Shown here one piece after another: positions 1-64,000 of a stretch of 64,000 nt of DNA; within the stretch, counting starts at the first letter, position 1; each line of letters begins with the position of its first letter. A program made the translations under genes and the position numbers. This stretch comes from Rebecca billardiae RCC1528 (Eukaryota > Protista > Haptophyta). Below the pieces are notes generated by a model. It was not told the origin of the DNA. It did not search any database and was given only the letters and a program-made list of their open reading frames with translations. The DNA lies in NCBI GenBank assembly GCA_965240325.2, contig OZ251242.1:1178001-1242000 (forward strand), in the 5' to 3' direction.

Positions 1-280
1 CCCCGCGGCGGACGCGCCGAGCGCGTACGCGCCCGCCGCGTCAAAATCGACCGCGCCGGCCGCGCCGGCCGCCGCCGCGCCCGGCGCGCCCGCAGTCCGC
101 CCCGCGGGCACGCCCGCCACCTCGGAGAGCACGTCCTTGCACGTCCACGGCTTCCAGTGGAAGAAGACGACGCCGTGCCCGAGCGCGACCGTCACCACGT
201 GCAGCAGCAGCTTGGAGGGCAGCGCGAGGCCTCCGAAGAAGAGTCGCTCCCCTCCGCACTCGGACGCGCGCTCGCGCCGC

Positions 281-311
<31 letters not shown>

Positions 312-2019
312 GCGCGGACGCGGGCGCGCGGCGCGAGGCGGCGGAGACGGCGCTGCCGGCACTGCCGGCGCTGGTCCCGCGCAGCAGCAGCGCGCGCGCG
401 CCGCCCTCGGCCTCGCCGAGCGTCGCGCTGCGCGCGCGCGCGCTCTCGGCGCCGCGGACGGCCAGCAGCGCGCCGCCGTGCGCCTCCGCGGCCGCGAGCG
501 AGTTGGAGCGGCGCGCGGCGACTGCGAGCAGCTCGGCGGCGGTGCCGGGCGCGCGCGCTGCCGCGCGCGCGCGCCACGGCCGGCTCGGCGGCGAGGCCGG
601 CGCCGACGCGCTCTCGAGCGCGCGCGCGCCGCACCGGCCGCCGCCGGCGCAGAAGCTGTGAGCGAGCAGCGCACGGCCGCTCGCGCCGCCGTCCGCGCGG
701 CCGCCGCCGCCGCCCTCGGCGCCGCCCCACGCGCCGCCGAGCCCGTGCCGCCGGCGCTGCTGCTGCTGCTGCTGCTGCTGCGACGCGGCCGCGGACGCGA
801 GGCTCCCCGCGAACCCGGGCGTCCACGACCGGTAAATGATCCGGTCAGCAATCAGCACGATGATCACCACGAAAAGCGCACCCACCAGCCCGCCTGAGAA
901 GCTGCCGGTGGAAATCTCCTGGCCGAGATCGGAGCCCGCCGCCGGGCGCGCGAGCGAGTTGTAGAAGGCGAAGACGTACAGCGCGAGGAAGAGCGTGACG
1001 GGCTGATAGTACACGTACCAGTTCACGCCGAACTTGAACGGGCGCGCGCCGTCGCCGCCCACCGAGTCTTCGTCGAACGAGGCGGGGCGCGCCGCCGCGC
1101 CGCGGCGCGCGGCCGCGACGCCGCCCAGCCCGCCGCCGGCTTCGAGCGAGGGCGGCCGCGGGAGGAGGCGGCGGAGGAAGCGCACGACGGCGGCGCAGCC
1201 GCACAGCGCGGCGCACGCGGCCGAGCAGCGCGCGCACAGCGAGCACACCCAGCGCGCGCGCCCGCCGCCCTTGGCGCGCGCGCCGCGCCGCCGCGCCGCC
1301 GCCGCCGCGCTCGCCGCCGCCGAGCCGCACTCCGCGCCGTCCGCGCCGCGCGCGCCGCCGCGCCCGCCGAGCAGCGGCGCCGTCGCCATGCACGCCTCCT
1401 CGAGGTCGGCGCCGGAGCCCGCGCGGCCGGCGCGCACGACAATGATCTCGCCGCCTCGGCCGGGCCCGCCGCTCGCGCCGCTCGCGCCGCCGCCGCTGCT
1501 CGCGCTCACGCCGCCGACCGAGCCGGACGAGTCGCAGCTGAAGCGGCTGCTGCGGCTGCCCGCGCGGCGGCGCAGCACGCCGCTCTCGGCGCCGACGCTC
1601 GGGACGCCCTTCGCGCCGTACCACCCGCCGCCCACGCCGTACCACCCGCCGCCCGTGCCGCCGCCGCCGCCGCCGCCGCCGTTGCTGGCACCGCCGCCGC
1701 CGCCGCCGCCGCCGGCCTCGGCGGCGGCGCCGCCGCCACCGCCGCCGCTGCCGCTCGGGCCACCGAGCAGCGCGCGCGCTCGCTCGAGCGTGTGCATGTC
1801 CGAGGGCTCGGAGGCGGTGCGGTGCAGATGGGCGCGCGCGGCGCGCACCGCGTCGGGCTCCGCCGTCGCGGCGCGCGCGAGCGCGCCCGGCGGCTCCTGC
1901 TCCGACTCGCCGCCGCCCGCGCGCCGCGCGCCGTCAAACGTGCGTCGTATGGAGGAGGCGGTGACCTCGGGGATGCTCGGCACGCGCGCCCACCGCCCGC
2001 CGCGCGCCGCCGCCTCCAC

Positions 2020-2052
<33 letters not shown>

Positions 2053-5000
2053 GGCCGCGTCCGCCGCGGCCGCGGCCGCGGCCGCCTCCGCCTCCGGCCC
2101 GAACGCGGCGGCCGCCAGAATCTCGGAGCAGTCGATGCCCGAGGTGCGCACCAGGGCGGCGTGGACCTCGGCCTCGCGCCGGCCCGAGGCCCAGCGCCAC
2201 GCCCACTGCCCGCGCCGGCGCAGCATCGCGCGGTGCCACAGCAGCGCGCCCAGCACGAGCAGGTCCGGGAGAAGCCCGCCGAGCAGCCCGACGCTCCGGA
2301 GCACGCCAGTCCCGCTGAACTTGTGGATGCCGACCACATAGTCGATGCGCGAGGCGAGGTGCTTGTCGGAGTAGGAGGGGCCATAGGGAGAGCCGAGCGA
2401 CGGCTCGACGCACTGCGTCACGTAGTGCACGCCCCACGAGCCGCCGAGACCCGCCGCCGCCGCGGCGGCCGACGCGCCGCCGTCGCGCGCGCCGCCGCCG
2501 CCGTCATCGTCGCCGCCGCCGCCGCGCGCCGCGCGGCCGCCGCCCGGGGCGGCGGCGGCGGTGAGCGAGCCGTCGGCGCGGCCGTGGTCGAGCGGCGAGG
2601 CGCCGCGCGTGCCGAGCGTGAGCACGCGCCACGCCGCGCTCGCGCCGCCCTCGTCATCCTCGAGCGCCGCCGCCGACACCTGCGGCCAGCGCACCGCGGC
2701 CGCTGCGCCGCTCGGCGCGCGCGCCGCGCCGCCGTCCGCTCCGCCGTCCGCCGCCGCGGCCGCGGCCGCGGTGCCGTTCGGCGCGTCGGCGGCGTCGGCG
2801 GCGGCGCCCGCCGGCCCCGCCGGCCTGGGCATCGGCGCGAGCACCACCGCCGCGCGCAGCGTGTACGGCGGCGAGCCGCAGAACAGCGGCAGCTGGTACG
2901 CCGCGCGCGCGAGGATCGTGCCGACCGCAAACCACGTACACGCGCGCACGTACGCGGCCGCCGGGCGCGGCGTCTCAAGCAGCGCGTACAGAAAGAGTGA
3001 CAGAGGCCACGCGAGCGAGAGGAGGCAGTGGTTGAGCGCGTGGTTGAGCACGAACGAGATCGCCACGAGCGCGAGCGTGTTGCTCGCCAGCGCGCGCCAG
3101 AGCACAGCCCACAGCGGCAAGTCCTCGATCCGAGCGCCCACGCCAAACGAGTCCCCTCGCAGACGCGCGCGCGCGCCGCCCGCCGCGGCGGAGACGGAGA
3201 CCAGCGTGGGCGGCGGGTCGGCGGCGTGCGCGCCGGCGGGCAGCGCGCGCGGCAGCGCGCCCACGCCCGGCGCGGGCACGAGCGGCGGCTCGCGCCACAG
3301 CAGCGGGTCGCACAGCGGCTCGGCGAGCAGCCGCAGCAGCGCGCTCAGACCGCCCTGGCCTACGGTGCGCGCGCGGAGCGCGCGCGGCGCCGAGCGCGGC
3401 GACGCGGCGGCGGCGGCGGGCGGCACGTGGACGCAGCCGCCGACCGCGCCGACGAGCGCGGCGTCCGTGCCTGCCGGCTCGGCCATCGCGAGCGCCGGGT
3501 GCGCGCCGCTTGGCGCGGCGGGCGCGGGCGCGCCCGCCGCGCCGCCGCCGTCCGCCGCCGCCCGCGCGCCCAGCGGCGTGGCCAGCGGCACAGCCCACGG
3601 CCACGGCGGCGGCGGCGCGCCGTCGGCGGCCGCGGCGGCGGCGCCCTCGTCGTCCTCCTCCTCGCCCTCCGAGTCGGCGAGGAAGGGCGCCTCGCCGAGC
3701 CGGAGCAGCAGGTTCAGCGCCGTCTGCTGGTCGCCGGACGCGTGCGCGAGCGCGTGGCGGCACGCGCGCAGCTCAAAGCCGAGGGTGGCGAGGTCGGCGG
3801 CGAGCGCCGCTTCGCGCGTCTGCTCGACCAGCTCGAGGCCTGACACTTGGGAACGCAACTGCGGCGGCGGCGGCAGCGAGGGCGGCGGCGTGGGCGCGCG
3901 CGCGGAGAGAGGCGGGGGCGTGGTCGCGGCCACCGCGCCCTCGTCGCTCGCGCCGCCGTCGGCGCCGACGCCGGCGCTCGCTCCGGCGCTCGCGCCGGTT
4001 GGCGGCGGCGGCGTGGGCGCGCGGTTGGCGGCCGGCGGCGGCGCGGCCGACGGCGCGGCGCGGCCGAGCGCGCGGCCGCCGCGGCCGCGCGCGCCGAGCG
4101 CGCGCGAGCCCGCGCCGGCGGCGCGGCCTGCCGCCGCCGCCACGCCGCCTGCGCCGCCGACCCCGCCGCCGCGGCCGGGCGGCGAGGGCGTGCCCGCCGA
4201 GCCCGCGGGCGGGCTGGACGCGGCGGCGCCGCGGCCGGCGGGCCGCGCGGCGGCGCCGCGCGCGGCCGGTTGCTGCGCGGGCGCGCGCGCGCGGCGCGGC
4301 GTGGGCTCAGCCGCGCCGTCGGCGGTGCCGGCGGACGCGGACGAGGGCGCGGCGCTGAGAAGCGGCGGCGTCGGGATGGCGGCGGCGGTGGCGGCGGCGC
4401 CTGCCCCGCCTGTTGGCGTGCTCGCTCCGCCGACGCCGCCGGCGGCGGCGGCGCCGCCAGTGCCGCCGCCAGTGCCGCCGCCGGTGCCGCCGCCGGTGCC
4501 GCCGCCACCGCCCTGCAGCGGCAGCGCGCTCGGCGCCGTACCTGTGAGCATCGCGCGCAGCGTGCGCACGGTCAGCCCGATCCGCTCGAGCTTCGCGCCC
4601 TGCACCGCGCGCCACGCCGCGGCCTCGCGCGCCTCCAGCGCGGCCCGCTGCTGCGCGAGCAGCAGATACGCGCGCCGTCGCCACAGCGCCGCGGCGTGTT
4701 CGCGCGCGTGAAATGGCAGCACATAGGTGCGGTAGGCGAAGGAGCGGCGCAGCTGCCACCCCGCCTCGAGCAGCGCCCAGATGGCGAGCTGCGCGCGCAG
4801 CGCGGACGCCGCGGCCGCCTGCGCGTGCTCCACCGCGGGCGGGACCGGGCCAATCGAGCCCACCAGCTGCGGCAGCAGCGCGGGCGGCACGGCCTGAAAG
4901 AGCCCGAGACACGAGGATAGGAGCGCACACAGCGGCACGAGCGAAGGCGCGGCCGAGCCGCCGTGCGCGCCGCCGCCCGCCGCCGCCTCCGCCGGCGCGA

Positions 5001-8000
5001 CGCAGTACGGCGGCACGAAGGGCGTGTGCATCGCCGCGAGCGCGAGCAGCCGCGCGCACGTGAACGCCTGCAGCGCGCGCCACGTGAGCGAGCGATTGGA
5101 AGGGTGCGTGCATAGCAGGACGACACAGGCGGCCACGTACGCGGAAGAGAGAAGGTCGAGAGAACCGACCGCGGCGGCCGTCGCCGCCGCGCTCGCCGCC
5201 GCGCTCGCCGCGCCCGCCGCGCGATGCAGCGCGTCCACGCTGACGCGCGGCGGATGCGCGCCCAGCGCGGCGTGCGCGGCGCCGCTGCCGCCCGCCCACG
5301 CGAAGCCCGCCGCGGCCCACACGCCGCCGCCGTCGGCGCCCGCGCCGCCGCCGCCGCCCGCGCCGCCGCCGCCCGCGAGGCTGTCGGGCTGCCCCTGCGA
5401 GGCGGCGGCGGCGGCGGCGGTGACGGGGTCGACGGTAAGCCAGCCTGCGCCGGCGATGGCGGCGACGACCAGCAGCAGCAGCCGCTGCGCGTGCAGGTGG
5501 AAGCCAAAGGTCCAGCGCATCCGCGCAGCGCGCCGCCGCGCCGCCGCGAGCTCGGCGCCCTCCACCGCCGCGTCGTCATCCGCCGCCTCCGCGTCCGAGT
5601 CGTCGCTCTCCGCCGCAGAGTCGCACGCGGCGGCGGCGGCGGCGGCGCGCGAGCGGCGCTCCTGCTCGGACGCGCCGTCGGCGGCGCCGCCGCCCGCCGC
5701 GGCCGCGGCCGCGTGCGACGCGGCGGCGGCGTGCTCGCGGCGGCGACGCCCGCGCCGCGCGGCTCGCGGCAGCAGCGGATGACGCAGGTCCGCGCGCGTG
5801 AAGTCGTCGCCATCAAGAGGGCCCCTCGCCTCGAGCTTGGCGCGCGCCGCCTGCAGCCGCTCGGGCCGGCGGAGCTGCCTGCGCCGCCGCTTGCGCCGCG
5901 CGTCCGCCGCGGCGAGCACCTCCGCCTGCAGCGCGACACACAGTAGCGCGAGCATGTCGGGCGCGAGCGCGCCCGCGCCCGTCCGGCCGTCAAGCCCGAG
6001 CCCGAGCCAATGCACCCAGCGGGCCGCCTCTACCTCCCCCACGGACGTGGCCCACTTGGCCCACGGGCGCGAGACGCCGAGGCACGGGGGCAGCCAGACG
6101 GAGGCGGCGAGCTGCGCGCACGCCAGCCCGCCCACCGCCATCGCGGACGCGCGCCACGCCAGCGCGGACCGTCGACACAGCGGCAGCAGCTGCAGCCCCG
6201 CCGCCAGGGAGACGTACACGATGGCGGAGAGCTGGCTCACGTGCGCGCACGCGGCGCAGAGCAGCGCAGACAGCGCGAGCTGGGGCCAGCACACGACAGC
6301 CGCGCGCGCGACCACCGCCGCGCCCGTCGCGAGCGCGAGCCCAAAGGTGTGCACGCGCCGCGCGGTGCGGCCGCCCAAAGCGCCGGCTCCCGCCGCGCCC
6401 TCGCCGCCGCCGCCCGCGCCGCCGTCGGCATCGGCATCGGCATCAGCCGCGGCGCCGCCGCGCGCGCGCGCGCGGAGCTCGCGCGCGCTGCTCGTGCCCA
6501 GCGCGGCGGCGACGTCGTCCACGCCGAGCCAGCGCGTGTCGAGCGGCGAGGGCTCGAGCGCGCACACGCCCGCGCTCGCGCCGCCGCCCGCCGAGCCCGC
6601 CGCCGCGCCCTGCTGCTTCTGCAGCAGCAGCTCGGCCGCCTCCTCCTCCTCCGCGTCCAGAATCGGCGCGACCACGGCCGCGAACAGCGGGTGCGGCATC
6701 GTGCCCGCGTCGAGCGCGGCGAGGGCGGCGCCAAAGGGGGCGGCGCCCATGCCGCCCCCGCTGCCAAAGGCGGCGCCGTCGCTCGGCCGGCGCAGCGCCG
6801 GCGGACGCCCTGCGACCGTCGTCGGAGCAGACGCCGCGCCGCTCGCCGCCGCCGCGCTCGCCGCCGCCGCGCCCGCGCACGCGGCGCGCGCGCTCGCGGC
6901 CGCGAGGCTGAGCGCGGCCGAGTCCTTGGCGGCCGCGGCGGCGGCGAGCTGCAGCTGGCGCTGCAGGATGGCCGCCAGCGCGATGAGCAGGTGGCCGCAC
7001 ACCGCTGCCGTCACGTTCTGCGTCTTCTCTCGGAAGAAGCCCAGCCACTCCGCCGTCGGCGTGTCGAGCGGCGCGAAGGGCGGCAGTTGGTACGCGTACT
7101 GCGCGAGCACGAGGACGGCTGAGAGCGCGCCGAACGGCGCCCACGCCGCGCCCCACAGCCCGCGCACGGCCATCTCGCCCGTCGCCGCCGAGCCCTCGGA
7201 GCGCAGCGCCGTGGACGCGAAGAAGACGTGGACGAACGAGCGGCGCGCGAGCTCCGCCGCCGCCGAGCCGAGCGCGCGCGGCCTCGGCGGCGTGATGATT
7301 GCGCAGAGGGTCCCCAGGTAGAGCAGCCCGAGCACGTCGCCGTAGGAGAGGGCGACGGCGCAGACGACGGCGGCGAGGAGGAGCGGTGCGCAGCCGTGCG
7401 CGCACGAGAGCGCGAGGCGCGCCGCCGCAGACGGCGGCGGGCGCGGCCGCGGCGACGGCGGCTGTGGCTCGCTGCACTGGCCGCACCCGCCGCCGCGCCC
7501 GCCGCCGCGCCCGCCGCCGCACCAGCCGCCCAGCCCCGCGTCCGCGCGCGCGACGGCGCCCGCCGGGCCGCGCGCGCTCTCGAGAATCTCGCGCATGCGC
7601 TCCTCCTCGCGTTGCGCGCGCGCGCGCCGCCGCGCCATGTCGCCGAGCAGCAGCGAGCGGTGGTGGAGGGCGAGCGCAAGCAGCAGCGCGTCGCCCAGGA
7701 GAGGCGACGGGCGCGCGGGCGCGGCGCGCGGCGGCGCTTGGCGCGAGCGCGAGTGCCGAGCGCCGGCGCCGCCGGGCTCCGCGCGCGCACGCTCGGAGCC
7801 GGCGGCGCCGCCGCCCGCGCTCGCCGCCGCCGCCGCGAGCATGCGCCGGCCCGCGCCGCCGCCGCGCGCCGCGCGCGCCGCCAGTGTGTCGTTGCTGCGG
7901 CGCGCCGCGGAGCCGTCGGTGGGTGCGGAGCCGTTGTGCGCGCCGCGCGGCTGTGGCGGCGGCGGCGCGGCGGCGGCGGGCGATGGGCTGGGCGGCGGAG

Positions 8001-9104
8001 CGCTGGGCGGCGGCGCGGCCGAGGGCGGGAGCGGCGACGGCGGCGGCGCTGGCAGCGGCGGGCGAGGGCTCGGCGCGGGCGAGGGCGGCGGCGCGGCCGG
8101 CGGCGGCGCGGCCGGCGGCGGCGGCCTCGGCGGCGCGGCCGGCGGCGGGCGCGGCGGCGCGACCGGCGGCGCGTGCGGCGGCGGCGCTTGCGGCGGCGCG
8201 TGCGGCGGCGGCTGCGGCGGCGCGTGCGGCGGCGGCTGCGGCGGTGCCGACGGCGGCGCGGCCGGCGGCGCGGCCGGCGGCGGCGGCGGCGCGGGCGAGG
8301 GCGGCGGGCGCGGCGCCGGGCTCGGCGGCGGGAGCGGCGGCGGCGACGGCAGCGGCGGCGGGCTCGGCGGCGGCGCGGAGGGCGGCGGCGAGGGCGGCGG
8401 CGCGAGCGGCGGCGGGCGCGGCGGCGCCGACGGCGGCGAACGTGGCGGCGGCGGCGGCGGCGCGGGCGGTGGCGACGGCGGCAGGCTCGGCGGCGCGCTC
8501 GGCGGCGCGCGCGGCGGCGCGCGCGGCGGCGCGCTCGGCGGCGCGCTCGGCGACGGCGGCCAAGGCGGCGGGCTCGGCGGCGGCAGCCACGGCGGCGGCG
8601 GCGCGAGCGCCGTCGGCGCGCGCTCGGCCGCGCGCACGGGCGCGCCCGCAAGCCCGAGGTCCGTCAGCGTACACGGGAAGTCGGCGGGCAACCTCTGGAG
8701 CAGAGCGGGCTGCGCGTACGGCGCGGCCGTGCCAAAGCGCGCGCACAGAAGCAGCAGAGGCCAGCTGAGCAGAAGCGGCCACAGCCGCAGCAGCCGCGCC
8801 TGCCGCAGGTCGGACGAGTGCGTGAACTGCTGCATGCACACGCACGCGAGCAGCAGCACCAAGTACAGACCGTTGGCCAGGCTCACGGGCGGCTGCAGCC
8901 CGTAGGTCAGCATGGCGGCGTAAAGAAGCCACAGCGAAGCCGCGCGCCACGCGCGCCGCACGAGCGGCGCCGCGGGCGCGGCCGCGCCGCCGCCGGTGGC
9001 GGCGGCAGTGGCTGCGCAGCACGGCGCGAGCGAGCTCGCGACGACGAGCACGCGCGGCGCGGCGGGCGCGGCGGGTGGCGCGGGGGCCGGCGGCGCGACG
9101 GCGC

Positions 9105-9138
<34 letters not shown>

Positions 9139-11121
9139 GCCCGCCTCCGGCGGCGGGCGCGCGGCGGCGCCGCCGCCCGCCGCCGCTTCTGCGGCCGCGC
9201 CTGCCGCGTCTGCGGCGCCCGCCCGCGGCTGCGCTGGCTGCGGCGGCTGCTGCTGCTGCGGCTGCTGCGGCTGCTGCGGCTGCTGCGGCTGCTGCTGCTG
9301 CTGCGGCTGCTGCTGCGGCTGCTGCTGCGGCTGCTGCTGCTGCTGCGGCTGCTGCTGCTGCAGCCGCCTGCGCAGCGCCTCGGCCGAGCACAGCACGAGG
9401 TGCGCGAGGCACGCGCACAGCGCCACGAGCAGCGGCAGCGCCGCGCGCAGCAGCTCGCCGTTCTCGCGCGCGCGCACGTGCGCCGCGCCGCCGCCGCCGC
9501 CGCCCGCCGGCAGCAGCGGCGGCCGCAGCAGCACGTGCAGCGCCGCGTGCGCGTGCGCGGGCGCGCCGGCCGGCGGCGGCGGCTGCAGCGGCAGCGGCGC
9601 ATACGCGACGAAGCCGAGAACGGAGAGGGCGCGCGCGGCGGGCGAGAGCCCGCTCGGCGCGCCGTGCAGCACCGCGTCCGCGTCCGCGTCCGCGCGCGCG
9701 CGCAGCGGGACCGCCGCCACGCCCGCCGCGCCGAGTGCGGTGGCGAGCGCGCTGAGGCACAGCGCCGCCGCGGCCGCGCCCACCACCGCTGGCCAGAGGA
9801 GCTGGAGCAACCGCTCGTGGCGTGCGGGCCACACGGCGGCGCCCAGCCCGCACGCGAGCAGGCAGCCGTGCATCGCGTCCGCGCGGCCCACGCCCGCCAC
9901 CGTCGGCACCGCCGCGAGCAGCAGCGACCACGCCCCCAGCTGGCGCGTGTCGCAAAACGCGGCGCCGCGCGCGAGCAGCCGCGCGGCCGCGCGGCGCGCG
10001 AGCGCGGGCAGCCGCGCGGCGGCGCGCGAGGCGCAGCCCTCGTTGTCGTCCGCGGGCGTGTGCACGCGCAGCGCAGCGCCGCCGCCCGACGCGCGCCGCG
10101 CCGCGGGCGGCGGCGCGCCGTACGCGCGCGCGCCGCCCGCGTCCGCGTCGGCGGCGTCGCGCGCGCTCGTCGGGAGCGAAGGCGACGCTGACGGCACGTC
10201 GGCCGCTGTAAGGATGGGTGCGCCCTCCGCGGCGTGCGCGAGCAGCTCGGCCTCCCAGACGAGGGCGCGCTGCGCGCACGCGCACACGCCGCCGACGCCG
10301 AGCGCGAGCGCCGCGAGAAGCAGCGCGCGCGGCATGCACCAGCCCGCGTCGACGCCGCCGCCGCCGCCGCCGCCCGCGGCGGCTGCGGCACCGAGCGCGG
10401 CTTCGGCCGCGGCGGTCGCGACGCGCGCGGCGGCGAGCACGTCGGGCGGCGCGCAGAGCAGGCGGAGCCAGGCTGGCGGCGCGAGGATCGACGCGGGCGT
10501 CGCGCCGTCGCGCATCAGCCGCTGCATGTGCAGAGCCCACACCAGCCCCGCGTACGCGCACGCCCACGCGAGCGCCGCGCAGCAGCTGAGGCCGAGCAGC
10601 GCGCGGGAGTCCCGCGCCGCGCTCGCGCGCAGCCGCGGGAGCACGGCGCTCGCGTCGAGCGGCAGCGTGTGCGCCCAGGCGCACATCGCCGCGAGCCCGA
10701 GCGCCAGCTGCGGCACCGCCGCCAGCGTCGGCAGCACCAGGCACGCGCCGACGCTCACCAGCGCGCCGCCGAGCACGCACGAGCGCGCGGCGAGCGTCGC
10801 GGGCGCGTGCGGCACGAGCGGCTGGCGGGGCTCGTCGAGCAGGCCGCGCGTGAGGCCATCGGACCAGGCGTGCTCGTCCTCGCGCCGACCGCGCCGGCGC
10901 GCGCCCCACGCCCCGCGCCAGAGCCGCGCGCGCCCGCCGCTGCCGAGCGGCGCGAGCAGCGCGGACAGCGCGCAGAGCACGCCGAGCGGCGGCACGAGCG
11001 CGACGGCGACGAGCGGCGCGACGGAGGCGAGGGCGAGGGCGATGACGGAGAGCGTGAAGAGCGAGAAGAGCGCGACGCCCACGCGCGCGCGCCGCGCCCA
11101 GACGCCGTCCTCCTCCTCCAT
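1..11121 (-). CDS. PIEZO: Piezo-type mechanosensitive ion channel, intronless, 3' end (pore module) beyond window start
   Basis: Minus-strand frame starting at ATG 11121 (MEEEDGVWARRARVGVALFSLF...). No ORF in this frame is listed in 1-11121 and spot checks found no stop, so it appears open for 3,707 codons. Manual translation gives Piezo-like segments: ALASNTLALVAISFVLNHALNHCLLSLAWPLSLFLYALLETPRP (~3090-2960), LLPDLLVLGALLWHRAMLRRRGQW (~2275-2205), FKFGVNWYVYYQPVTLFLALYVFAFY...VIIVLIADRIIYR (~1040-830), KLLLHVVTVALGHGVVFF (~213-160). Confidence 0.9.
7950..8620 (-). repeat. Coding Pro-rich (SPPP/PPQPPPHA) extensin-like low-complexity repeat inside Piezo
   Basis: GGC/CGG-rich tract. In the Piezo frame it reads PPPSPPP..PPQPPPHAPPQPPPHAPP. 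Confidence 0.85.
9230..9368 (-). repeat. CAG/CCG trinucleotide repeat encoding poly-Q/P in Piezo
   Basis: (CTG)n interrupted by CGG on the + strand; reads QQQPQQQQQP in the Piezo frame. Confidence 0.9.
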
Positions 11122-11534
11122 GGCGTCTCGCCCGGCAATCGGCGGAGGCGATGGGGCGGGCAGGTGGCCTTTCCGAGCCAGCCGCCAGCGCGAGGGTGTG
11201 CCCACCGGCACGGGCTCAAACAAAAAGCTCGGGCCGACGACGCTTGGCCGGAACGCGTTTGAAAAGGAAGCGACGAGCGACTACAAGAGTTTACCCGCGC
11301 CACGCAAAGGACGGCCGACCCGGTCGATCAAGGATTCAAGGCGCAATCGTGGTGTTCATGAGCACAGTCTCATGAATCGTCACCGTTCCAGGGAATCACA
11401 GCGATCGCCCCCCGGACTTGCCACAGTCGTGCGCTTGTTCACCCTTGATTCCTGAGCTTCACAAGCGATGGCCGCCCGTCAACCTTGAGTGAACCTCCCG
11501 TCCCAAGCGTCAGTCCACGGCGGCTCCTGCGAGC

Positions 11535-12719
11535 TCACGGCGGCGCGAGCGCCCGGCCCACGCGCCACGCGCGCGCGAGCACGCGCTCGAGCGCGCAGAA
11601 CGCGTCGCACGCCCCGCTCTCGCGCGCGGCCGCGTCCGTCGGCGCGTACACCATGTGCCGCGCCGCGCGGTCGAGCGCAAGCTGCATGCGCCGCACGGCG
11701 CGCGGCTGGCGCGCGAGCGCGGCCAGCCGCTCGACCCACTCGAGCGAGCCGCCGACGATCTCCTCTGCGCGCAGAAACACGGCGAACGCCGAGTAGTTGA
11801 GCGCGAGCGACGATTCGGCCGACGCCGCCGGCGCGTCGCCCTCGCCGCCGCCGCGCGCGCCCGGCCGCGCCGCCTGCCACGCCCACCACGTCGGCTGCGC
11901 CGCGTCGTACGCCGCGTGCCCGCCCTCGATGAGCACGGGGATGCAGCCCGCCACCATCGCCGCGTACGCGTGCGAGCGCCCCAGCACGTCCCCCGGAGGC
12001 TCGAGGCAGAACACGGCGCGCGCCAGCCGCGTGTACACCGCGGGCGCGGGCGTGTCGCAGCCGGCCGCGCGCGCCCCGTCCGGCGGCTCGGCGCAGAGGG
12101 CGCAGATGTCGTTGGAGGAAGTGCCCCAGCGCACGCTGCCCGGCGTGGTCTCGCAGCGCGCGCCCGCGCGGCGCAGCGCGCCCACGATCGCCGGGCGCAC
12201 GCGCTGCAGCGCACCGCGCCCGCCGCCGCCCGCGCCCGCCGCCAGCAGCCCGCCGCCCACCCGCTCCGCTGACGCATCGTGGAGCAGCAGGATTGGCCGC
12301 GGCCGGCTCGGGCTGTAGAGGGGCGAGCGGCGCGTCCAAGGGACGGCGCGCGGCACGCCGGTGGCGAAGGGGAGCGAGACGAGCAGCGGCCCGCCGAAGC
12401 TGCGCACGCGGCCCGCGCCCGCGCCGCCGCGCCCCCCAGCCGCCGCAGCCCTCCGCGCCGCGGCAGCAGACGCCGCCATCGCCTCCCGCCGCCCCAGCTC
12501 CTCCGCCGCCCCATCCCGCCAGCCGCGCCCAAACAGCGCGTGCACGGCGGCCGTCTGGCTGCTCATGCCTGTGCCGAGCATGAGGCGCGAGACGAAGCCG
12601 GCGGGCTGCGTGCTCAGCTCCGCGAGCGTCGCGCGGTTCGACGGCGCGTCCCACGAGTGCGGCTCGATGACGAGCAGGAGGGGCGGCACACCGTCGTCGC
12701 CACCGTCGTCGCCACCGCT

Positions 12720-12756
<37 letters not shown>

Positions 12757-13547
12757 ACGCTTCCTCCGCCGCCCCGCGCCGCGCGCGCATAGGGTTCGTA
12801 GTACAGCTCTCGCACGGTGCGCCAGTACCGGCGGACGACGTCGGGCGTGAGGCAGCGCGTCCACGTCCAGTTCTGCCCGTGCACGGCGTAGAAGTGCATC
12901 TGCAGCGAGGGCACGACTACCACGTCCGCCGCGCACCACGCGCCGCCGCGCGCGGCGCGCTGCGACGCCGCGCGCAGCTCGGCGCGCGAGGCCGCGCCCG
13001 CGCCGCACACCTGCACGCCGCGCTGGAGGAAGCGCGAGAGCGCGATGCGCTCGTACGCGTACTGGTCGTACAGCTCGCGGAACGGGAACGCGCGGTACAC
13101 GCAGAAGTGCAGCGGGCCGTCGCCCTTGGGCATCACGCGCTTGGCGCCCACGCACCGCCGCTGCGTTGCGTTGAACGGCCCGCCGGCAGACAGGATCGTC
13201 CGGTTGAGCTCGAGCAGCGAGGGCAGCGTGAAGAGCGCGCCGGTGGGCACGGCGGGGAGCGCGCGCGCGTCGAGCCACGGCACGTGCTTCTCGTGCCACC
13301 CGCGCCGCAGCATCGGGCAGAACGCGCCGGCGTCGCGCCGGCCGTCCGGCGGCGCAAAGACGTCACGAAAGAGCTCCGAGATGGCGACGCGCGGCCGGCC
13401 GGCGGCGCGCGGCGCGGCCGCGGGCGAGGAGAGGGGCGCGAGCGCGAGGAGGCAGGTGCATGCTGCCGCCGCACGCGCGGACGACGGTAGTACGCGCGGC
13501 CGGGCTCGCCGGCCGCTCCGAGCATGCACCCCGGGTGCAGCTGGCAT
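11535..13547 (-). CDS. Exostosin-family glycosyltransferase (CAZy GT47)
   Basis: C-terminal GT47 signature LARAVFCLEPPGDVLGRSHAYAAMVAGCIPVLIE, ADVVVVP motif and an N-terminal hydrophobic anchor; single exon. Confidence 0.85.
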
Positions 13548-13655
13548 GCGAAGCGGCGGTCATTCGGCCGCCATCTTGCAGACGACTGGCGAGTGGCAGC
13601 ACCGCGAGCACCGGAAGTCCGGAAGGAACCGCCCCCGCTGCCGAGCAAAATATTG

Positions 13656-16337
13656 ATGACGGCGGCGGCGATGATGATGCCCGCTTTTGGCGCGGCGAGC
13701 CGGCGGCGTGTTGCGGGCGCGATCGTGAGCGCGCTGGCGATCGCGCTGGCGATCGTGGCGCTTTCACGCACAGCCACCGAGCACCACGTCGCCACGCGCC
13801 TCGCCGCGGCCGTGCCCGCGCCGAGCGAGCGCGCGCGCGCGCGCACGCATCGGCACCGCCGCGAGCGCAGCGGCCGCGGCTCGGCGCAGCCGCCGCCCCG
13901 CACGGGCTCGGCGAGCGCGGGCGGGTGCGCGGAGGGTGGCGGCGAAGCGGCCTCGCCCAGCCTCGGCGACGACCGCTCCGCGCAGGAGAGCTTGCTCGCC
14001 GCGCTCGCCGCGCTCGCGCACGCGCGCAGCGCGGACGTCTCGGCGCATGCGCACGCGCCGAGCTCAGCCGCCGCGGCCGGCGAGGGCAGCCCGGCGCTCG
14101 GCGCGCGTGCCACGGCGGCGGAGTGCACGCCGTTGAACACCGAGCGCTTCGCCTGCACCCCCGACGGCGAGAGCCCGGCGCGCACGTCCGTCAGCGGCCA
14201 CACCGCGTACACGCCATGCTGCCCCGGCTCTGCAGCGCGGTACCAAGGTCTGTGGCGCGGCCACCGCTGCACAGCGGACGCGCTGCCCGCCGAGAGCGGC
14301 GGGGAGACGAGCGCGGGGTCGCGCGCGTACACGCTCGAGTGCGTCTCCACGGCGGTGGTGCCGCCGTGCCGCCGCTGCGACCTCACCTCCACGGCGGGCG
14401 CGAGCTCGTGCCCGCTCGCGCGCATGCAGCGGGGCCGGCGCTACTTGCTTTACCCAGGTGGGAGCACGGCATGCATCTTCGCGCCGACGCTCACGGGCGT
14501 GGGCGAGTGCGCCGGACGCGCGGGGAGGGAGTCGACGCGGTACTCGTTCGACGTGGTGCGCGGCGCGCCGCCCCGCGCCGGGCGGCGCGCCGCCGGCGCC
14601 AGGCTTCTCATCTACTTCCAGGGCGGCGGCGCGTGCTGGGACCACGGCACCACCACAGGGCCGTTCGGAGGCGTGCTGCCGCTGAACGGCAGCCTGTGCT
14701 CCACGCTCGCGGCGCCGGAGCTCGGGGGCATCCTCGGGCCCGCCGGGGCGGAGAACCGCTTCGGCGAGTACACGGTGGTGCAGGTGCGCTGCGGTGCGGC
14801 TGTGGCCCCCCCGGCACACCACCCAGCCACTCGCAAGCCGGAAGCCGCGCGCGTGCGCCCCGCCCAGTCGCCCGCGGCGCCCCGCCTTGCCCGGCGCGCG
14901 CTCACGCGCGGCCCTCGCCCGCCGCGCGTGCGCACGCAGGTGCACTACTGCTCGGGCGACGTGCACGCGGCCAACCTCACGCGGCCCTACCACTCGGCGG
15001 GCTGGCCGCACACGCCCGCCACGCAGCGCGGGTACGACAACACGCTGGCCGTGCTGCGCTGGATCGAGGCGCAGCCTGAGCTGAGCGCTCTGGACGATCT
15101 CGTGCTCGCGGGCGGCTCGGCGGGCAGCGTGGGCGCGCAGGTGTGGGCGGCGCACGTGCTGCGCACGCTCGGCAGCCGCGCCGCGCGCACCGCCGCCGTC
15201 TTCGACTCGTTCCTCGGAATCTTCCCGGAGGGCTCGGGCGTGCTCGGCACCTTCTCGGCGTCGGGCGCCGTGCTGCAGCACTCGTTTGGCGTGTGTGGCC
15301 TGGCGCTGCTGCTGAGCCGGGGGCAGCGCGCGGCGTGCGAGCGCGGCGCCCTCTCGCTGCGCGCGATCAGCGCGGACACGATCGCCGCCTTCCCGGACAC
15401 GCAGTTCCTGTTCGTGCAGAGCAAGCAGGACACGGTGCAGCGGCTGTTCTACGACGCGATGTACGCGAGCTACTGGGAGCACCTCGGTGCGCCGCGGCGG
15501 GCGCGATCGACCGGCCGCGCGCGCCGATGCGCGCCCGCCGCCGCCGCGCGCGCGCGGGGCGCGTTCGCGCGCCGTCGCGCCGATGCGATTGGCCGCGCTC
15601 GGCATGCGCGCCGCTGGTGCGCGTCTGCCTGCCCGTGTGCCGCTTCGCGCAGTGATGACCGACGCCGTGCGCGACGTCACGCTGAGCATGTCCGGGCGCG
15701 AGTGGTTCTACAACGAGAGCCTGCGCTATGTCGGTGCGTACACGCGCGCGGGCGCAGCGGCCGCGCGCAGGCGCGGCGGCGGCGGCGCGGGCAACGTGCG
15801 CTTCGCGCTGGTGAACGGCGACTGCCACGTGTTCAGCGCGGACGCCAAGTGGTTCAGCGCGACGAGCAAGGGCCCGCGTGGCGAGAGCGTGCAGTGCCCC
15901 ACCGCGTCCGACGCGTGCCCCAAGCAGGCGCGCGCGCTGGCGCGTTGGCGCGCGGGCGCGCCGCGCGCGCCGTGCGCCGCGCGCCGTGGCCCGTGCGCCG
16001 CGCGATGCGTGTGCCGACAACTCTCCCCGCCGCCGCGCAGGTGGGCGTGGAGGAGATGGCTCTCTTCCGAGCGGGCAAGTGCTGCGCGCATCCGGGTCAG
16101 CAAGCCATCCTCGCCGGCCCCGAGCCGCGCGCAGACCTGCCCCTCGCCGAGTGGGCGGCCGTGCCGCTCGTGCGCGCGCGCGACGCGGCGCCGGACGCGG
16201 TGCCGCCGCGCGTCGCGTCGATGGCCGACACGTGCTACGGCCCGGAGGAGGCGCCGATCGACGTGCATCCGCCACCATCGTCGGCGAGCGCCGCCGCACG
16301 CTCGCTCTACGCCTGCCCCGCGTATCTGGCGTACTGA
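13656..16337 (+). CDS. Pectin acetylesterase/Notum-family serine esterase, type II membrane; exons 13656-14783, 14940-15486, 15653-15927, 16041-16337
   Basis: Motifs LLIYFQGGGACWD, HYCSGDVH, RGYDNTLAVLRW and nucleophile elbow LVLAGGSAGSVG. Three introns keep the frame consistent; the third has a GC donor. Confidence 0.85.
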   Translation: MTAAAMMMPAFGAASRRRVAGAIVSALAIALAIVALSRTATEHHVATRLAAAVPAPSERARARTHRHRRERSGRGSAQPPPRTGSASAGGCAEGGGEAASPSLGDDRSAQESLLAALAALAHARSADVSAHAHAPSSAAAAGEGSPALGARATAAECTPLNTERFACTPDGESPARTSVSGHTAYTPCCPGSAARYQGLWRGHRCTADALPAESGGETSAGSRAYTLECVSTAVVPPCRRCDLTSTAGASSCPLARMQRGRRYLLYPGGSTACIFAPTLTGVGECAGRAGRESTRYSFDVVRGAPPRAGRRAAGARLLIYFQGGGACWDHGTTTGPFGGVLPLNGSLCSTLAAPELGGILGPAGAENRFGEYTVVQVRCGAAVAPPAHHPATRKPEAARVRPAQSPAAPRLARRALTRGPRPPRVRTQVHYCSGDVHAANLTRPYHSAGWPHTPATQRGYDNTLAVLRWIEAQPELSALDDLVLAGGSAGSVGAQVWAAHVLRTLGSRAARTAAVFDSFLGIFPEGSGVLGTFSASGAVLQHSFGVCGLALLLSRGQRAACERGALSLRAISADTIAAFPDTQFLFVQSKQDTVQRLFYDAMYASYWEHLGAPRRARSTGRARRCAPAAAARARGAFARRRADAIGRARHARRWCASACPCAASRSDDRRRARRHAEHVRARVVLQREPALCRCVHARGRSGRAQARRRRRGQRALRAGERRLPRVQRGRQVVQRDEQGPAWRERAVPHRVRRVPQAGARAGALARGRAARAVRRAPWPVRRAMRVPTTLPAAAQVGVEEMALFRAGKCCAHPGQQAILAGPEPRADLPLAEWAAVPLVRARDAAPDAVPPRVASMADTCYGPEEAPIDVHPPPSSASAAARSLYACPAYLAY

Positions 16338-16963
16338 CGTCGGTGGCAACCCCGGTCAAGCAGTGCGGTCTCCGGTCGTAAGTGGGAGGAGGAAGTACAG
16401 CAGGAGATACTCACTTTTTCATCGCTGAATGTTGAGAACTCTGATGAACGGCTGGATATTCACCCTTCTCATAATCATGGCCGTAGCGATTCTCAGGGGG
16501 CACCCATGGACAATCACGGGGCGATCCGGATATTAATCGAGTGGTTCGTGACCCCTCGGTTTGACGGTCCAAAGTTTTCGCGACGGTGGATGGGCCAATC
16601 GCCGTCGCTCATGGGAATATCGCTCTTACATCTTGAGCGCGTGGTTCAAGCGAAGAACTACTCTGCCTTCGCGCACCGGCCATGCAACGACCAAACACTC
16701 TAATAACTAAACTCGATCTCAGTTTTGTGTGCACTCTACGGGCTCGCTACCCCTTTTGTTACCCTAGGTTTGGCCAATCTCAAGTGCACTTCGTACATAA
16801 GGTTGTGGCCCATTTGAGTACTGACGACGCACCAGGCAATATGTGCTTCGTTATCGAGCGCGAGGCTCAATAAGTGGGGGTGTGAGTTGACGTTCGCGGT
16901 GATGAAATCTGCGAGAGCCGGTGTAGGGGGGGAAGACCGTTCGACGCGCGCCTGTTTGAAGTA

Positions 16964-18298
16964 ATGAGCAGCCGGAAGAGGCCGCACCGGCCCCGCCTCG
17001 ATCCACCTGGCCCACCGGCCACACCGCCTGCGCCGCCTTCCATGGCATCGCCACACCTGAGTTCCTCGCCGCCGGGGGGCGAGCGCCCCCCGCTCTTCCC
17101 GCTGAGCGACGACGAGCTGATCAGCTCGGTTGCCAGCGCCATCGCGCTGCACGTCGCCTCCGAGCCGTGCGAGTGCGTGCCGGACGCTCTCCGCCCCTTT
17201 GACGAGCGCGGCTTCGACACCGGCGTCAGCGAAGCTGTCGACGAGAGGTGCCCGACATTCGACGGCTCCGCCGCGTCGATACAGTGCCTACTCGAACAGA
17301 TCGTTGAAAAAGGGCTCGACGCGCGGGTGCGTTGCTCGCCCCCCGCCCCCACCCCACGCGCGCGCGCTCGCGCGTGCGAGTGGCCGCGTGCGACGGCAGC
17401 GGCTCACGCGGCGCACGCGCGCGCGCGCACGCCACGCCCACGCCAGGCGACGGTTTTAGCGCTCGTGCTGATCGAGCACATCCTCGAGCGCGCGGCGGGC
17501 TGCCCCTGCGCGCCCCCCTGCGCCCTCCCGCCCACCACCGCCAAGGCGGCCATCCTGACAACCGTCGTGCTCGCGTCCAAGTTCAACTACGACATCGGCG
17601 TGCGCATCCCGGCGCTGCGCAGCGACGCGGGGATCAAGTCGATCCTGGGGCCGGGGCTGGTGCGGTTGTTCGGGCAGATCGAGGAGCACGTGCTCAACCT
17701 CCTCGACTGGCACCTCGTCGTCAACGCCGAGGAGTACACGCGCGCGTACGCCAAGTGTGTCGAGCTCGCAGCGGCGGCCGGTCTGGCCGGCGACCTGGTC
17801 GCGATCACGCCGCTGCGCGTGACGAGCTACCACGTGACGTCGCCCACGGCGCTCTCGCCGACGGAGGAGCGCTCGCCCAGAGGCGGCGCGCTGCTCTCGG
17901 TGCCCACCGAGATGCGCAGCCCCGCCAGCACCTCGTGCCTCGCCGACTACGCAGAGGCACACGACGCGCAGCTGCAGACGCTCAAGGAGCTGCCCCTCGC
18001 CTCGCGGCTGCACAGCAGCTGGGGGGACTCGCGGCCGCGGCGGGCGTCGGGGCTGGGGCCGGGCGGCGCGCACGCGAGCGCCGCGCCGATGGACTGCGAG
18101 GACAGCCTCACGCCGGCCACGTCGGCCAACATCGACGTGCCGCCCGGAGGCGGCGGCGCGCACACTACGACGCCGCCGTCGGCGTCAGCGCGCAGCCGGC
18201 TCGGATTCCCGCCAGCGCCGCCCGCGTCGGGCGGCTACCAGCACCCTCACGCGCGGCGGGAGGAGCTGGCCGTACGCATGTCGGTGATCCGCGGATGA
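16964..18298 (+). CDS. PHO80/cyclin-U/cyclin-Y-like cyclin; intron 17327-17446
   Basis: Cyclin-box motifs LALVLIEHI, AILTTVVLASKFNYD, IEEHVLNLLDWHLVVNAEEY. In-frame 120-nt GTGCGT..CCAG intron. The start could be 17042. Confidence 0.75.
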   Translation: MSSRKRPHRPRLDPPGPPATPPAPPSMASPHLSSSPPGGERPPLFPLSDDELISSVASAIALHVASEPCECVPDALRPFDERGFDTGVSEAVDERCPTFDGSAASIQCLLEQIVEKGLDARVRCSPPAPTPRARARACEWPRATAAAHAAHARARTPRPRQATVLALVLIEHILERAAGCPCAPPCALPPTTAKAAILTTVVLASKFNYDIGVRIPALRSDAGIKSILGPGLVRLFGQIEEHVLNLLDWHLVVNAEEYTRAYAKCVELAAAAGLAGDLVAITPLRVTSYHVTSPTALSPTEERSPRGGALLSVPTEMRSPASTSCLADYAEAHDAQLQTLKELPLASRLHSSWGDSRPRRASGLGPGGAHASAAPMDCEDSLTPATSANIDVPPGGGGAHTTTPPSASARSRLGFPPAPPASGGYQHPHARREELAVRMSVIRG

Positions 18299-18363
18299 CG
18301 CAGAGCAGGCGGCGTCCCGCGCCGAAGCGCGGGCGTCGCCGCGAAACTCGGAGCGGTCGCTTT

Positions 18364-19690
18364 AGGCCCTTTCTCTCGAACGCCAGGCAATCCTGAAACC
18401 AAAACCTGAACCCAAAAGTGGTTTTTGGGACTCTGCGGCCTTTCTCTCGACGCCTGTGCAAGCTGGAAATCACAAAAGCCGAGATTGTCCGAGCAACCAA
18501 TCAGCAACTGCTTCGGCAGGCTTGCATCATACTGCGATGAGTGGGTGCGGCAATGCCGCCTGCAAACGGCGCGTGCCCTCCGAGGGTCGGAGTGCGGTGG
18601 CGGCGCGGGGCTCCAGGCATGGCAGAGTCGCTGTGCACCCCTCTCTGGGTTGCGCGCCTTCCTCGTCCTCGCCTTCTCCGCGCCTTGACGCAGCGCGCGC
18701 GCACGCGCCGCCGTGCACGCGCGGCAGCGCAAGGCCAAGGGATTGCGCGCCGCGCGCGTGGCGCGCGACGGGTCCGACTCGGGGCTGGAGCCACTGCGGG
18801 GGCACGCAAAGCCATCGCAAACGCACGCTACGTCGCCTCGAGCGTGCGTGTCGGTCTGCTTGCCATGCGCTAAAGGCTCACAGGTCTTTTTGTCACCGCA
18901 GGCGCGCAGGTGACCCTGACGCCGATGCGTCGGGATGATTATGTGGGCAAGACACGATGCCAGCCACGTACACGGCGCTGCCCAGCAACTACTTTATGGG
19001 CACCACTAGAGACGCCCTCACAAGCAGCCTTCGCATCGATCGCGTCTGCGCACTCAAGTTTCGTTGTTCAAGCTTCTCGCGCACGGCCGCACGTGAGTGA
19101 TGCTGCCAGAGGCACGGAACAGTTTGGAATGTGCATCAGCATAGCGCGCGCTGATGTTCAGGCCCACAGGCTCGAGACGACGCAGCGTGCGTTTGCGTGC
19201 CCCCGCAGTGGCTCCAGCCCCGAGTCGGACCCGTCGCGTGCCACGCGCGCGGCGCGCAATCCCTTGCGCTGCCGTGCGTGCACTCGGCGGCGCGTGCGCG
19301 CGCGCTGCGTCAAGGCGCGGAGAAGGCGAGGAGGAGGAAGGCGCGCAACACAGAGAGGGCTGCAAAGCGACTCTGCTACGGCTCGAGCCCCGCGCCACCA
19401 CCGCAGTCCGACCCGACAACCGCCGGAGGCACGGCGAGAGCGCCCCTGCAGCCGCGCACAGCGGCGGCTGGGTGGCGAGGTGGCAGGTCGAACGGTCGAT
19501 CTTGGGCAGGAGATTTTTTGGTTCGGAAAACGAACTGAAAACTGGAGCTCTTCCAGACCCGGCTCGTTTTTCAGTTCGTGTTCCGAACCAAAAAATCTCC
19601 GTTTCGGCACATGTGGAGATACAAGCCGAAACCCACTTTTTGGTTTCAGTTTTGGTTTCAGGATTGCCTGGCGTTCGAGAGAAAGGGCCT
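18364..19690. mobile_element. Non-autonomous TIR DNA transposon (MITE/foldback-like, possibly PIF/Harbinger)
   Basis: 42-bp perfect TIR AGGCCCTTTCTCTCGAACGCCAGGCAATCCTGAAACCAAAAC (about 60 bp imperfect), flanked by TTT on both sides (3-bp TSD). Internal ~250-bp inverted arms at 18584-18843 and 19170-19413. No transposase. Confidence 0.85.
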
Positions 19691-20671
19691 TTTAATGACG
19701 AGACAGACAGGTCAAATCCGAATACCGAGCACAGGCACTCTGGGTAGTGGCTGAGTACTGAGTCTCAGTAAGATTCATCCCGGCGGAACGCGGGTCTGTC
19801 CGACGTATCGGACCGTCAGTCCCGGCGCGGAGTCAAGAGTGACTCACGTACGGTAACGGTTACTCTGCCACTAACTTTCTGCACGGTTCAGGTTGACGCA
19901 GGTGAGTGTCAACGCCGCCCGTGAATTCTGATTCTGAGGACACTAGTATAGCACTTAGCAGTCGTAGCCTGATGATATTAGTGATGCTGAATTGATGGCG
20001 ATGATGCCCCCCCGGGGGGATGGCGGCCAGTCTGCAGGCTTCAGTCACCCCGCGCGGGGCCGACCCGGTCCCGGCGGCGTCTGCAATCCGCAACTCGTCA
20101 GGACTAGTTATTCACGGCGCCGCCGGACCGCGGGCCGCCCCCGGCGCGGACCGGCTCCAGTCGGTCACTGTCAAGTGTCAGGTATGAGGTTAAAGCCGTA
20201 CTCGGCCAGTCCGTGCCGATACCGTACTGAATAACTGATTATTCATGCTGCGTGATAGTTCTTAGACTCGGATCGGCACTGGTCACCGGGTCATCTCACT
20301 AGTCACTCTAGTCAGTGATGATGTAGTACATCGTCGACTCCAGCCAGCTGGCGAAATGCGCAGTCCCGCGGCGGTACGTCCGACGGCAGAATCACTTGAA
20401 TGCGTGGCGCAAGTGCTCGCGGCTTGGCAGCACGCGGGCCCGTGCATGCCGCCGCCATCGGCGCATGCGGACGCTCCCCGTCCCGTCTGGCCGGCCCGAG
20501 CCCGGACCGCGCAGCTTATCCCACACGCAGCCTGGCAGAACTCGACGGTCCGCGTACGGCGGACGCGGTGGTGGATCGAACGAAGATTTTAATGGCGCCG
20601 CGGACCCCCCGTGCGGGCCCGAGGCCGCCCAGTCTCGGCGCGCAGCCCTGCAAGTACAGCACCGCATACGC

Positions 20672-21809
20672 CTACTCGGCAAGGTGCACCTTGAGCGGGC
20701 CCGACGTCGGCTTCACCTTGACGTTCACGCCGTCCTTCACGAGCCGGTCGCGGCCCTTGAGCTCCACGTACACGTCGCGCTTCAGCTTGGTGAAGCCCCA
20801 GTTCTTCGACTCGAGGATCGACTGGCGGCCGGGGAACTTGTACTTGGCGCGGCGCAGCGACTCGACGCACGCCGCCTTTGCCGCGTCCCTCGTGCGCACA
20901 GACAGCAGGATCGTGCCGATGTTGACGCGCGCCGCCGTGCCGTACGACTTGCCGTACGCGCCGCGCATGCCGGTCTGCAGCCTGCGCGCGCGAGCGAGCG
21001 AGCGAGACAGAGACAGAGAGGCGGGGCAGCGGCGCCGAGCCAGGCGGGCGGGGGCCGGGCGTGTGTGAGACGGGCGAGGGAGTGGAGGCGGGTGGCACGC
21101 ACGCGCGCAGAGCGGATGACAAGGCGTGCCGTATCCGTGCGCCCGCTGGCGAGCAGGACGGTCCTGCCGAAACCCCCGTGGCACCACCGCCAGGCCAGGC
21201 CTCGCTAGACGCGCGCGAGAGCCACGCAGCTCGGGCCCTGGCCTGCTCGGCCCGCGCCACGGCTGACGCGGCGCTGGTCCGGAGCCGCATCCCGCGGCCT
21301 CGCGCGCTGCGGCGGTGCCGACGGTGGGCCGGCGCGCGCGGCGCGCACCGATCCGCGCCGGCGCACGAGAGCATCTTGTTGATGCGGAGCACGTGGAACG
21401 GGTGGGGCCGCACGCGCAGGTGGAAGCCATCCTTGCCGACCGACTTCACCATGTACTTGTTGCACGCGATGCGCGCGGCCTCGAGCGCCTCCGAGGAGAT
21501 CTGCTCCTTCTCGAGGGAGACGAGGTGGCAGGCGAAGGGGAAGTCATCCACTGGCGCCTTCTTCCGCCCGGCGTCGAAGATCCGGATCTTCGGATCCGGC
21601 ACGCCGCGGTTGAACCGCGACTTGGGGTATGCCTTGTTCTTCTGATACCTGCGGTGCGCACGCGCGGCGCAGGATGGCGGCGGACGGCGGAGCCCGCGAC
21701 GCGCAGATGCGGGCATTCAGCGGAGCTGCTCGTGCGGGTGCCTGCTGCCCCACGCGCGCCGCGCCACCGGCGCCGCGCACCGGTAGCACTTCGCCGGACG
21801 ACGCCCCAT
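20672..21809 (-). CDS. RPL10: 60S ribosomal protein L10 (uL16); exons 21809-21781, 21648-21349, 20981-20672
   Basis: Spliced product [35 protein letters not shown]...[30 protein letters not shown]; GT-AG introns. Confidence 0.98.
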
Positions 21810-21956
21810 CGCTGCCGCGACTCCCAGCTCCCACGCGAGCTGCGGATGGAGGCAGCCACGCGCCTCTGTTCGTCCGGGCTTCACTGTCGGACCGCTCGGA
21901 CGTGGGCTCCCGGACTTTTGCTTGGCTCCTGGCATCCGCGGTCTCGAGAGACAGCG

Positions 21957-22121
21957 ATGGTGGCAGCAGGGGCTCGCGCGGCGGGCGGCAGCGGCAAGTT
22001 CCTCGTGGGCGGGGCGTGCTTCGCGTTCGTCTTCGGCGTGTACGCCTACTCGATGCGCGCGGTCAAGCAGACTGGCATCACCACCGCCGACGTGGAGGAG
22101 TTCAAGCAGCGGGTAAAGTGA
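21957..22121 (+). CDS. COA3: Cytochrome c oxidase assembly factor 3 (COA3/CCDC56)-like small membrane protein, 54 aa
   Basis: MVAAGARAAGGSGKFLVGGACFAFVFGVYAYSMRAVKQTGITTADVEEFKQRVK: a single TM helix ending in GVYAYSMRAVKQ, resembling the COA3 G-I/V-Y-x-Y-T/S-x-x-x-V-x-Q motif. Confidence 0.65.
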   Translation: MVAAGARAAGGSGKFLVGGACFAFVFGVYAYSMRAVKQTGITTADVEEFKQRVK

Positions 22122-22465
22122 GTGCGATGGGGCGACTATGCCAAGCCACCAAGTGAGGGCTGTGGCCGGCCGACCGCGCGGGCCATTGAAAGGTGGGCGT
22201 GGCTGCTGCGGTGTCATACCGAGTGACGCTCAGCTCGTGGCTCTGTCCCTCCCGCGCGAACCACGGCGCCCGGTGAGCCGTGCATGTCGATGCAGCTCTG
22301 CGGCATAACCGCGGGTACGCGGCGGAATACATCAGTCGGGCAGCCGCCCATTATTCATCACATCAATCGTTTATAATCGCGCGGGCACGATCGGCGGCCC
22401 GGCAGCGACGGTGCCCGGCCTACAGGGTGGCTGACAAGGGCCAGTCGAGCTTACACCGGAGTAGT

Positions 22466-22536
22466 AATTCATTATTTATAATAATATTAAATATCGTAAA
22501 CAAGTACATATATATATAATTATTAAATATATATAT
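22466..22536. repeat. AT-rich/(TA)n microsatellite
   Basis: ttatttataataatattaaatat...tatatataattattaaatatatatat. Confidence 0.8.
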
Positions 22537-22989
22537 CTCATCTGCTTCATCGCCCAGAGCGCGCTAGGCGGCGCGCTCACTCTCCAAGCCCCTCTTCTGC
22601 AGCTGCGCGCCGCTTGGCCGGCGCGCGGCGACGCGCACTACTCGACCTCATCCTCATTCCTCATCCACTGCCAGGCGCCCACGCGGGCGCACGGGGGCGA
22701 CAGCCGCGGCTGCCGCTTGCCGGAGCTGCTCGCCGCTAGGTCGGCGGGCGGCGACATCGACTACGACCTCACCCTCATCCAAGTGCTCCGGAAGGCGCTC
22801 GGCCGCGGCGGCATCTGCCGTCGCCGCCGTGTGCCCCAGGCCGAGGCGGTGCGGCTCCATCCCGGCCCCGCTCCCGCAGGGGGGCAGGGCTGCGGGTGGC
22901 GCACTGTCTGACCTGGTCGGAAGGCGCGGACGCATTCTATGTGTCTGTTGCACTCTGAAGCCTGACGCTTGTCCGATGCTGCCACGTCG

Positions 22990-23045
22990 TTAAATATATA
23001 TGAGAGAGACAGACAGAGAGAGAGATTTTATTATATATATATAAT
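22990..23045. repeat. (TA)n/(GA)n compound microsatellite
   Basis: taaatatatatgagagagacagacagagagagagattttattatatatatata. Confidence 0.8.
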
Positions 23046-23284
23046 CGTCAATACCGGTCCACGCCGGTCCAGTTGTCAAGTGACTGACTCGGACTGGTAG
23101 TTCAGCTTTTGATGACGAGTTGACGACGGTCTGACCGACGGACACTGACACTGTGACTGACCGTGATGTCAGCCGAGCCGCATGCGCACGGCGCAGCCGG
23201 CGCAGCGCGATATCTGCTCCACTTGCTGCGCCAGCAGGCGCAGGCTGGTTGCGACTGCCCTGTGCCACGGCGTACTGCTGAGTG

Positions 23285-25132
23285 CTACGCACCCCGGCAC
23301 CACAGGCCCAGGGGTGGCAGCTGCGAAATCCGCGCAGGAGAGACGAGGTCGTCCACCCCGTCGTCAGAGCTCACGCCATGGCCGAGCGCGGCCCTCTGCC
23401 TGCCACACGAGTACGCGCCGCCGTCTGACGTGATCCAAAGCGACTGGCGCCAGTCGACAAAGCCGTCCACCAGCGGGCCATGCGCTGGGGCGTGCACACG
23501 CACCGGAAGCAGCTGCTCCGCATCAGCTGAGCCGATGCCGAGCTGGCCGTAGCGGTTGTAGCCAAACGTGTACACGCTGCCGTCCGCGCCCATCACCGCG
23601 CTGCAATAAAAGCCCGCGCTGGCGCGCACGATGCGCACGCCCTGCAGCGCCACGATGCGCCTGGGCACGAGTGCGGCAGATTCGTCACCATGGCCAAGGC
23701 AACCAAACGAGCCACGCCCAAACGAGTGCACACCGCCTGTGGCATCCACCACCAGGCTGTGCCCATCTCCCGCGCTCACGTGCACGGCGCGCACGCCCTC
23801 CAGCGCCTCGATGCGCTGCGGCGTGCGCAGAGTGCGGTGGTCGCCATGCCCGAGCTTGCCTGCGGCGCCCCACCCGCACGAGTACACGGCGCCACTCGTC
23901 GACAGCAGCAGCGTGTGCCCGTAACCAGCGGACATGCCGCCCACGCGCACGCCCTCCAGCGCCTCGATGCGCACAGGCTCCAGCCGGTCCTCAGTGTCGC
24001 CATGGCCGAGCTCGCCAAGCTCGTTCAATCCCCAGCTGTACACACCGCCCGCAGCAGTGAGCGCGAGGCTGTGCTGGCCACCAGCGGCGATGCCCACGAC
24101 GAGCCCCATGCTGCTCATGCCCAGTGCGGTGAAGACACGACGCGTCTCCTTGTCGCCCACGCCCAGCTGGCCGTGGTCATTCTCACCGCACGCGTACACG
24201 GCACCACCGTCGCTCAGCGCGAGCAGGTGGTGGTAGCCAGCGCCCACCGCGCGCACGCGCATCGCCGAGAGCGATGCCACGCGCGTCGGCACGAGGACGG
24301 CCGACTCGCGCAGCTCCGGATGGCCCAGCGCAGCGGGCGCGCACAGCCCTGTCTCACCAGACTCCTCGCCGCACGTGTGCAGCCCGCCCGACGCGTCCAC
24401 GAACGCGCTGAACGTGATCTGCTTGTCGTCATCGCTACTGCCCATCACGGCCACGCACCCGTGCGCAGTCGCCAGCTCGAGCACGCGCTCGCGCGCAAAC
24501 AGCTCCGCCCGCCACGAGCACGCGTGCGCGGGGAGAGCCGCCGGCAGCGCGCCCTCATGCCCACGCTGCTGCGCGCGCTCGAGCAGTGCGTGCTCCACCG
24601 GCGAGCGGCCGGCAGGCGTGCCGCGGAAGAGGCGCGAGGTGGCATTCAGGCTGGCCAGATCCTGCGCAGCCTCGAGCCAGCCGAGGATGCGCGAGATCAC
24701 GTCCGTCGGCAGGTCGCACAGCGTGAGGCCAGCCGTCTTGGTCGGCGCTGCGGCCGTGTCGCCGAGGGGAGGCTCGCGCTGCACGCCAGTCGCCCCGTCG
24801 GCCGCAGAGCAGCCTGTGCACGTCGCGCACGTCGCGACGTCGACGTGGCGCCACGCGCCTAGCTCGCGAATACCATCGTACTGCGTCCTCGCCGACGCCG
24901 CCTTCGTCACGCGCTTGCACCCGGGCCGGCCGCACCGCACGGCGCAGCGCTCGGACGCGAGCGCGTGCTGGAAGAGGCACACGTTGTGCGCGACGTGCTC
25001 CGCGCCGCACGCGAGCTGCGCCCACGGCTGGCTGCCAATTTGATCGCCGCACAGCGCGCACGGCACCTCGACGACCGGGGGCGCGGCGGCGGCGCCATCG
25101 TCCGGGCGCGAGCGCTTCGGCGAGGGCTCCAT
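23285..25132 (-). CDS. RING-like zinc finger + F-box + RCC1/BLIP-II beta-propeller protein
   Basis: Likely ATG at 25132 (MEPSPKRSRP, NLS-like). RING-like CALC..C..H..H..C..C..PGC; F-box LCDLPTDVISRILGWL..DLASLNATSRLFR; about six RCC1 repeats (AGxxHSLAL..GxVYSWGxNxxGxLGHG). Confidence 0.88.
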   Translation of the reverse strand: MEPSPKRSRPDDGAAAAPPVVEVPCALCGDQIGSQPWAQLACGAEHVAHNVCLFQHALASERCAVRCGRPGCKRVTKAASARTQYDGIRELGAWRHVDVATCATCTGCSAADGATGVQREPPLGDTAAAPTKTAGLTLCDLPTDVISRILGWLEAAQDLASLNATSRLFRGTPAGRSPVEHALLERAQQRGHEGALPAALPAHACSWRAELFARERVLELATAHGCVAVMGSSDDDKQITFSAFVDASGGLHTCGEESGETGLCAPAALGHPELRESAVLVPTRVASLSAMRVRAVGAGYHHLLALSDGGAVYACGENDHGQLGVGDKETRRVFTALGMSSMGLVVGIAAGGQHSLALTAAGGVYSWGLNELGELGHGDTEDRLEPVRIEALEGVRVGGMSAGYGHTLLLSTSGAVYSCGWGAAGKLGHGDHRTLRTPQRIEALEGVRAVHVSAGDGHSLVVDATGGVHSFGRGSFGCLGHGDESAALVPRRIVALQGVRIVRASAGFYCSAVMGADGSVYTFGYNRYGQLGIGSADAEQLLPVRVHAPAHGPLVDGFVDWRQSLWITSDGGAYSCGRQRAALGHGVSSDDGVDDLVSPARISQLPPLGLWCRGA

Positions 25133-25545
25133 GTCGTCGCTCGGCAGCGGAGGCTCGCTTTCTCCGTGTTGCTCGCGGTCGTGTCGTTGCTGCCACTGCG
25201 GCGCGATTTTCTCAGAGTCGCGATGACCGTTGGCCGCCAATGGCCGGCCGAATTTCTTTATTGCGGCGCGCGGATTTTTCGCGTGGATCGGATTTTTCTG
25301 GCGCGATCGGTGAGCGGACAGTGACAGTACGATGAGCGCGCTGCACGCCTGCACCTACTGTAAGACACTGGGCGACAGCAGTGTTGTGCCGGCCCGTAAT
25401 ATGCTGATGCTTCCACTGCTCCGCCGGTCTGACGGTCAGCAGGCTCATCATCGCGTATCATCGATCGGAGCGTGGCACCGACGAGCGCGCAGCAGTGACG
25501 AGTTTGACGGCATGGCACCGCGCAGCGCGCCACCCCTCCTCAGTC

Positions 25546-27379
25546 TCACGCGAGCAGGTCGTCTGCTGCTGCTGCTGCTGCTGCCGCTGCGCCATCGCCG
25601 CCGCCCGCCACCCCATCTGCAGCTGGCTCGTCCGGCTCGAGGAGCTGCGCCGGGCTGCAGAACGGCGAGTCGAGCTCCGGCCCGGAGTCGGGCGCGTCGC
25701 CCTGCGCCTGCGCCCCAGCGGCCGCCACCGCTTCCGCCGCCGCCGCCGCGCCGCTCGGCTCAGGCGCGGCACGGAGGGTGTCCGGCGCTGCTGCTGCGGC
25801 CGAGCCGCGCCCGTTGGCACCGCCGAGCGCGTGCGACGGCCCCCACGGGTCGTCCGCGCCGAGCGCCGCGCGCGCGCCCGAGGGCGCGCCGAGGGGCAGC
25901 CGCGCGCCGCTCGCGCCGTCGGCGGCGTGGGCGGTGGGTGGCCACGCGGTGCGCGGCGCGTCGGCCGCGCCGCCGTGCGCGCCCGCGGCGGCGGCCGCCG
26001 GCAGCGCCCACGGCACAGCGAGCCCGCCGTCGGCGGTGCCGGCCGCGCCGCTCGCGCCGCCGCCGCCGATCCAGGGCGGCAGCGCCGAGTGCGGCGGCGT
26101 GTCGAGCAGCCCGCCGCCGCGCGCGCCGCCGTCGGCGCCGCCGCTGCCGGCGGGTGAGAGCGCGGCGGCGGCGGCCGCTCGCTTCCGTCGCAGCGCGCGC
26201 TCGCACTGCGCGGTGGCGAGCCGGCTGGCGCCGAGCGAGCACGCGGCGCCTGCGAAGAGCAGCCAGCACCCGTGCTCGAGCCTCGCCTCCACCTCGAAGC
26301 AGCGCGCGTCCTCCCCGAGCAGCGGCCGCGCGAACGCCGCGAGCCAGCGCTCGAGCGTGTCGCACCGGTGGCCGACCACAAATCGGGAAAATCGATTAAT
26401 CTGCAAAAGGGCGCCGAGGATGGAGGCGACGAAGACGTCGAGGGCGGACCAGGCGGCGGCCACCTCGGCGAGCGTGAGCAGCCGCGCCTGCGCGCGCAGC
26501 CGCAGCGGCGCCGCCCACGCCACGCCCACCAGCCCCAGGTGCGCCAGCGGCATCAGAAGATTAAACAAATAAAATGAGCCCACGAGCACGGCGCTGCCGA
26601 GCGCCGCGCCCGCGTCCGGCTCCGACGCGCCGGGCAGCGCGGCGCCGAGCGAGAGGAGGCTGTACCGCGTGCGCGCGCGCTCGCCGAGGGCCACGCCCGC
26701 CGCGCCGCCGAACTCGAACGAGAACGCGGTCGCGCGCGCCCCGAGCATGATCAGCAGCGCCGCAAGCGGCAGCAGAGCGAAGCCAGCCCACGCGCGCGCG
26801 CGCGCGCGGCGCGTGCGCGCGCGCGCGTGCGCGCTCAGCGGCGAGCGCGCCGCGGCCGCGGCGCCGGCGCCGGCGGCGCCAAAGCCGAGCACACCGCGCG
26901 CACCGCCCTCCTCCTCCTCCTCCGGGAACGCGTGGTACGCGCGCAGTCGCTCCGTCTCCGCATCCGCCTCCTCCAAGCCCTCCGCGCCTTCGGCCGAGCC
27001 GCCGCCGCCGGCGCCGAGCCCGCCGGCGCCGAGGCCGAGCCCGCCGCCGCCGGCGGTGGCGCCGAGTGGGGCGAGGTCGGCCGCGCCGGCGGCGCACGCG
27101 CCGCTGCGCGCCATCGGCGCCGAGCCGTCCGCGCGTGGCGGGCCGCCGCCGAGCCGCCGCAGCAGCGCCCAACGACGGCCTAGCGCCGCGCCGCCGCCCG
27201 GCCGCGCGCCGCCGCGCGCGGCGCGGCCGGCGGCGGCGGCGCCGCCGGCGCGGCGCCACGGGCTGAGCATGGGCGTGAGCTCGATGAGGCAGATGCCCGC
27301 ACTCACGGCCAGCCCCGGCCAGCCGCCGCCGCGCCCACCGCCGCCGTCGCCCCCAGCCGCCTCCGCCTCCGCCCCCTCC

Positions 27380-27440
<61 letters not shown>

Positions 27441-28466
27441 TGCGCCGGTCGTTGGCGTGCGCGGCCAGCGTGAGGTGCCCGAGGCCGAGCGAGAGGATCG
27501 TGGCGGCGAGGAACGCGAAGAAGCCGAGCTGGGGCCGCACAATCACCTCGACCGCGCCCAGACTCAGCCCGCCGCCGCCCAGCCACTCGGCCGGCGCCTC
27601 GATCGTGAGGTGGAAGGCGACCACCATCAGGGTGAGCACCGCCGCGTCGAGGAGCGACCACTTGCCGAGCAGGTCGAGCGCGAGCAGCGCCGCGCCGCGC
27701 TCGCGCGCGCCCAGCGCCCAGCGCGGCGCGAGCACGCAGCCCAGCAGCAGCGCCAGCTTGGCGTACGGCCACGCGCCCGAGAAGAGCGCGATCAGCGCGG
27801 CGAGCGGGTACACGCCTGCCGCCCACATGTCGTGCACGGAGTTGGCGAGGGAGAAGTCGAAGAGGGAGGGCGGCGCGAGGGCGACGCCCGCGGGCGTGCG
27901 CACGTGCACGTGCACAGACGCGCCCACGCTCGCGTTCGCCACCGCGAACGCGCACATGTTTAGCGCCAGCGCGCAGCACAGCGCGCACGAGCGGCCCGCG
28001 CCAAGGCTGTCTGCGAGCGTGGCGCGGCCGCGCGCGCGCGCGGCTTCGGCTTCGGCGGTGGCGAGCGCCGCCGCCGACGCGCCGCCGCCGTGGTGGTGCT
28101 GCTGCGCCTCCAGGCCCTCCGCCGCCGCCGCCGCGCCGCCGGCCAGCGGCTGCTGCGAGGGCGAGCATGGCGGCGAGCGCGCGCCGCCCGCCGCGCCGCC
28201 GAGAAATGGCTCAGCGAGCGACGAGCGTCCGCGCGGCGCGCCGCCGCCGCGCGCGCCGCGCGCGGCGCGCCGCAGCCAGCTGAGCGCCGGCGCCGCGCGC
28301 GGCGCCTCCGCCGCGGGCGGGCGTGGCCCGGCGGCGCGCTCGAGCGCGCGCGCGCGCACGCGCGCCGCGCGCCACAGCCGGTGCGCGCCGGCCAGCGTCG
28401 CCGCTGCCAGCGCACACAGGCTCAGCAGCGTGGCCGCAAGGAGGGCGGGGTGGGCGGCCGCGGCGC

Positions 28467-28497
<31 letters not shown>

Positions 28498-30382
28498 GGG
28501 CTCGGCCGCGCACAGCGCGGACGCGCTGCGCAGCGCGCGGCGCAGCGCGCCCGCGAGCAGCGGCGGCGCCAGCTCGGCCACCGCGTACCCGACGCCGGCG
28601 CGCACGGGCGGCAACAGCGTGTTGTCTGAGCGTGCGAGCGCGGCGCGCAGCGGCTCCCAGTCCCATTGGCTGCCGCCCGCGCCCTCGCCCGCGCCCTCGG
28701 CGTGGTCGAGGCGCACGGAGACGCCGCCCAGCTCGGCGCGCAGCGCGCGCGGCGCGAGCCACGCGCCGTACACCCCGTCGCCGCCGCCACCAACGCCCGC
28801 GCTGAGCGCGCACGCGAGCGCGCGCTCGCTGCCGAGCTCCGCTAGCGTGAGCGCTGAGAACGGCGCGGCGCCGAGCAGAGCGTCGAGCGCGGCGGACAGG
28901 CGGAGCTGGCGCAGCTCGAGGCTGAGGCTGAGGTTGGCGCGGAGCTGCTGCGCGCCCAGGCCGGCCAGCGCGAACGAGCCGGCCGCGCTCACGCGGAGCG
29001 GCGGCAGCGGCGGCCCCGCTGCCGCGCCGCCGCCCAGCTCGAGCCGAGCGCCGAGCGCGGCCGCGCACGCGCCCTCTCCCGCGCCCGCGCCCGCGCCGTG
29101 GGCGGGCGCGGGCCAGAACGAGGCGTTGCGCGGCGGCGCGCGCGCTGCGCACGCCGCGCCGCCCCCTTCGCCCGCCGCGCCCGCCCCGAGCAGCAGCGCG
29201 GCGGCGGCCACGCCGTCCAGACCGCCGACGCGCGCCGAGATCAGCGCGAGATCGACCGAGCCGAGGTCCGGGCCGAGCTCGAGGTGGAGTCCGGGCAAGC
29301 GGGCGGGGGCGAGCTCCCACGCGCCGGCTGCGCCGGCGCCGGAGGCGTCGGCGCGCCACGCCGTCACGCCGCGCGTGAGCGCGTTCAGCACGCGCGCGCT
29401 CACCGGCCGCTCGAGCAGCGAGCGCGCGGCGCGCAGCGGCGGCAGCCGAGACCAGGCGAGCGCCGCGCGCGCCGGCGGCGCGCGCGGCGCGGCGCACGGG
29501 CCGGCGAGGCGGCGCGCGGCGCGGAGCGCGCCGTCGAGCGCGCGCGCGCCGAGCGCGTGCTCCGCGTCCAGCGCGCGCGCGAGCGCCGACGCCGCGCCCA
29601 CCGCCTCGCCGCCGTACGCGCCGAGCCACTCGGCGGCCGCCGAGTTGAGCGCGGCCGCGGCGCCGCGCAGCGCGGACTCGTGCGCCGGCGGCGCCCGTAG
29701 CACAAGGAGCTGCGCGCCGCCGAGCTCGGCGTCGAGGGCGAGGGTGCTGAGGCGCACGCGCTCGAGCGCGGACAGCGCGCACGCCGCCGCGCCGCGCCAC
29801 CCGCCCGCCACGCCGAGCAGCTGCCCCAGCGACAGCGCCAGCGCCACGCTGCCGTTCACAGCCCCGAGCAGCGTCGCGGCCGCGCGCGGCGCGTGCAGCG
29901 TCGCGCGCAGCGCCAGCCTCGCGGACGCGTGCGCGGACGGGCGGCGGCGGGGGTGCGAGTGCGACGCGCCGCCGCCGCCGCCGCCCGCGCCGGGCCCGAG
30001 CCCACCGCCGCCGCCGCCGCGCCGCGCCGCGCCCCGCTCGCCCACCTCCACCTCCAGAACGGCCGTGAGCTCAAGCGATTCGAACGCTGCGGCTACGGCC
30101 ACTGACTGCGCCTGCGCCGGCGTCGGCCTGGTCACGCGCAGCGCGGAGAGGGAGGGCAGCCCGCGCACGCGCAGCTCGTCGAGCCACGCGGAGAGCGCGC
30201 CGAGCCCGCCCGGCAGGCTGCGGTCGAGGGTCAGCGGCTGCAGCAGCCCGGACACGCCCACCGAGCCGCCGCCAGCCGCCGAGGCCTCTGCCAACACCGC
30301 GGCCGCGTCTGCGGCGAGCGAGTCTATCCGCGCCAGCACGTCGAAGGGGGCGGCTGGCAGGGCGAGCGCGCCGGGCAGCGAG

Positions 30383-30413
<31 letters not shown>

Positions 30414-32034
30414 CGAGGGGCTCGCACGCGCCGCCCTCCGCGCCGCCGCCGCCGCCGCCGCCGCGCTGCAGCGCGCGCGCCACCGCGTCGCGCGCCGCCT
30501 GCGTCAGCGCGTCCGCGCCCGATGTGATGAGCCACCCGCTGAGAACGGCCGGCAGGCCGTTGGCCGAGGCCTCGAGGAGCGCGCCGATGGCGGCGTCGAG
30601 CGCCTCGTCGAGCTGCAGCTCGAGGCTCGAGCCCTCCTCCGCCGCGCCCTCCGCCCACGCCTCGCCACGGTCCACCGCCGCCCCCGCGCCCGGCGCCGCG
30701 CCGGCCGCGCGCACCGCCGCGCGCGGGCCTACGCTGAGGCTCTCGATAGAACCGATGTGGGCGGCGAGGGAGCGCACGCCGAGGCTGGGCAGGTGCAGCG
30801 CGCCGAGGGCGCAGCGCGCGACGCGCGCGGCGCCGTCCCACGTGGCGAGCTGCGCGGCGCTCAGGTTGCGCAGCCGCGCGCCCTCCACCGGCACGTCGAA
30901 CCAGAAACGCATGCGCAGCGCGCGCGCCGCGACGCGCACGGTCGCGCGCTCGCACAGCGGGCGGCTGCCGTTGAGCCTGCCGCCGCTCGCCGCGTCGACG
31001 GCGAGCGCGAGCGCGGCGCTGAGCTCGAGCCGGTCGATGGCCAGCTCGAGCTCGAGCGCGCTGCGGTTCGCGCCCCCCGCCGCGCCCGGCCGCAGCGCAA
31101 AGCCGTGCGCGCCGCCCAGCCCTGTCAGGTTGAGGCCGAGCACGCTGACGCTGAGGTTCGCAAGGCCAGGGACGTCCACGCCGAGCTCGCGGCCGTGCAG
31201 CGCGGCGGGGATCAGCGGCAGCGTGCCGTTCAGCTCGAGCGCGCGCGCGAGCGCGCCCACGCCCGGCGCGCCGCCCGGCGCGCCGTCGCCCAGCAGCGCG
31301 CTCGCGAGCGTCGCCGCGGCGGAGGCGGCCGGCACGTCAGCCCAGGCGAGCGTGGACGGCGGCGGCGGCGGCGGCGGCGGGCGCGGGGCGAGGTGGGCCG
31401 GCGCGTACGGCGCCAGCCTCGCGTCCAGTCCCTCGAGCGCCTCCGTCACGTTCGTCCCGACCAGCTCGCGCACCGCGCCGCAGATCGCGGCCGAGATTGC
31501 AATCTCGAGCTGCGCCTGGAAGGCGGACTCGAGCGCGTCGAGCAGCCCGGCAAAGATGGTGCGCGAGAAGAGGACGGAGGCGATCTCGATGGCGGCGTCG
31601 CACGCCGCCACGCTCGCGCCCGAGGGCAGCCCGAGCGCCGCGTCGGTGCGCAGCCGCACGCCGAGCGCCACCGACGAGTCGGCGACCTGCGCGGCCACCG
31701 AGCCGCTGCCGGATGGCACGTGCAACGGGTTGCGCGCCGCGTACGCCCAGTCGGCGGCGCAGCTGATGCCGATGCCGCTCGCGGTGAGGTCGAGGCCCGG
31801 CGGCTCCGACGCGCGCGCGCTCGACAGCGCGCGCAGCGTCACGTTCGCGCAGCGCAGCGCGCTGAGCGAGACGTCGAACGGCAGCAGCGAGTTGTCGAGC
31901 ACGCGGAAGTGAACGTCCGGCATGGCAAAGTGGAGCTGGTCGAGCCACGAGAGGAGCGGCGAGGTGGCGTTCTGCTCGCACTCGCGCGCCCACGGCGCGC
32001 CGAGCGCGAGCAGCGCGAGCGCGACGGCCGCCAT
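25546..32034 (-). CDS. Large membrane protein: signal peptide, BPI/LBP-like N-domain, three TULIP-like repeats, TM helix, two PqiA/LetA-like membrane domains
   Basis: ATG 32034 MAAVALALLALG. PqiA-type motifs FSLANSVHDMWAAGVYPLAALIALFSGAWPYAKL..LGKWSLLD and AAWSALDVFVASI. The N-domain has a BPI-like beta pattern ending ISAAICGAVRELV. Intronless, 2,162 aa. Confidence 0.8.
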
Positions 32035-32219
32035 CAACTCAGCCCCTGCGCGACCCGGGCAGCGAGCGCGGGCGGGTGCGCCTGCTGATGCAACGCGCTG
32101 GCGTCGCGCGCCTGCAGCAGCGCCGGTCTCGGCACGCAAGGTGGCGCCGTGACCGGCGAACGCGCGCCGGACTCCAGTGATCTCCGCTCAAGACCCCTGG
32201 CCACCGGGGCGGCTGCGGC

Positions 32220-33398
32220 ATGCATGCCGTCAATCCCCGTCATGCATTCTTCACGGTCCTTGTCAGCCTCGCCGGAGTCGCCACCAGAGGATGGAGCATC
32301 TGGGGGACTGCCGTCGAACCACTCGCCCAACCGTTCGTCGCACAAAAGGCAGGCATCAACTCGGGCAACATCATGAGCAACATAAAGGTAAACGGGCTAC
32401 CCGGCCGACAACTGCTTTTCATTCACGTAGGCAAAGGTGCACGCCGCGAACGCCATCCGCCCTGGCGCGCCTTTCAGCGCATCCGCTCATGCGCACGGGA
32501 GCCCCGTGCACGCGCACACGCAGCTGGTGGCAAGACCGTGCGCGAGTTCATGAACACCATGAGCATCCCCTACGTGGAGTCGCACAGGCAGCTAACACCG
32601 GTACCGCTGATTCATCTTGCCGCGAGCAGCAAGGTGGTCGTCTCAGTGCGTGATCCGCTCGATCGCGCTGTCAGTGCGTTCTACTCCAGCTGGCACAGGC
32701 GCCCAGAAGAGTGGCAGTCGTGCTTCCCCACAGTGGACCGGCTCGCGGAAGCTCTCGTGGACCCGGCGAGCGGCGCGAGCGCAGCGTGCGTGCGCCTCGC
32801 CCAGCAGCCGTTTTACACGGATGACCCCGCTGACGCGCAGGGCCACCTGGGCAAGGGCTTCACGCTCTACTTCAACGACCGGGTGCTAACGACGCTCGAG
32901 AAAACGTCGGACGTGTATCTGGTCCGCACCCCGCGCATCGACGAGGACCTGCCGGGGCTTGTTCAGTGGCTTAAGGGATCCAGACCGGGAAGGACCGTGC
33001 GCGTGCCCCGGGGCACGGCCACCCTTGGGCAGCTGGTGACGCACCAGCACAACAACTCGGCCAATCACGCAGCCGGCGAGATGGCCGAGCACCTAGCCCA
33101 GCCGTTTGCGGTGCACCTCGCCCCCGAGTATCACATCGTGGCGAGGCTGCTCTGCATGAGCACCAACGCGTTCCAGGTGCCCGCCGTGTTCGGGCGCATG
33201 CAGATCAGTGCGTGCTCGCCGCAGCCGCTCGCCCACTTCGCGCCGTGCAACCTGTCGACGGCCTGCCGCACGCTCGCCCACGACGCGGTGGCGGACTGCG
33301 TCGTGCGTGCAGAGCCGAGGGCGGCCTGGCAGACGTGTCCCCCTGAAGACGCGAACGCTGAAGACGGTCGTCACGGATCTGAACTCCTCGGCGATTAA
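32220..33398 (+). CDS. Golgi-type sulfotransferase (Sulfotransfer_2-like); intron 32437-32523
   Basis: Removing the 87-nt GTGCAC..GCAG intron restores the 5'-PSB motif LLFIHVGKAGGKT; 3'-PB motif VVVSVRDPLDRAVSAFY; N-terminal hydrophobic anchor. Confidence 0.82.
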   Translation: MHAVNPRHAFFTVLVSLAGVATRGWSIWGTAVEPLAQPFVAQKAGINSGNIMSNIKVNGLPGRQLLFIHVGKGARRERHPPWRAFQRIRSCAREPRARAHAAGGKTVREFMNTMSIPYVESHRQLTPVPLIHLAASSKVVVSVRDPLDRAVSAFYSSWHRRPEEWQSCFPTVDRLAEALVDPASGASAACVRLAQQPFYTDDPADAQGHLGKGFTLYFNDRVLTTLEKTSDVYLVRTPRIDEDLPGLVQWLKGSRPGRTVRVPRGTATLGQLVTHQHNNSANHAAGEMAEHLAQPFAVHLAPEYHIVARLLCMSTNAFQVPAVFGRMQISACSPQPLAHFAPCNLSTACRTLAHDAVADCVVRAEPRAAWQTCPPEDANAEDGRHGSELLGD

Positions 33399-33925
33399 GT
33401 TCGCGAGCATGTTGGGCATGTGCCCGACTGGATTCGACAGGCTTCACGACGCGCGCGAGGGCTTGCGACAGTGGTAGAGAGACGTATCGGGTAGGAGTAC
33501 CCGCACGCGCACTCACTACGGCTCGATCCGCCCGACTTTGGCCATGTACGCGCAGGCGTGCCGTCTCAACACGGCTGGCGCCGGCCGCCGCACGCAGCAG
33601 GCAAGCGGCGGCAAGGACAGGTGTGGGCACGCCACCAAGGTGTCGAAGCGTCTCCGGCACACGGGCACGCCTCCCACGAGACCCTCTACGCCACCCCGCC
33701 CTCGCTGTCGGGACGCCCTACCGTGCACGTACACGCGCAAGGCACGCGGGGCACGCGCACGTGCGGCAGCCATCGAGCCGTCGGCACACCCTTGCGTCGG
33801 CGGCCGGGGTCGCGGGGACAATTAAATTTCGGACCCCCCCTTCTGGCGCAGTGTCAATGGGTCCTGGACGCCTTGACCAGTCCAGGCCAACTACTGTAGC
33901 GCGTGGACGTCCAACGTCCACCATC

Positions 33926-35281
33926 ATGCCGAGCCCCGCCGGCGCGGCGCGCAAGGTGGTCTACTTCTGGGGCGCCAAGCCGTCGTCCGGCGCTTTCGCG
34001 TGCCTCTCCAACTTCTACCCGTGCCGCTTCGTCGACGCGGAGGGCCACGCCTTCCACTCCTCCGAGCAGGCCATGATGCTCGGCAAGGCGCTCGTCTTTG
34101 GCGACGCGGAGGCGGCCGAAGCGATCATGCGCACGCGGCACGCGAAGGAGGCGAAGCAGCTCGGCCGCACGGTGCGCGGCTTCGACGAGCGCATGTGGGC
34201 CGAGCGCGCGCGCCAGATCGTCGAGCAGGCCTGCTTCAACAAGTTCGCGCAGAACGAGGAGCTCCGCGTCGCGCTGCTGCGCACCGGTGACGCGCTGCTC
34301 GCCGAGGCCTCGCCCTACGACGCGATCTGGGGCATCGGGCTGAGCGCGAGCCAGGCGGAGGGGATGGCGCCGCACGAGTGGCCCGGCACCAACTGGCTCG
34401 GCCTCGTCCTCGGCGCCGTGCGCGAGCGGCTGCGCGCCCACAGCTCGGAGCGCGCGCCTGTGTCGCTGCTGGGCGCGCCGCCCGCGCCGCCCCCGCCGCG
34501 CGCGGCCTCACCGGCCGACCCGGCCGAGGCGACAGGCGCGGCCGAGGCGGCCGGCGCGGCCGAGGACGCGGCCGCGCCGCGAGACGCGCACACGCACCTG
34601 CTCGTGCTCGACTTCGAGGCGACGTGCGAGGCCGACGCGAAGCGCTTTCCTCACGAGATCATCGAGCTGCCCGCCGTGCTGCTGCACGCGCGCACGCGCG
34701 AGCAGGTGGGCGAGTTCCGGACGTTTGTGCGGCCGACGGAGCGGCCGGCGCTGAGCGCGTTCTGCACGGAGCTCACGTCGATCACGCAGGCGCAGCTGGA
34801 GGGCGCGCCGACGCTCGGCGAGGCGCTGCGCGACCTCGAGCGCTGGCTGGACGAGGCTGGGCTCGGCCAGCCCGCGCGTGTGCTGCCCGTCACGTGCGGC
34901 GACTGGGATCTGGGGAAGCAGCTGCCTGCCGAGTGCGCGCGCAAGGGGCTGCGCGTGCCCGCGGTGCTCACGCGCTGGTGCAACGTGAAGCGCGCGTACG
35001 CGGCGGCGATGCGCACGCGCAAGTTCACCGGCATGGCGGGCATGCTCGACGGCCTCGGCCTCCCGCTCATCGGACGGCACCACCTCGGCATCGACGACGC
35101 GCGCAACATCGCTGCGATCGCGCGCACGCTCGGCGCGCGCGGTGCCGCGCTCGAGCAGACGGGCGGCTCGAGCGTGGAGGACGTCACGTCGCCGGCGGCA
35201 CCGTCGGCGTGCGGCGGAGTGGAGCCGCGGCGCGGCTCGTCAGATGCGCCTGAGACGGCAGCGGCGCCTGCCTCATCGTGA
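33926..35281 (+). CDS. NADAR (YbiA-like) domain fused to an ERI1-family DEDDh 3'-5' exonuclease
   Basis: NADAR: LSNFY, SSEQ, AKQLGR, KFAQN, LAEASPYDAIWGIG, GTNWLG. Exonuclease: VLDFEATC, HEIIELP, FVRP, FCTELTSI, VTCGDWDL, GRHHLGIDDARNIA. Intronless. Confidence 0.92.
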   Translation: MPSPAGAARKVVYFWGAKPSSGAFACLSNFYPCRFVDAEGHAFHSSEQAMMLGKALVFGDAEAAEAIMRTRHAKEAKQLGRTVRGFDERMWAERARQIVEQACFNKFAQNEELRVALLRTGDALLAEASPYDAIWGIGLSASQAEGMAPHEWPGTNWLGLVLGAVRERLRAHSSERAPVSLLGAPPAPPPPRAASPADPAEATGAAEAAGAAEDAAAPRDAHTHLLVLDFEATCEADAKRFPHEIIELPAVLLHARTREQVGEFRTFVRPTERPALSAFCTELTSITQAQLEGAPTLGEALRDLERWLDEAGLGQPARVLPVTCGDWDLGKQLPAECARKGLRVPAVLTRWCNVKRAYAAAMRTRKFTGMAGMLDGLGLPLIGRHHLGIDDARNIAAIARTLGARGAALEQTGGSSVEDVTSPAAPSACGGVEPRRGSSDAPETAAAPASS

Positions 35282-36001
35282 TAATGATGATGCTGATGAG
35301 GCGCACGTCAATCGTCGTCTGATCCTGATCAGTGATCCGGTCCGAGATGGGCGGGAGTCTCCTTGAGTATAGCAGCTAGCCACTAGTTACCGTAGTATAA
35401 CTAGGCCCGCCTATCAGTGGCATCATGATCGCATCATCAGCAGATTGATCAGTCACACGGTGACTTCGAGCCTGCCAGGCACGGCCGCCCCGGGGCAGGC
35501 CGGGGCACGCTCGGTCAACGACGACTGAAACCGAGCGAGCCATCCGACGGCCTCAGTCAATAGTAGCTAGCGTAGTGCGCATCTGGGCTTTCTGGCCGCA
35601 TCGACAGACGAATCGTCCGAGTAGTAGTCAAATTATTAGGCGGTCGTCACGGTACAGTCTCCTGATCAGATCATCGCCGTCGCGGATCAGAATACTCAGT
35701 ACAATCTGTAGTTGCGTCGACTACCTGACTGAATGCGACTTAATACACCCGCTGCTAACGGAGACACTGCAGAGATGTATAGAGTAGATGAGGACTATTC
35801 TTCGTCGTCATTATGATGATCATGATTCGGCCGCTGCTAGTGCTGATATTTCATGCAGTTCGACGGACGGGGTCACGGACCCGACCTGAGGCTGAGGCGG
35901 GCAGGCCGTCACCGGTCACCGCGCAGCCATGCATCGCAACCTCGTCGGCGGCGGGCAACGCAGGTGTGACACAGTGTGCTCCCGCCCCGGTGGTTGTAGC
36001 C

Positions 36002-36412
36002 CTATGCCGCCATGGAACACGCCTCGATGTCGTCCGACTCCGCGACGGAGCGCGCGGACATGGTCCGCAGCGAGTCCTCCGAGTCTGCGGGCTGGAGTGC
36101 ATTCAGCTGCTGCGCGATCACGTCCACCTTGCGGAGGCGGCGGGCGGGCCGGCGCGTGATCGGGTGCGTCTGCTTCCAGATCACGACGAGCGCCCACACC
36201 GCCAGCGCGACGATCACGACGGTCCCCACCGTCACGGTGAGCAGGACCGTCTCGCCATGCGGCGTGAGCGACGTGCCGTCTGTGAGCGGCTCCTCGCCGA
36301 TGCGCGGCTGCGTCGGCTCGTCGTCGCCGGCGAGGCCACCGAGGCGTCGGCCGGCGCACCACGTGCCATGCGATGTGCCGAGTGCGAAGCAGAGCCGGCG
36401 AGCCCATGCCAT
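36002..36412 (-). CDS. Small single-pass membrane protein, unknown function
   Basis: Clear TM helix VLLTVTVGTVVIVALAVWALVVIW followed by a basic stop-transfer segment; start codon uncertain. Confidence 0.5.
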   Translation of the reverse strand: MAWARRLCFALGTSHGTWCAGRRLGGLAGDDEPTQPRIGEEPLTDGTSLTPHGETVLLTVTVGTVVIVALAVWALVVIWKQTHPITRRPARRLRKVDVIAQQLNALQPADSEDSLRTMSARSVAESDDIEACSMAA

Positions 36413-36695
36413 GCGCGGGCAGGCCGCGGCGGCGGACGCGCCAGCGCTGACGCCCAGCGCTTGGGCGCTTACTTTGATACTCGCTCCGCGCGGGCGCTCA
36501 CGAAGTCTCATCACACTTTCAACTTCCCAGGCAGACGTTGGCTCGCTACCCGCAAGTCCGGAGGAGGGAAGGAAGCCCCGGACCGGCCGCCATTGCCAGT
36601 TTCGATCTGACATTAGGTCGAAAGCAGCCAGGGTGGCTGTCAGCGGTTGCGCAGCGGTGCTGGCATCGCGTGCGCGCGCTGACGAGCGCACGGGC

Positions 36696-39600
36696 ATGCC
36701 CGATGACGCGTCGCGCGCCGCGTTGTCACGCGGCGCGGGTCTGAAGCCCTCCGAGCTCCTGCCCGCGTGCGTCGACATCATCGACACGTACGAGCCCACG
36801 AAGACGACGATCGACGCGCACCACGGCGACTACTGCGCGCGGCACCGGGTGCGCGCGCGCGGCGTGACGCTGCGCTGCGCGCCCGGCGGGCGGGCGGGCG
36901 GGCTCGGCGCGGGCGAGCAGGCTCGCGCAGCCAAATGCCACCTCGTCGCCGCGCGTCCGCTCGCGCGCGCACCGGCAACCCACGCGGACCCATGCCTCCG
37001 CCCCGCGCCGCTGCCGCGCGCGCGCGCAGATCACGGACGAGCAGGACGTGATGTTCCTGCACCAGGTGCTGTACGGGACGCACCGGTACAAGAAGCTGCT
37101 CAAGGTCTTCCTCTCCTCCTTCTACTACAACCACGCGCACGAGGCCGCGCGCTCCGACGCGGCGCTGTACCAGGTGCTGGCGTACCTGGCGATCCTGCGG
37201 CTCGAGGAGCTCGGCTTCGCGCAGTTCAAGCGGCTGGTGCTCTCGCAGGATTTCGTCAAGACGCGCGTGTTCCTGCGGTTCCTGTTCAACGAGGAGTCGC
37301 TGAACAAGTGGCTCAAGGAGGGCTGGCTCACGCTGTACGAGCCGCACTACGTGCAGAACGAGCTGATCGACGAGGTGATGAAGTTTGAGCCTGCGGTGCG
37401 CGGCCTGGTGGAGGAGCTCGACAGGCGGCAGGCGATGGGCGAGGCGAAGCGCGCGGCGGAGGCGGAGGCGGCGGCGGCGCTCGCGGCGGGGCGGGGCGGC
37501 ACAGGCAAGCACACCACGCCCGAGCCGTTCAACCTCACGCAGCCCCAGCCCAGGCTCGTCCCCGAGCCGACGCAGACGGTCGAGCTGCGCGGCGCGCAGC
37601 GGCAGGGCGAGGGCGCGGAGCACGAGTTCAAGGCGACGCGCTGGGTGCGGCGCGACGGGCCGACGAAGGACCAGCTCGAGCTGGACGCGAAGAAGGAGGA
37701 GAACCGGCTCGAGCTGCGCCGCAAGTACGCCGGGCCCAACGCGGGCAGGTTCGACCTCGCCGCGGAGAAGCGGCCGTCCAAGCTCGGCGGCGTGAAGGCT
37801 GAGCTGGCCGAGCGCGAGGCAGAGGCGCACACGTTCAAGCCCGCGCCGCCCAAGCCCGTGCCCAAGTGGGACGCGGACCAGGGGTTCGTCAAGCTGAACG
37901 CGGCGGCGATCCTGCGCGAGGACCAGATCTACCGGCGCAAGCAGGCGGAGGAGGCGCGGCTCATCGCCGGGTACGAGGAGGACCTCCGTGACGCCAAGGA
38001 GTACGACCGCTGGGTGGAGACGCAGCGCGCGCGCGCGGAGGCGGAGCGCGCGGCCGCGCTCGAGGCGCGGCGCGTGGAGACGCAGCTGGCGGACGAGGCG
38101 GCGAAGGCGTCGATGGAGAAGAGCAAGCTGCGCAAGCGCCACGTCGTCACCAAGATGCGGCTCGAGGCCTCCGCCGTCTCCGAGGAGGTCGAGCGACAAA
38201 AGGCGGCGGACGTGGCGGCGCGGCGCGAGCAGGCGGCGGCGATTGGCGAGCTGCGAGAGCGCGGCGCGCAGGCGGTCGCGGAGGTGGAGGCGCGGCGGCG
38301 CGAGGCGGCGGAGGCGGTGCGCGAGGAGTCGAAGGCGCTCGAGGCGGAGCGCCGCCGCGCGCTCGCCGAGGAGGAGGAGCGCCGGCAGGAGGTCATCCGC
38401 GAGATCCGCGCGCTCGAGCTCGTGCCCCGAACTCGTGAGAAGGTTCTCGACCCGACCTACTCGGCGGGCCACGGGCTGCTGGACGAGATGAGCCTCGCCG
38501 AGCTGCGCGAGCGGCTGGCGCTCGCGCAGGCGCGGCACGCGCAGGACCTGGAGAACAAGCGCGCGGAGATTGTGCGCGAGAAGCAGGCCAAGGAGCAGAC
38601 GCTCAAGTCCAAGGCCGCGGCGATCGCGGGCTACCGCCGGCTGGGCGCGCAGCAGGCGGAGGCGGCGCGCGCGCGAGAGCGCGAGCAGCGCTCCGCCAAG
38701 GCGGAGGCGGAGCTGCGCCGGCGCGAGGAGGCGAGCCTCAAGCTCGAGGCGGCGCGCGAGGCGATCCGCAACGCGGGCCGCGCGGAGGAGGCGCGGCTCG
38801 CCGCCGAGCTCAAGCAGATCAAGGTCAAGAACCAGTTCCTCGGCGCGGACCGCGAGGCGGTCGAGGCGAAGAAGTTCCACTCGCTCGAGCGCGGCGCGCA
38901 GCGCGAGGCCAAGACGATGCAGCGCGCGGGGCAGGACGCGGCCGCGCTCACCGCGGAGATCCGGGGCAAGGAGGTGCGCGCGCGCGCGCGCCGAGCACGC
39001 TGCGCCGGGCGCACGCCGGCTGCGACGCCGCGCGCCGCGTGCCCCCGCCCCTGCCTCACCGCCCGCCGCGCCGCCCGCCCCGCCCCTGCTGGCTGCGCCC
39101 CGCCCCGCCCCTGCTGGCACGCCCACCTCCGCCCCCGCCTCCCTCGCTCGCTCTCTCTCTCTCGCGCGCGCGCTGGGCAGCTCACCCAGCGCGAGCGCGT
39201 GGCCGCGGCCGGCCGGCGCGCGCACGCGGAGTGGTCCGACAACCAGGCCCTGCGCTTCACCAACGCGACGTACGACGCCGAGCTCACCGCCGCGCACGCC
39301 TCTGAGCTCAAGGCAGAGACGGTTCAGAAAGAGCGCGCCGCGCGGGCGGGCGTGCGCGCCGCGCATGACGACGCGTACCCGTACACGGCGGGTGCGCGCA
39401 GCGCGGGGCCGCGCGCGCACGGCGAGCGGCGGGCGCGGCGGTGCGCTCGGCGGCGCGGGGCGCACGCTCCCGCCGCGCTGCCCGTTGCCCCCCGGCTCGG
39501 CCGCTGAGCGCGCTCGGCCCAACACTGACTGCGCCCCCGCCGCGCCGCGCCCCTCTGCCGTGCCGCGCGCGCTCGCGTGCTCGCGCGCGCAGCCATCGCT

Positions 39601-40008
39601 CAGGAGACGCGCGAGTCTGCGCACGCGTTTGGCGCGCGGCGGGACGCGCGCACGGCCAGCGCGGCGCGCGCGCGCAGCCGCGAGCGGCGGCGCAGCCCCG
39701 ACTCGGCAGCCGGGGGCACGCCGCGCGCGCTCGGCGGCGGGTTTGGCAACACGGGCAGAGGGGCAGCGATGGCTGCCGCCCCGCCGGCGGGCAGCGGGCG
39801 CAGACGAGCCTCGGGTGGGCCGGCGTCGGAGGCGGGCGGCGCGGGCGCGGGCAGCGGACGCGCGTCATTCTCGCAGAGCTCGGTGGCCAGCGGGGCCGGG
39901 CGGCGGCGCAGCGGCGCGGCCGAGGCGGGAGCGCGCGCGACGGGCTCGGGCGCAGGTCTCGCCGGCAGCGCCGCGCTCGACTCAGCCGCGCTCGTCTCGG
40001 CAGGGTAG
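36696..40008 (+). CDS. CFAP99: Cilia- and flagella-associated protein 99; exons 36696-36848, 37030-38973, 39181-39391, 39593-40008
   Basis: YLAILRLEELGFAQFKRLV, FLRFLFNEESLNKWLKEGW, TTPEPFNLT, VKLNAAAILRE, GHGLLDEMSLAELRERL, then a long coiled coil; three GTGCGC..CAG introns. Confidence 0.85.
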
Positions 40009-40468
40009 CGCGCGCGACAGCAGTCTTACGGCAGCTGTTCGACATCATCACAGGTGTCGTCTGTTCAGACTGTAGAGTCAACTATTACACACTACGCCAC
40101 CCTGAGCCGTGCGACGCCCGACGCACGTGCGCGGCGTTATCTGAGAGTCTGAGACGGCCTGTGATTGCCTTCTTACTCTTAGCAAGCTGTATGTAAGTGT
40201 AACGGCGCGCGCGAAACCGTGCGGCGAGACGAATATCGATCATAGTCGAACCTCCCTTGGTCGAACGTCTTTTCTAATCAGCTTGCTCAACCGCTGCCGG
40301 AGTGCCCGTTGCGGAACAGCTACGAAAAAATCATCAACTCAAACGCTGCGAATGACATCACATCCGCTCAACCGTGGGCAGCCGCCAAAGTGGAAGTTGT
40401 CGCCAGTAGCGCCGGTCCGCCGCGGCTCCGCGTGTTCCCGTCCAGTACCCCAGGGGCCCCGACAAGCA

Positions 40469-41278
40469 ATGCCACGCGCGCTGGAGTGGCCCGCCCGCCT
40501 CGTCTGCGCGGTCGACGACGACGACACCGACGGCACGAGCCGGCAGCTCCTCGACCCGTTCGCCCCCCGCTCCAACACCTCCGCCTGCGTGCACTGGCAC
40601 ACAGCAGAGATCGAGTCAAGATCGACGCTCCCAGGCGGCGCCCTGCTCTTTGTGCGCGTGCCCACGGCCTGGCAGCCCGGCGAGGGCCTCGAGGTGAGGC
40701 TCGCCGAGGGCCGCCACTTTCGCATCGCCGTGCCTCGCGGTGCTCTGCCCGGTGCGACGCTGTGCGTGTGCATGGTGCTCGCGATGAAGCAGGTGCGCGG
40801 CGACAGGCGCGCGGCGGAGTGCGCGCATGGTCGCGACGCGCGCGCCCGCCGGCAGAAGCGTCACCCTCGGATCCGAGCGTGGGCGAGGAGCTGTGATTGC
40901 GCACGAGGCTCATGCGCTCACTTCCTGCCGCGGACCCCGCGCCGATCCCTCGCCGCGACGCAGCAGGGCGGCCAGGTGCACCTTCCCTTTGCGCCACCTC
41001 TTGCAGCCGGCTCGAGCATCCTGGGCAACCAGTTCGGCCAGGAACTCCTGGCTGTGCGCCTCGTGGCGGCTCCGCAGCAGGGCAACGCGGTTCGTGCCAC
41101 GCCGGTGACTGCACGCGACTGCCGGGGCGTCGCGTCCCCCCGCCATACGGCCGGGTGTGTGCCGACGGTCGAGGGCACGCTCGTCACACACTCGGCGGCG
41201 CGGGCCTTCGGCGGCAACGTCCTCGCTCGTTGCCCAGCAGGGCGCCGTTCTCGCCACCGGATCCTGCCCGGCCGATAA
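40469..41278 (+). CDS. Hypothetical protein with VxVP..QPG..VP.GA.PG beta-repeat module; probable intron 40793-40963/40966
   Basis: FVRVPTAWQPGEGLEVRLAEGRHFRIAVPRGALPGATLCV; GTGCGC donor and CAGCAG acceptor, both in frame. Confidence 0.5.
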   Translation: MPRALEWPARLVCAVDDDDTDGTSRQLLDPFAPRSNTSACVHWHTAEIESRSTLPGGALLFVRVPTAWQPGEGLEVRLAEGRHFRIAVPRGALPGATLCVCMVLAMKQVRGDRRAAECAHGRDARARRQKRHPRIRAWARSCDCARGSCAHFLPRTPRRSLAATQQGGQVHLPFAPPLAAGSSILGNQFGQELLAVRLVAAPQQGNAVRATPVTARDCRGVASPRHTAGCVPTVEGTLVTHSAARAFGGNVLARCPAGRRSRHRILPGR

Positions 41279-41418
41279 GAGACTTCGTACCAACTACGGC
41301 GCCGTGCCCAGCGAGCCGACGACGACTGTATGCTCGTAGTTCCGTGCTGCGCGCTGATACTAGGCGGACTGCCGCAGGCTCGGACGCCACTGTCCCGAAC
41401 TCGTCGTGCTACGTCGTG

Positions 41419-41513
41419 ATCCCTGTACATCATTCATCATCATCCCTGTCCATCATCCCTGTCCATCATCCCTGTCCATCATCCCTGTCCATCATCCCTG
41501 TACATCATTCATC
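41419..41513. repeat. 13-bp minisatellite (CATCATCCCTGTC) x5
   Basis: Five tandem copies at 41438-41502 plus flanking variants. Confidence 0.9.
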
Positions 41514-41583
41514 CGCCCGGCGGCTGTTGCTCCCTTGTCTCGTCCCGGCGCCGTGTCGGATCCGGGTGCAATGATTAATACAC

Positions 41584-41585
41584 TA

Positions 41586-41630
<45 letters not shown>

Positions 41631-41637
41631 CTATTAC
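41584..41637. repeat. (ATT)n microsatellite
   Basis: tattatttattattattattattatt... Confidence 0.95.
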
Positions 41638-42288
41638 TCTTGATGCAGTATTAATCGCCACGACCGGTGACTTCCGGGATCGGCCGGACCGTAGTACCGT
41701 ATGAGCGGCGGGCCTGGCAGCAGCCACGGCGGATGATCAATTCACTGATGCGCGATCGCGTCCGCTGAAAGCCCGGCCCGGATCCGCATAGACTATCATA
41801 GAGTATACTCTGACTGCTGCGGCCGCTACGGCACTCGACGTGAGCCTCAGCAGGCGACTGACGGTCGACTCGGAGACGACTCGGAGTGTAACGACTACAG
41901 CAGTCTGTACCGTTCGTCAGGCTCCGACTCCGCGGTCGTCGTCATTAATAGTGACTAGTGGCGTGTTCGGACGACCGTCGGCGTCGCGGACCGGGCGGGC
42001 CCGTCTGTGAGTAGTCACTGATGACCGTCGGAGAGTGACTGCAGCGTGCCGAGTACTCCGGATGCTATGTGAAATGTGATCAATTTATGAGTTATAGTTA
42101 CTATGAGTCGGTCGTCACTCGACCGCGCCAGCGGAGACTCCCGCTGCAGAACCGAGTGCCCGCCAGTCGGGCGAGTCGGGCTAGTGAACTGCTGACAGTG
42201 ACACTTGCATTGACTACTACACGATATCGTCGACGTGATGACGACTGTTTTTTATCAGCAAGCCCGGACTAGCTAGTAGCTACTGCGC

Positions 42289-42460
42289 TATATATATATA
42301 TGCATATATATATATACTATATACAGAGAGAGAGAGCTAGAGAGAGAGAGAGAGAGAGAGAGACGGCCAGAGAGAGAGCCGAGTCCGAGAGAGAGAGAGC
42401 GAGAGAGCTAGAGAGAGAGAGATGAGACAAGAGAGAGTCATCGTCTGTCTATATATATAT
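42289..42460. repeat. (TA)n/(GA)n compound microsatellite
   Basis: tatatatata...gagagagaga...atatatatat, directly abutting the element at 42461. Confidence 0.9.
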
Positions 42461-45400
42461 GTGGGGTTATTGGTACAATAACTGATTGTCTAAGAGGACG
42501 ACAAGAACGCCGGGCGCCAGCGCCGCTCATCAGCCACATCGCCCTCTACCAGACCATCGCCTCAAAGGGCGCTGCTCCCGGACAAACAGTCTGTCCGGGT
42601 TGTTCTGCCGCCCAGGAGATCGATTTCCGGCGCCGGCCTCTGCCGCCTGCTTCGCCAGGCGCGGCGTGCGAGATGGCTCCAGCCAAGCTCGTCCTGCGTC
42701 GCCGGCGGCGGCGGCTCGCACGCGGGTGGCGCGTCGCGTGCACCGACCAACATCTTTCGGCAACTCGGCGGTAAGCAACGCTCCGCATCGCGCCCCCTCG
42801 CGCTTCGGGCCACCGCCTCTTCTCTCTCTGTGTGCGTGCGCACCCTGTGGCTCTTCCGCACCCGCCCCGATCGCACCGTTCCCTCTTCGCCACATGCCTC
42901 CTCCTCCGTGGGTGCGCCCCCACGCGGATCGCTGCTCCATCTCTCCCGCCCTGCCTCGGGATCGCCCCGGTGCCAACGCCAGCCGGCTCCTACACAAGGA
43001 CCGCTGGCGGCACACCGCGCGCCGGGCCCCGTGCGCACCCGCGGGCCATTCACAGCATCCGCAAAGGCCGTCTAGCCTTCTCCTGCTTCCGCAGCGCCGC
43101 GCCTCGGGGCCGGCTGCCTGCTATCTCTCCTATTCGGGTTCCGTCTCACTCGCACTGCCCCACCTGCCCAGCCCCCGCTGGCCGGCCCTCGTGCGTGCGC
43201 GACTCACACGTGCCTTGCCCCCTTTCCTTCCCATCACTCAATGGGATTCTCCTCCACGCGGTGCTCCCCAACACACCATGAAACGGGATCACTCACGCAC
43301 CGCGTCTCGTCGACGGCGAGCGGCATGCCCACCGCATCTGCTGCCGCTCGCCAAGGCATGAGGACACGTAAATCCCACTGAGTAGGAACACACGCAGCCG
43401 CCTCGGCATCGACATGCCAGGCGGCGTGCCCACCTTCGGCCAGCAGTTGGCGTCGGCGTTCACGAGGACGGCTAGACGTGGGGTTATTGGTACAATAACT
43501 GATTGTCTAAGAGGACGACAAGAACGCCGGGCGCCAGCGCCGCTCATCAGCCACATCGCCCTCTACCAGACCATCGCCTCAAAGGGCGCTGCTCCCGGAC
43601 AAACAGTCTGTCCGGGTTGTTCTGCCGCCCAGGAGATCGATTTCCGGCGCCGGCCTCTGCCGCCTGCTTCGCCAGGCGCGGCGTGCGAGATGGCTCCAGC
43701 CAAGCTCGTCCTGCGTCGCCGGCGGCGGCGGCTCGCACGCGGGTGGCGCGTCGCGTGCACCGACCAACATCTTTCGGCAACCCGCCCACCCAGGGCCCGT
43801 TGGTCTGGTGCTCGGGCGGCGGGATCACAACACCCGCCGTCCGACCGCCCGGTCTTGCGGCGCTGCACTTAGGGCTCATGTGACCCCCTGCCTCCCAACA
43901 CGATTGGGTTTTTCAGGTTAGGTCCCCAGCAGTGCTGCTCCCGGGCGGTCAGGTGGAGGTTCAGTCGACGAGTCCGCAGGCGCTCAGCCTTCCGTCAGCG
44001 GACGTCCGCGCGGGATCACTCACGCACCGCGTCTCGTCGACGGCGAGCGGCATGCCCACCGCATCTGCTGCCGCTCGCCAAGGCATGAGGACAAACAGTC
44101 TGTCCGGGTTGTTCTTTCTGCCGAGGAGATCGGTTTCCGGCGCCGGCCTCTGCCGCCTGCTTCGCCAGGCGCGGCGTGCGAGATGGCTCCAGCCAAGCTC
44201 GTCCTGCGTCGCCGGCGGCGGCGGCTCGCACGCGGGTGGCGCGTCGCGTGCACCGACCAACATCTTTCGGCAACTCGGCGGTAAGCAACGCTCCGCATCG
44301 CGCCCCCTCGCGCTTCGGGCCACCGCCTCTTCTCTCTCTGTGTGCGTGCGCACCCTGTGGCTCTTCCGCACCCGCCCCGATCGCACCGTTCCCTCTTCGC
44401 CACATGCCTCCTCCTCCGTGGGTGCGCCCCCACGCGGATCGCTGCTCCATCTCTCCCGCCCTGCCTCGGGATCGCCCCGGTGCCAACGCCAGCCGGCTCC
44501 TACACAAGGACCGCTGGCGGCACACCGCGCGCCGGGCCCCGTGCGCACCCGCGGGCCGTTCACAGCATCCGCAAAGGCCGTCTAGCCTTCTCCTGCTTCC
44601 GCAGCGCCGCGCCCGCGGGGCCGGCTGCCTGCTGTCTCTCCTATTCGGGTTCCGTCTCACTCGCACTGCCCCACCTGCCCAGCCCCCGCTGGCCGGCCCT
44701 CGTGCGTGCGCGACTCACACGTGCCTTGCCCCTTTCCTTCCCATCGCTCAATGGGATTCTCCTCCACGCGGTGCTCCCCAACACACCATGAAACGGGATC
44801 ACTCACGCACCGCGTCTCGTCGACGGCGAGCGGCATGCCCACCGCATCTGCTGCCGCTCGCCAAGGCATGAGGACACGTAAATCCCACTGAGTAGGAACA
44901 CACGCAGCCGCCTCGGCATCGACATGCCAGGCGGCGTGCCCACCTTCGGCCAGCAGTTGGCGTCGGCGTTCACGAGGACGGCTAGACGTGGGGTTATTGG
45001 TACAATAACTGATTGTCTAAGAGGACGACAAGAACGCCGGGCGCCAGCGCCGCTCATCAGCCACATCGCCCTCTACCAGACCATCGCCTCAAAGGGCGCT
45101 GCTCCCGGACAAACAGTCTGTCCGGGTTGTTCTTTCTGCCGAGGAGATCGGTTTCCGGCGCCGGCCTCTGCCGCCTGCTTCGCCAGGCGCGGCGTGCGAG
45201 ATGGCTCCAGCCAAGCTCGTCCTGCGTCGCCGGCGGCGGCGGCTCGCACGCGGGTGGCGCGTCGCGTGCACCGACCAACATCTTTCGGCAACCCGCCCAC
45301 CCAGGGCCCGTTGGTCTGGTGCTCGGGCGGCGGGATCACAACACCCGCCGTCCGACCGCCCGGTCTTGCGGCGCTGCACTTAGGGCTCATGTGACCCCCT

Positions 45401-45804
45401 GCCTCCCAACACGATTGGGTTTTTTCAGGTTAGGTCCCCGGCAGTGCTGCTCCCGGGCGGTCAGGTGGAGGTTCAGTCGACGAGTCCGCAGGCGCTCAGC
45501 CTTCCGTCAGCGGACGTCCGCGCGGGATCACTCACGCACCGCGTCTCGTCGACGGCGAGCGGCATGCCCACCGCATCTGCTGCCGCTCGCCAAGGCATGA
45601 GGACACGTAAAGGGATCACTCACGCACCGCGTCTCGTCGACGGCGAGCGGCATGCCCACCGCATCTGCTGCCGCTCGCCAAGGCATGAGGACACGTAAAT
45701 CCCACTGAGTAGGAACACACGCAGCCGCCTCGGCATCGACATGCCAGGCGGCGTGCCCACCTTCGGCCAGCAGTTGGCGTCGGCGTTCACGAGGACGGCT
45801 AGAC
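42461..45804. mobile_element. Non-autonomous split-direct-repeat element (A..BA..B; PAT/TOC1/Ngaro-like tyrosine-recombinase retrotransposon derivative) with an internal ~1.5-kb tandem duplication
   Basis: A (304 bp) at 42461, 43478 and 44988; B (~194 bp) at 43284, 44794 and 45612. Internal B|A junctions read GCTAGAC|GTGGGG. The ends abut (AT)n with no distinct TSD. No credible ORF. Confidence 0.7.
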
Positions 45805-46078
45805 ATATATATATCTGCTAGCGTATCTAGATGATGACTACTGATGAGTCCGTTATTCATCATCATGCTACGACAGCTACTAACTAGCTACGAAGTACGA
45901 GTACCGGACCCGGGATCCGCCGCGGACACGGCGCGCATCATGACTCAATATAATAAGCCTCATCATTCAAGTTAGTCATGTTCGGGGCGGCGCGCAATGA
46001 CGCTGATATATGATATTATGACGATGCTGATGATGATCATCGACGCATCGATATCAGCATCAGACTACTGTGATTGAT

Positions 46079-48353
46079 TCACAACGCGCTGCTGTCCATC
46101 GCGGTCGCGGGCGCGCTCGCCGCCTCTCCGCGCAGCTCGTCCGTGGGCGTGAAGCCGCCCAGCACCGCGCCGTACGCATCGCCCAGGAGCCCCGGGTCGA
46201 GGAAGCGGTAGACCTCGTGCGAGCGCGACGCCTCCTTGAGCATCGCCATGTGCTTGGACACGGGCTGCGCACGCGCGCAGGGCGGGTGGGGTGGCGTGAG
46301 CGGAGGCACAGTCGCGCGCGCGCGCGCGCGCACGGCCGCGCACGCACCTGCACCGTCGCCGCAGCGATGGCGCCGGAAGCGGCGGCCGAGGGCGTGCCGA
46401 TGCCGGGGAAGCACGAGTCGCCGCAGCGCAGCAGCCCGGGCAGCGGCGTCTTCATGTCCGGGAATGGGAAGGGCAGCGCGTACCTGCGGCGGCGCGCGCG
46501 GCGCGGCGCGCGCGGCGCGGGGCTCAGCGTGGGCGCAGCTGGCGAGCCGAGCGCGCACGCGGGCGCGCGCGCGCCGGCGCACGTGTCTCGCGCGCGCACT
46601 GGAGCAAGCCCGAGTAGGGCGCGGCCTTGCCCGCGGCCCACGCCATGCCGTAGGTGCCGCGGTCGCGGCGCAGGAACGCCTCGTGCGCGAGCGGCGAGCC
46701 GATCACGTGGAACTCCGCGCGTTGCCGCACGTCGGGGATCGCGCGCTCGACCGCGCGCCACAGCACCTCCGCCCGCTCCGCCTTGTAAGCCTCGTACTCG
46801 GGCGAGCCGTCGGCGAGGCCCTCCCACGGCTCGTACGGCTCGCCGCCCGAGGAGTAGACGTGGATGACGTGCTTGCCCGGCGGGCAGACCGACGGGTCGA
46901 CGAGCGACGGGATGAAGAAGGAGCACAGGTTCTGCGAGTCCTGCAGCGAGCGCGACCAGTCCTGCACCACCAGCTGCGCCGCGTCGGGGATGTGACTCAG
47001 GTCAAGGTCGGTAGCGTCGATCGCGACAAAGAGGTGCATGATCGCGCCGTGGCGCGGGAGCTTGGCGAACTGGGCGGTCCACTCGGCGACGGCGGGCGGC
47101 AGCGGCGCCTTCGCCTTCTCCTCCTCGCTCTGCCGCAGCAGCTTCGCCACGTCGAACGGCGTGAGGTTGGCGACGACGGCCTTCTTGGCGCGCACCGTCT
47201 TGCCGTTGCGCAGCGTGATGCCGGTTGCGCGCCCGTCCTCGACGAGGACCTTCTCGACGTGCGCGTTGAGCTCGAGCTTGCCGCCGAACTTCTCGAGGCC
47301 GCGCACCAGCGCGTCCGCGATGCCGCACGTCCCGCCGAGCGGCACGGTGAACGCCGCCTCCGGGTCGAAGAAGCGCTCGAGGATGTAGAGCATGTGCGCG
47401 GTCATCGCGCCCTTGGCCGGGAAGCCGCAGAAGATGCACATCGTGTCTATGAAGTTGCGCAGGAAGGGGACGGTGACGTACTCGTCGACGACCTTGTGCA
47501 GCGAGTCGAAGAGCATCGTCAGGTCGCCGAAGATGTCCGGGTGCCGCGCGACGTACGGCAGCGAGCCCGCCGTCGTCGCGAGGAAGCCGATGTCCTGCCG
47601 CAGGTTGAGCAAAGACACGGCCTTGGTCGAGCCCGACAGCGTGCGCAGCCGCTCGCGCAGCGCGTTCCACTCCGCGATGGCGAGCTCGCCGTCCTCGCCG
47701 CACTGCTCGCGCAGCGTCGCCTCGAACTGCTCCAGCGAGCCGATCGGGAAGCGCCAGTGCCCCTCGGGCGTCCAGTACCCGATGCCCTTGTACGTGGTGG
47801 AGGGAAGCTCCTCGCCTAGGATGTCGATGATCATGCGGAGCGGGTTGATCGAGGGCTCGTTGAGGCCCTCGAAGATCGAGGGGCCCACCTCGAACGAGTA
47901 CTCCCCGCCCTCGTGCTTCCGCGTGAACGTGTGCGCAGAGCCGCCCGCCTTGATGTGCGACTCGACACAGAGCACGCGGTCGCCGTACTTGGCGGTGAGC
48001 GCCGCGCACGCGAGCCCGCCGACGCCCGAGCCGATGACGATGACGTCGTACTCGTCGTTGCCGTCGCCGCCACCGGACATGCCGTTGCCCGTGCCCGCGC
48101 GCGCCGGCTTGCGCTCCGCCGCCTTCGCCGCCGCCTGCTCGTCCTCGTCATACACAAACGTCATGATTTTGTCGCGGCTCGTCTCGAGCGTCTGCGCGAC
48201 GTTCTTGTTGGCGGGCGCCTCCATGCGCGCGCGCGCGCGGGAGGCGCGGGCGACGACGGCGCTCCGCGCGCCCATCACGCGGGACGCGCCATCCACGCCG
48301 CCCAGCGCCACGCACAGCAGCGTCGCGGACGTCGCGAGCGCGCGCAGCATCAT
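46079..48353 (-). CDS. Plastid-targeted CRTISO/phytoene-desaturase-family FAD oxidoreductase; exons 48353-46600, 46483-46348, 46264-46079
   Basis: YDVIVIGSGVGGL Rossmann motif, ESHIKAGG, FEVGPS, PSLVDPSVCPPGKHVIH, GSPLAHEAFLRRDRGTYG, CGDSCFPGIGTPSAAASG; signal peptide plus transit-like N-terminus. Confidence 0.9.
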
Positions 48354-48629
48354 CGTGGTTGTGCCTCCGATGCGCCGCGTAGTCCGGCGACTCAATCAGC
48401 TCCCGCTTAGTATCTCGCGCCATCTCCAGCGAGGCTCATTAGGCTTTCCCTAGGTCGCAATTAGAGCCGGGTGCGAGTGTGCGACCGTGCAGGCGCACGT
48501 CCGGACTCCGACTGGGGCAACCGGCGGTGCCCGCCGCTGACTCGGCTGAGCCAACTAAAGCGCTCACGATGCACTGATGAGCCGATTAAGTGTCTGAGCG
48601 CAGCACATTGCAGTGCGAGCAAGGGGCTT

Positions 48630-49567
48630 ATAACTCACTCGGTAGACCCACATGGCACATGAGAGTAGACTGAGGTGGGGGCCGCGTTGATAAACGCGTG
48701 AGGTGACTAGGTCACACCCCCGAAGCCGTCCAGGATGCGACGCCGACCAGGAAGGACTCGCCGATGCATACGAGCAACTACGCCGACAGCAGAAGCCGAT
48801 GACCGCCTAGACGCCGAAGAGGAAGTACTCGATGGAGCACGTAGACCGCAGGCGCTGGCAGCCGACGCCCCCCCCCCCCAACGCAAGTTTGGGCAGAGCG
48901 CGGCGCCGCAGGAGGCAGAGGCCTCGAGGGCCTCCACCCCCCCCGACACCGCGCGCACCCAAGGCCATGCCCACCCAGCAACCAGCAGGGTGGGAGGGCA
49001 GGGAGAAACAACTCCCAGAGGAGGGGCAGCCACCAGCGCAGCGGTGACCAGAGCAGCCACGCCGGCCGCCGCGCAGCGGGTGCAGCCAGCGAGCGCGGCC
49101 GCACCCAGACGCGCATCGCTTGCCGAGCTGCTGAGCGAATCCAGACCCGCGCCCACCAGTCCGGGCCTGGCTCTGCTTGACGACCGGAAAACCTCCAGGC
49201 AGCCGGACCCTGGCTGCCAGCCCGCCCTCATGAGGGCTACCGGTGAGTTATACCCGCATAACCGAGCGGTTATACAACCATAACTCACTCGGTAGACCCA
49301 CATGAGAGTAGACTGAGGTGGGGGCCGCGTTGATAAACGCGTGAGGTGACTAGGTCACACCCCCGAAGCCGTCCAGGATGCGACGCCGACCAGGAAGGAC
49401 TCGCCGATGCATACGAGCAACTACGCCGACAGAAGCCGATGACCGCCTAGACGCCGAAGAGGAAGTACTCGATGGAGCACGTAGACCGCAGGCGCTGGCA
49501 GCCGACGCCCCCCCCCCCAACGCAAGTTTGGGCAGAGCGCGGCGCCGCAGGAGGCAGAGGCCTCGAG
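48630..49567 (+). mobile_element. Helentron/HINE-like non-autonomous rolling-circle element: one 650-bp unit plus a 3'-truncated head-to-tail copy
   Basis: Direct repeat 48631-48928 versus 49281-49567. 5' TATAACTCACTCGGTAG is inverted relative to subterminal CTACCGGTGAGTTATA (49237-49252), which is followed by the stem-loop ATAACC-GAGC-GGTTAT. Confidence 0.55.
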
Positions 49568-51053
49568 CCAGAGTACCGTTCAGTTCCGAGGCGTAGCCCT
49601 CGCTCAGAGTCAGACCGTCGACGATGGACTCGGATCGTCGGCGCTCCCCGGAAAGGCATGGCAAGGGCGGCGCGTGGTGAAGTCGAAGACTCAGAGATCG
49701 ATCAGTCCGGCATCAGGCGCCGCTGCCCCCGAGCTTGCGAGAGCCCGAATACAGGGCGGCTGCCGCGGCGCGGCCGGGGCGCCTAGGGCGCCGACCGGCG
49801 CGCGGCCGCGCGCAGGCATCGACACGGGGCGGCGGGCGGGCGCGCGGAGAGTGAGCGGGGGCACGAACGCGATGTCGACGGCAGTCGGGACCCGCCGCAG
49901 CCGCGCGCTCCAGGCGCAACTCGCCGCGCGCACCTGCCCATCGCCGTCCTCACCCGTCGGTCGCTCGTCAGCTCGCCTCATCCTCTCGCGGTCTCGCCGC
50001 AGCCGTGGCGTACGGAAAACGCGGGCCCGCGCCCCGGCTCCCGCTCCGGTGTCAGATAGTATTGAGATTCGCCGAGGTTGGCCCATCGGCTACTGACCCT
50101 TGCCTCGTCGGCTCCTGATACAGACACGGCGCGATTGAATAGTTGATTCAACTGATTCAAGGGACGTACATGGTCACATCGGTTCGCGGCAATCTCTATC
50201 TAGATACGTCATCGCTCCTTGGACCTTGCTGCAATCTCATTGGCCGGAAAAATCGCTTGTAACGGTTCGTTACGTTAGGGATCCTAAAGGGCGTGAAGTT
50301 TTTTGGACGGGCGTCACTCCACGCTTTACTATGAACTTGCCGTGGGCGCGACCTTTTTCGGCCGTGATGCATGTTAGAGAGGGTCTCAAAATTCGAAACT
50401 CGGTCTCCTCCAGCCATGAAAATCGTCCCCCGTCCCTTTTTTCTTGATCAAAGATCTTTTTGAAACGTTGTTCGGGCCCGCTGGTGCGGGCTCCACGCTG
50501 CGCGCTCCGCCCTGCACCGCGGGCCATAATAAACTAATAACTATGCTGTAATCACGCAGCATAAGGCTGATTCATCAGTGATTATTGCCGTGTAGTTCAA
50601 CTAGTAATAGATATATTTATGCCGACGCCGACCGGCTGTGACACTCCGCTGTGCCGCTTGACTAGCTCAGACCGCTCAGTCGGACCGCGTCACGCGTGGC
50701 TCCGACGGTCACTCCGAGTGAGTGCGATGCGCCCGAGTTCTTCGTCACTCGGCCGCAGAGTGCCGGCCCGATTCAAGCCGTCTCGTAGATTTTCTGCTAA
50801 GAATGAGATGGCGGACAAATCTCGCCTGCCCGAGCTGTGTTATAGCGTCGTCATCTATATATGCTCTTATTATTCTAAATTAGTTAGTACGGTGAACTGC
50901 AAGGAGTGACAGTGATGCCACACCGGCGCCGTGACACCATGGCGTGAGTGTGCAGTGGCTCCTCGGTAGTTGGCGTGCATGCGTCGGCAGACTGCAGCGA
51001 GCAGTGCGTGACAGATACCGGATGATGCGGAGCGACCGGCCACCAACTGGAAA

Positions 51054-52385
51054 TTAGGCGAGGCCGTGGCGCTGGCGGTACTCGGCCAGCTCGCGCGCCA
51101 TGCGCTCGTTCCAGCCTGTGCGCACGCAACCGGCGCAAGGCGCGTCAGCATGGACAACCGGCGGCGTGCGCACTCCGCGCTCGTGCAGGGCCAGCATGCT
51201 CACACCACACACGCACACGCACGTGCACGCGCTGCGCGCGCGCGCCACGCACCCTTTGGCTCAGCCGGGTCGTTGATGTGCGGCTGGTCGCCGATCAGGT
51301 CGGCGGGGAGCACGCGCGCGCGCGCGGCGTCGAAGGTGCGGTCCATCGCGGCCTTCTGCTCGCGGATCGCCTCGTCCGTGTCCATGTCGGTGAAACGCCT
51401 GCGCCAGTCGCGGCGCGCACGCGCACGTGGTGAGTGCGATCACAGCCCGGCACGCGCGCAAACCGAAGGGCGCACGCGCATGCGCGCGCGCGCGCGCGCA
51501 CCGCGTGAAGGACTCGACGTGCACGGGACAGCGCACGCCGATGTGCATGAGCACGGCGAGCATCCCCGCCGCGTCGGACACGCCGTTGATCCCGGGAACG
51601 TCGCGCTCGAACTCGGGCTGCGCGCGGCGCGAGACGCTCGCCGTCGAGTCGTTCAGCTCGACCAGCGCGACCTCGTGCGGCTCGAGGCAGATCAGCTCCT
51701 CGAGGAGGGCGCCGGTGCAGTGCCAGTGGTGCGAGTCGAGCTTGAGGCCGACGTGGGACGAGACCCCCGCCGCGGCGGCGAGGCAGCGGATCCCCTCGAT
51801 CGTGTGCACGAAGTCGTACCCGCCCTTGCTCGGCCGGCCGTGCACGCGCCTGTTCCCGTACGGGCCGAGGAACTCGAGCGCGAGCCGGATGTCGTGCTCG
51901 CGCAGCACCTCGCCGACGCGGCGGAGGCGGGCGGTGACGAGGGCGAAGTGGTCGGCGAAGCGGTTCTTCTGCGCCGCGTTCGACCACGGCAGCAGGTGGA
52001 ACGAGGTCGTTTTGAAGCCAGCCGCGGCCGCGAGCGGCGCCTCGCGGACAAACTGCGCAAACTCCTTCTCGAAGAACTCGTCATCCGAGAGGTCGTGCAG
52101 GTGGCACGGGAAGCGCCACCCGCCGGGCTCGAGGCCGTGCTGCTCGAGCAGCGCGACCACCGCGTCCGGCCCGTGCTCGAGCAGGAAGTCCACGTCAAGG
52201 TGCACCGCGTCGTACCCGTGCTTCTGCGCCATCGCGCACGCCTCCGGGAAGGGTAGCTGCTTGCCGAGCGTGCCAATGTGCGGCCAGGGGACGTCCCAGT
52301 CGGAGTCAGTGACGTTGAGGGTGCGGAGGAGCTTCGTCGGCCAGCCCTTGCCGGCGGTGAGGGGAGGGGCGCCGTTCGATGCCAT
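51054..52385 (-). CDS. Xylose-isomerase-like TIM barrel (sugar phosphate isomerase/epimerase); exons 52385-51502, 51398-51253, 51115-51054
   Basis: GYDAV, IRLALEFLGP, HVGLKLDSHHW, VALVELND, RDVPG..G, VHVESF (E-D-x-D-E metal-site pattern); two GT-AG introns. Confidence 0.82.
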
Positions 52386-53761
52386 CCGGAAGTGCTGCGT
52401 GTGCGCGTGTGGTGTGGCCTGGCCGTGCGGACTGACGAGAGTGCAGCGCGCACGGTCGGAACTCGGACGGCCGGTGGCGATGTCTCGGAAGCGGCCAACA
52501 GCCGGCGCCTCGCGTGCGGGAAAAGGTGGCTCCGACCGGGCCGGATTGAGCGCTTTGGTCCGGTTTTCGACGAGAGCTCCCCAAACTCGGCGCGACACGG
52601 CCGGTCGCAGTCGTTCGCTGGTAGTGATGACCGGTCTGACCGGAAACGAGTACACGACCGTAAGGCGGCAGACTGGCCGGTCAGATTTCTTCATGATCAG
52701 TTGGGCACTGGGCGACATTCGACAGCGTCTGCTAGCAGTGCAATCGTCGTCATCGCGCAGCACAGTATACGCGTCGTCGTCAGGCGCATGAGTCGTACAG
52801 TTTACTATGATTTAACGTGCACACTTGGTTAAGGCGTGATTAACGCCATCCAACACTGCACAAAGACACCGCCACAAAACAGACCGGCGCAGGCAGGTGA
52901 GGGGCGCGTTGCCGCACCTCATCGAGGCGGCCATTGCAGCAAGCGGCCGCCCCGCGCTCGAAGGCACGCAGTAGTCAGTAGTGACAGTACGGTCGTCGTC
53001 CGTCAACTGCGCTGCTCGCGATCGGCGCGCGAAGCCTATATATCGTCGTCGTCTGAGAAATGAGTCAACTCACTACAACTGTGTGTCAGTGTGCACGCGT
53101 ACCGAGTGTGCTAACGGTGTCGGTGTGTTGTCCCGTGTATACAGTATAACACGTGCAGTCGGTCGGACGAGTCATCTTAGACCGCTCGGCTCAGCCGAGC
53201 GGTATAATGATCGGTGTCTGCTGACTGCTGTTGCCGATTGAGTAGCTAGTGCTTCGTCTGTACTTTGTGTCTGTGATCGATCGCGTTAGTACTACTACTT
53301 TTAATGTAGCAGCGGTGTGATCAATTGCGGGACTGCAGAGCGGCGCGGAGGGCGGCCGACCCGTACTCCGCCCTCATCACCGGGCTCAGGGCGCCGGCCA
53401 CGGGTCCGAGACCGATGGCGATGCCGGCTTGGCATCGGACCGTCCGGCCCCCCGCCGCGCCCGGCCCAACTCATATCAGAGCGACGGAGCGCCTGCTATA
53501 CTGAGCAGTACGTACTGCCGTAGTGGTCACGCGATCGGCGGATATACGACGACGACTTGTAGTAATACGCGACGACAGACAGTGATGACGAGTGTGACAA
53601 GCTACGTATACCGACTACCGTACTCCGTAGTGCGGCGCCAGTGTCCGCGAATCGGATCTCGCGCGCGTACTGCTCACATATGATGCGCGGACAATGCCAA
53701 TGGTACTACGGCTACTGCCAATCGAGAGCCGTAGTCCAAGACTCAGACTACGGTCCTACTC

Positions 53762-56389
53762 CTAGCGCCCGCGCCCCGCGCCCAGCTCCCCCCTCGCCTG
53801 CGACTGCGCGCGCGCCAGGCCCTGCTGCTTGGCGGCGGTCGGGGACGGGGTGCTCGGGCTCGGCCCGCCACCGCCCGCCCCGGCGCTCTCATTGCCGCTG
53901 CTGCTGCGCCGCAGGTTCTGGTTCGACAGCCCGCGCTTGGTCGGCGTGGCGGGCGGCTTGGCCGCGGCCGCGCCGCCGCCCCCGCCGCCCCCATCCGCCG
54001 CGGGCGAGGCGTCCGCCATCACCTGGTGGAGCGTCGTCGAGAGGCGACTCACGTCGATCACCGCGTTGAGCGACGTGCGCACGCCCTCCGCCTCGCCCGG
54101 CGCGCCCGCCGCGGCGTCTCCGGGCCCGGGCGCGGACGGGTCTGCGCCGGCGGCGCCGCCGGCCGCGCCCCCACCGCCGCCGCGCTTCTTGGCGCGCGCC
54201 GCCCGCCTGCGCTCCTCGACGGTGTACGCCTCCTCGAGCGGGGCGGAGGTCTGGCTGAGCGCGAGCGGCGGCGCGAGCTCGAGCAGCCCGCTCCGCCCCA
54301 CGCCGCCCGCGAGGCCGTGGCGCATCCCGACGCGCTCCCACGCCAGGGGCACGATGGCGTCCTCGCCACCGCCGCCGCCGCCGCCGCCGCTCGGCGCGAC
54401 CAGCAGCGTCTCGCGCAGCGCCTCGAGGAAGAGCGCCTCGCACTCGTCGTCTGAGACTGAGCGCGAGCCGGTGGCGGAGGCGGACTTGGCCGCGCGGCGC
54501 ACCAGCCTCGAGAATTCGTCGACCGTGAGCACGCCGTCGCCGTTGATGTCGAACTCCTGGAAGAGGAAGCGCAGCTGCTCGAGCGCGGCGGCGCGCACGG
54601 CCAGGTGGCAGCGCAGCAGCAGCTCGGCCAGCTCGTCCACTGGGACGCACGGCGGCTCGAGCGGCGGCGCGTGCTGGCCGGGCGGCGGCTCGAGCGACTC
54701 GGACTCGCCTGTCTCCCACCGCGTCAGCGCCGAGTCGAGCGACTCCGCCGGCGGCCTGGCGTGCACGCGCTCGCCCAGCCAGCGCAGCGCCGCGTCCTCG
54801 AGAGAGCTCGGCAGCTCGAGCAGCGCGATCACCGTGCGCGCGTCCGAGTGCGAGTACACGCCACCGCCAGAGCCGCCGCCGGGCAGGTGGAGGGCGAGGG
54901 AGTCCTCCTCCCCATCCGCGCCGCGCTCGTCCTCTTCGCCGCTGTCTGCGAGCAGCTCGGCCGTGGCCGACTTGGCGCGGAACGAGCTCCCGTCGCCGCG
55001 CGGCTTGGGCGCGGCCGCGATGAGCGCGGCGCCCGTCATCCGCTCCCCCATCATGTGCGGCGTGTAGGCCGTGCTGTACACCTTGCGCACAAAGGAGAGC
55101 GCCTGTGAGTGCGCAAGGCAGAGGGGGAGGCGCCGCGCAGCAGGCAGCCGGTCAGTCGGTGAGTCGGGCAGCCGGGCAGTCGGTCAGACAGCCAGCGCGC
55201 GGGGCGCAGCATCGGGCGGGGGCCGGGGGCCCGGGGCGCGGGTGGCACGCGCGCAGACGCGCGGCCGCGGCGGAGCCTCTGGCGGCGCGGCGCGCATGCG
55301 CATCGCGCGGTGCGCGCACCTCGGGCGACGCCGGCTCGCTGCTGACGCCGAGCAGCTCCGCAAAGATGCGCACGCGCGGGTGCCGTCCGTGGTGCTCGCG
55401 CAGGCCGCGCAGCAGGTCTGCGAGGTTGGTCAGCGCGTTCGAGCGGCGGCCGTGCGTGCGCACGAGCCACGCCCACACGTACGCGGGGAAGGAGGACGCC
55501 TGCGCGGACGGGAGCGAGTCACCGGCGAGGGTGCGCGCCTCGAGCAGCGTCGCGAGCGTCGTGAGCAGCTTCCGCAGCGTGATCGGCCGCGCGAGCAGCT
55601 CCGGCACCCAGGTCAGCTCGATCCACTCGGGCGAGAGCCGCACCCACGCCTGCTGCCCGGCACTGGCCGCGTCGAGCACCTCGGAGCGCAGCGGCGCGGC
55701 GGGGAGCGCCCCGAGCAGGTCTCGCGTGTCGTCATGCGCCTCCGCCACCCCCGCCTCGCGCGCGTCGCGCTCGAGCGCCGACCTGGGCGCCGGCGCGAGC
55801 TTGTCCGGCGCGACGGGCTTGGCGGAGCCCGGCGGCAGCTGCAGCGACTGGCGCCCGCCCTTGCCCTTGCCGCCGCCGCCGCCCTCGGCGTCGGTCGGGC
55901 CGGCAGCGTGGTGCTGCGACTGCGCCTGCCTCGCCGCGCGCTCCGCCTCCAGCCGCCCGTCGCGCCGCGTGCGCACCACCGACTGCGGTGACTCCGCCTC
56001 CGCCTCCCTCGCCGAGCCGCGCACCGAGCCGCGCCGCCCCGAGTGCGCGAGCTGCGACGAGATGAGCCGAGTCTCCTTGCCGCCCCAGCGCTCCGCAATC
56101 CGCTGCAGGCAGAGCAGGCGGTCGGGCTCCTGCAGCAGCCGGTAGAGCTGCGCGACGTGAGCCGCGGCGCGCTGCCCGCCCCACGCGTCGATGGCGAGCT
56201 GCAGCAGCGGCGCCGTCTGCGCCGCGTCCGCGCCCCTCAGGTCGGCGCTCATCGCGACGCCGCGCGCGCGCGTCGGCGCCGCCCGAATCAGCTCGGTGAG
56301 CGTGGTCGTCCACTCTCGAGACTCGTCCTCGTTGTCGGGCGTGAGCTGAATCAGCAACGGCTGCGGCGCACGCACGTCGTCGTCCGACA

Positions 56390-56429
<40 letters not shown>

Positions 56430-58292
56430 GCCGAAGCCGCTGCGCTCGCTCCGCCCGCTCGGGCTCGGCGCGGGCGAGGGCGGCGCGCTGCCCGCGACCG
56501 AAGTCCCGCCCGCGTCGCTCGCGGCCGGCGTGCCCTCGCCGCGCGCGACGCGGAGCTTGGCGCGCACGGCGAGCGTCGCGTCCGCCCACGCATGCGCGTC
56601 TTCCTCCGTCAGCTCGTTGAGCAGCGCGTCGCGCGTCGCCGGCGGCCAGTCCGCCAGCTGCTCCACCATCAGGTCGATCACGACGCGCGGCTCGAGCGCC
56701 GACATCAGCCGGATCGCGAGCGGCGCGATCGTCGCCGACGAGGCGCGGAGCAGCGAGGTCTCGGCGATCATTGACTCGACGATGGTGGCGCACTGGTGGG
56801 CCTCGAGTCGGCGCGCAATCTCGACGGCCCACTTCGAGCCCTCCGCCTTGGGCAGGAAGCGCGCCACCACCGGCAGCATCCCCGGCCACTCGCGCGGGTG
56901 CAGCGCGCGGTGCGCGCGCGCGAGCACGTGCGCGCGCACGTACTCGTCCTGCGTCTCGACGATCGTCGAGAGCGCGTGCACGCGCGCGTCCTCGCCCAGC
57001 GTGTCGGAGAGCCTCACGATCAGCTCGGCACGCGCCGACTCGTTGTGCTTGGAGACGATGTCCGCGAGCTCGACCGGGCCGATCTGCCCGATCACAGCCG
57101 CGCGCGCCGAGCGCCTGCTCCGCTCGGACGGCGCCGAGTTGATGAACGCGAGGATCGCCGCGTTGCGCTGCTCGTCGGTGCGCACGTTCACGGGTTGGTT
57201 GGCCTCGAGCGTTGCGTGCAGCCGGCGCATGGCGGAGAGCTCGCGCGCGAGCGCCTCGCGCTCGGCCTCCGCGCGCACCATCCGGTCCTCCATCTCGCGC
57301 ACGCGCCCCGCCTCGAGCGCGCGCAGCATCGAGCCGAGCGTCGCCGTGAAGAACCTGTACACCCGCTCGAGAATGTGCGCCCACTCGGCAGACGCGGCGC
57401 GCGCCTGCTGCACGAGCTCGGCAAAGGCGTCGGTCCACACCTGCATGACGCCGACCTCGTCCACGCCCGGCCGCCCGCCCGCGACCAGCGCGCCCGCCGC
57501 CGCGCGCGCGCGCCCGCCCGCGCCGAACGAGCCCTCCGCGTCCGCGCCCGCGCCGCCCTCGGTGCCCGCGCCCGCGTCCGCGTCGTCGTCGTCGTCCGCG
57601 CCGCGGCCGCGCTCGCGCGCCTCCGCCTCGAGCTCGGCGAGCTGCGCGTCGACGGCGGCCTCGAGCTTGATCGCCTTGCTCGCGGAGAGCGGCACGTTGA
57701 GCAGCGCGTACGACGCGATCCCGTGCCGCAGCCCCAGGCTCTTCGTCTGCGACGAGAGCTCAGTCAGATCGGGGCGTGGCCCGGCGTGCGAGGGCGCGAG
57801 CGACTCGGCACGCTTGCGCTGCCGGCTCGCGGGCGGCACCGGGTCGAGCGAGGCGAAGCGCTGCATCAGCGCGGCGGTGCTCGCGCTCGCCGCCGTGCTC
57901 GGCACCGAGCCGCCGCACGCGTGCGCCACCAGCGCCTGCGTGTGCTGGTGCGCCGAGCGCAGCGCCTCCATCGAAGTCGACGGTCGCTGCTGGAGCGCGC
58001 GCGCGCCGCCCACCGTGCCGGCGGGCGGCGTGCGCCAGATGCGCGTGCTCGAGCGGCTCAGCGGCTGCGAGTACGCCGCGAACGACGAGCCCGTGCTGCA
58101 CGCGCCGCGGCTCGCCGGCGTGCTGCTGCGCGCCGCGCCCGTGCCGGGCGGCGTCGGGTAGTTGAGCCGCGCGCGACCGTCCGACACCGGCGGCAGGTCA
58201 ACGAACATCGAGACGGTCTTGCCCACCTGGTCGACATGGCTGCTCACGTGCGCCTCGGGCGCGCGCGGGGCGCCTTTCTCCGGCGTGCTCAT
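53762..58292 (-). CDS. Large coiled-coil protein with an axonemal-dynein-light-chain-like segment and a C-terminal EF-hand; intron 55103-55319
   Basis: VWTDAFAELVQQA..EWAHILERV resembles the Ax_dynein_light helix; canonical EF-hand FQEFDINGDGVLTVDEF; the intron joins the 1046-aa and 442-aa ORFs in frame. Confidence 0.7.
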
Positions 58293-58594
58293 GCCGCGCG
58301 CGTGCCGGATGGGCCGGCGCTCATGCGCGCGTCGACTGCAGCAGCCTCAGGCGCGCGAGCAGGAACAGCTCCTGCCGGCTCGAGTTCGCACTGGACAGGG
58401 ATGTGGACTTGTTACAGTTTACAATGTTTTACGTGCACAGTACTCCAGCGTGTAACCGACTCACGGGCTCAATAGTCAATGTTAATCACAGAGGTGCACG
58501 AAACAGCCATATCGCTCTTCAGCAGCAAGCTCTCCGGCTCCGCCGCTCTCGTCGGGCCGGCTGCAGGTCGAGGCCTTCAGCTGGCGACGACGAT

Positions 58595-61033
58595 TCAGCA
58601 GCCCAGGCCGCAGCGCGCGATGCAGCGCAGCGCCCGCGCCTCCACGTCAGGCGCAAACGCCGCACAGGCCGCCACCCACGCCCCCGGCAGCTCCTCGAGC
58701 AGCCGCGCCGCGCTGATGAACTGGTCGGAGTGGTCAGCGGCCGCGGCGGCGGCGGCGCCGGAGCTGTCGCCGGAGCTGTCGGACTCGGAGCTGTCGGCAG
58801 CGGCACCGCCGGGCTGCTGCGGATGTGCTGCGCCGTGCTCGGCGCCGTCGATGCGCCCCCAGCATACGCCGCGCAGCCGCATCCCGACCGCGTACCGCGC
58901 GACGAACGCGTGCACGCGCACCGCCACTCGCCGCTCGCCCTCGCCCCCGGAGACCATAGCGCTCAGCCGCGCGCGCTCGTGCGCGTACTCCGCCTCGGCG
59001 GCGGAGCGCCCCGCGGCGCACAGTAGCCGCACAGCGCGCGCGCGCGCCGCCGGCCACAGCGCCTCGAGCCCGCGCCCCGCGCCAGCCTCCGCGCCCTCCG
59101 CCGCGGCCGCGGGCGACGCTCCCAGCAGCGGCGTCAGCATGGCCACCGCCGTCATCAGCTCAAGGCTTGCGCTCGCGCCGGGAGGCGGTAGCAGAGTGGG
59201 CTCCGCGGCGCACGCCGAGGTGGGCGCGCCGTGCGCCGATGCGCGCCGTGCGCAGCGCTCGGCGTGCGTGGCCGAGGGCGCCGGCGCTCCGCCGCGCGCG
59301 GCCCCGGCGCTTGGCGAGCGCGGCGGCGCGCGCGGCTGCATCACGCTCAGCAGATTGCCGAGGGGGCCTCGGACGCGCGCGCCCTCGCACACGCGCAGCG
59401 CGCCGCCGTCGTCGCCCTCGTCGCCGCCACCGCCGCGCGGCGCTGGGCAGGCCGTGCCCGCACCCGCGCGCGCCGCGCCGTGGCCCGATGGCGCGCTGCA
59501 GCGCTCGAGCGCAACCGCCGCTGCGGCGCTCGCGCTGCCGCTCTGTGCGCCGAGCGCGATCGCGCGCAGCGCCCCGAGCACGGCGGCGAGCTCGAGGTCC
59601 GGGGCACCGAGGGGCATCAGGCAGTCCTGCAGCAGCGACGCCGCCTCGGAGGCCCAGCCCGTGCGCGCGCTGCCGCGCGCGCGCGCGCTCCTGCCCTGGC
59701 CGAGCGCGCCGCAGCCTGGTGGCGGGCGCGCGCGGCCTGCGCTGCGCGTGGCACTTGGCGCGTGCCGTGGCGAGCGGCGCGGCGCGCACGCGCCCGCGCG
59801 CGCAAAGGACGCCGCGGCGGAGCTCGCGCGGCGGAGCCGCTGCTGCGGCTGCGGCTGCGGCTGCGGTGGCTGTGGCCGCGCTGCGCCCGCCGCGCCGGCC
59901 AGCGAGCCGCGCGCAGTGACACCCAGCCTTGCTGCGCCTGCGCCAGACACCGCGCCTGAGACGGTGGCGGCGAGGGTCGGGCGCTCGGCGTTGCGCGCGC
60001 GCGTCGTCGACGCCGCGCGCTCGCCGGTGCCGGCAGCCGCGCGCACTCTCCGCGCGCCCGTCGCCTCAGCGGGCAGGCAGGCGCCGCCCGCCGGCGCGGG
60101 CGCGCCCGCCGTGACGCAGCCCAACAGGGCTGCCTCCGCGGCGGAATGGCGGCGCGCGCGCGCGCGCGGCTCGGCGCGCGGCGGGCGTACCCGCGGCACG
60201 TAGAGCAGCGCAGGGCGCACCGCCGCGCCCAGCTTGAGCGCAGCCCCGGGCACCCGCCGGCCGTATTCTTCACACAGACGCGCCCAGCGCGCGCCGCGCG
60301 GCGGCAGCAGCTGCGTCGCGCCCGCGCCGCCCGGAGCGGCGGCGAGGGCGAGGTGCGCGCAGAGGGCGTGCAGGTCGGCGGGGGCGCTCGGCAAGAGGGA
60401 CCACCGATGCACCGCCTCGACGCGCGCGCACCGCTGCGCCGTCAGCGCGTCCGGCGCCGCGTCGACCACCAACCGCCACGGCCCCGCGCTCAGCCGCCGC
60501 TGTGAGGGCGTGGACGTGCGCGCGCGCTTGGGCGTGCGCGCGCGCGTGCTCGTGGGGGTGGCGAGAGTGGCGTGCGCGCACACAGCAACGTCCAGCCCCG
60601 CCAGCGCCTCCGCCGTGCACCGCGCCACGCACGCGACTGCGAGCGTCGGTGCGCACTCGCGCAGCCGTGTCTCCCACGCCGACAGCTCCGCCGGGCGTGC
60701 GAGGACGAGTGTGCACGCGCTGTGGCACGCGGCTGCGCTTGCTTGGGCCTCGTGGCTCGCGTGTGCCTGCACGAGCTCGGCCACCAGCCGCGCGCGCCGT
60801 GGCAGCCCGTCGACGACGAGCACGCCGCCGCTCGGCCCGCCGCCGTCCGCGCCAGCCGCCTCTCGCGCGCGCAGCCATTCGGCGATGGCGGCGTCGGCCA
60901 CCGAGCCGTCGTCGGCGAGTGGTAGGCGGCAGCATGCATCGAGGAGCGTGGCCGTGTCGTTGAAGAGCCGCGCGCTCTCTGCCGGCAGCGGCGCGTGCCA
61001 GTCATCACCGTGCTCCCGCGCGGCGACGAGCAT
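58595..61033 (-). CDS. Degenerate SNF2-family (RAD5/RAD16-like) ATPase-fold protein; 5' end uncertain
   Basis: Motif order GGVLVVDGLPRR (I), TLVLARPAELSAW (Ia), LDVAVCAH, WRLVVDAA (II), RWSLLPSAP..DLHALCAHL (III); catalytic residues are lost. Confidence 0.55.
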   Translation of the reverse strand: MLVAAREHGDDWHAPLPAESARLFNDTATLLDACCRLPLADDGSVADAAIAEWLRAREAAGADGGGPSGGVLVVDGLPRRARLVAELVQAHASHEAQASAAACHSACTLVLARPAELSAWETRLRECAPTLAVACVARCTAEALAGLDVAVCAHATLATPTSTRARTPKRARTSTPSQRRLSAGPWRLVVDAAPDALTAQRCARVEAVHRWSLLPSAPADLHALCAHLALAAAPGGAGATQLLPPRGARWARLCEEYGRRVPGAALKLGAAVRPALLYVPRVRPPRAEPRARARRHSAAEAALLGCVTAGAPAPAGGACLPAEATGARRVRAAAGTGERAASTTRARNAERPTLAATVSGAVSGAGAARLGVTARGSLAGAAGAARPQPPQPQPQPQQRLRRASSAAASFARAGACAPRRSPRHAPSATRSAGRARPPPGCGALGQGRSARARGSARTGWASEAASLLQDCLMPLGAPDLELAAVLGALRAIALGAQSGSASAAAAVALERCSAPSGHGAARAGAGTACPAPRGGGGDEGDDGGALRVCEGARVRGPLGNLLSVMQPRAPPRSPSAGAARGGAPAPSATHAERCARRASAHGAPTSACAAEPTLLPPPGASASLELMTAVAMLTPLLGASPAAAAEGAEAGAGRGLEALWPAARARAVRLLCAAGRSAAEAEYAHERARLSAMVSGGEGERRVAVRVHAFVARYAVGMRLRGVCWGRIDGAEHGAAHPQQPGGAAADSSESDSSGDSSGAAAAAAADHSDQFISAARLLEELPGAWVAACAAFAPDVEARALRCIARCGLGC

Positions 61034-61698
61034 CTGACGGCCGGCTGTGGACGTCGGCTTGCGACTGTACGTCCGCCCGTTTCAGCCAGTCACCCTTTGC
61101 TCCTTCTGGGGACAGGGGAGAGCTGGGGAGCCCGGACTCCTGACGTCGAGAGACACACACGGTGAGTGACGACGATCCATCGATCGATCCGGCGGATCCC
61201 AGACCCAGGGCGCCGGCCCAGGGCTGATGGCCTGCTGAGTAGGCTGACACCGTTGACGCACCCGGGCGCCGTGACCGTCGTGTCTGTCCGTGCGTCCCGT
61301 CGACGGACGGACGATCGAGTGCGCGTTCGAGCGTGGTCGGTTTGGCTCGTCTCGAGATCGCGTTTCAGCTCATCAATCAATTATCACAGAAATCAGAATC
61401 GGGTCGGACTCGCCACTTGGGCTGTTGCAGCGAGCCGGAGCTCGTCGGCGTGTCTTGCACCGCAAGCGAGCCAGCCGCCGCGGGGCGTCACAGCAGGTGT
61501 GGCCGCGCGCAAGCGCACGGCGCGCGCTCTGGCCAACAGGGCCCAGCGGCCGCATCGGTCCGCGCGCGCCGCACCTCGGTGCGGCGTGCGGCGGCGCGCT
61601 GGCCGCTCGCGCGACCGCCCGCGCGTGGCCGTGAGCTGCTGCGCACGCGCGCCGCCGCCGCCGGAACAAAACGGGCGCGTGGCGACGGTGCGCGGCGC

Positions 61699-62574
61699 TC
61701 AGGCGCGCGCGCCGTACAGGTAGGTCTCGATGTCGGGCATACTCCCGCACGGGTCGACGGCCGTGCCGTACACCATCAGCCCGCCCCACACGCCCGCGAG
61801 GTTGGTGCCGCCGCGGTTCTGGCAGATGGCGAGGCCCTTCTTGAACGCTACGTACCGCTGCTTGGTGCGCGGGTACTTCTCGGCGGCGGAGGCGGGGATG
61901 GGCTGCAGCGCCTGCGCGGGGCCGACGGCCGAGTTGACCAGCTCGTAGTACCGGTTGAGCGCGGTGCGGCCGCGCTGCCACGCCGCCTCCACGTCGGCGA
62001 CCTGCTGCTTGCTCGCGCCGGTCGAGATGGCGGCGTTCGTGAGGCGCGTGACGCCGATCAGAGTCTGGAGCTCGGTCTCGAGGCTGGCGCGCGCGCCCTC
62101 GAGGCTCTCGCCCAGCTCGGGCGGGAAGGCGAGCGCCACCTGCTGCATGGGCAGCAGCATCGTCCGCGCGAGCTGCGACGGCTGCCCCTGCGCGTTTGCG
62201 TTGGTCGTCTGCAGCAGCTTTGGAAGGTCCGGCCAGTTGGACACGTCGCCGATCTGCTCCTTGAGCTCGAAGAGGAAGTAGTCGCCGGCGAACTGGAGGG
62301 CGGGGCGGAACTGCTTGTACGCGCGCACCGACTGCGGCGGCAGCTCGCCAAAGTCGTCGCCCTCGGGCAGCGCCGGCGCGGCGAGCGCGCTACGCCTCGG
62401 GAGCGCGCAGCCGAGGCCGAGCGCCGCGCCCGTCGTGAGCGCGGACCGTCGCGTGCGCGCGGGCGGGGCCGGATGGGGCGAGCGCGCGCGCGGCGCGCCC
62501 GTGCGCACGGCCGCCACTTGCGCGGCGGGCACCAGCGCCGCGACGAGCGCGACGAGCGCGAGCCGGCGGCACAT
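61699..62574 (-). CDS. Thylakoid-lumen protein with tripartite presequence (helical bundle, possibly PsbQ-like)
   Basis: Signal peptide MCRRLALVALVAALVPAA, Arg/Pro-rich transit segment, twin-arginine RRSALTTGAALGLG..ALA, then an ordered helical domain. Confidence 0.7.
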   Translation of the reverse strand: MCRRLALVALVAALVPAAQVAAVRTGAPRARSPHPAPPARTRRSALTTGAALGLGCALPRRSALAAPALPEGDDFGELPPQSVRAYKQFRPALQFAGDYFLFELKEQIGDVSNWPDLPKLLQTTNANAQGQPSQLARTMLLPMQQVALAFPPELGESLEGARASLETELQTLIGVTRLTNAAISTGASKQQVADVEAAWQRGRTALNRYYELVNSAVGPAQALQPIPASAAEKYPRTKQRYVAFKKGLAICQNRGGTNLAGVWGGLMVYGTAVDPCGSMPDIETYLYGARA

Positions 62575-62749
62575 CGCGCGGGCTTCGGCGGCGCGGACGG
62601 GTGAGTCCTGATTGATGAGCCGCCCGCGTGCGCGGGTATTAACTGCTTACTCAGTATACCTGTATGCCTGAGCTGTGTGCGTCTCTTATTCTTATTATTA
62701 GTAAACTGTACAGGCAAGGGGCTCGTTGTAAGCCCCTTGGTCCGAGCGG

Positions 62750-63766
62750 TCAGGCCGGACCGCGGCGCAGCATCGCACGCAGCTCGCGCGGGACACTTGC
62801 GTCCTCGTCCAGCGCGCGGCGCAGCACCGGGTAGTTGTACACCATCGCGCGGTGTGATCTCGGCTTGGGCCGCTTGCCCGCGCCCAGAGACAGCACGCTC
62901 CACACGAGCGCCTCGGGCACGGGGTGGCCGAGCGCGAACATGAGGCGGCGGAACGCGGCGACGCTGAGCGGCATCAGCTCAGGCGAGTGCCCCGAGAGCG
63001 CGAGCTCCTCGTAGCTCACCGGAAGGATCGGCGCGGGCCCGAGCCCGGCCGCCTCGAGCACGTACCCGAAATTGGGCGCATTGGCCCCGCTGGATACTCG
63101 GTCCTTCAAAAGCTGCACAAAGCGGGGGACGTCCGTCAGCTTGACGGCGAGGGTGGCCGCGCTGGTCCAGGGGTCATTGCGCCGCGCGAAGCACTTGGTT
63201 GCCTGCGTCCCGTTCGCCACGTACACGTTGACGCCCGTGCGCGTGTCGAAGCAGTCCTTCACCGCGCACAGCGTGCGGTCGATCGTGTTGGAGTGAAACG
63301 TGAAAGCGACGCGCGCGCCGAGCGCGGCCAGCGTGGGCGAGATGTCGAGGACCTTGGACACGGGCTTGCCCTTGGCGAAGAGCGTGCTGTTCGTCGCGGT
63401 GCAGCGCGCGTGGAGGTTGCGGAAGCTCTGCTGCCCGTCGTCCGTGCTGGCCCAGTGAGGGTTGCACGCTTTCCTGTGGAGCACCTCGTCGCAGCGCGGC
63501 AACTCGCACAGCCGGACGCCTGCCTGCGTCAGCAGCTGCCTCAGCACGGACATGGTCCAGGTCGAGCCGGTGCAGCCGTCCGAGACGAGCAGGAGCGGAG
63601 CGCGCGGCTGGAGCGCCGCATGGGAGCGTCCCGGGCCGGCGTGCGACGCCCCAGACGACTGGTCCGCTGGTGCGGTTGAGCTCGGAAGCGTGGGCTCTGC
63701 CATCATGCCTGGACACGCGGCAAGAAGCAGCAGCCGCGTGACTAGGCTTGCCCACCGGCACTTCAT
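62750..63766 (-). CDS. Sulfotransferase-fold (P-loop) protein with signal/anchor
   Basis: LLLVSDGCTGSTW (5'-PSB-like), SNTIDRTL, VSYEEL and VYNY; start assumed at MKCRWASLVTRLLLLAA. Confidence 0.6.
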   Translation of the reverse strand: MKCRWASLVTRLLLLAACPGMMAEPTLPSSTAPADQSSGASHAGPGRSHAALQPRAPLLLVSDGCTGSTWTMSVLRQLLTQAGVRLCELPRCDEVLHRKACNPHWASTDDGQQSFRNLHARCTATNSTLFAKGKPVSKVLDISPTLAALGARVAFTFHSNTIDRTLCAVKDCFDTRTGVNVYVANGTQATKCFARRNDPWTSAATLAVKLTDVPRFVQLLKDRVSSGANAPNFGYVLEAAGLGPAPILPVSYEELALSGHSPELMPLSVAAFRRLMFALGHPVPEALVWSVLSLGAGKRPKPRSHRAMVYNYPVLRRALDEDASVPRELRAMLRRGPA

Positions 63767-64000
63767 CAAGCGCTTTGGCAAGTATATGGTATAAGAAAAA
63801 CGGTGACACGCGCGGACGCGCCATCCTTCATCCGGCACACGACCAGCGGAAGTGAGCGCACGAATTCATAACGGAGAGGACCGCTGAGGCAAGGGAGTCA
63901 AGGGTGCCCGCGCCCCGGTGGCGCGCTCGGCGGATGTTGGGATACACCTTTGGGCCCTATGGAGCGCTCGTTGGAACTTGAGCGGGGGTGGAACTTGACA

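Follow-up and report, generated by a model that had tools for sequence, protein, structure and literature searches.

A candidate TUPAL-class lipid transfer protein with four TULIP modules and a LetA-like pseudo-dimer in the haptophyte Rebecca billardiae

Results

Gene and reading frame

In the window of Rebecca billardiae RCC1528 DNA (the whole 64-kb stretch that was analyzed), we identified a long gene on the minus strand (Table 1). Its frame is open over 2,197 codons (25546-32139), and the first Met, at 32034, gives a product of 2,162 aa. GC3 is 0.89-0.97 in each 150-codon window of the coding sequence, with GC3>GC1>GC2, while GC drops to 0.52-0.67 in the flanks. An intron-like GC dip was sought inside the coding sequence and none was seen; the gene is apparently a single exon. 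The loop between the two PqiA units is considered coding rather than intronic because its GC3 stays at about 0.91-0.95. The local DNA is about 80% GC, and long open frames are common in it. An antisense frame of 1,747 codons (26669-31912, plus strand) was taken for a GC artefact and rejected: homology as well as the GC3 phase sit in the minus-strand frame.

All domains listed in the sequence-only reading were found at their positions within this coding sequence, the signal peptide being recognized by eye only. The homologues likewise begin with Met and a hydrophobic stretch.

Table 1. Features of the gene in the 64-kb window
Feature	Position	Strand	Residues (aa)	Basis or remark
Whole coding sequence	25546..32034	-	1-2162	2,162 codons plus stop at 25546-25548; uninterrupted frame
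Signal-peptide-like N-terminus	31987..32034	-	1-16	Met, then Ala/Leu-rich hydrophobic run; translation read by eye
TULIP module 1, BPI/LBP N-terminal-type domain	31381..31977	-	20-218	PF01273, model, fold alignment
TULIP module 2, repeat R1, A-type	30409..31380	-	219-542	P8 linker at start
TULIP module 3, repeat R2, B-type	29491..30408	-	543-848	P9 linker at start; Gly-rich insert
TULIP module 4, repeat R3, C-type, membrane-proximal	28495..29490	-	849-1180	P9 linker after
Single TM anchor	28390..28446	-	1197-1215	Kyte-Doolittle peak 2.17
Low-complexity linker, predicted cytosolic	28000..28389	-	1216-1345	Composition
PqiA/LetA unit 1	27436..27999	-	1346-1533	Four TM helices and luminal beta strands; PF04403
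GKWSLLD motif	27646-27666	-	1457-1463	In PqiA unit 1
Disordered acidic Gly-rich loop between PqiA units, predicted cytosolic	26812..27435	-	1534-1741	pLDDT <50
PqiA/LetA unit 2	26158..26811	-	1742-1959	PF04403, model
AWSALDVF motif	26431-26454	-	1861-1868	In PqiA unit 2
Low-complexity C-terminal tail, predicted cytosolic	25549..26157	-	1960-2162	GC3 0.93

TULIP modules of the luminal region

The first module had been read as a BPI/LBP-like domain, and its AlphaFold model (pLDDT about 90 or above) agrees: VIA-align placed it on LBP (4m4d_A) with Z 10.8 over 161 aligned residues (model residues 15-184). Its match to the Pfam family LBP_BPI_CETP (PF01273; 21.2 bits, E 2.5e-4) lies below the cut-off of 28.8. 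In the wider family, PF01273 matches 13 of the 30 aligned N-domains (best E 1.7e-9), and two relatives exceed the cut-off.

The three repeats of about 300 aa behind Pro-rich linkers, noted before from the letters of the sequence, were all detected by profile. An HMM trained solely on repeats taken from a paralogue, which lies on another contig, matched R1 at aa 216-516 (E 1.6e-34), R2 at aa 549-840 (E 1.5e-9) and R3 at aa 849-951 (E 3.5e-4), the last with a further weak fragment at 1022-1169. After iteration all three were matched at full length (E 7.8e-38, 2.1e-26 and 7.1e-23, respectively), and each has the GL(D) and CAL positions and the terminal Cys. R1-R3 and the 23 repeats found in a paralogue are all homologous. 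In contrast, hhalign found no similarity between the N-domain family and the repeat family (probability 0.2%), and sequence homology between N-domain and repeats is not claimed. The repeats also gave no match to the Pfam models, including PF02886, nor did the repeat profile match any PDB sequence, so that their identity as TULIP modules rests on structure.

In a Foldseek search with the AlphaFold model of the luminal region, the best 33 matches (through E 2.7e-3) all belonged to the TULIP superfamily, with BPI at 4.8e-10, as did the later rows of the top 50 with a probability of >=0.9. Alignments to the whole single domains of Takeout, Der f 7, JHBP and LBP had Z of 9-11. The model contains many long beta strands, and each module has a long C-terminal helix. 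Such a helix is a typical trait of TULIP domains. Over model residues 847-1152 (aa 866-1171), VIA-align matched R3 to Takeout 3e8w with Z 11.2 and rmsd 3.8 (198 of 219 residues aligned) and to Der f 7 with Z 10.8. R1 has a pLDDT of 70-92, and BPI (1bp1/1ewf) aligns over the N-domain together with R1. A TULIP fold, expected for the repeats in the sequence-only reading, was returned by the models, R2 taken alone being weak (Z 5.9; pLDDT about 58-84, with the insert disordered). By their sequence homology, R1 can be assigned to the TULIP superfamily through R3, and R2 through R1 and R3. Confidence in R2 and R3 is moderate, and the pTM of 0.50 for the luminal model leaves the geometry between modules uncertain.

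The predicted TM helix after the repeats is present and is followed by an Arg-rich stretch, in agreement with the positive-inside rule. N-x-S/T sequons hold 12 of the 18 Asn residues of the luminal part, against about 1.6 expected. Elsewhere in the protein only one of seven Asn lies in a sequon, and this one is in the luminal loop of PqiA. The signal-peptide-like start, the one TM helix before an N-in PqiA domain and the enrichment of sequons indirectly support a topology in which the TULIP chain and the beta-sheets of PqiA would share one extracytoplasmic side.

PqiA/LetA region

The two PqiA-type units proposed earlier, with their KWSxxD/AWSxxD motifs, are borne out by PF04403, which matches two stretches of the protein (36.5 bits against a cut-off of 23.8). 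In a six-frame search of the genome with this family the units scored 33.8 and 26.0 bits, the second value being that of unit 2, and both exceed the cut-off. The C-terminal tail (aa 1960-2162) matched no Pfam family. The AlphaFold model of the region has a pTM of 0.73, with a pLDDT of >90 in unit 1 and of about 79-98, mostly >90, in unit 2. It aligned with E. coli LetA (9n8w_A) over both units (Z 14.9, 331 of 392 residues, model residues 14-623), as anticipated for a LetA pseudo-dimer. The next structural matches were single-unit TARPs and claudins (Z <=8.8), which LetA itself also resembles (PMC13017536).

At the sequence level, phmmer with the PqiA region as a single query returned only low-complexity noise from the PDB, and a profile of 28 family sequences was needed to reach LetA/YebS, its sole match (E 0.0015). 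The profile alignment places S1419, K1426, S1460 and D1463 on S321, K328, S364 and D367 of LetA. The LetA motif, GRWSM-psi-D-psi-F, and these four polar-network positions hardly vary among the eukaryotic proteins of the family, and in LetA the motif and the network residues are essential (PMC13017536). Neither aa 1216-1345 nor aa 1534-1741 contains a CXXC pair, hence no Zn ribbon. Eukaryotic LetA-like proteins are reported to be devoid of Zn-ribbon domains (PMC13017536), and the lack of ribbons puts the gene in this branch rather than with the bacterial LetA/PqiA type.

Relatives and paralogues

An exhaustive profile search with the repeats detected 164 proteins among 1.84 billion representatives, and 71 of the best 150 carry a C-terminal PqiA domain. 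The PqiA-bearing relatives in the database have 1 to 8 repeats and come from haptophytes, diatoms, amoebae and many environmental sequences. Haptophytes are the closest named relatives, the best protein of Diacronema lutheri having an identity of only about 49% over the PqiA region. Both parts, TULIP and PqiA, are also joined in one protein in relatives from Prymnesium parvum and Pseudictyota dubia whose sequences derive from transcriptomes. A word-based protein search with aa 30-560 found nothing, probably because low-complexity words flooded its 8,000 candidates, and its empty result does not speak for absence.

Two paralogues in the same genome share the fused order of TULIP followed by PqiA, and a paralogue on another contig has 24 modules. 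In a tree of repeats, R1 groups with repeats 1-21, R2 with repeat 22 and R3 with repeat 23 of the paralogue designated C3. With moderate support from this tree, the repeats appear to be of three positionally conserved types (A, B and C).

Discussion

In this study, we demonstrated the identities, the order and the homologies of the domains encoded in one open frame of R. billardiae, and we consider it likely that this gene encodes a lipid transfer protein of the TUPAL class, in which four luminal or extracellular TULIP modules are tethered to a LetA-like pseudo-dimer. The fusion architecture is not new. Protist proteins in which a CETP/BPI part carries a C-terminal PqiA domain were noted in 2017 by Wong & Levine, who placed them at the plasma membrane (PMC5507252), and the eukaryotic LetA-like fusion was noted also in the LetA paper (PMC13017536). 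The TUPAL class was named and tested in Plasmodium by Guillen-Samander et al. (bioRxiv 2026, 10.64898/2026.09.11.750981), with one or two TULIP/BPI-like domains per protein; the '2xBPI' forms were reported from Viridiplantae and dinoflagellates, and Haptista were among the PqiA-bearing clades. PfTUPA, a fusion of PqiA and TULIP, was shown experimentally to clear luminal membrane lipid (10.64898/2026.09.11.750981). The sequence-only reading knew of no functional characterization in protists, a view that this work has made outdated.

Judged by the frame and the coding statistics, PqiA and TULIP probably lie in one polypeptide in R. billardiae. As in the known TUPALs, TULIP/BPI-like domains are joined to a two-unit PqiA and are predicted to be extracytoplasmic, and as in the '2xBPI-PqiA' forms a BPI-N-like domain comes first and PqiA last. 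However, the four TULIP modules exceed the one or two of the described TUPALs, and the three positional repeat types, moderately supported by the tree, are a further difference. PfTUPA, from a distant apicomplexan, differs in that its single divergent ApiTULIP domain lies C-terminal to PqiA.

Like E. coli LetA (YebS) and PqiA, the protein has two tandem tetraspanin-like modules of four TM helices with extracytoplasmic beta-sheets, and it shares the G[RK]WSx-psi-D motif of LetA. Unlike LetA, it lacks the Zn-ribbon domains, which are essential in that protein, and has a disordered loop of about 210 aa between its units. The polar network also appears to be in another place, since unit 1 is aligned by profile to the C-terminal module of LetA. 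In E. coli, LetA and PqiA work at the inner membrane with the MCE tunnels LetB and PqiB as their partners (PMC13017536; PDB 9n8w). In R. billardiae a covalent TULIP chain would take the place of these tunnels. A six-frame search of the 72-Mb assembly found no MlaD/MCE domain (PF02470), although a short intron-split domain could escape such a search; this result fits with TULIP modules standing in for the MCE partner.

The modules resemble BPI, LBP and CETP as well as Takeout, JHBP and Der p 7 in having a long helix around which a strongly twisted beta-sheet is wrapped. The modules of BPI are likewise connected by a Pro-rich linker. The protein is, like these counterparts, predicted to be secretory or extracellular, and at the family level its N-domain has sequence similarity to PF01273. 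However, there are two TULIPs in the former group and one in the latter against four here, the protein is membrane-anchored and joined to a transporter, and neither PF02886 nor any PDB chain shows detectable sequence similarity to the repeats.

Other explanations of the gene have to be weighed. BPI and LBP bind bacterial LPS in innate immunity, and both are among the best structural matches. The chain could thus be an extracellular sensor of lipids or glycolipids or a defence module, with PqiA acting mainly as a membrane anchor or signal relay and no lipid being exchanged between chain and PqiA. The predicted glycosylation and extracytoplasmic position would suit such a role, as would the lack of the Zn ribbons required for LetA function. 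We regard this as unlikely, since the nearly invariant motif and network residues matter in LetA for transport, not for folding. Moreover, the repeated pairing of TULIP with PqiA in distant eukaryotes points to functional coupling, and without PfTUPA membrane material accumulates inside the digestive vacuole, its TULIP-like domain being reported as important for function (10.64898/2026.09.11.750981).

Very little probability is given to the two remaining explanations. The long frame might be an artefact of the high GC content, hiding a missed intron or two adjacent genes, one for a secreted protein with several TULIPs and the other for PqiA; the abundance of open frames, among them the antisense frame over this gene, and the low complexity of the linker and loop would allow it. 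However, the GC3 pattern is unbroken over the junction of TM helix, linker and PqiA, with no fall to the GC level of the flanks, and the fused order recurs in the paralogues and relatives, some of them known from transcriptomes. It is equally improbable that the luminal region forms a bridge-type beta-jellyroll or groove of the VPS13, YhdP or Lpt-like kind instead of TULIP barrels. An extracytoplasmic beta-jellyroll has been suggested for some eukaryotic LetA-like fusions, in kinetoplastids and dinoflagellates (PMC13017536), and long beta strands abound in the region. Nevertheless, neither Foldseek nor VIA-align listed an Lpt, VPS13 or AsmA-type structure in its top 50, and both the full single-domain alignments and the long C-terminal helix of every module speak for TULIP.

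On the preferred reading as a TUPAL-class protein, we propose a type-I-like topology in which four N-glycosylated modules, one BPI-N-type domain and three positionally distinct Takeout/BPI-like repeats, would face the secretory lumen or the cell exterior. A single TM helix would tie this chain to the 8-TM LetA/PqiA-like pseudo-dimer of the same membrane. By analogy with LetA-LetB and PfTUPA, the PqiA domain may shift phospholipids between the bilayer and its own extracytoplasmic beta-sheet and pass them to, or receive them from, the membrane-proximal TULIP module, while the outer modules would lengthen the reach, towards another membrane or a source of lipid in the lumen or outside the cell. 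Lipid would then be transferred between the host membrane and that source. That the modules bind lipid and hand it on to one another, which way it moves and where in the cell the protein sits are likewise inferences. PfTUPA, the sole functional precedent, sits at a lysosome-like vacuole (10.64898/2026.09.11.750981). As for the earlier suggestion of a role at the secondary plastid, the translation was examined and contained nothing suggestive of plastid targeting, and no other pointer to this compartment emerged from the analysis.

It is also possible, though rather doubtful, that the modules, instead of working as independent shuttles, stack end to end as a length-adjustable extracytoplasmic lipid bridge fed by PqiA, each module specialized by position. 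A BPI-N domain would cap the distal end, followed by A-type units whose number can grow, a B-type unit and, as membrane-proximal adaptor, the C-type module; how far the bridge spans would depend on how many A units it has. The present gene would then represent the basic set of four modules and the 24-module paralogue the extreme. A continuous conduit or bridge in the sense of the sequence-only reading stays conjectural, and the geometry between modules is uncertain.

TUPALs have been a class since 2026 only, and a single member, in Plasmodium, has been studied. The present finding is useful, if unsurprising given the published class: here the TULIP part is extended in a modular way, and one genome can carry versions with 4 and 24 modules. 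It is relevant to the question of how TULIPs coupled to PqiA work, as shuttles over a short range or as long bridges, for which the length variants provide natural tests. If the bridge reading is true, these proteins would represent a new way to make bridge-like lipid transport out of shuttle-type domains.

A one-frame TULIP-PqiA gene

Because the region of the four-TULIP gene has about 80% G+C, long open frames alone are little evidence of coding there. A coding signature is nevertheless present in the codon-position G+C of the minus-strand frame: GC3 is 0.89-0.97 and GC3>GC1>GC2 holds in all 150-codon windows. In 90-nt windows, G+C inside the frame stays above the level of the flanks (0.52-0.67 at 25130-25490 and 32240-32600). 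From the steady GC3 and the absence of a flank-like dip in G+C, the gene is read as a single exon, and three segments appear to be part of the translated sequence and not introns: the low-complexity linker at aa 1216-1345, the inter-unit loop at aa 1534-1741 and the tail at aa 1960-2162. The layout claimed in the sequence-only reading, a BPI-like domain, three repeats of ~300 aa, a TM helix and two PqiA units, was confirmed. The antisense open frame that overlaps the gene has no homology signal and was rejected as a by-product of the ~80% G+C.

Coordinates of the gene, its parts, neighboring frames and paralogues
Feature	Position	Strand	Remarks
Open frame of the four-TULIP gene	window:25546-32139	-	2,197 codons; first Met at 32034, giving 2,162 aa
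Luminal part used for sequon counts	window:28495-31977	-
PqiA unit 1	window:27436-27999	-
PqiA unit 2	window:26158-26811	-
Antisense open frame	window:26669-31912	+	1,747 codons
RCC1-repeat frame	window:23285-25354	-	689 codons; next to the gene
Sulfotransferase-like frame (below threshold)	window:32220-33398	+	392 codons
NADAR/exonuclease frame	window:33623-35281	+	552 codons
C3 paralogue	C3:1838208-1862015	-	7,936-codon uninterrupted frame
C27 paralogue	C27:1329049-1337524	-	third TULIP+PqiA locus; layout similar to C3

Three further frames lie nearby. The first combines strong matches to RCC1-repeat propellers (WD40_RLD, 244 bits) with a weak F-box-like one, the second has a weak sulfotransferase match (18.8 bits vs a cut-off of 22), and in the third a NADAR domain (160 bits) precedes an exonuclease domain of the RNase_T/DEDDh type (84 bits).

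The TULIP chain

The N-domain (aa 20-218) scored 21.2 bits against Pfam LBP_BPI_CETP, below the cut-off of 28.8. The same family was matched by 13 of 30 aligned homologous N-domains (best E 1.7e-9), and two relatives exceed its cut-off. As an independent test of the repeats, an HMM was made from those of the C3 paralogue alone, which lies on another contig of this genome. It detected R1 at aa 216-516 (E 1.6e-34), R2 at aa 549-840 (E 1.5e-9) and the membrane-proximal R3 at aa 849-951 (E 3.5e-4), with the second half of R3 matching weakly. When the HMM was iterated over database relatives, all three repeats were recovered at full length (E 7.8e-38, 2.1e-26 and 7.1e-23). All three units open with a Pro-rich linker and share a GL(D) turn, a CAL helix and a C-terminal Cys; since these positions are kept in every unit, one disulfide per module is suggested. 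The repeats matched no Pfam or PDB sequence, and hhalign gave no link between them and the N-domain.

An alignment of 49 rows, drawn from paralogues and database relatives, was used for the AlphaFold model of aa 20-1195, which has a mean pLDDT of 72 and a pTM of 0.50. The pLDDT is mostly >90 in the N-domain (blocks 80-98), 70-92 in R1 and ~45-84 in R2 and R3, which contain disordered Gly/Ala inserts. The proposed TULIP fold of the repeats was borne out by Foldseek against the PDB: the best 33 matches, and every later top-50 row with a probability of at least 0.9, belong to the TULIP superfamily, including BPI (4.8e-10), LBP, CETP, Der f 7/Der p 7, JHBP, Takeout, SPLUNC1 and a beta-carotene-binding protein. 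Clostridial OrfX/P47 proteins of low probability fill the lower rows. By VIA-align, R3 (aa 866-1171) matched Takeout 3e8w (Z 11.2, 198/219 residues, rmsd 3.8) and Der f 7 (Z 10.8), and the N-domain (aa 34-203) matched LBP (Z 10.8). BPI aligned over the N-domain and R1 together (Z 10.2), but the rmsd was large, indicating another domain angle than in BPI. The match of R2 on its own was weak (Z 5.9), and for R1 and R2 the TULIP assignment comes from their homology to R3. The Foldseek and VIA-align lists of the luminal model contained no Lpt, VPS13 or AsmA-type structure.

The LetA-like half

Pfam PqiA (PF04403) matched two stretches of the C-terminal half (36.5 bits, cut-off 23.8), and both units were above the cut-off in a six-frame search of the genome (33.8 and 26.0 bits). 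In the PDB, a profile built from 28 eukaryotic PqiA regions had a single match at E<=10: the sequence of E. coli YebS/LetA (9n8w_A), hit in two stretches with E 0.0015. The AlphaFold model of aa 1330-1960 has a pTM of 0.73, with pLDDT >90 in both four-helix units and a disordered 210-aa loop between them. Foldseek placed LetA at the top (E 8.4e-4), followed by TARPs and claudins, the pattern of structural matches that LetA itself shows (PMC13017536). The predicted LetA pseudo-dimer held up, as VIA-align matched LetA over both units (Z 14.9, 331/392 residues); the next best were single-unit TARPs (Z 8.8).

The LetA motif GRWSM-psi-D-psi-F has two counterparts, GKWSLLD at aa 1457-1463 and AWSALDVF at aa 1861-1868. 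The profile alignment pairs S1419, K1426, S1460 and D1463 with the polar-network residues S321, K328, S364 and D367 of LetA, and these positions and the motif are almost invariant across the eukaryotic PqiA family. Unlike LetA, which has Zn ribbons, the protein has none, with no CXXC pairs ahead of either unit. By sequence, the counterpart of unit 1 is LetA's C-terminal module, the bearer of the polar network, and that of unit 2 is the N-terminal module. This suggests that the module order was swapped relative to bacterial LetA, or that the two arose by independent duplication.

Topology and glycosylation

The predicted order is a signal-peptide-like start, the luminal chain, one TM helix (aa 1197-1215) and PqiA. 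An Arg-rich stretch directly follows the helix, and PqiA is predicted to be entered from the cytosolic side, as in LetA. Asn is rare in the protein (1.2%), and 12 of the 18 luminal Asn lie in N-x-S/T sequons vs ~1.6 expected from composition. Outside the luminal part the count is 1/7, and that one Asn is in the luminal loop that follows PqiA TM1. The C3 paralogue shows the pattern as well, with 103 of 175 Asn in sequons (~26 expected). Such an excess implies that N-glycosylation of the TULIP chain has been under strong selection. The sequon counts thus support the predicted placing of the TULIP chain and the PqiA beta-sheets on the same extracytoplasmic side, as stated for the whole class of PqiA + TULIP fusion proteins, TUPAL (10.64898/2026.09.11.750981).

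Relatives and paralogues

With the repeat profile, 1.84 billion representatives yielded 164 proteins at E<=1e-3, and a simple phmmer test placed a C-terminal PqiA region in 71 of the best 150. By the iterated repeat HMM, the PqiA-bearing proteins among these 150 have, besides the N-domain, one repeat (17 proteins), two (23), three (3), four (24), six (3) or eight (1), counts that are HMM-dependent and approximate. The relatives include those of the haptophytes Diacronema lutheri and Prymnesium parvum, the diatom Pseudictyota dubia and the amoebozoan Balamuthia mandrillaris. The Prymnesium and Pseudictyota proteins are transcriptome-derived and contain both the TULIP and PqiA parts; therefore, fused mRNAs exist in relatives.

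Six-frame searches of the genome found three PqiA loci and no MlaD/MCE domain; a PF01273-like match was confined to the four-TULIP gene. In the C3 paralogue (Pfam PqiA, 43.6 bits) a signal peptide and a BPI-N-like domain are followed by 23 tandem TULIP-type repeats of ~298 aa, many of them nearly identical, and then by a TM helix and the two PqiA units. The C27 paralogue, on a further contig, is divided between a 926-codon frame (signal peptide, N-domain and first repeat) and a different 2,068-codon frame (PqiA, 27.5 bits), overlapping at ~1334747-1335252, which suggests a short intron, a frameshift or an assembly error. The maximum-likelihood tree grouped repeats by position: C3 repeats 1-21 fell with R1, C3 repeat 22 and the middle unit of C27 with R2, and C3 repeat 23 and the last unit of C27 with R3. 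Because ultrafast-bootstrap support was 88-96, branches were long and composition was skewed, this is moderate evidence for positional repeat types.

Discussion

Protist and amoebal CETP/BPI proteins with a C-terminal PqiA anchor were noted by Wong & Levine 2017 (PMC5507252), and eukaryotic LetA-like fusions without Zn ribbons were described in the LetA paper (PMC13017536). The class was named TUPAL by Guillen-Samander et al. 2026, with forms bearing one or two BPI-like domains (10.64898/2026.09.11.750981). The TULIP + PqiA architecture is therefore of an already known kind. The interpretation in the sequence-only reading is supported overall, but its statement that such proteins had no functional characterization is outdated: the Plasmodium member, PfTUPA, occupies the membrane of the digestive vacuole, its TULIP domain facing the lumen, and clearance of internalized membranes requires it (10.64898/2026.09.11.750981). 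The suggested relevance to plastids was unsupported.

The best-supported reading, which by analogy we consider probable, is that the PqiA domain would exchange phospholipids between the bilayer and its own luminal beta-sheet and that the adjacent TULIP module would take them up or hand them over. The outer modules may lengthen the reach to a luminal or extracellular lipid source or to another membrane. That lipids move from module to module along a continuous bridge seems rather unlikely; alternatively, each TULIP module could be a tethered shuttle.

Published TUPAL forms have one or two BPI-like domains, whereas this gene has four TULIP modules. The four-module TULIP chain and the positional types of its repeats are the new features here. 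Seen in this way, the basic layout (cap, A, B and C) would be that of the four-module gene, and the giant C3 form may have arisen from it by amplification of the A unit.
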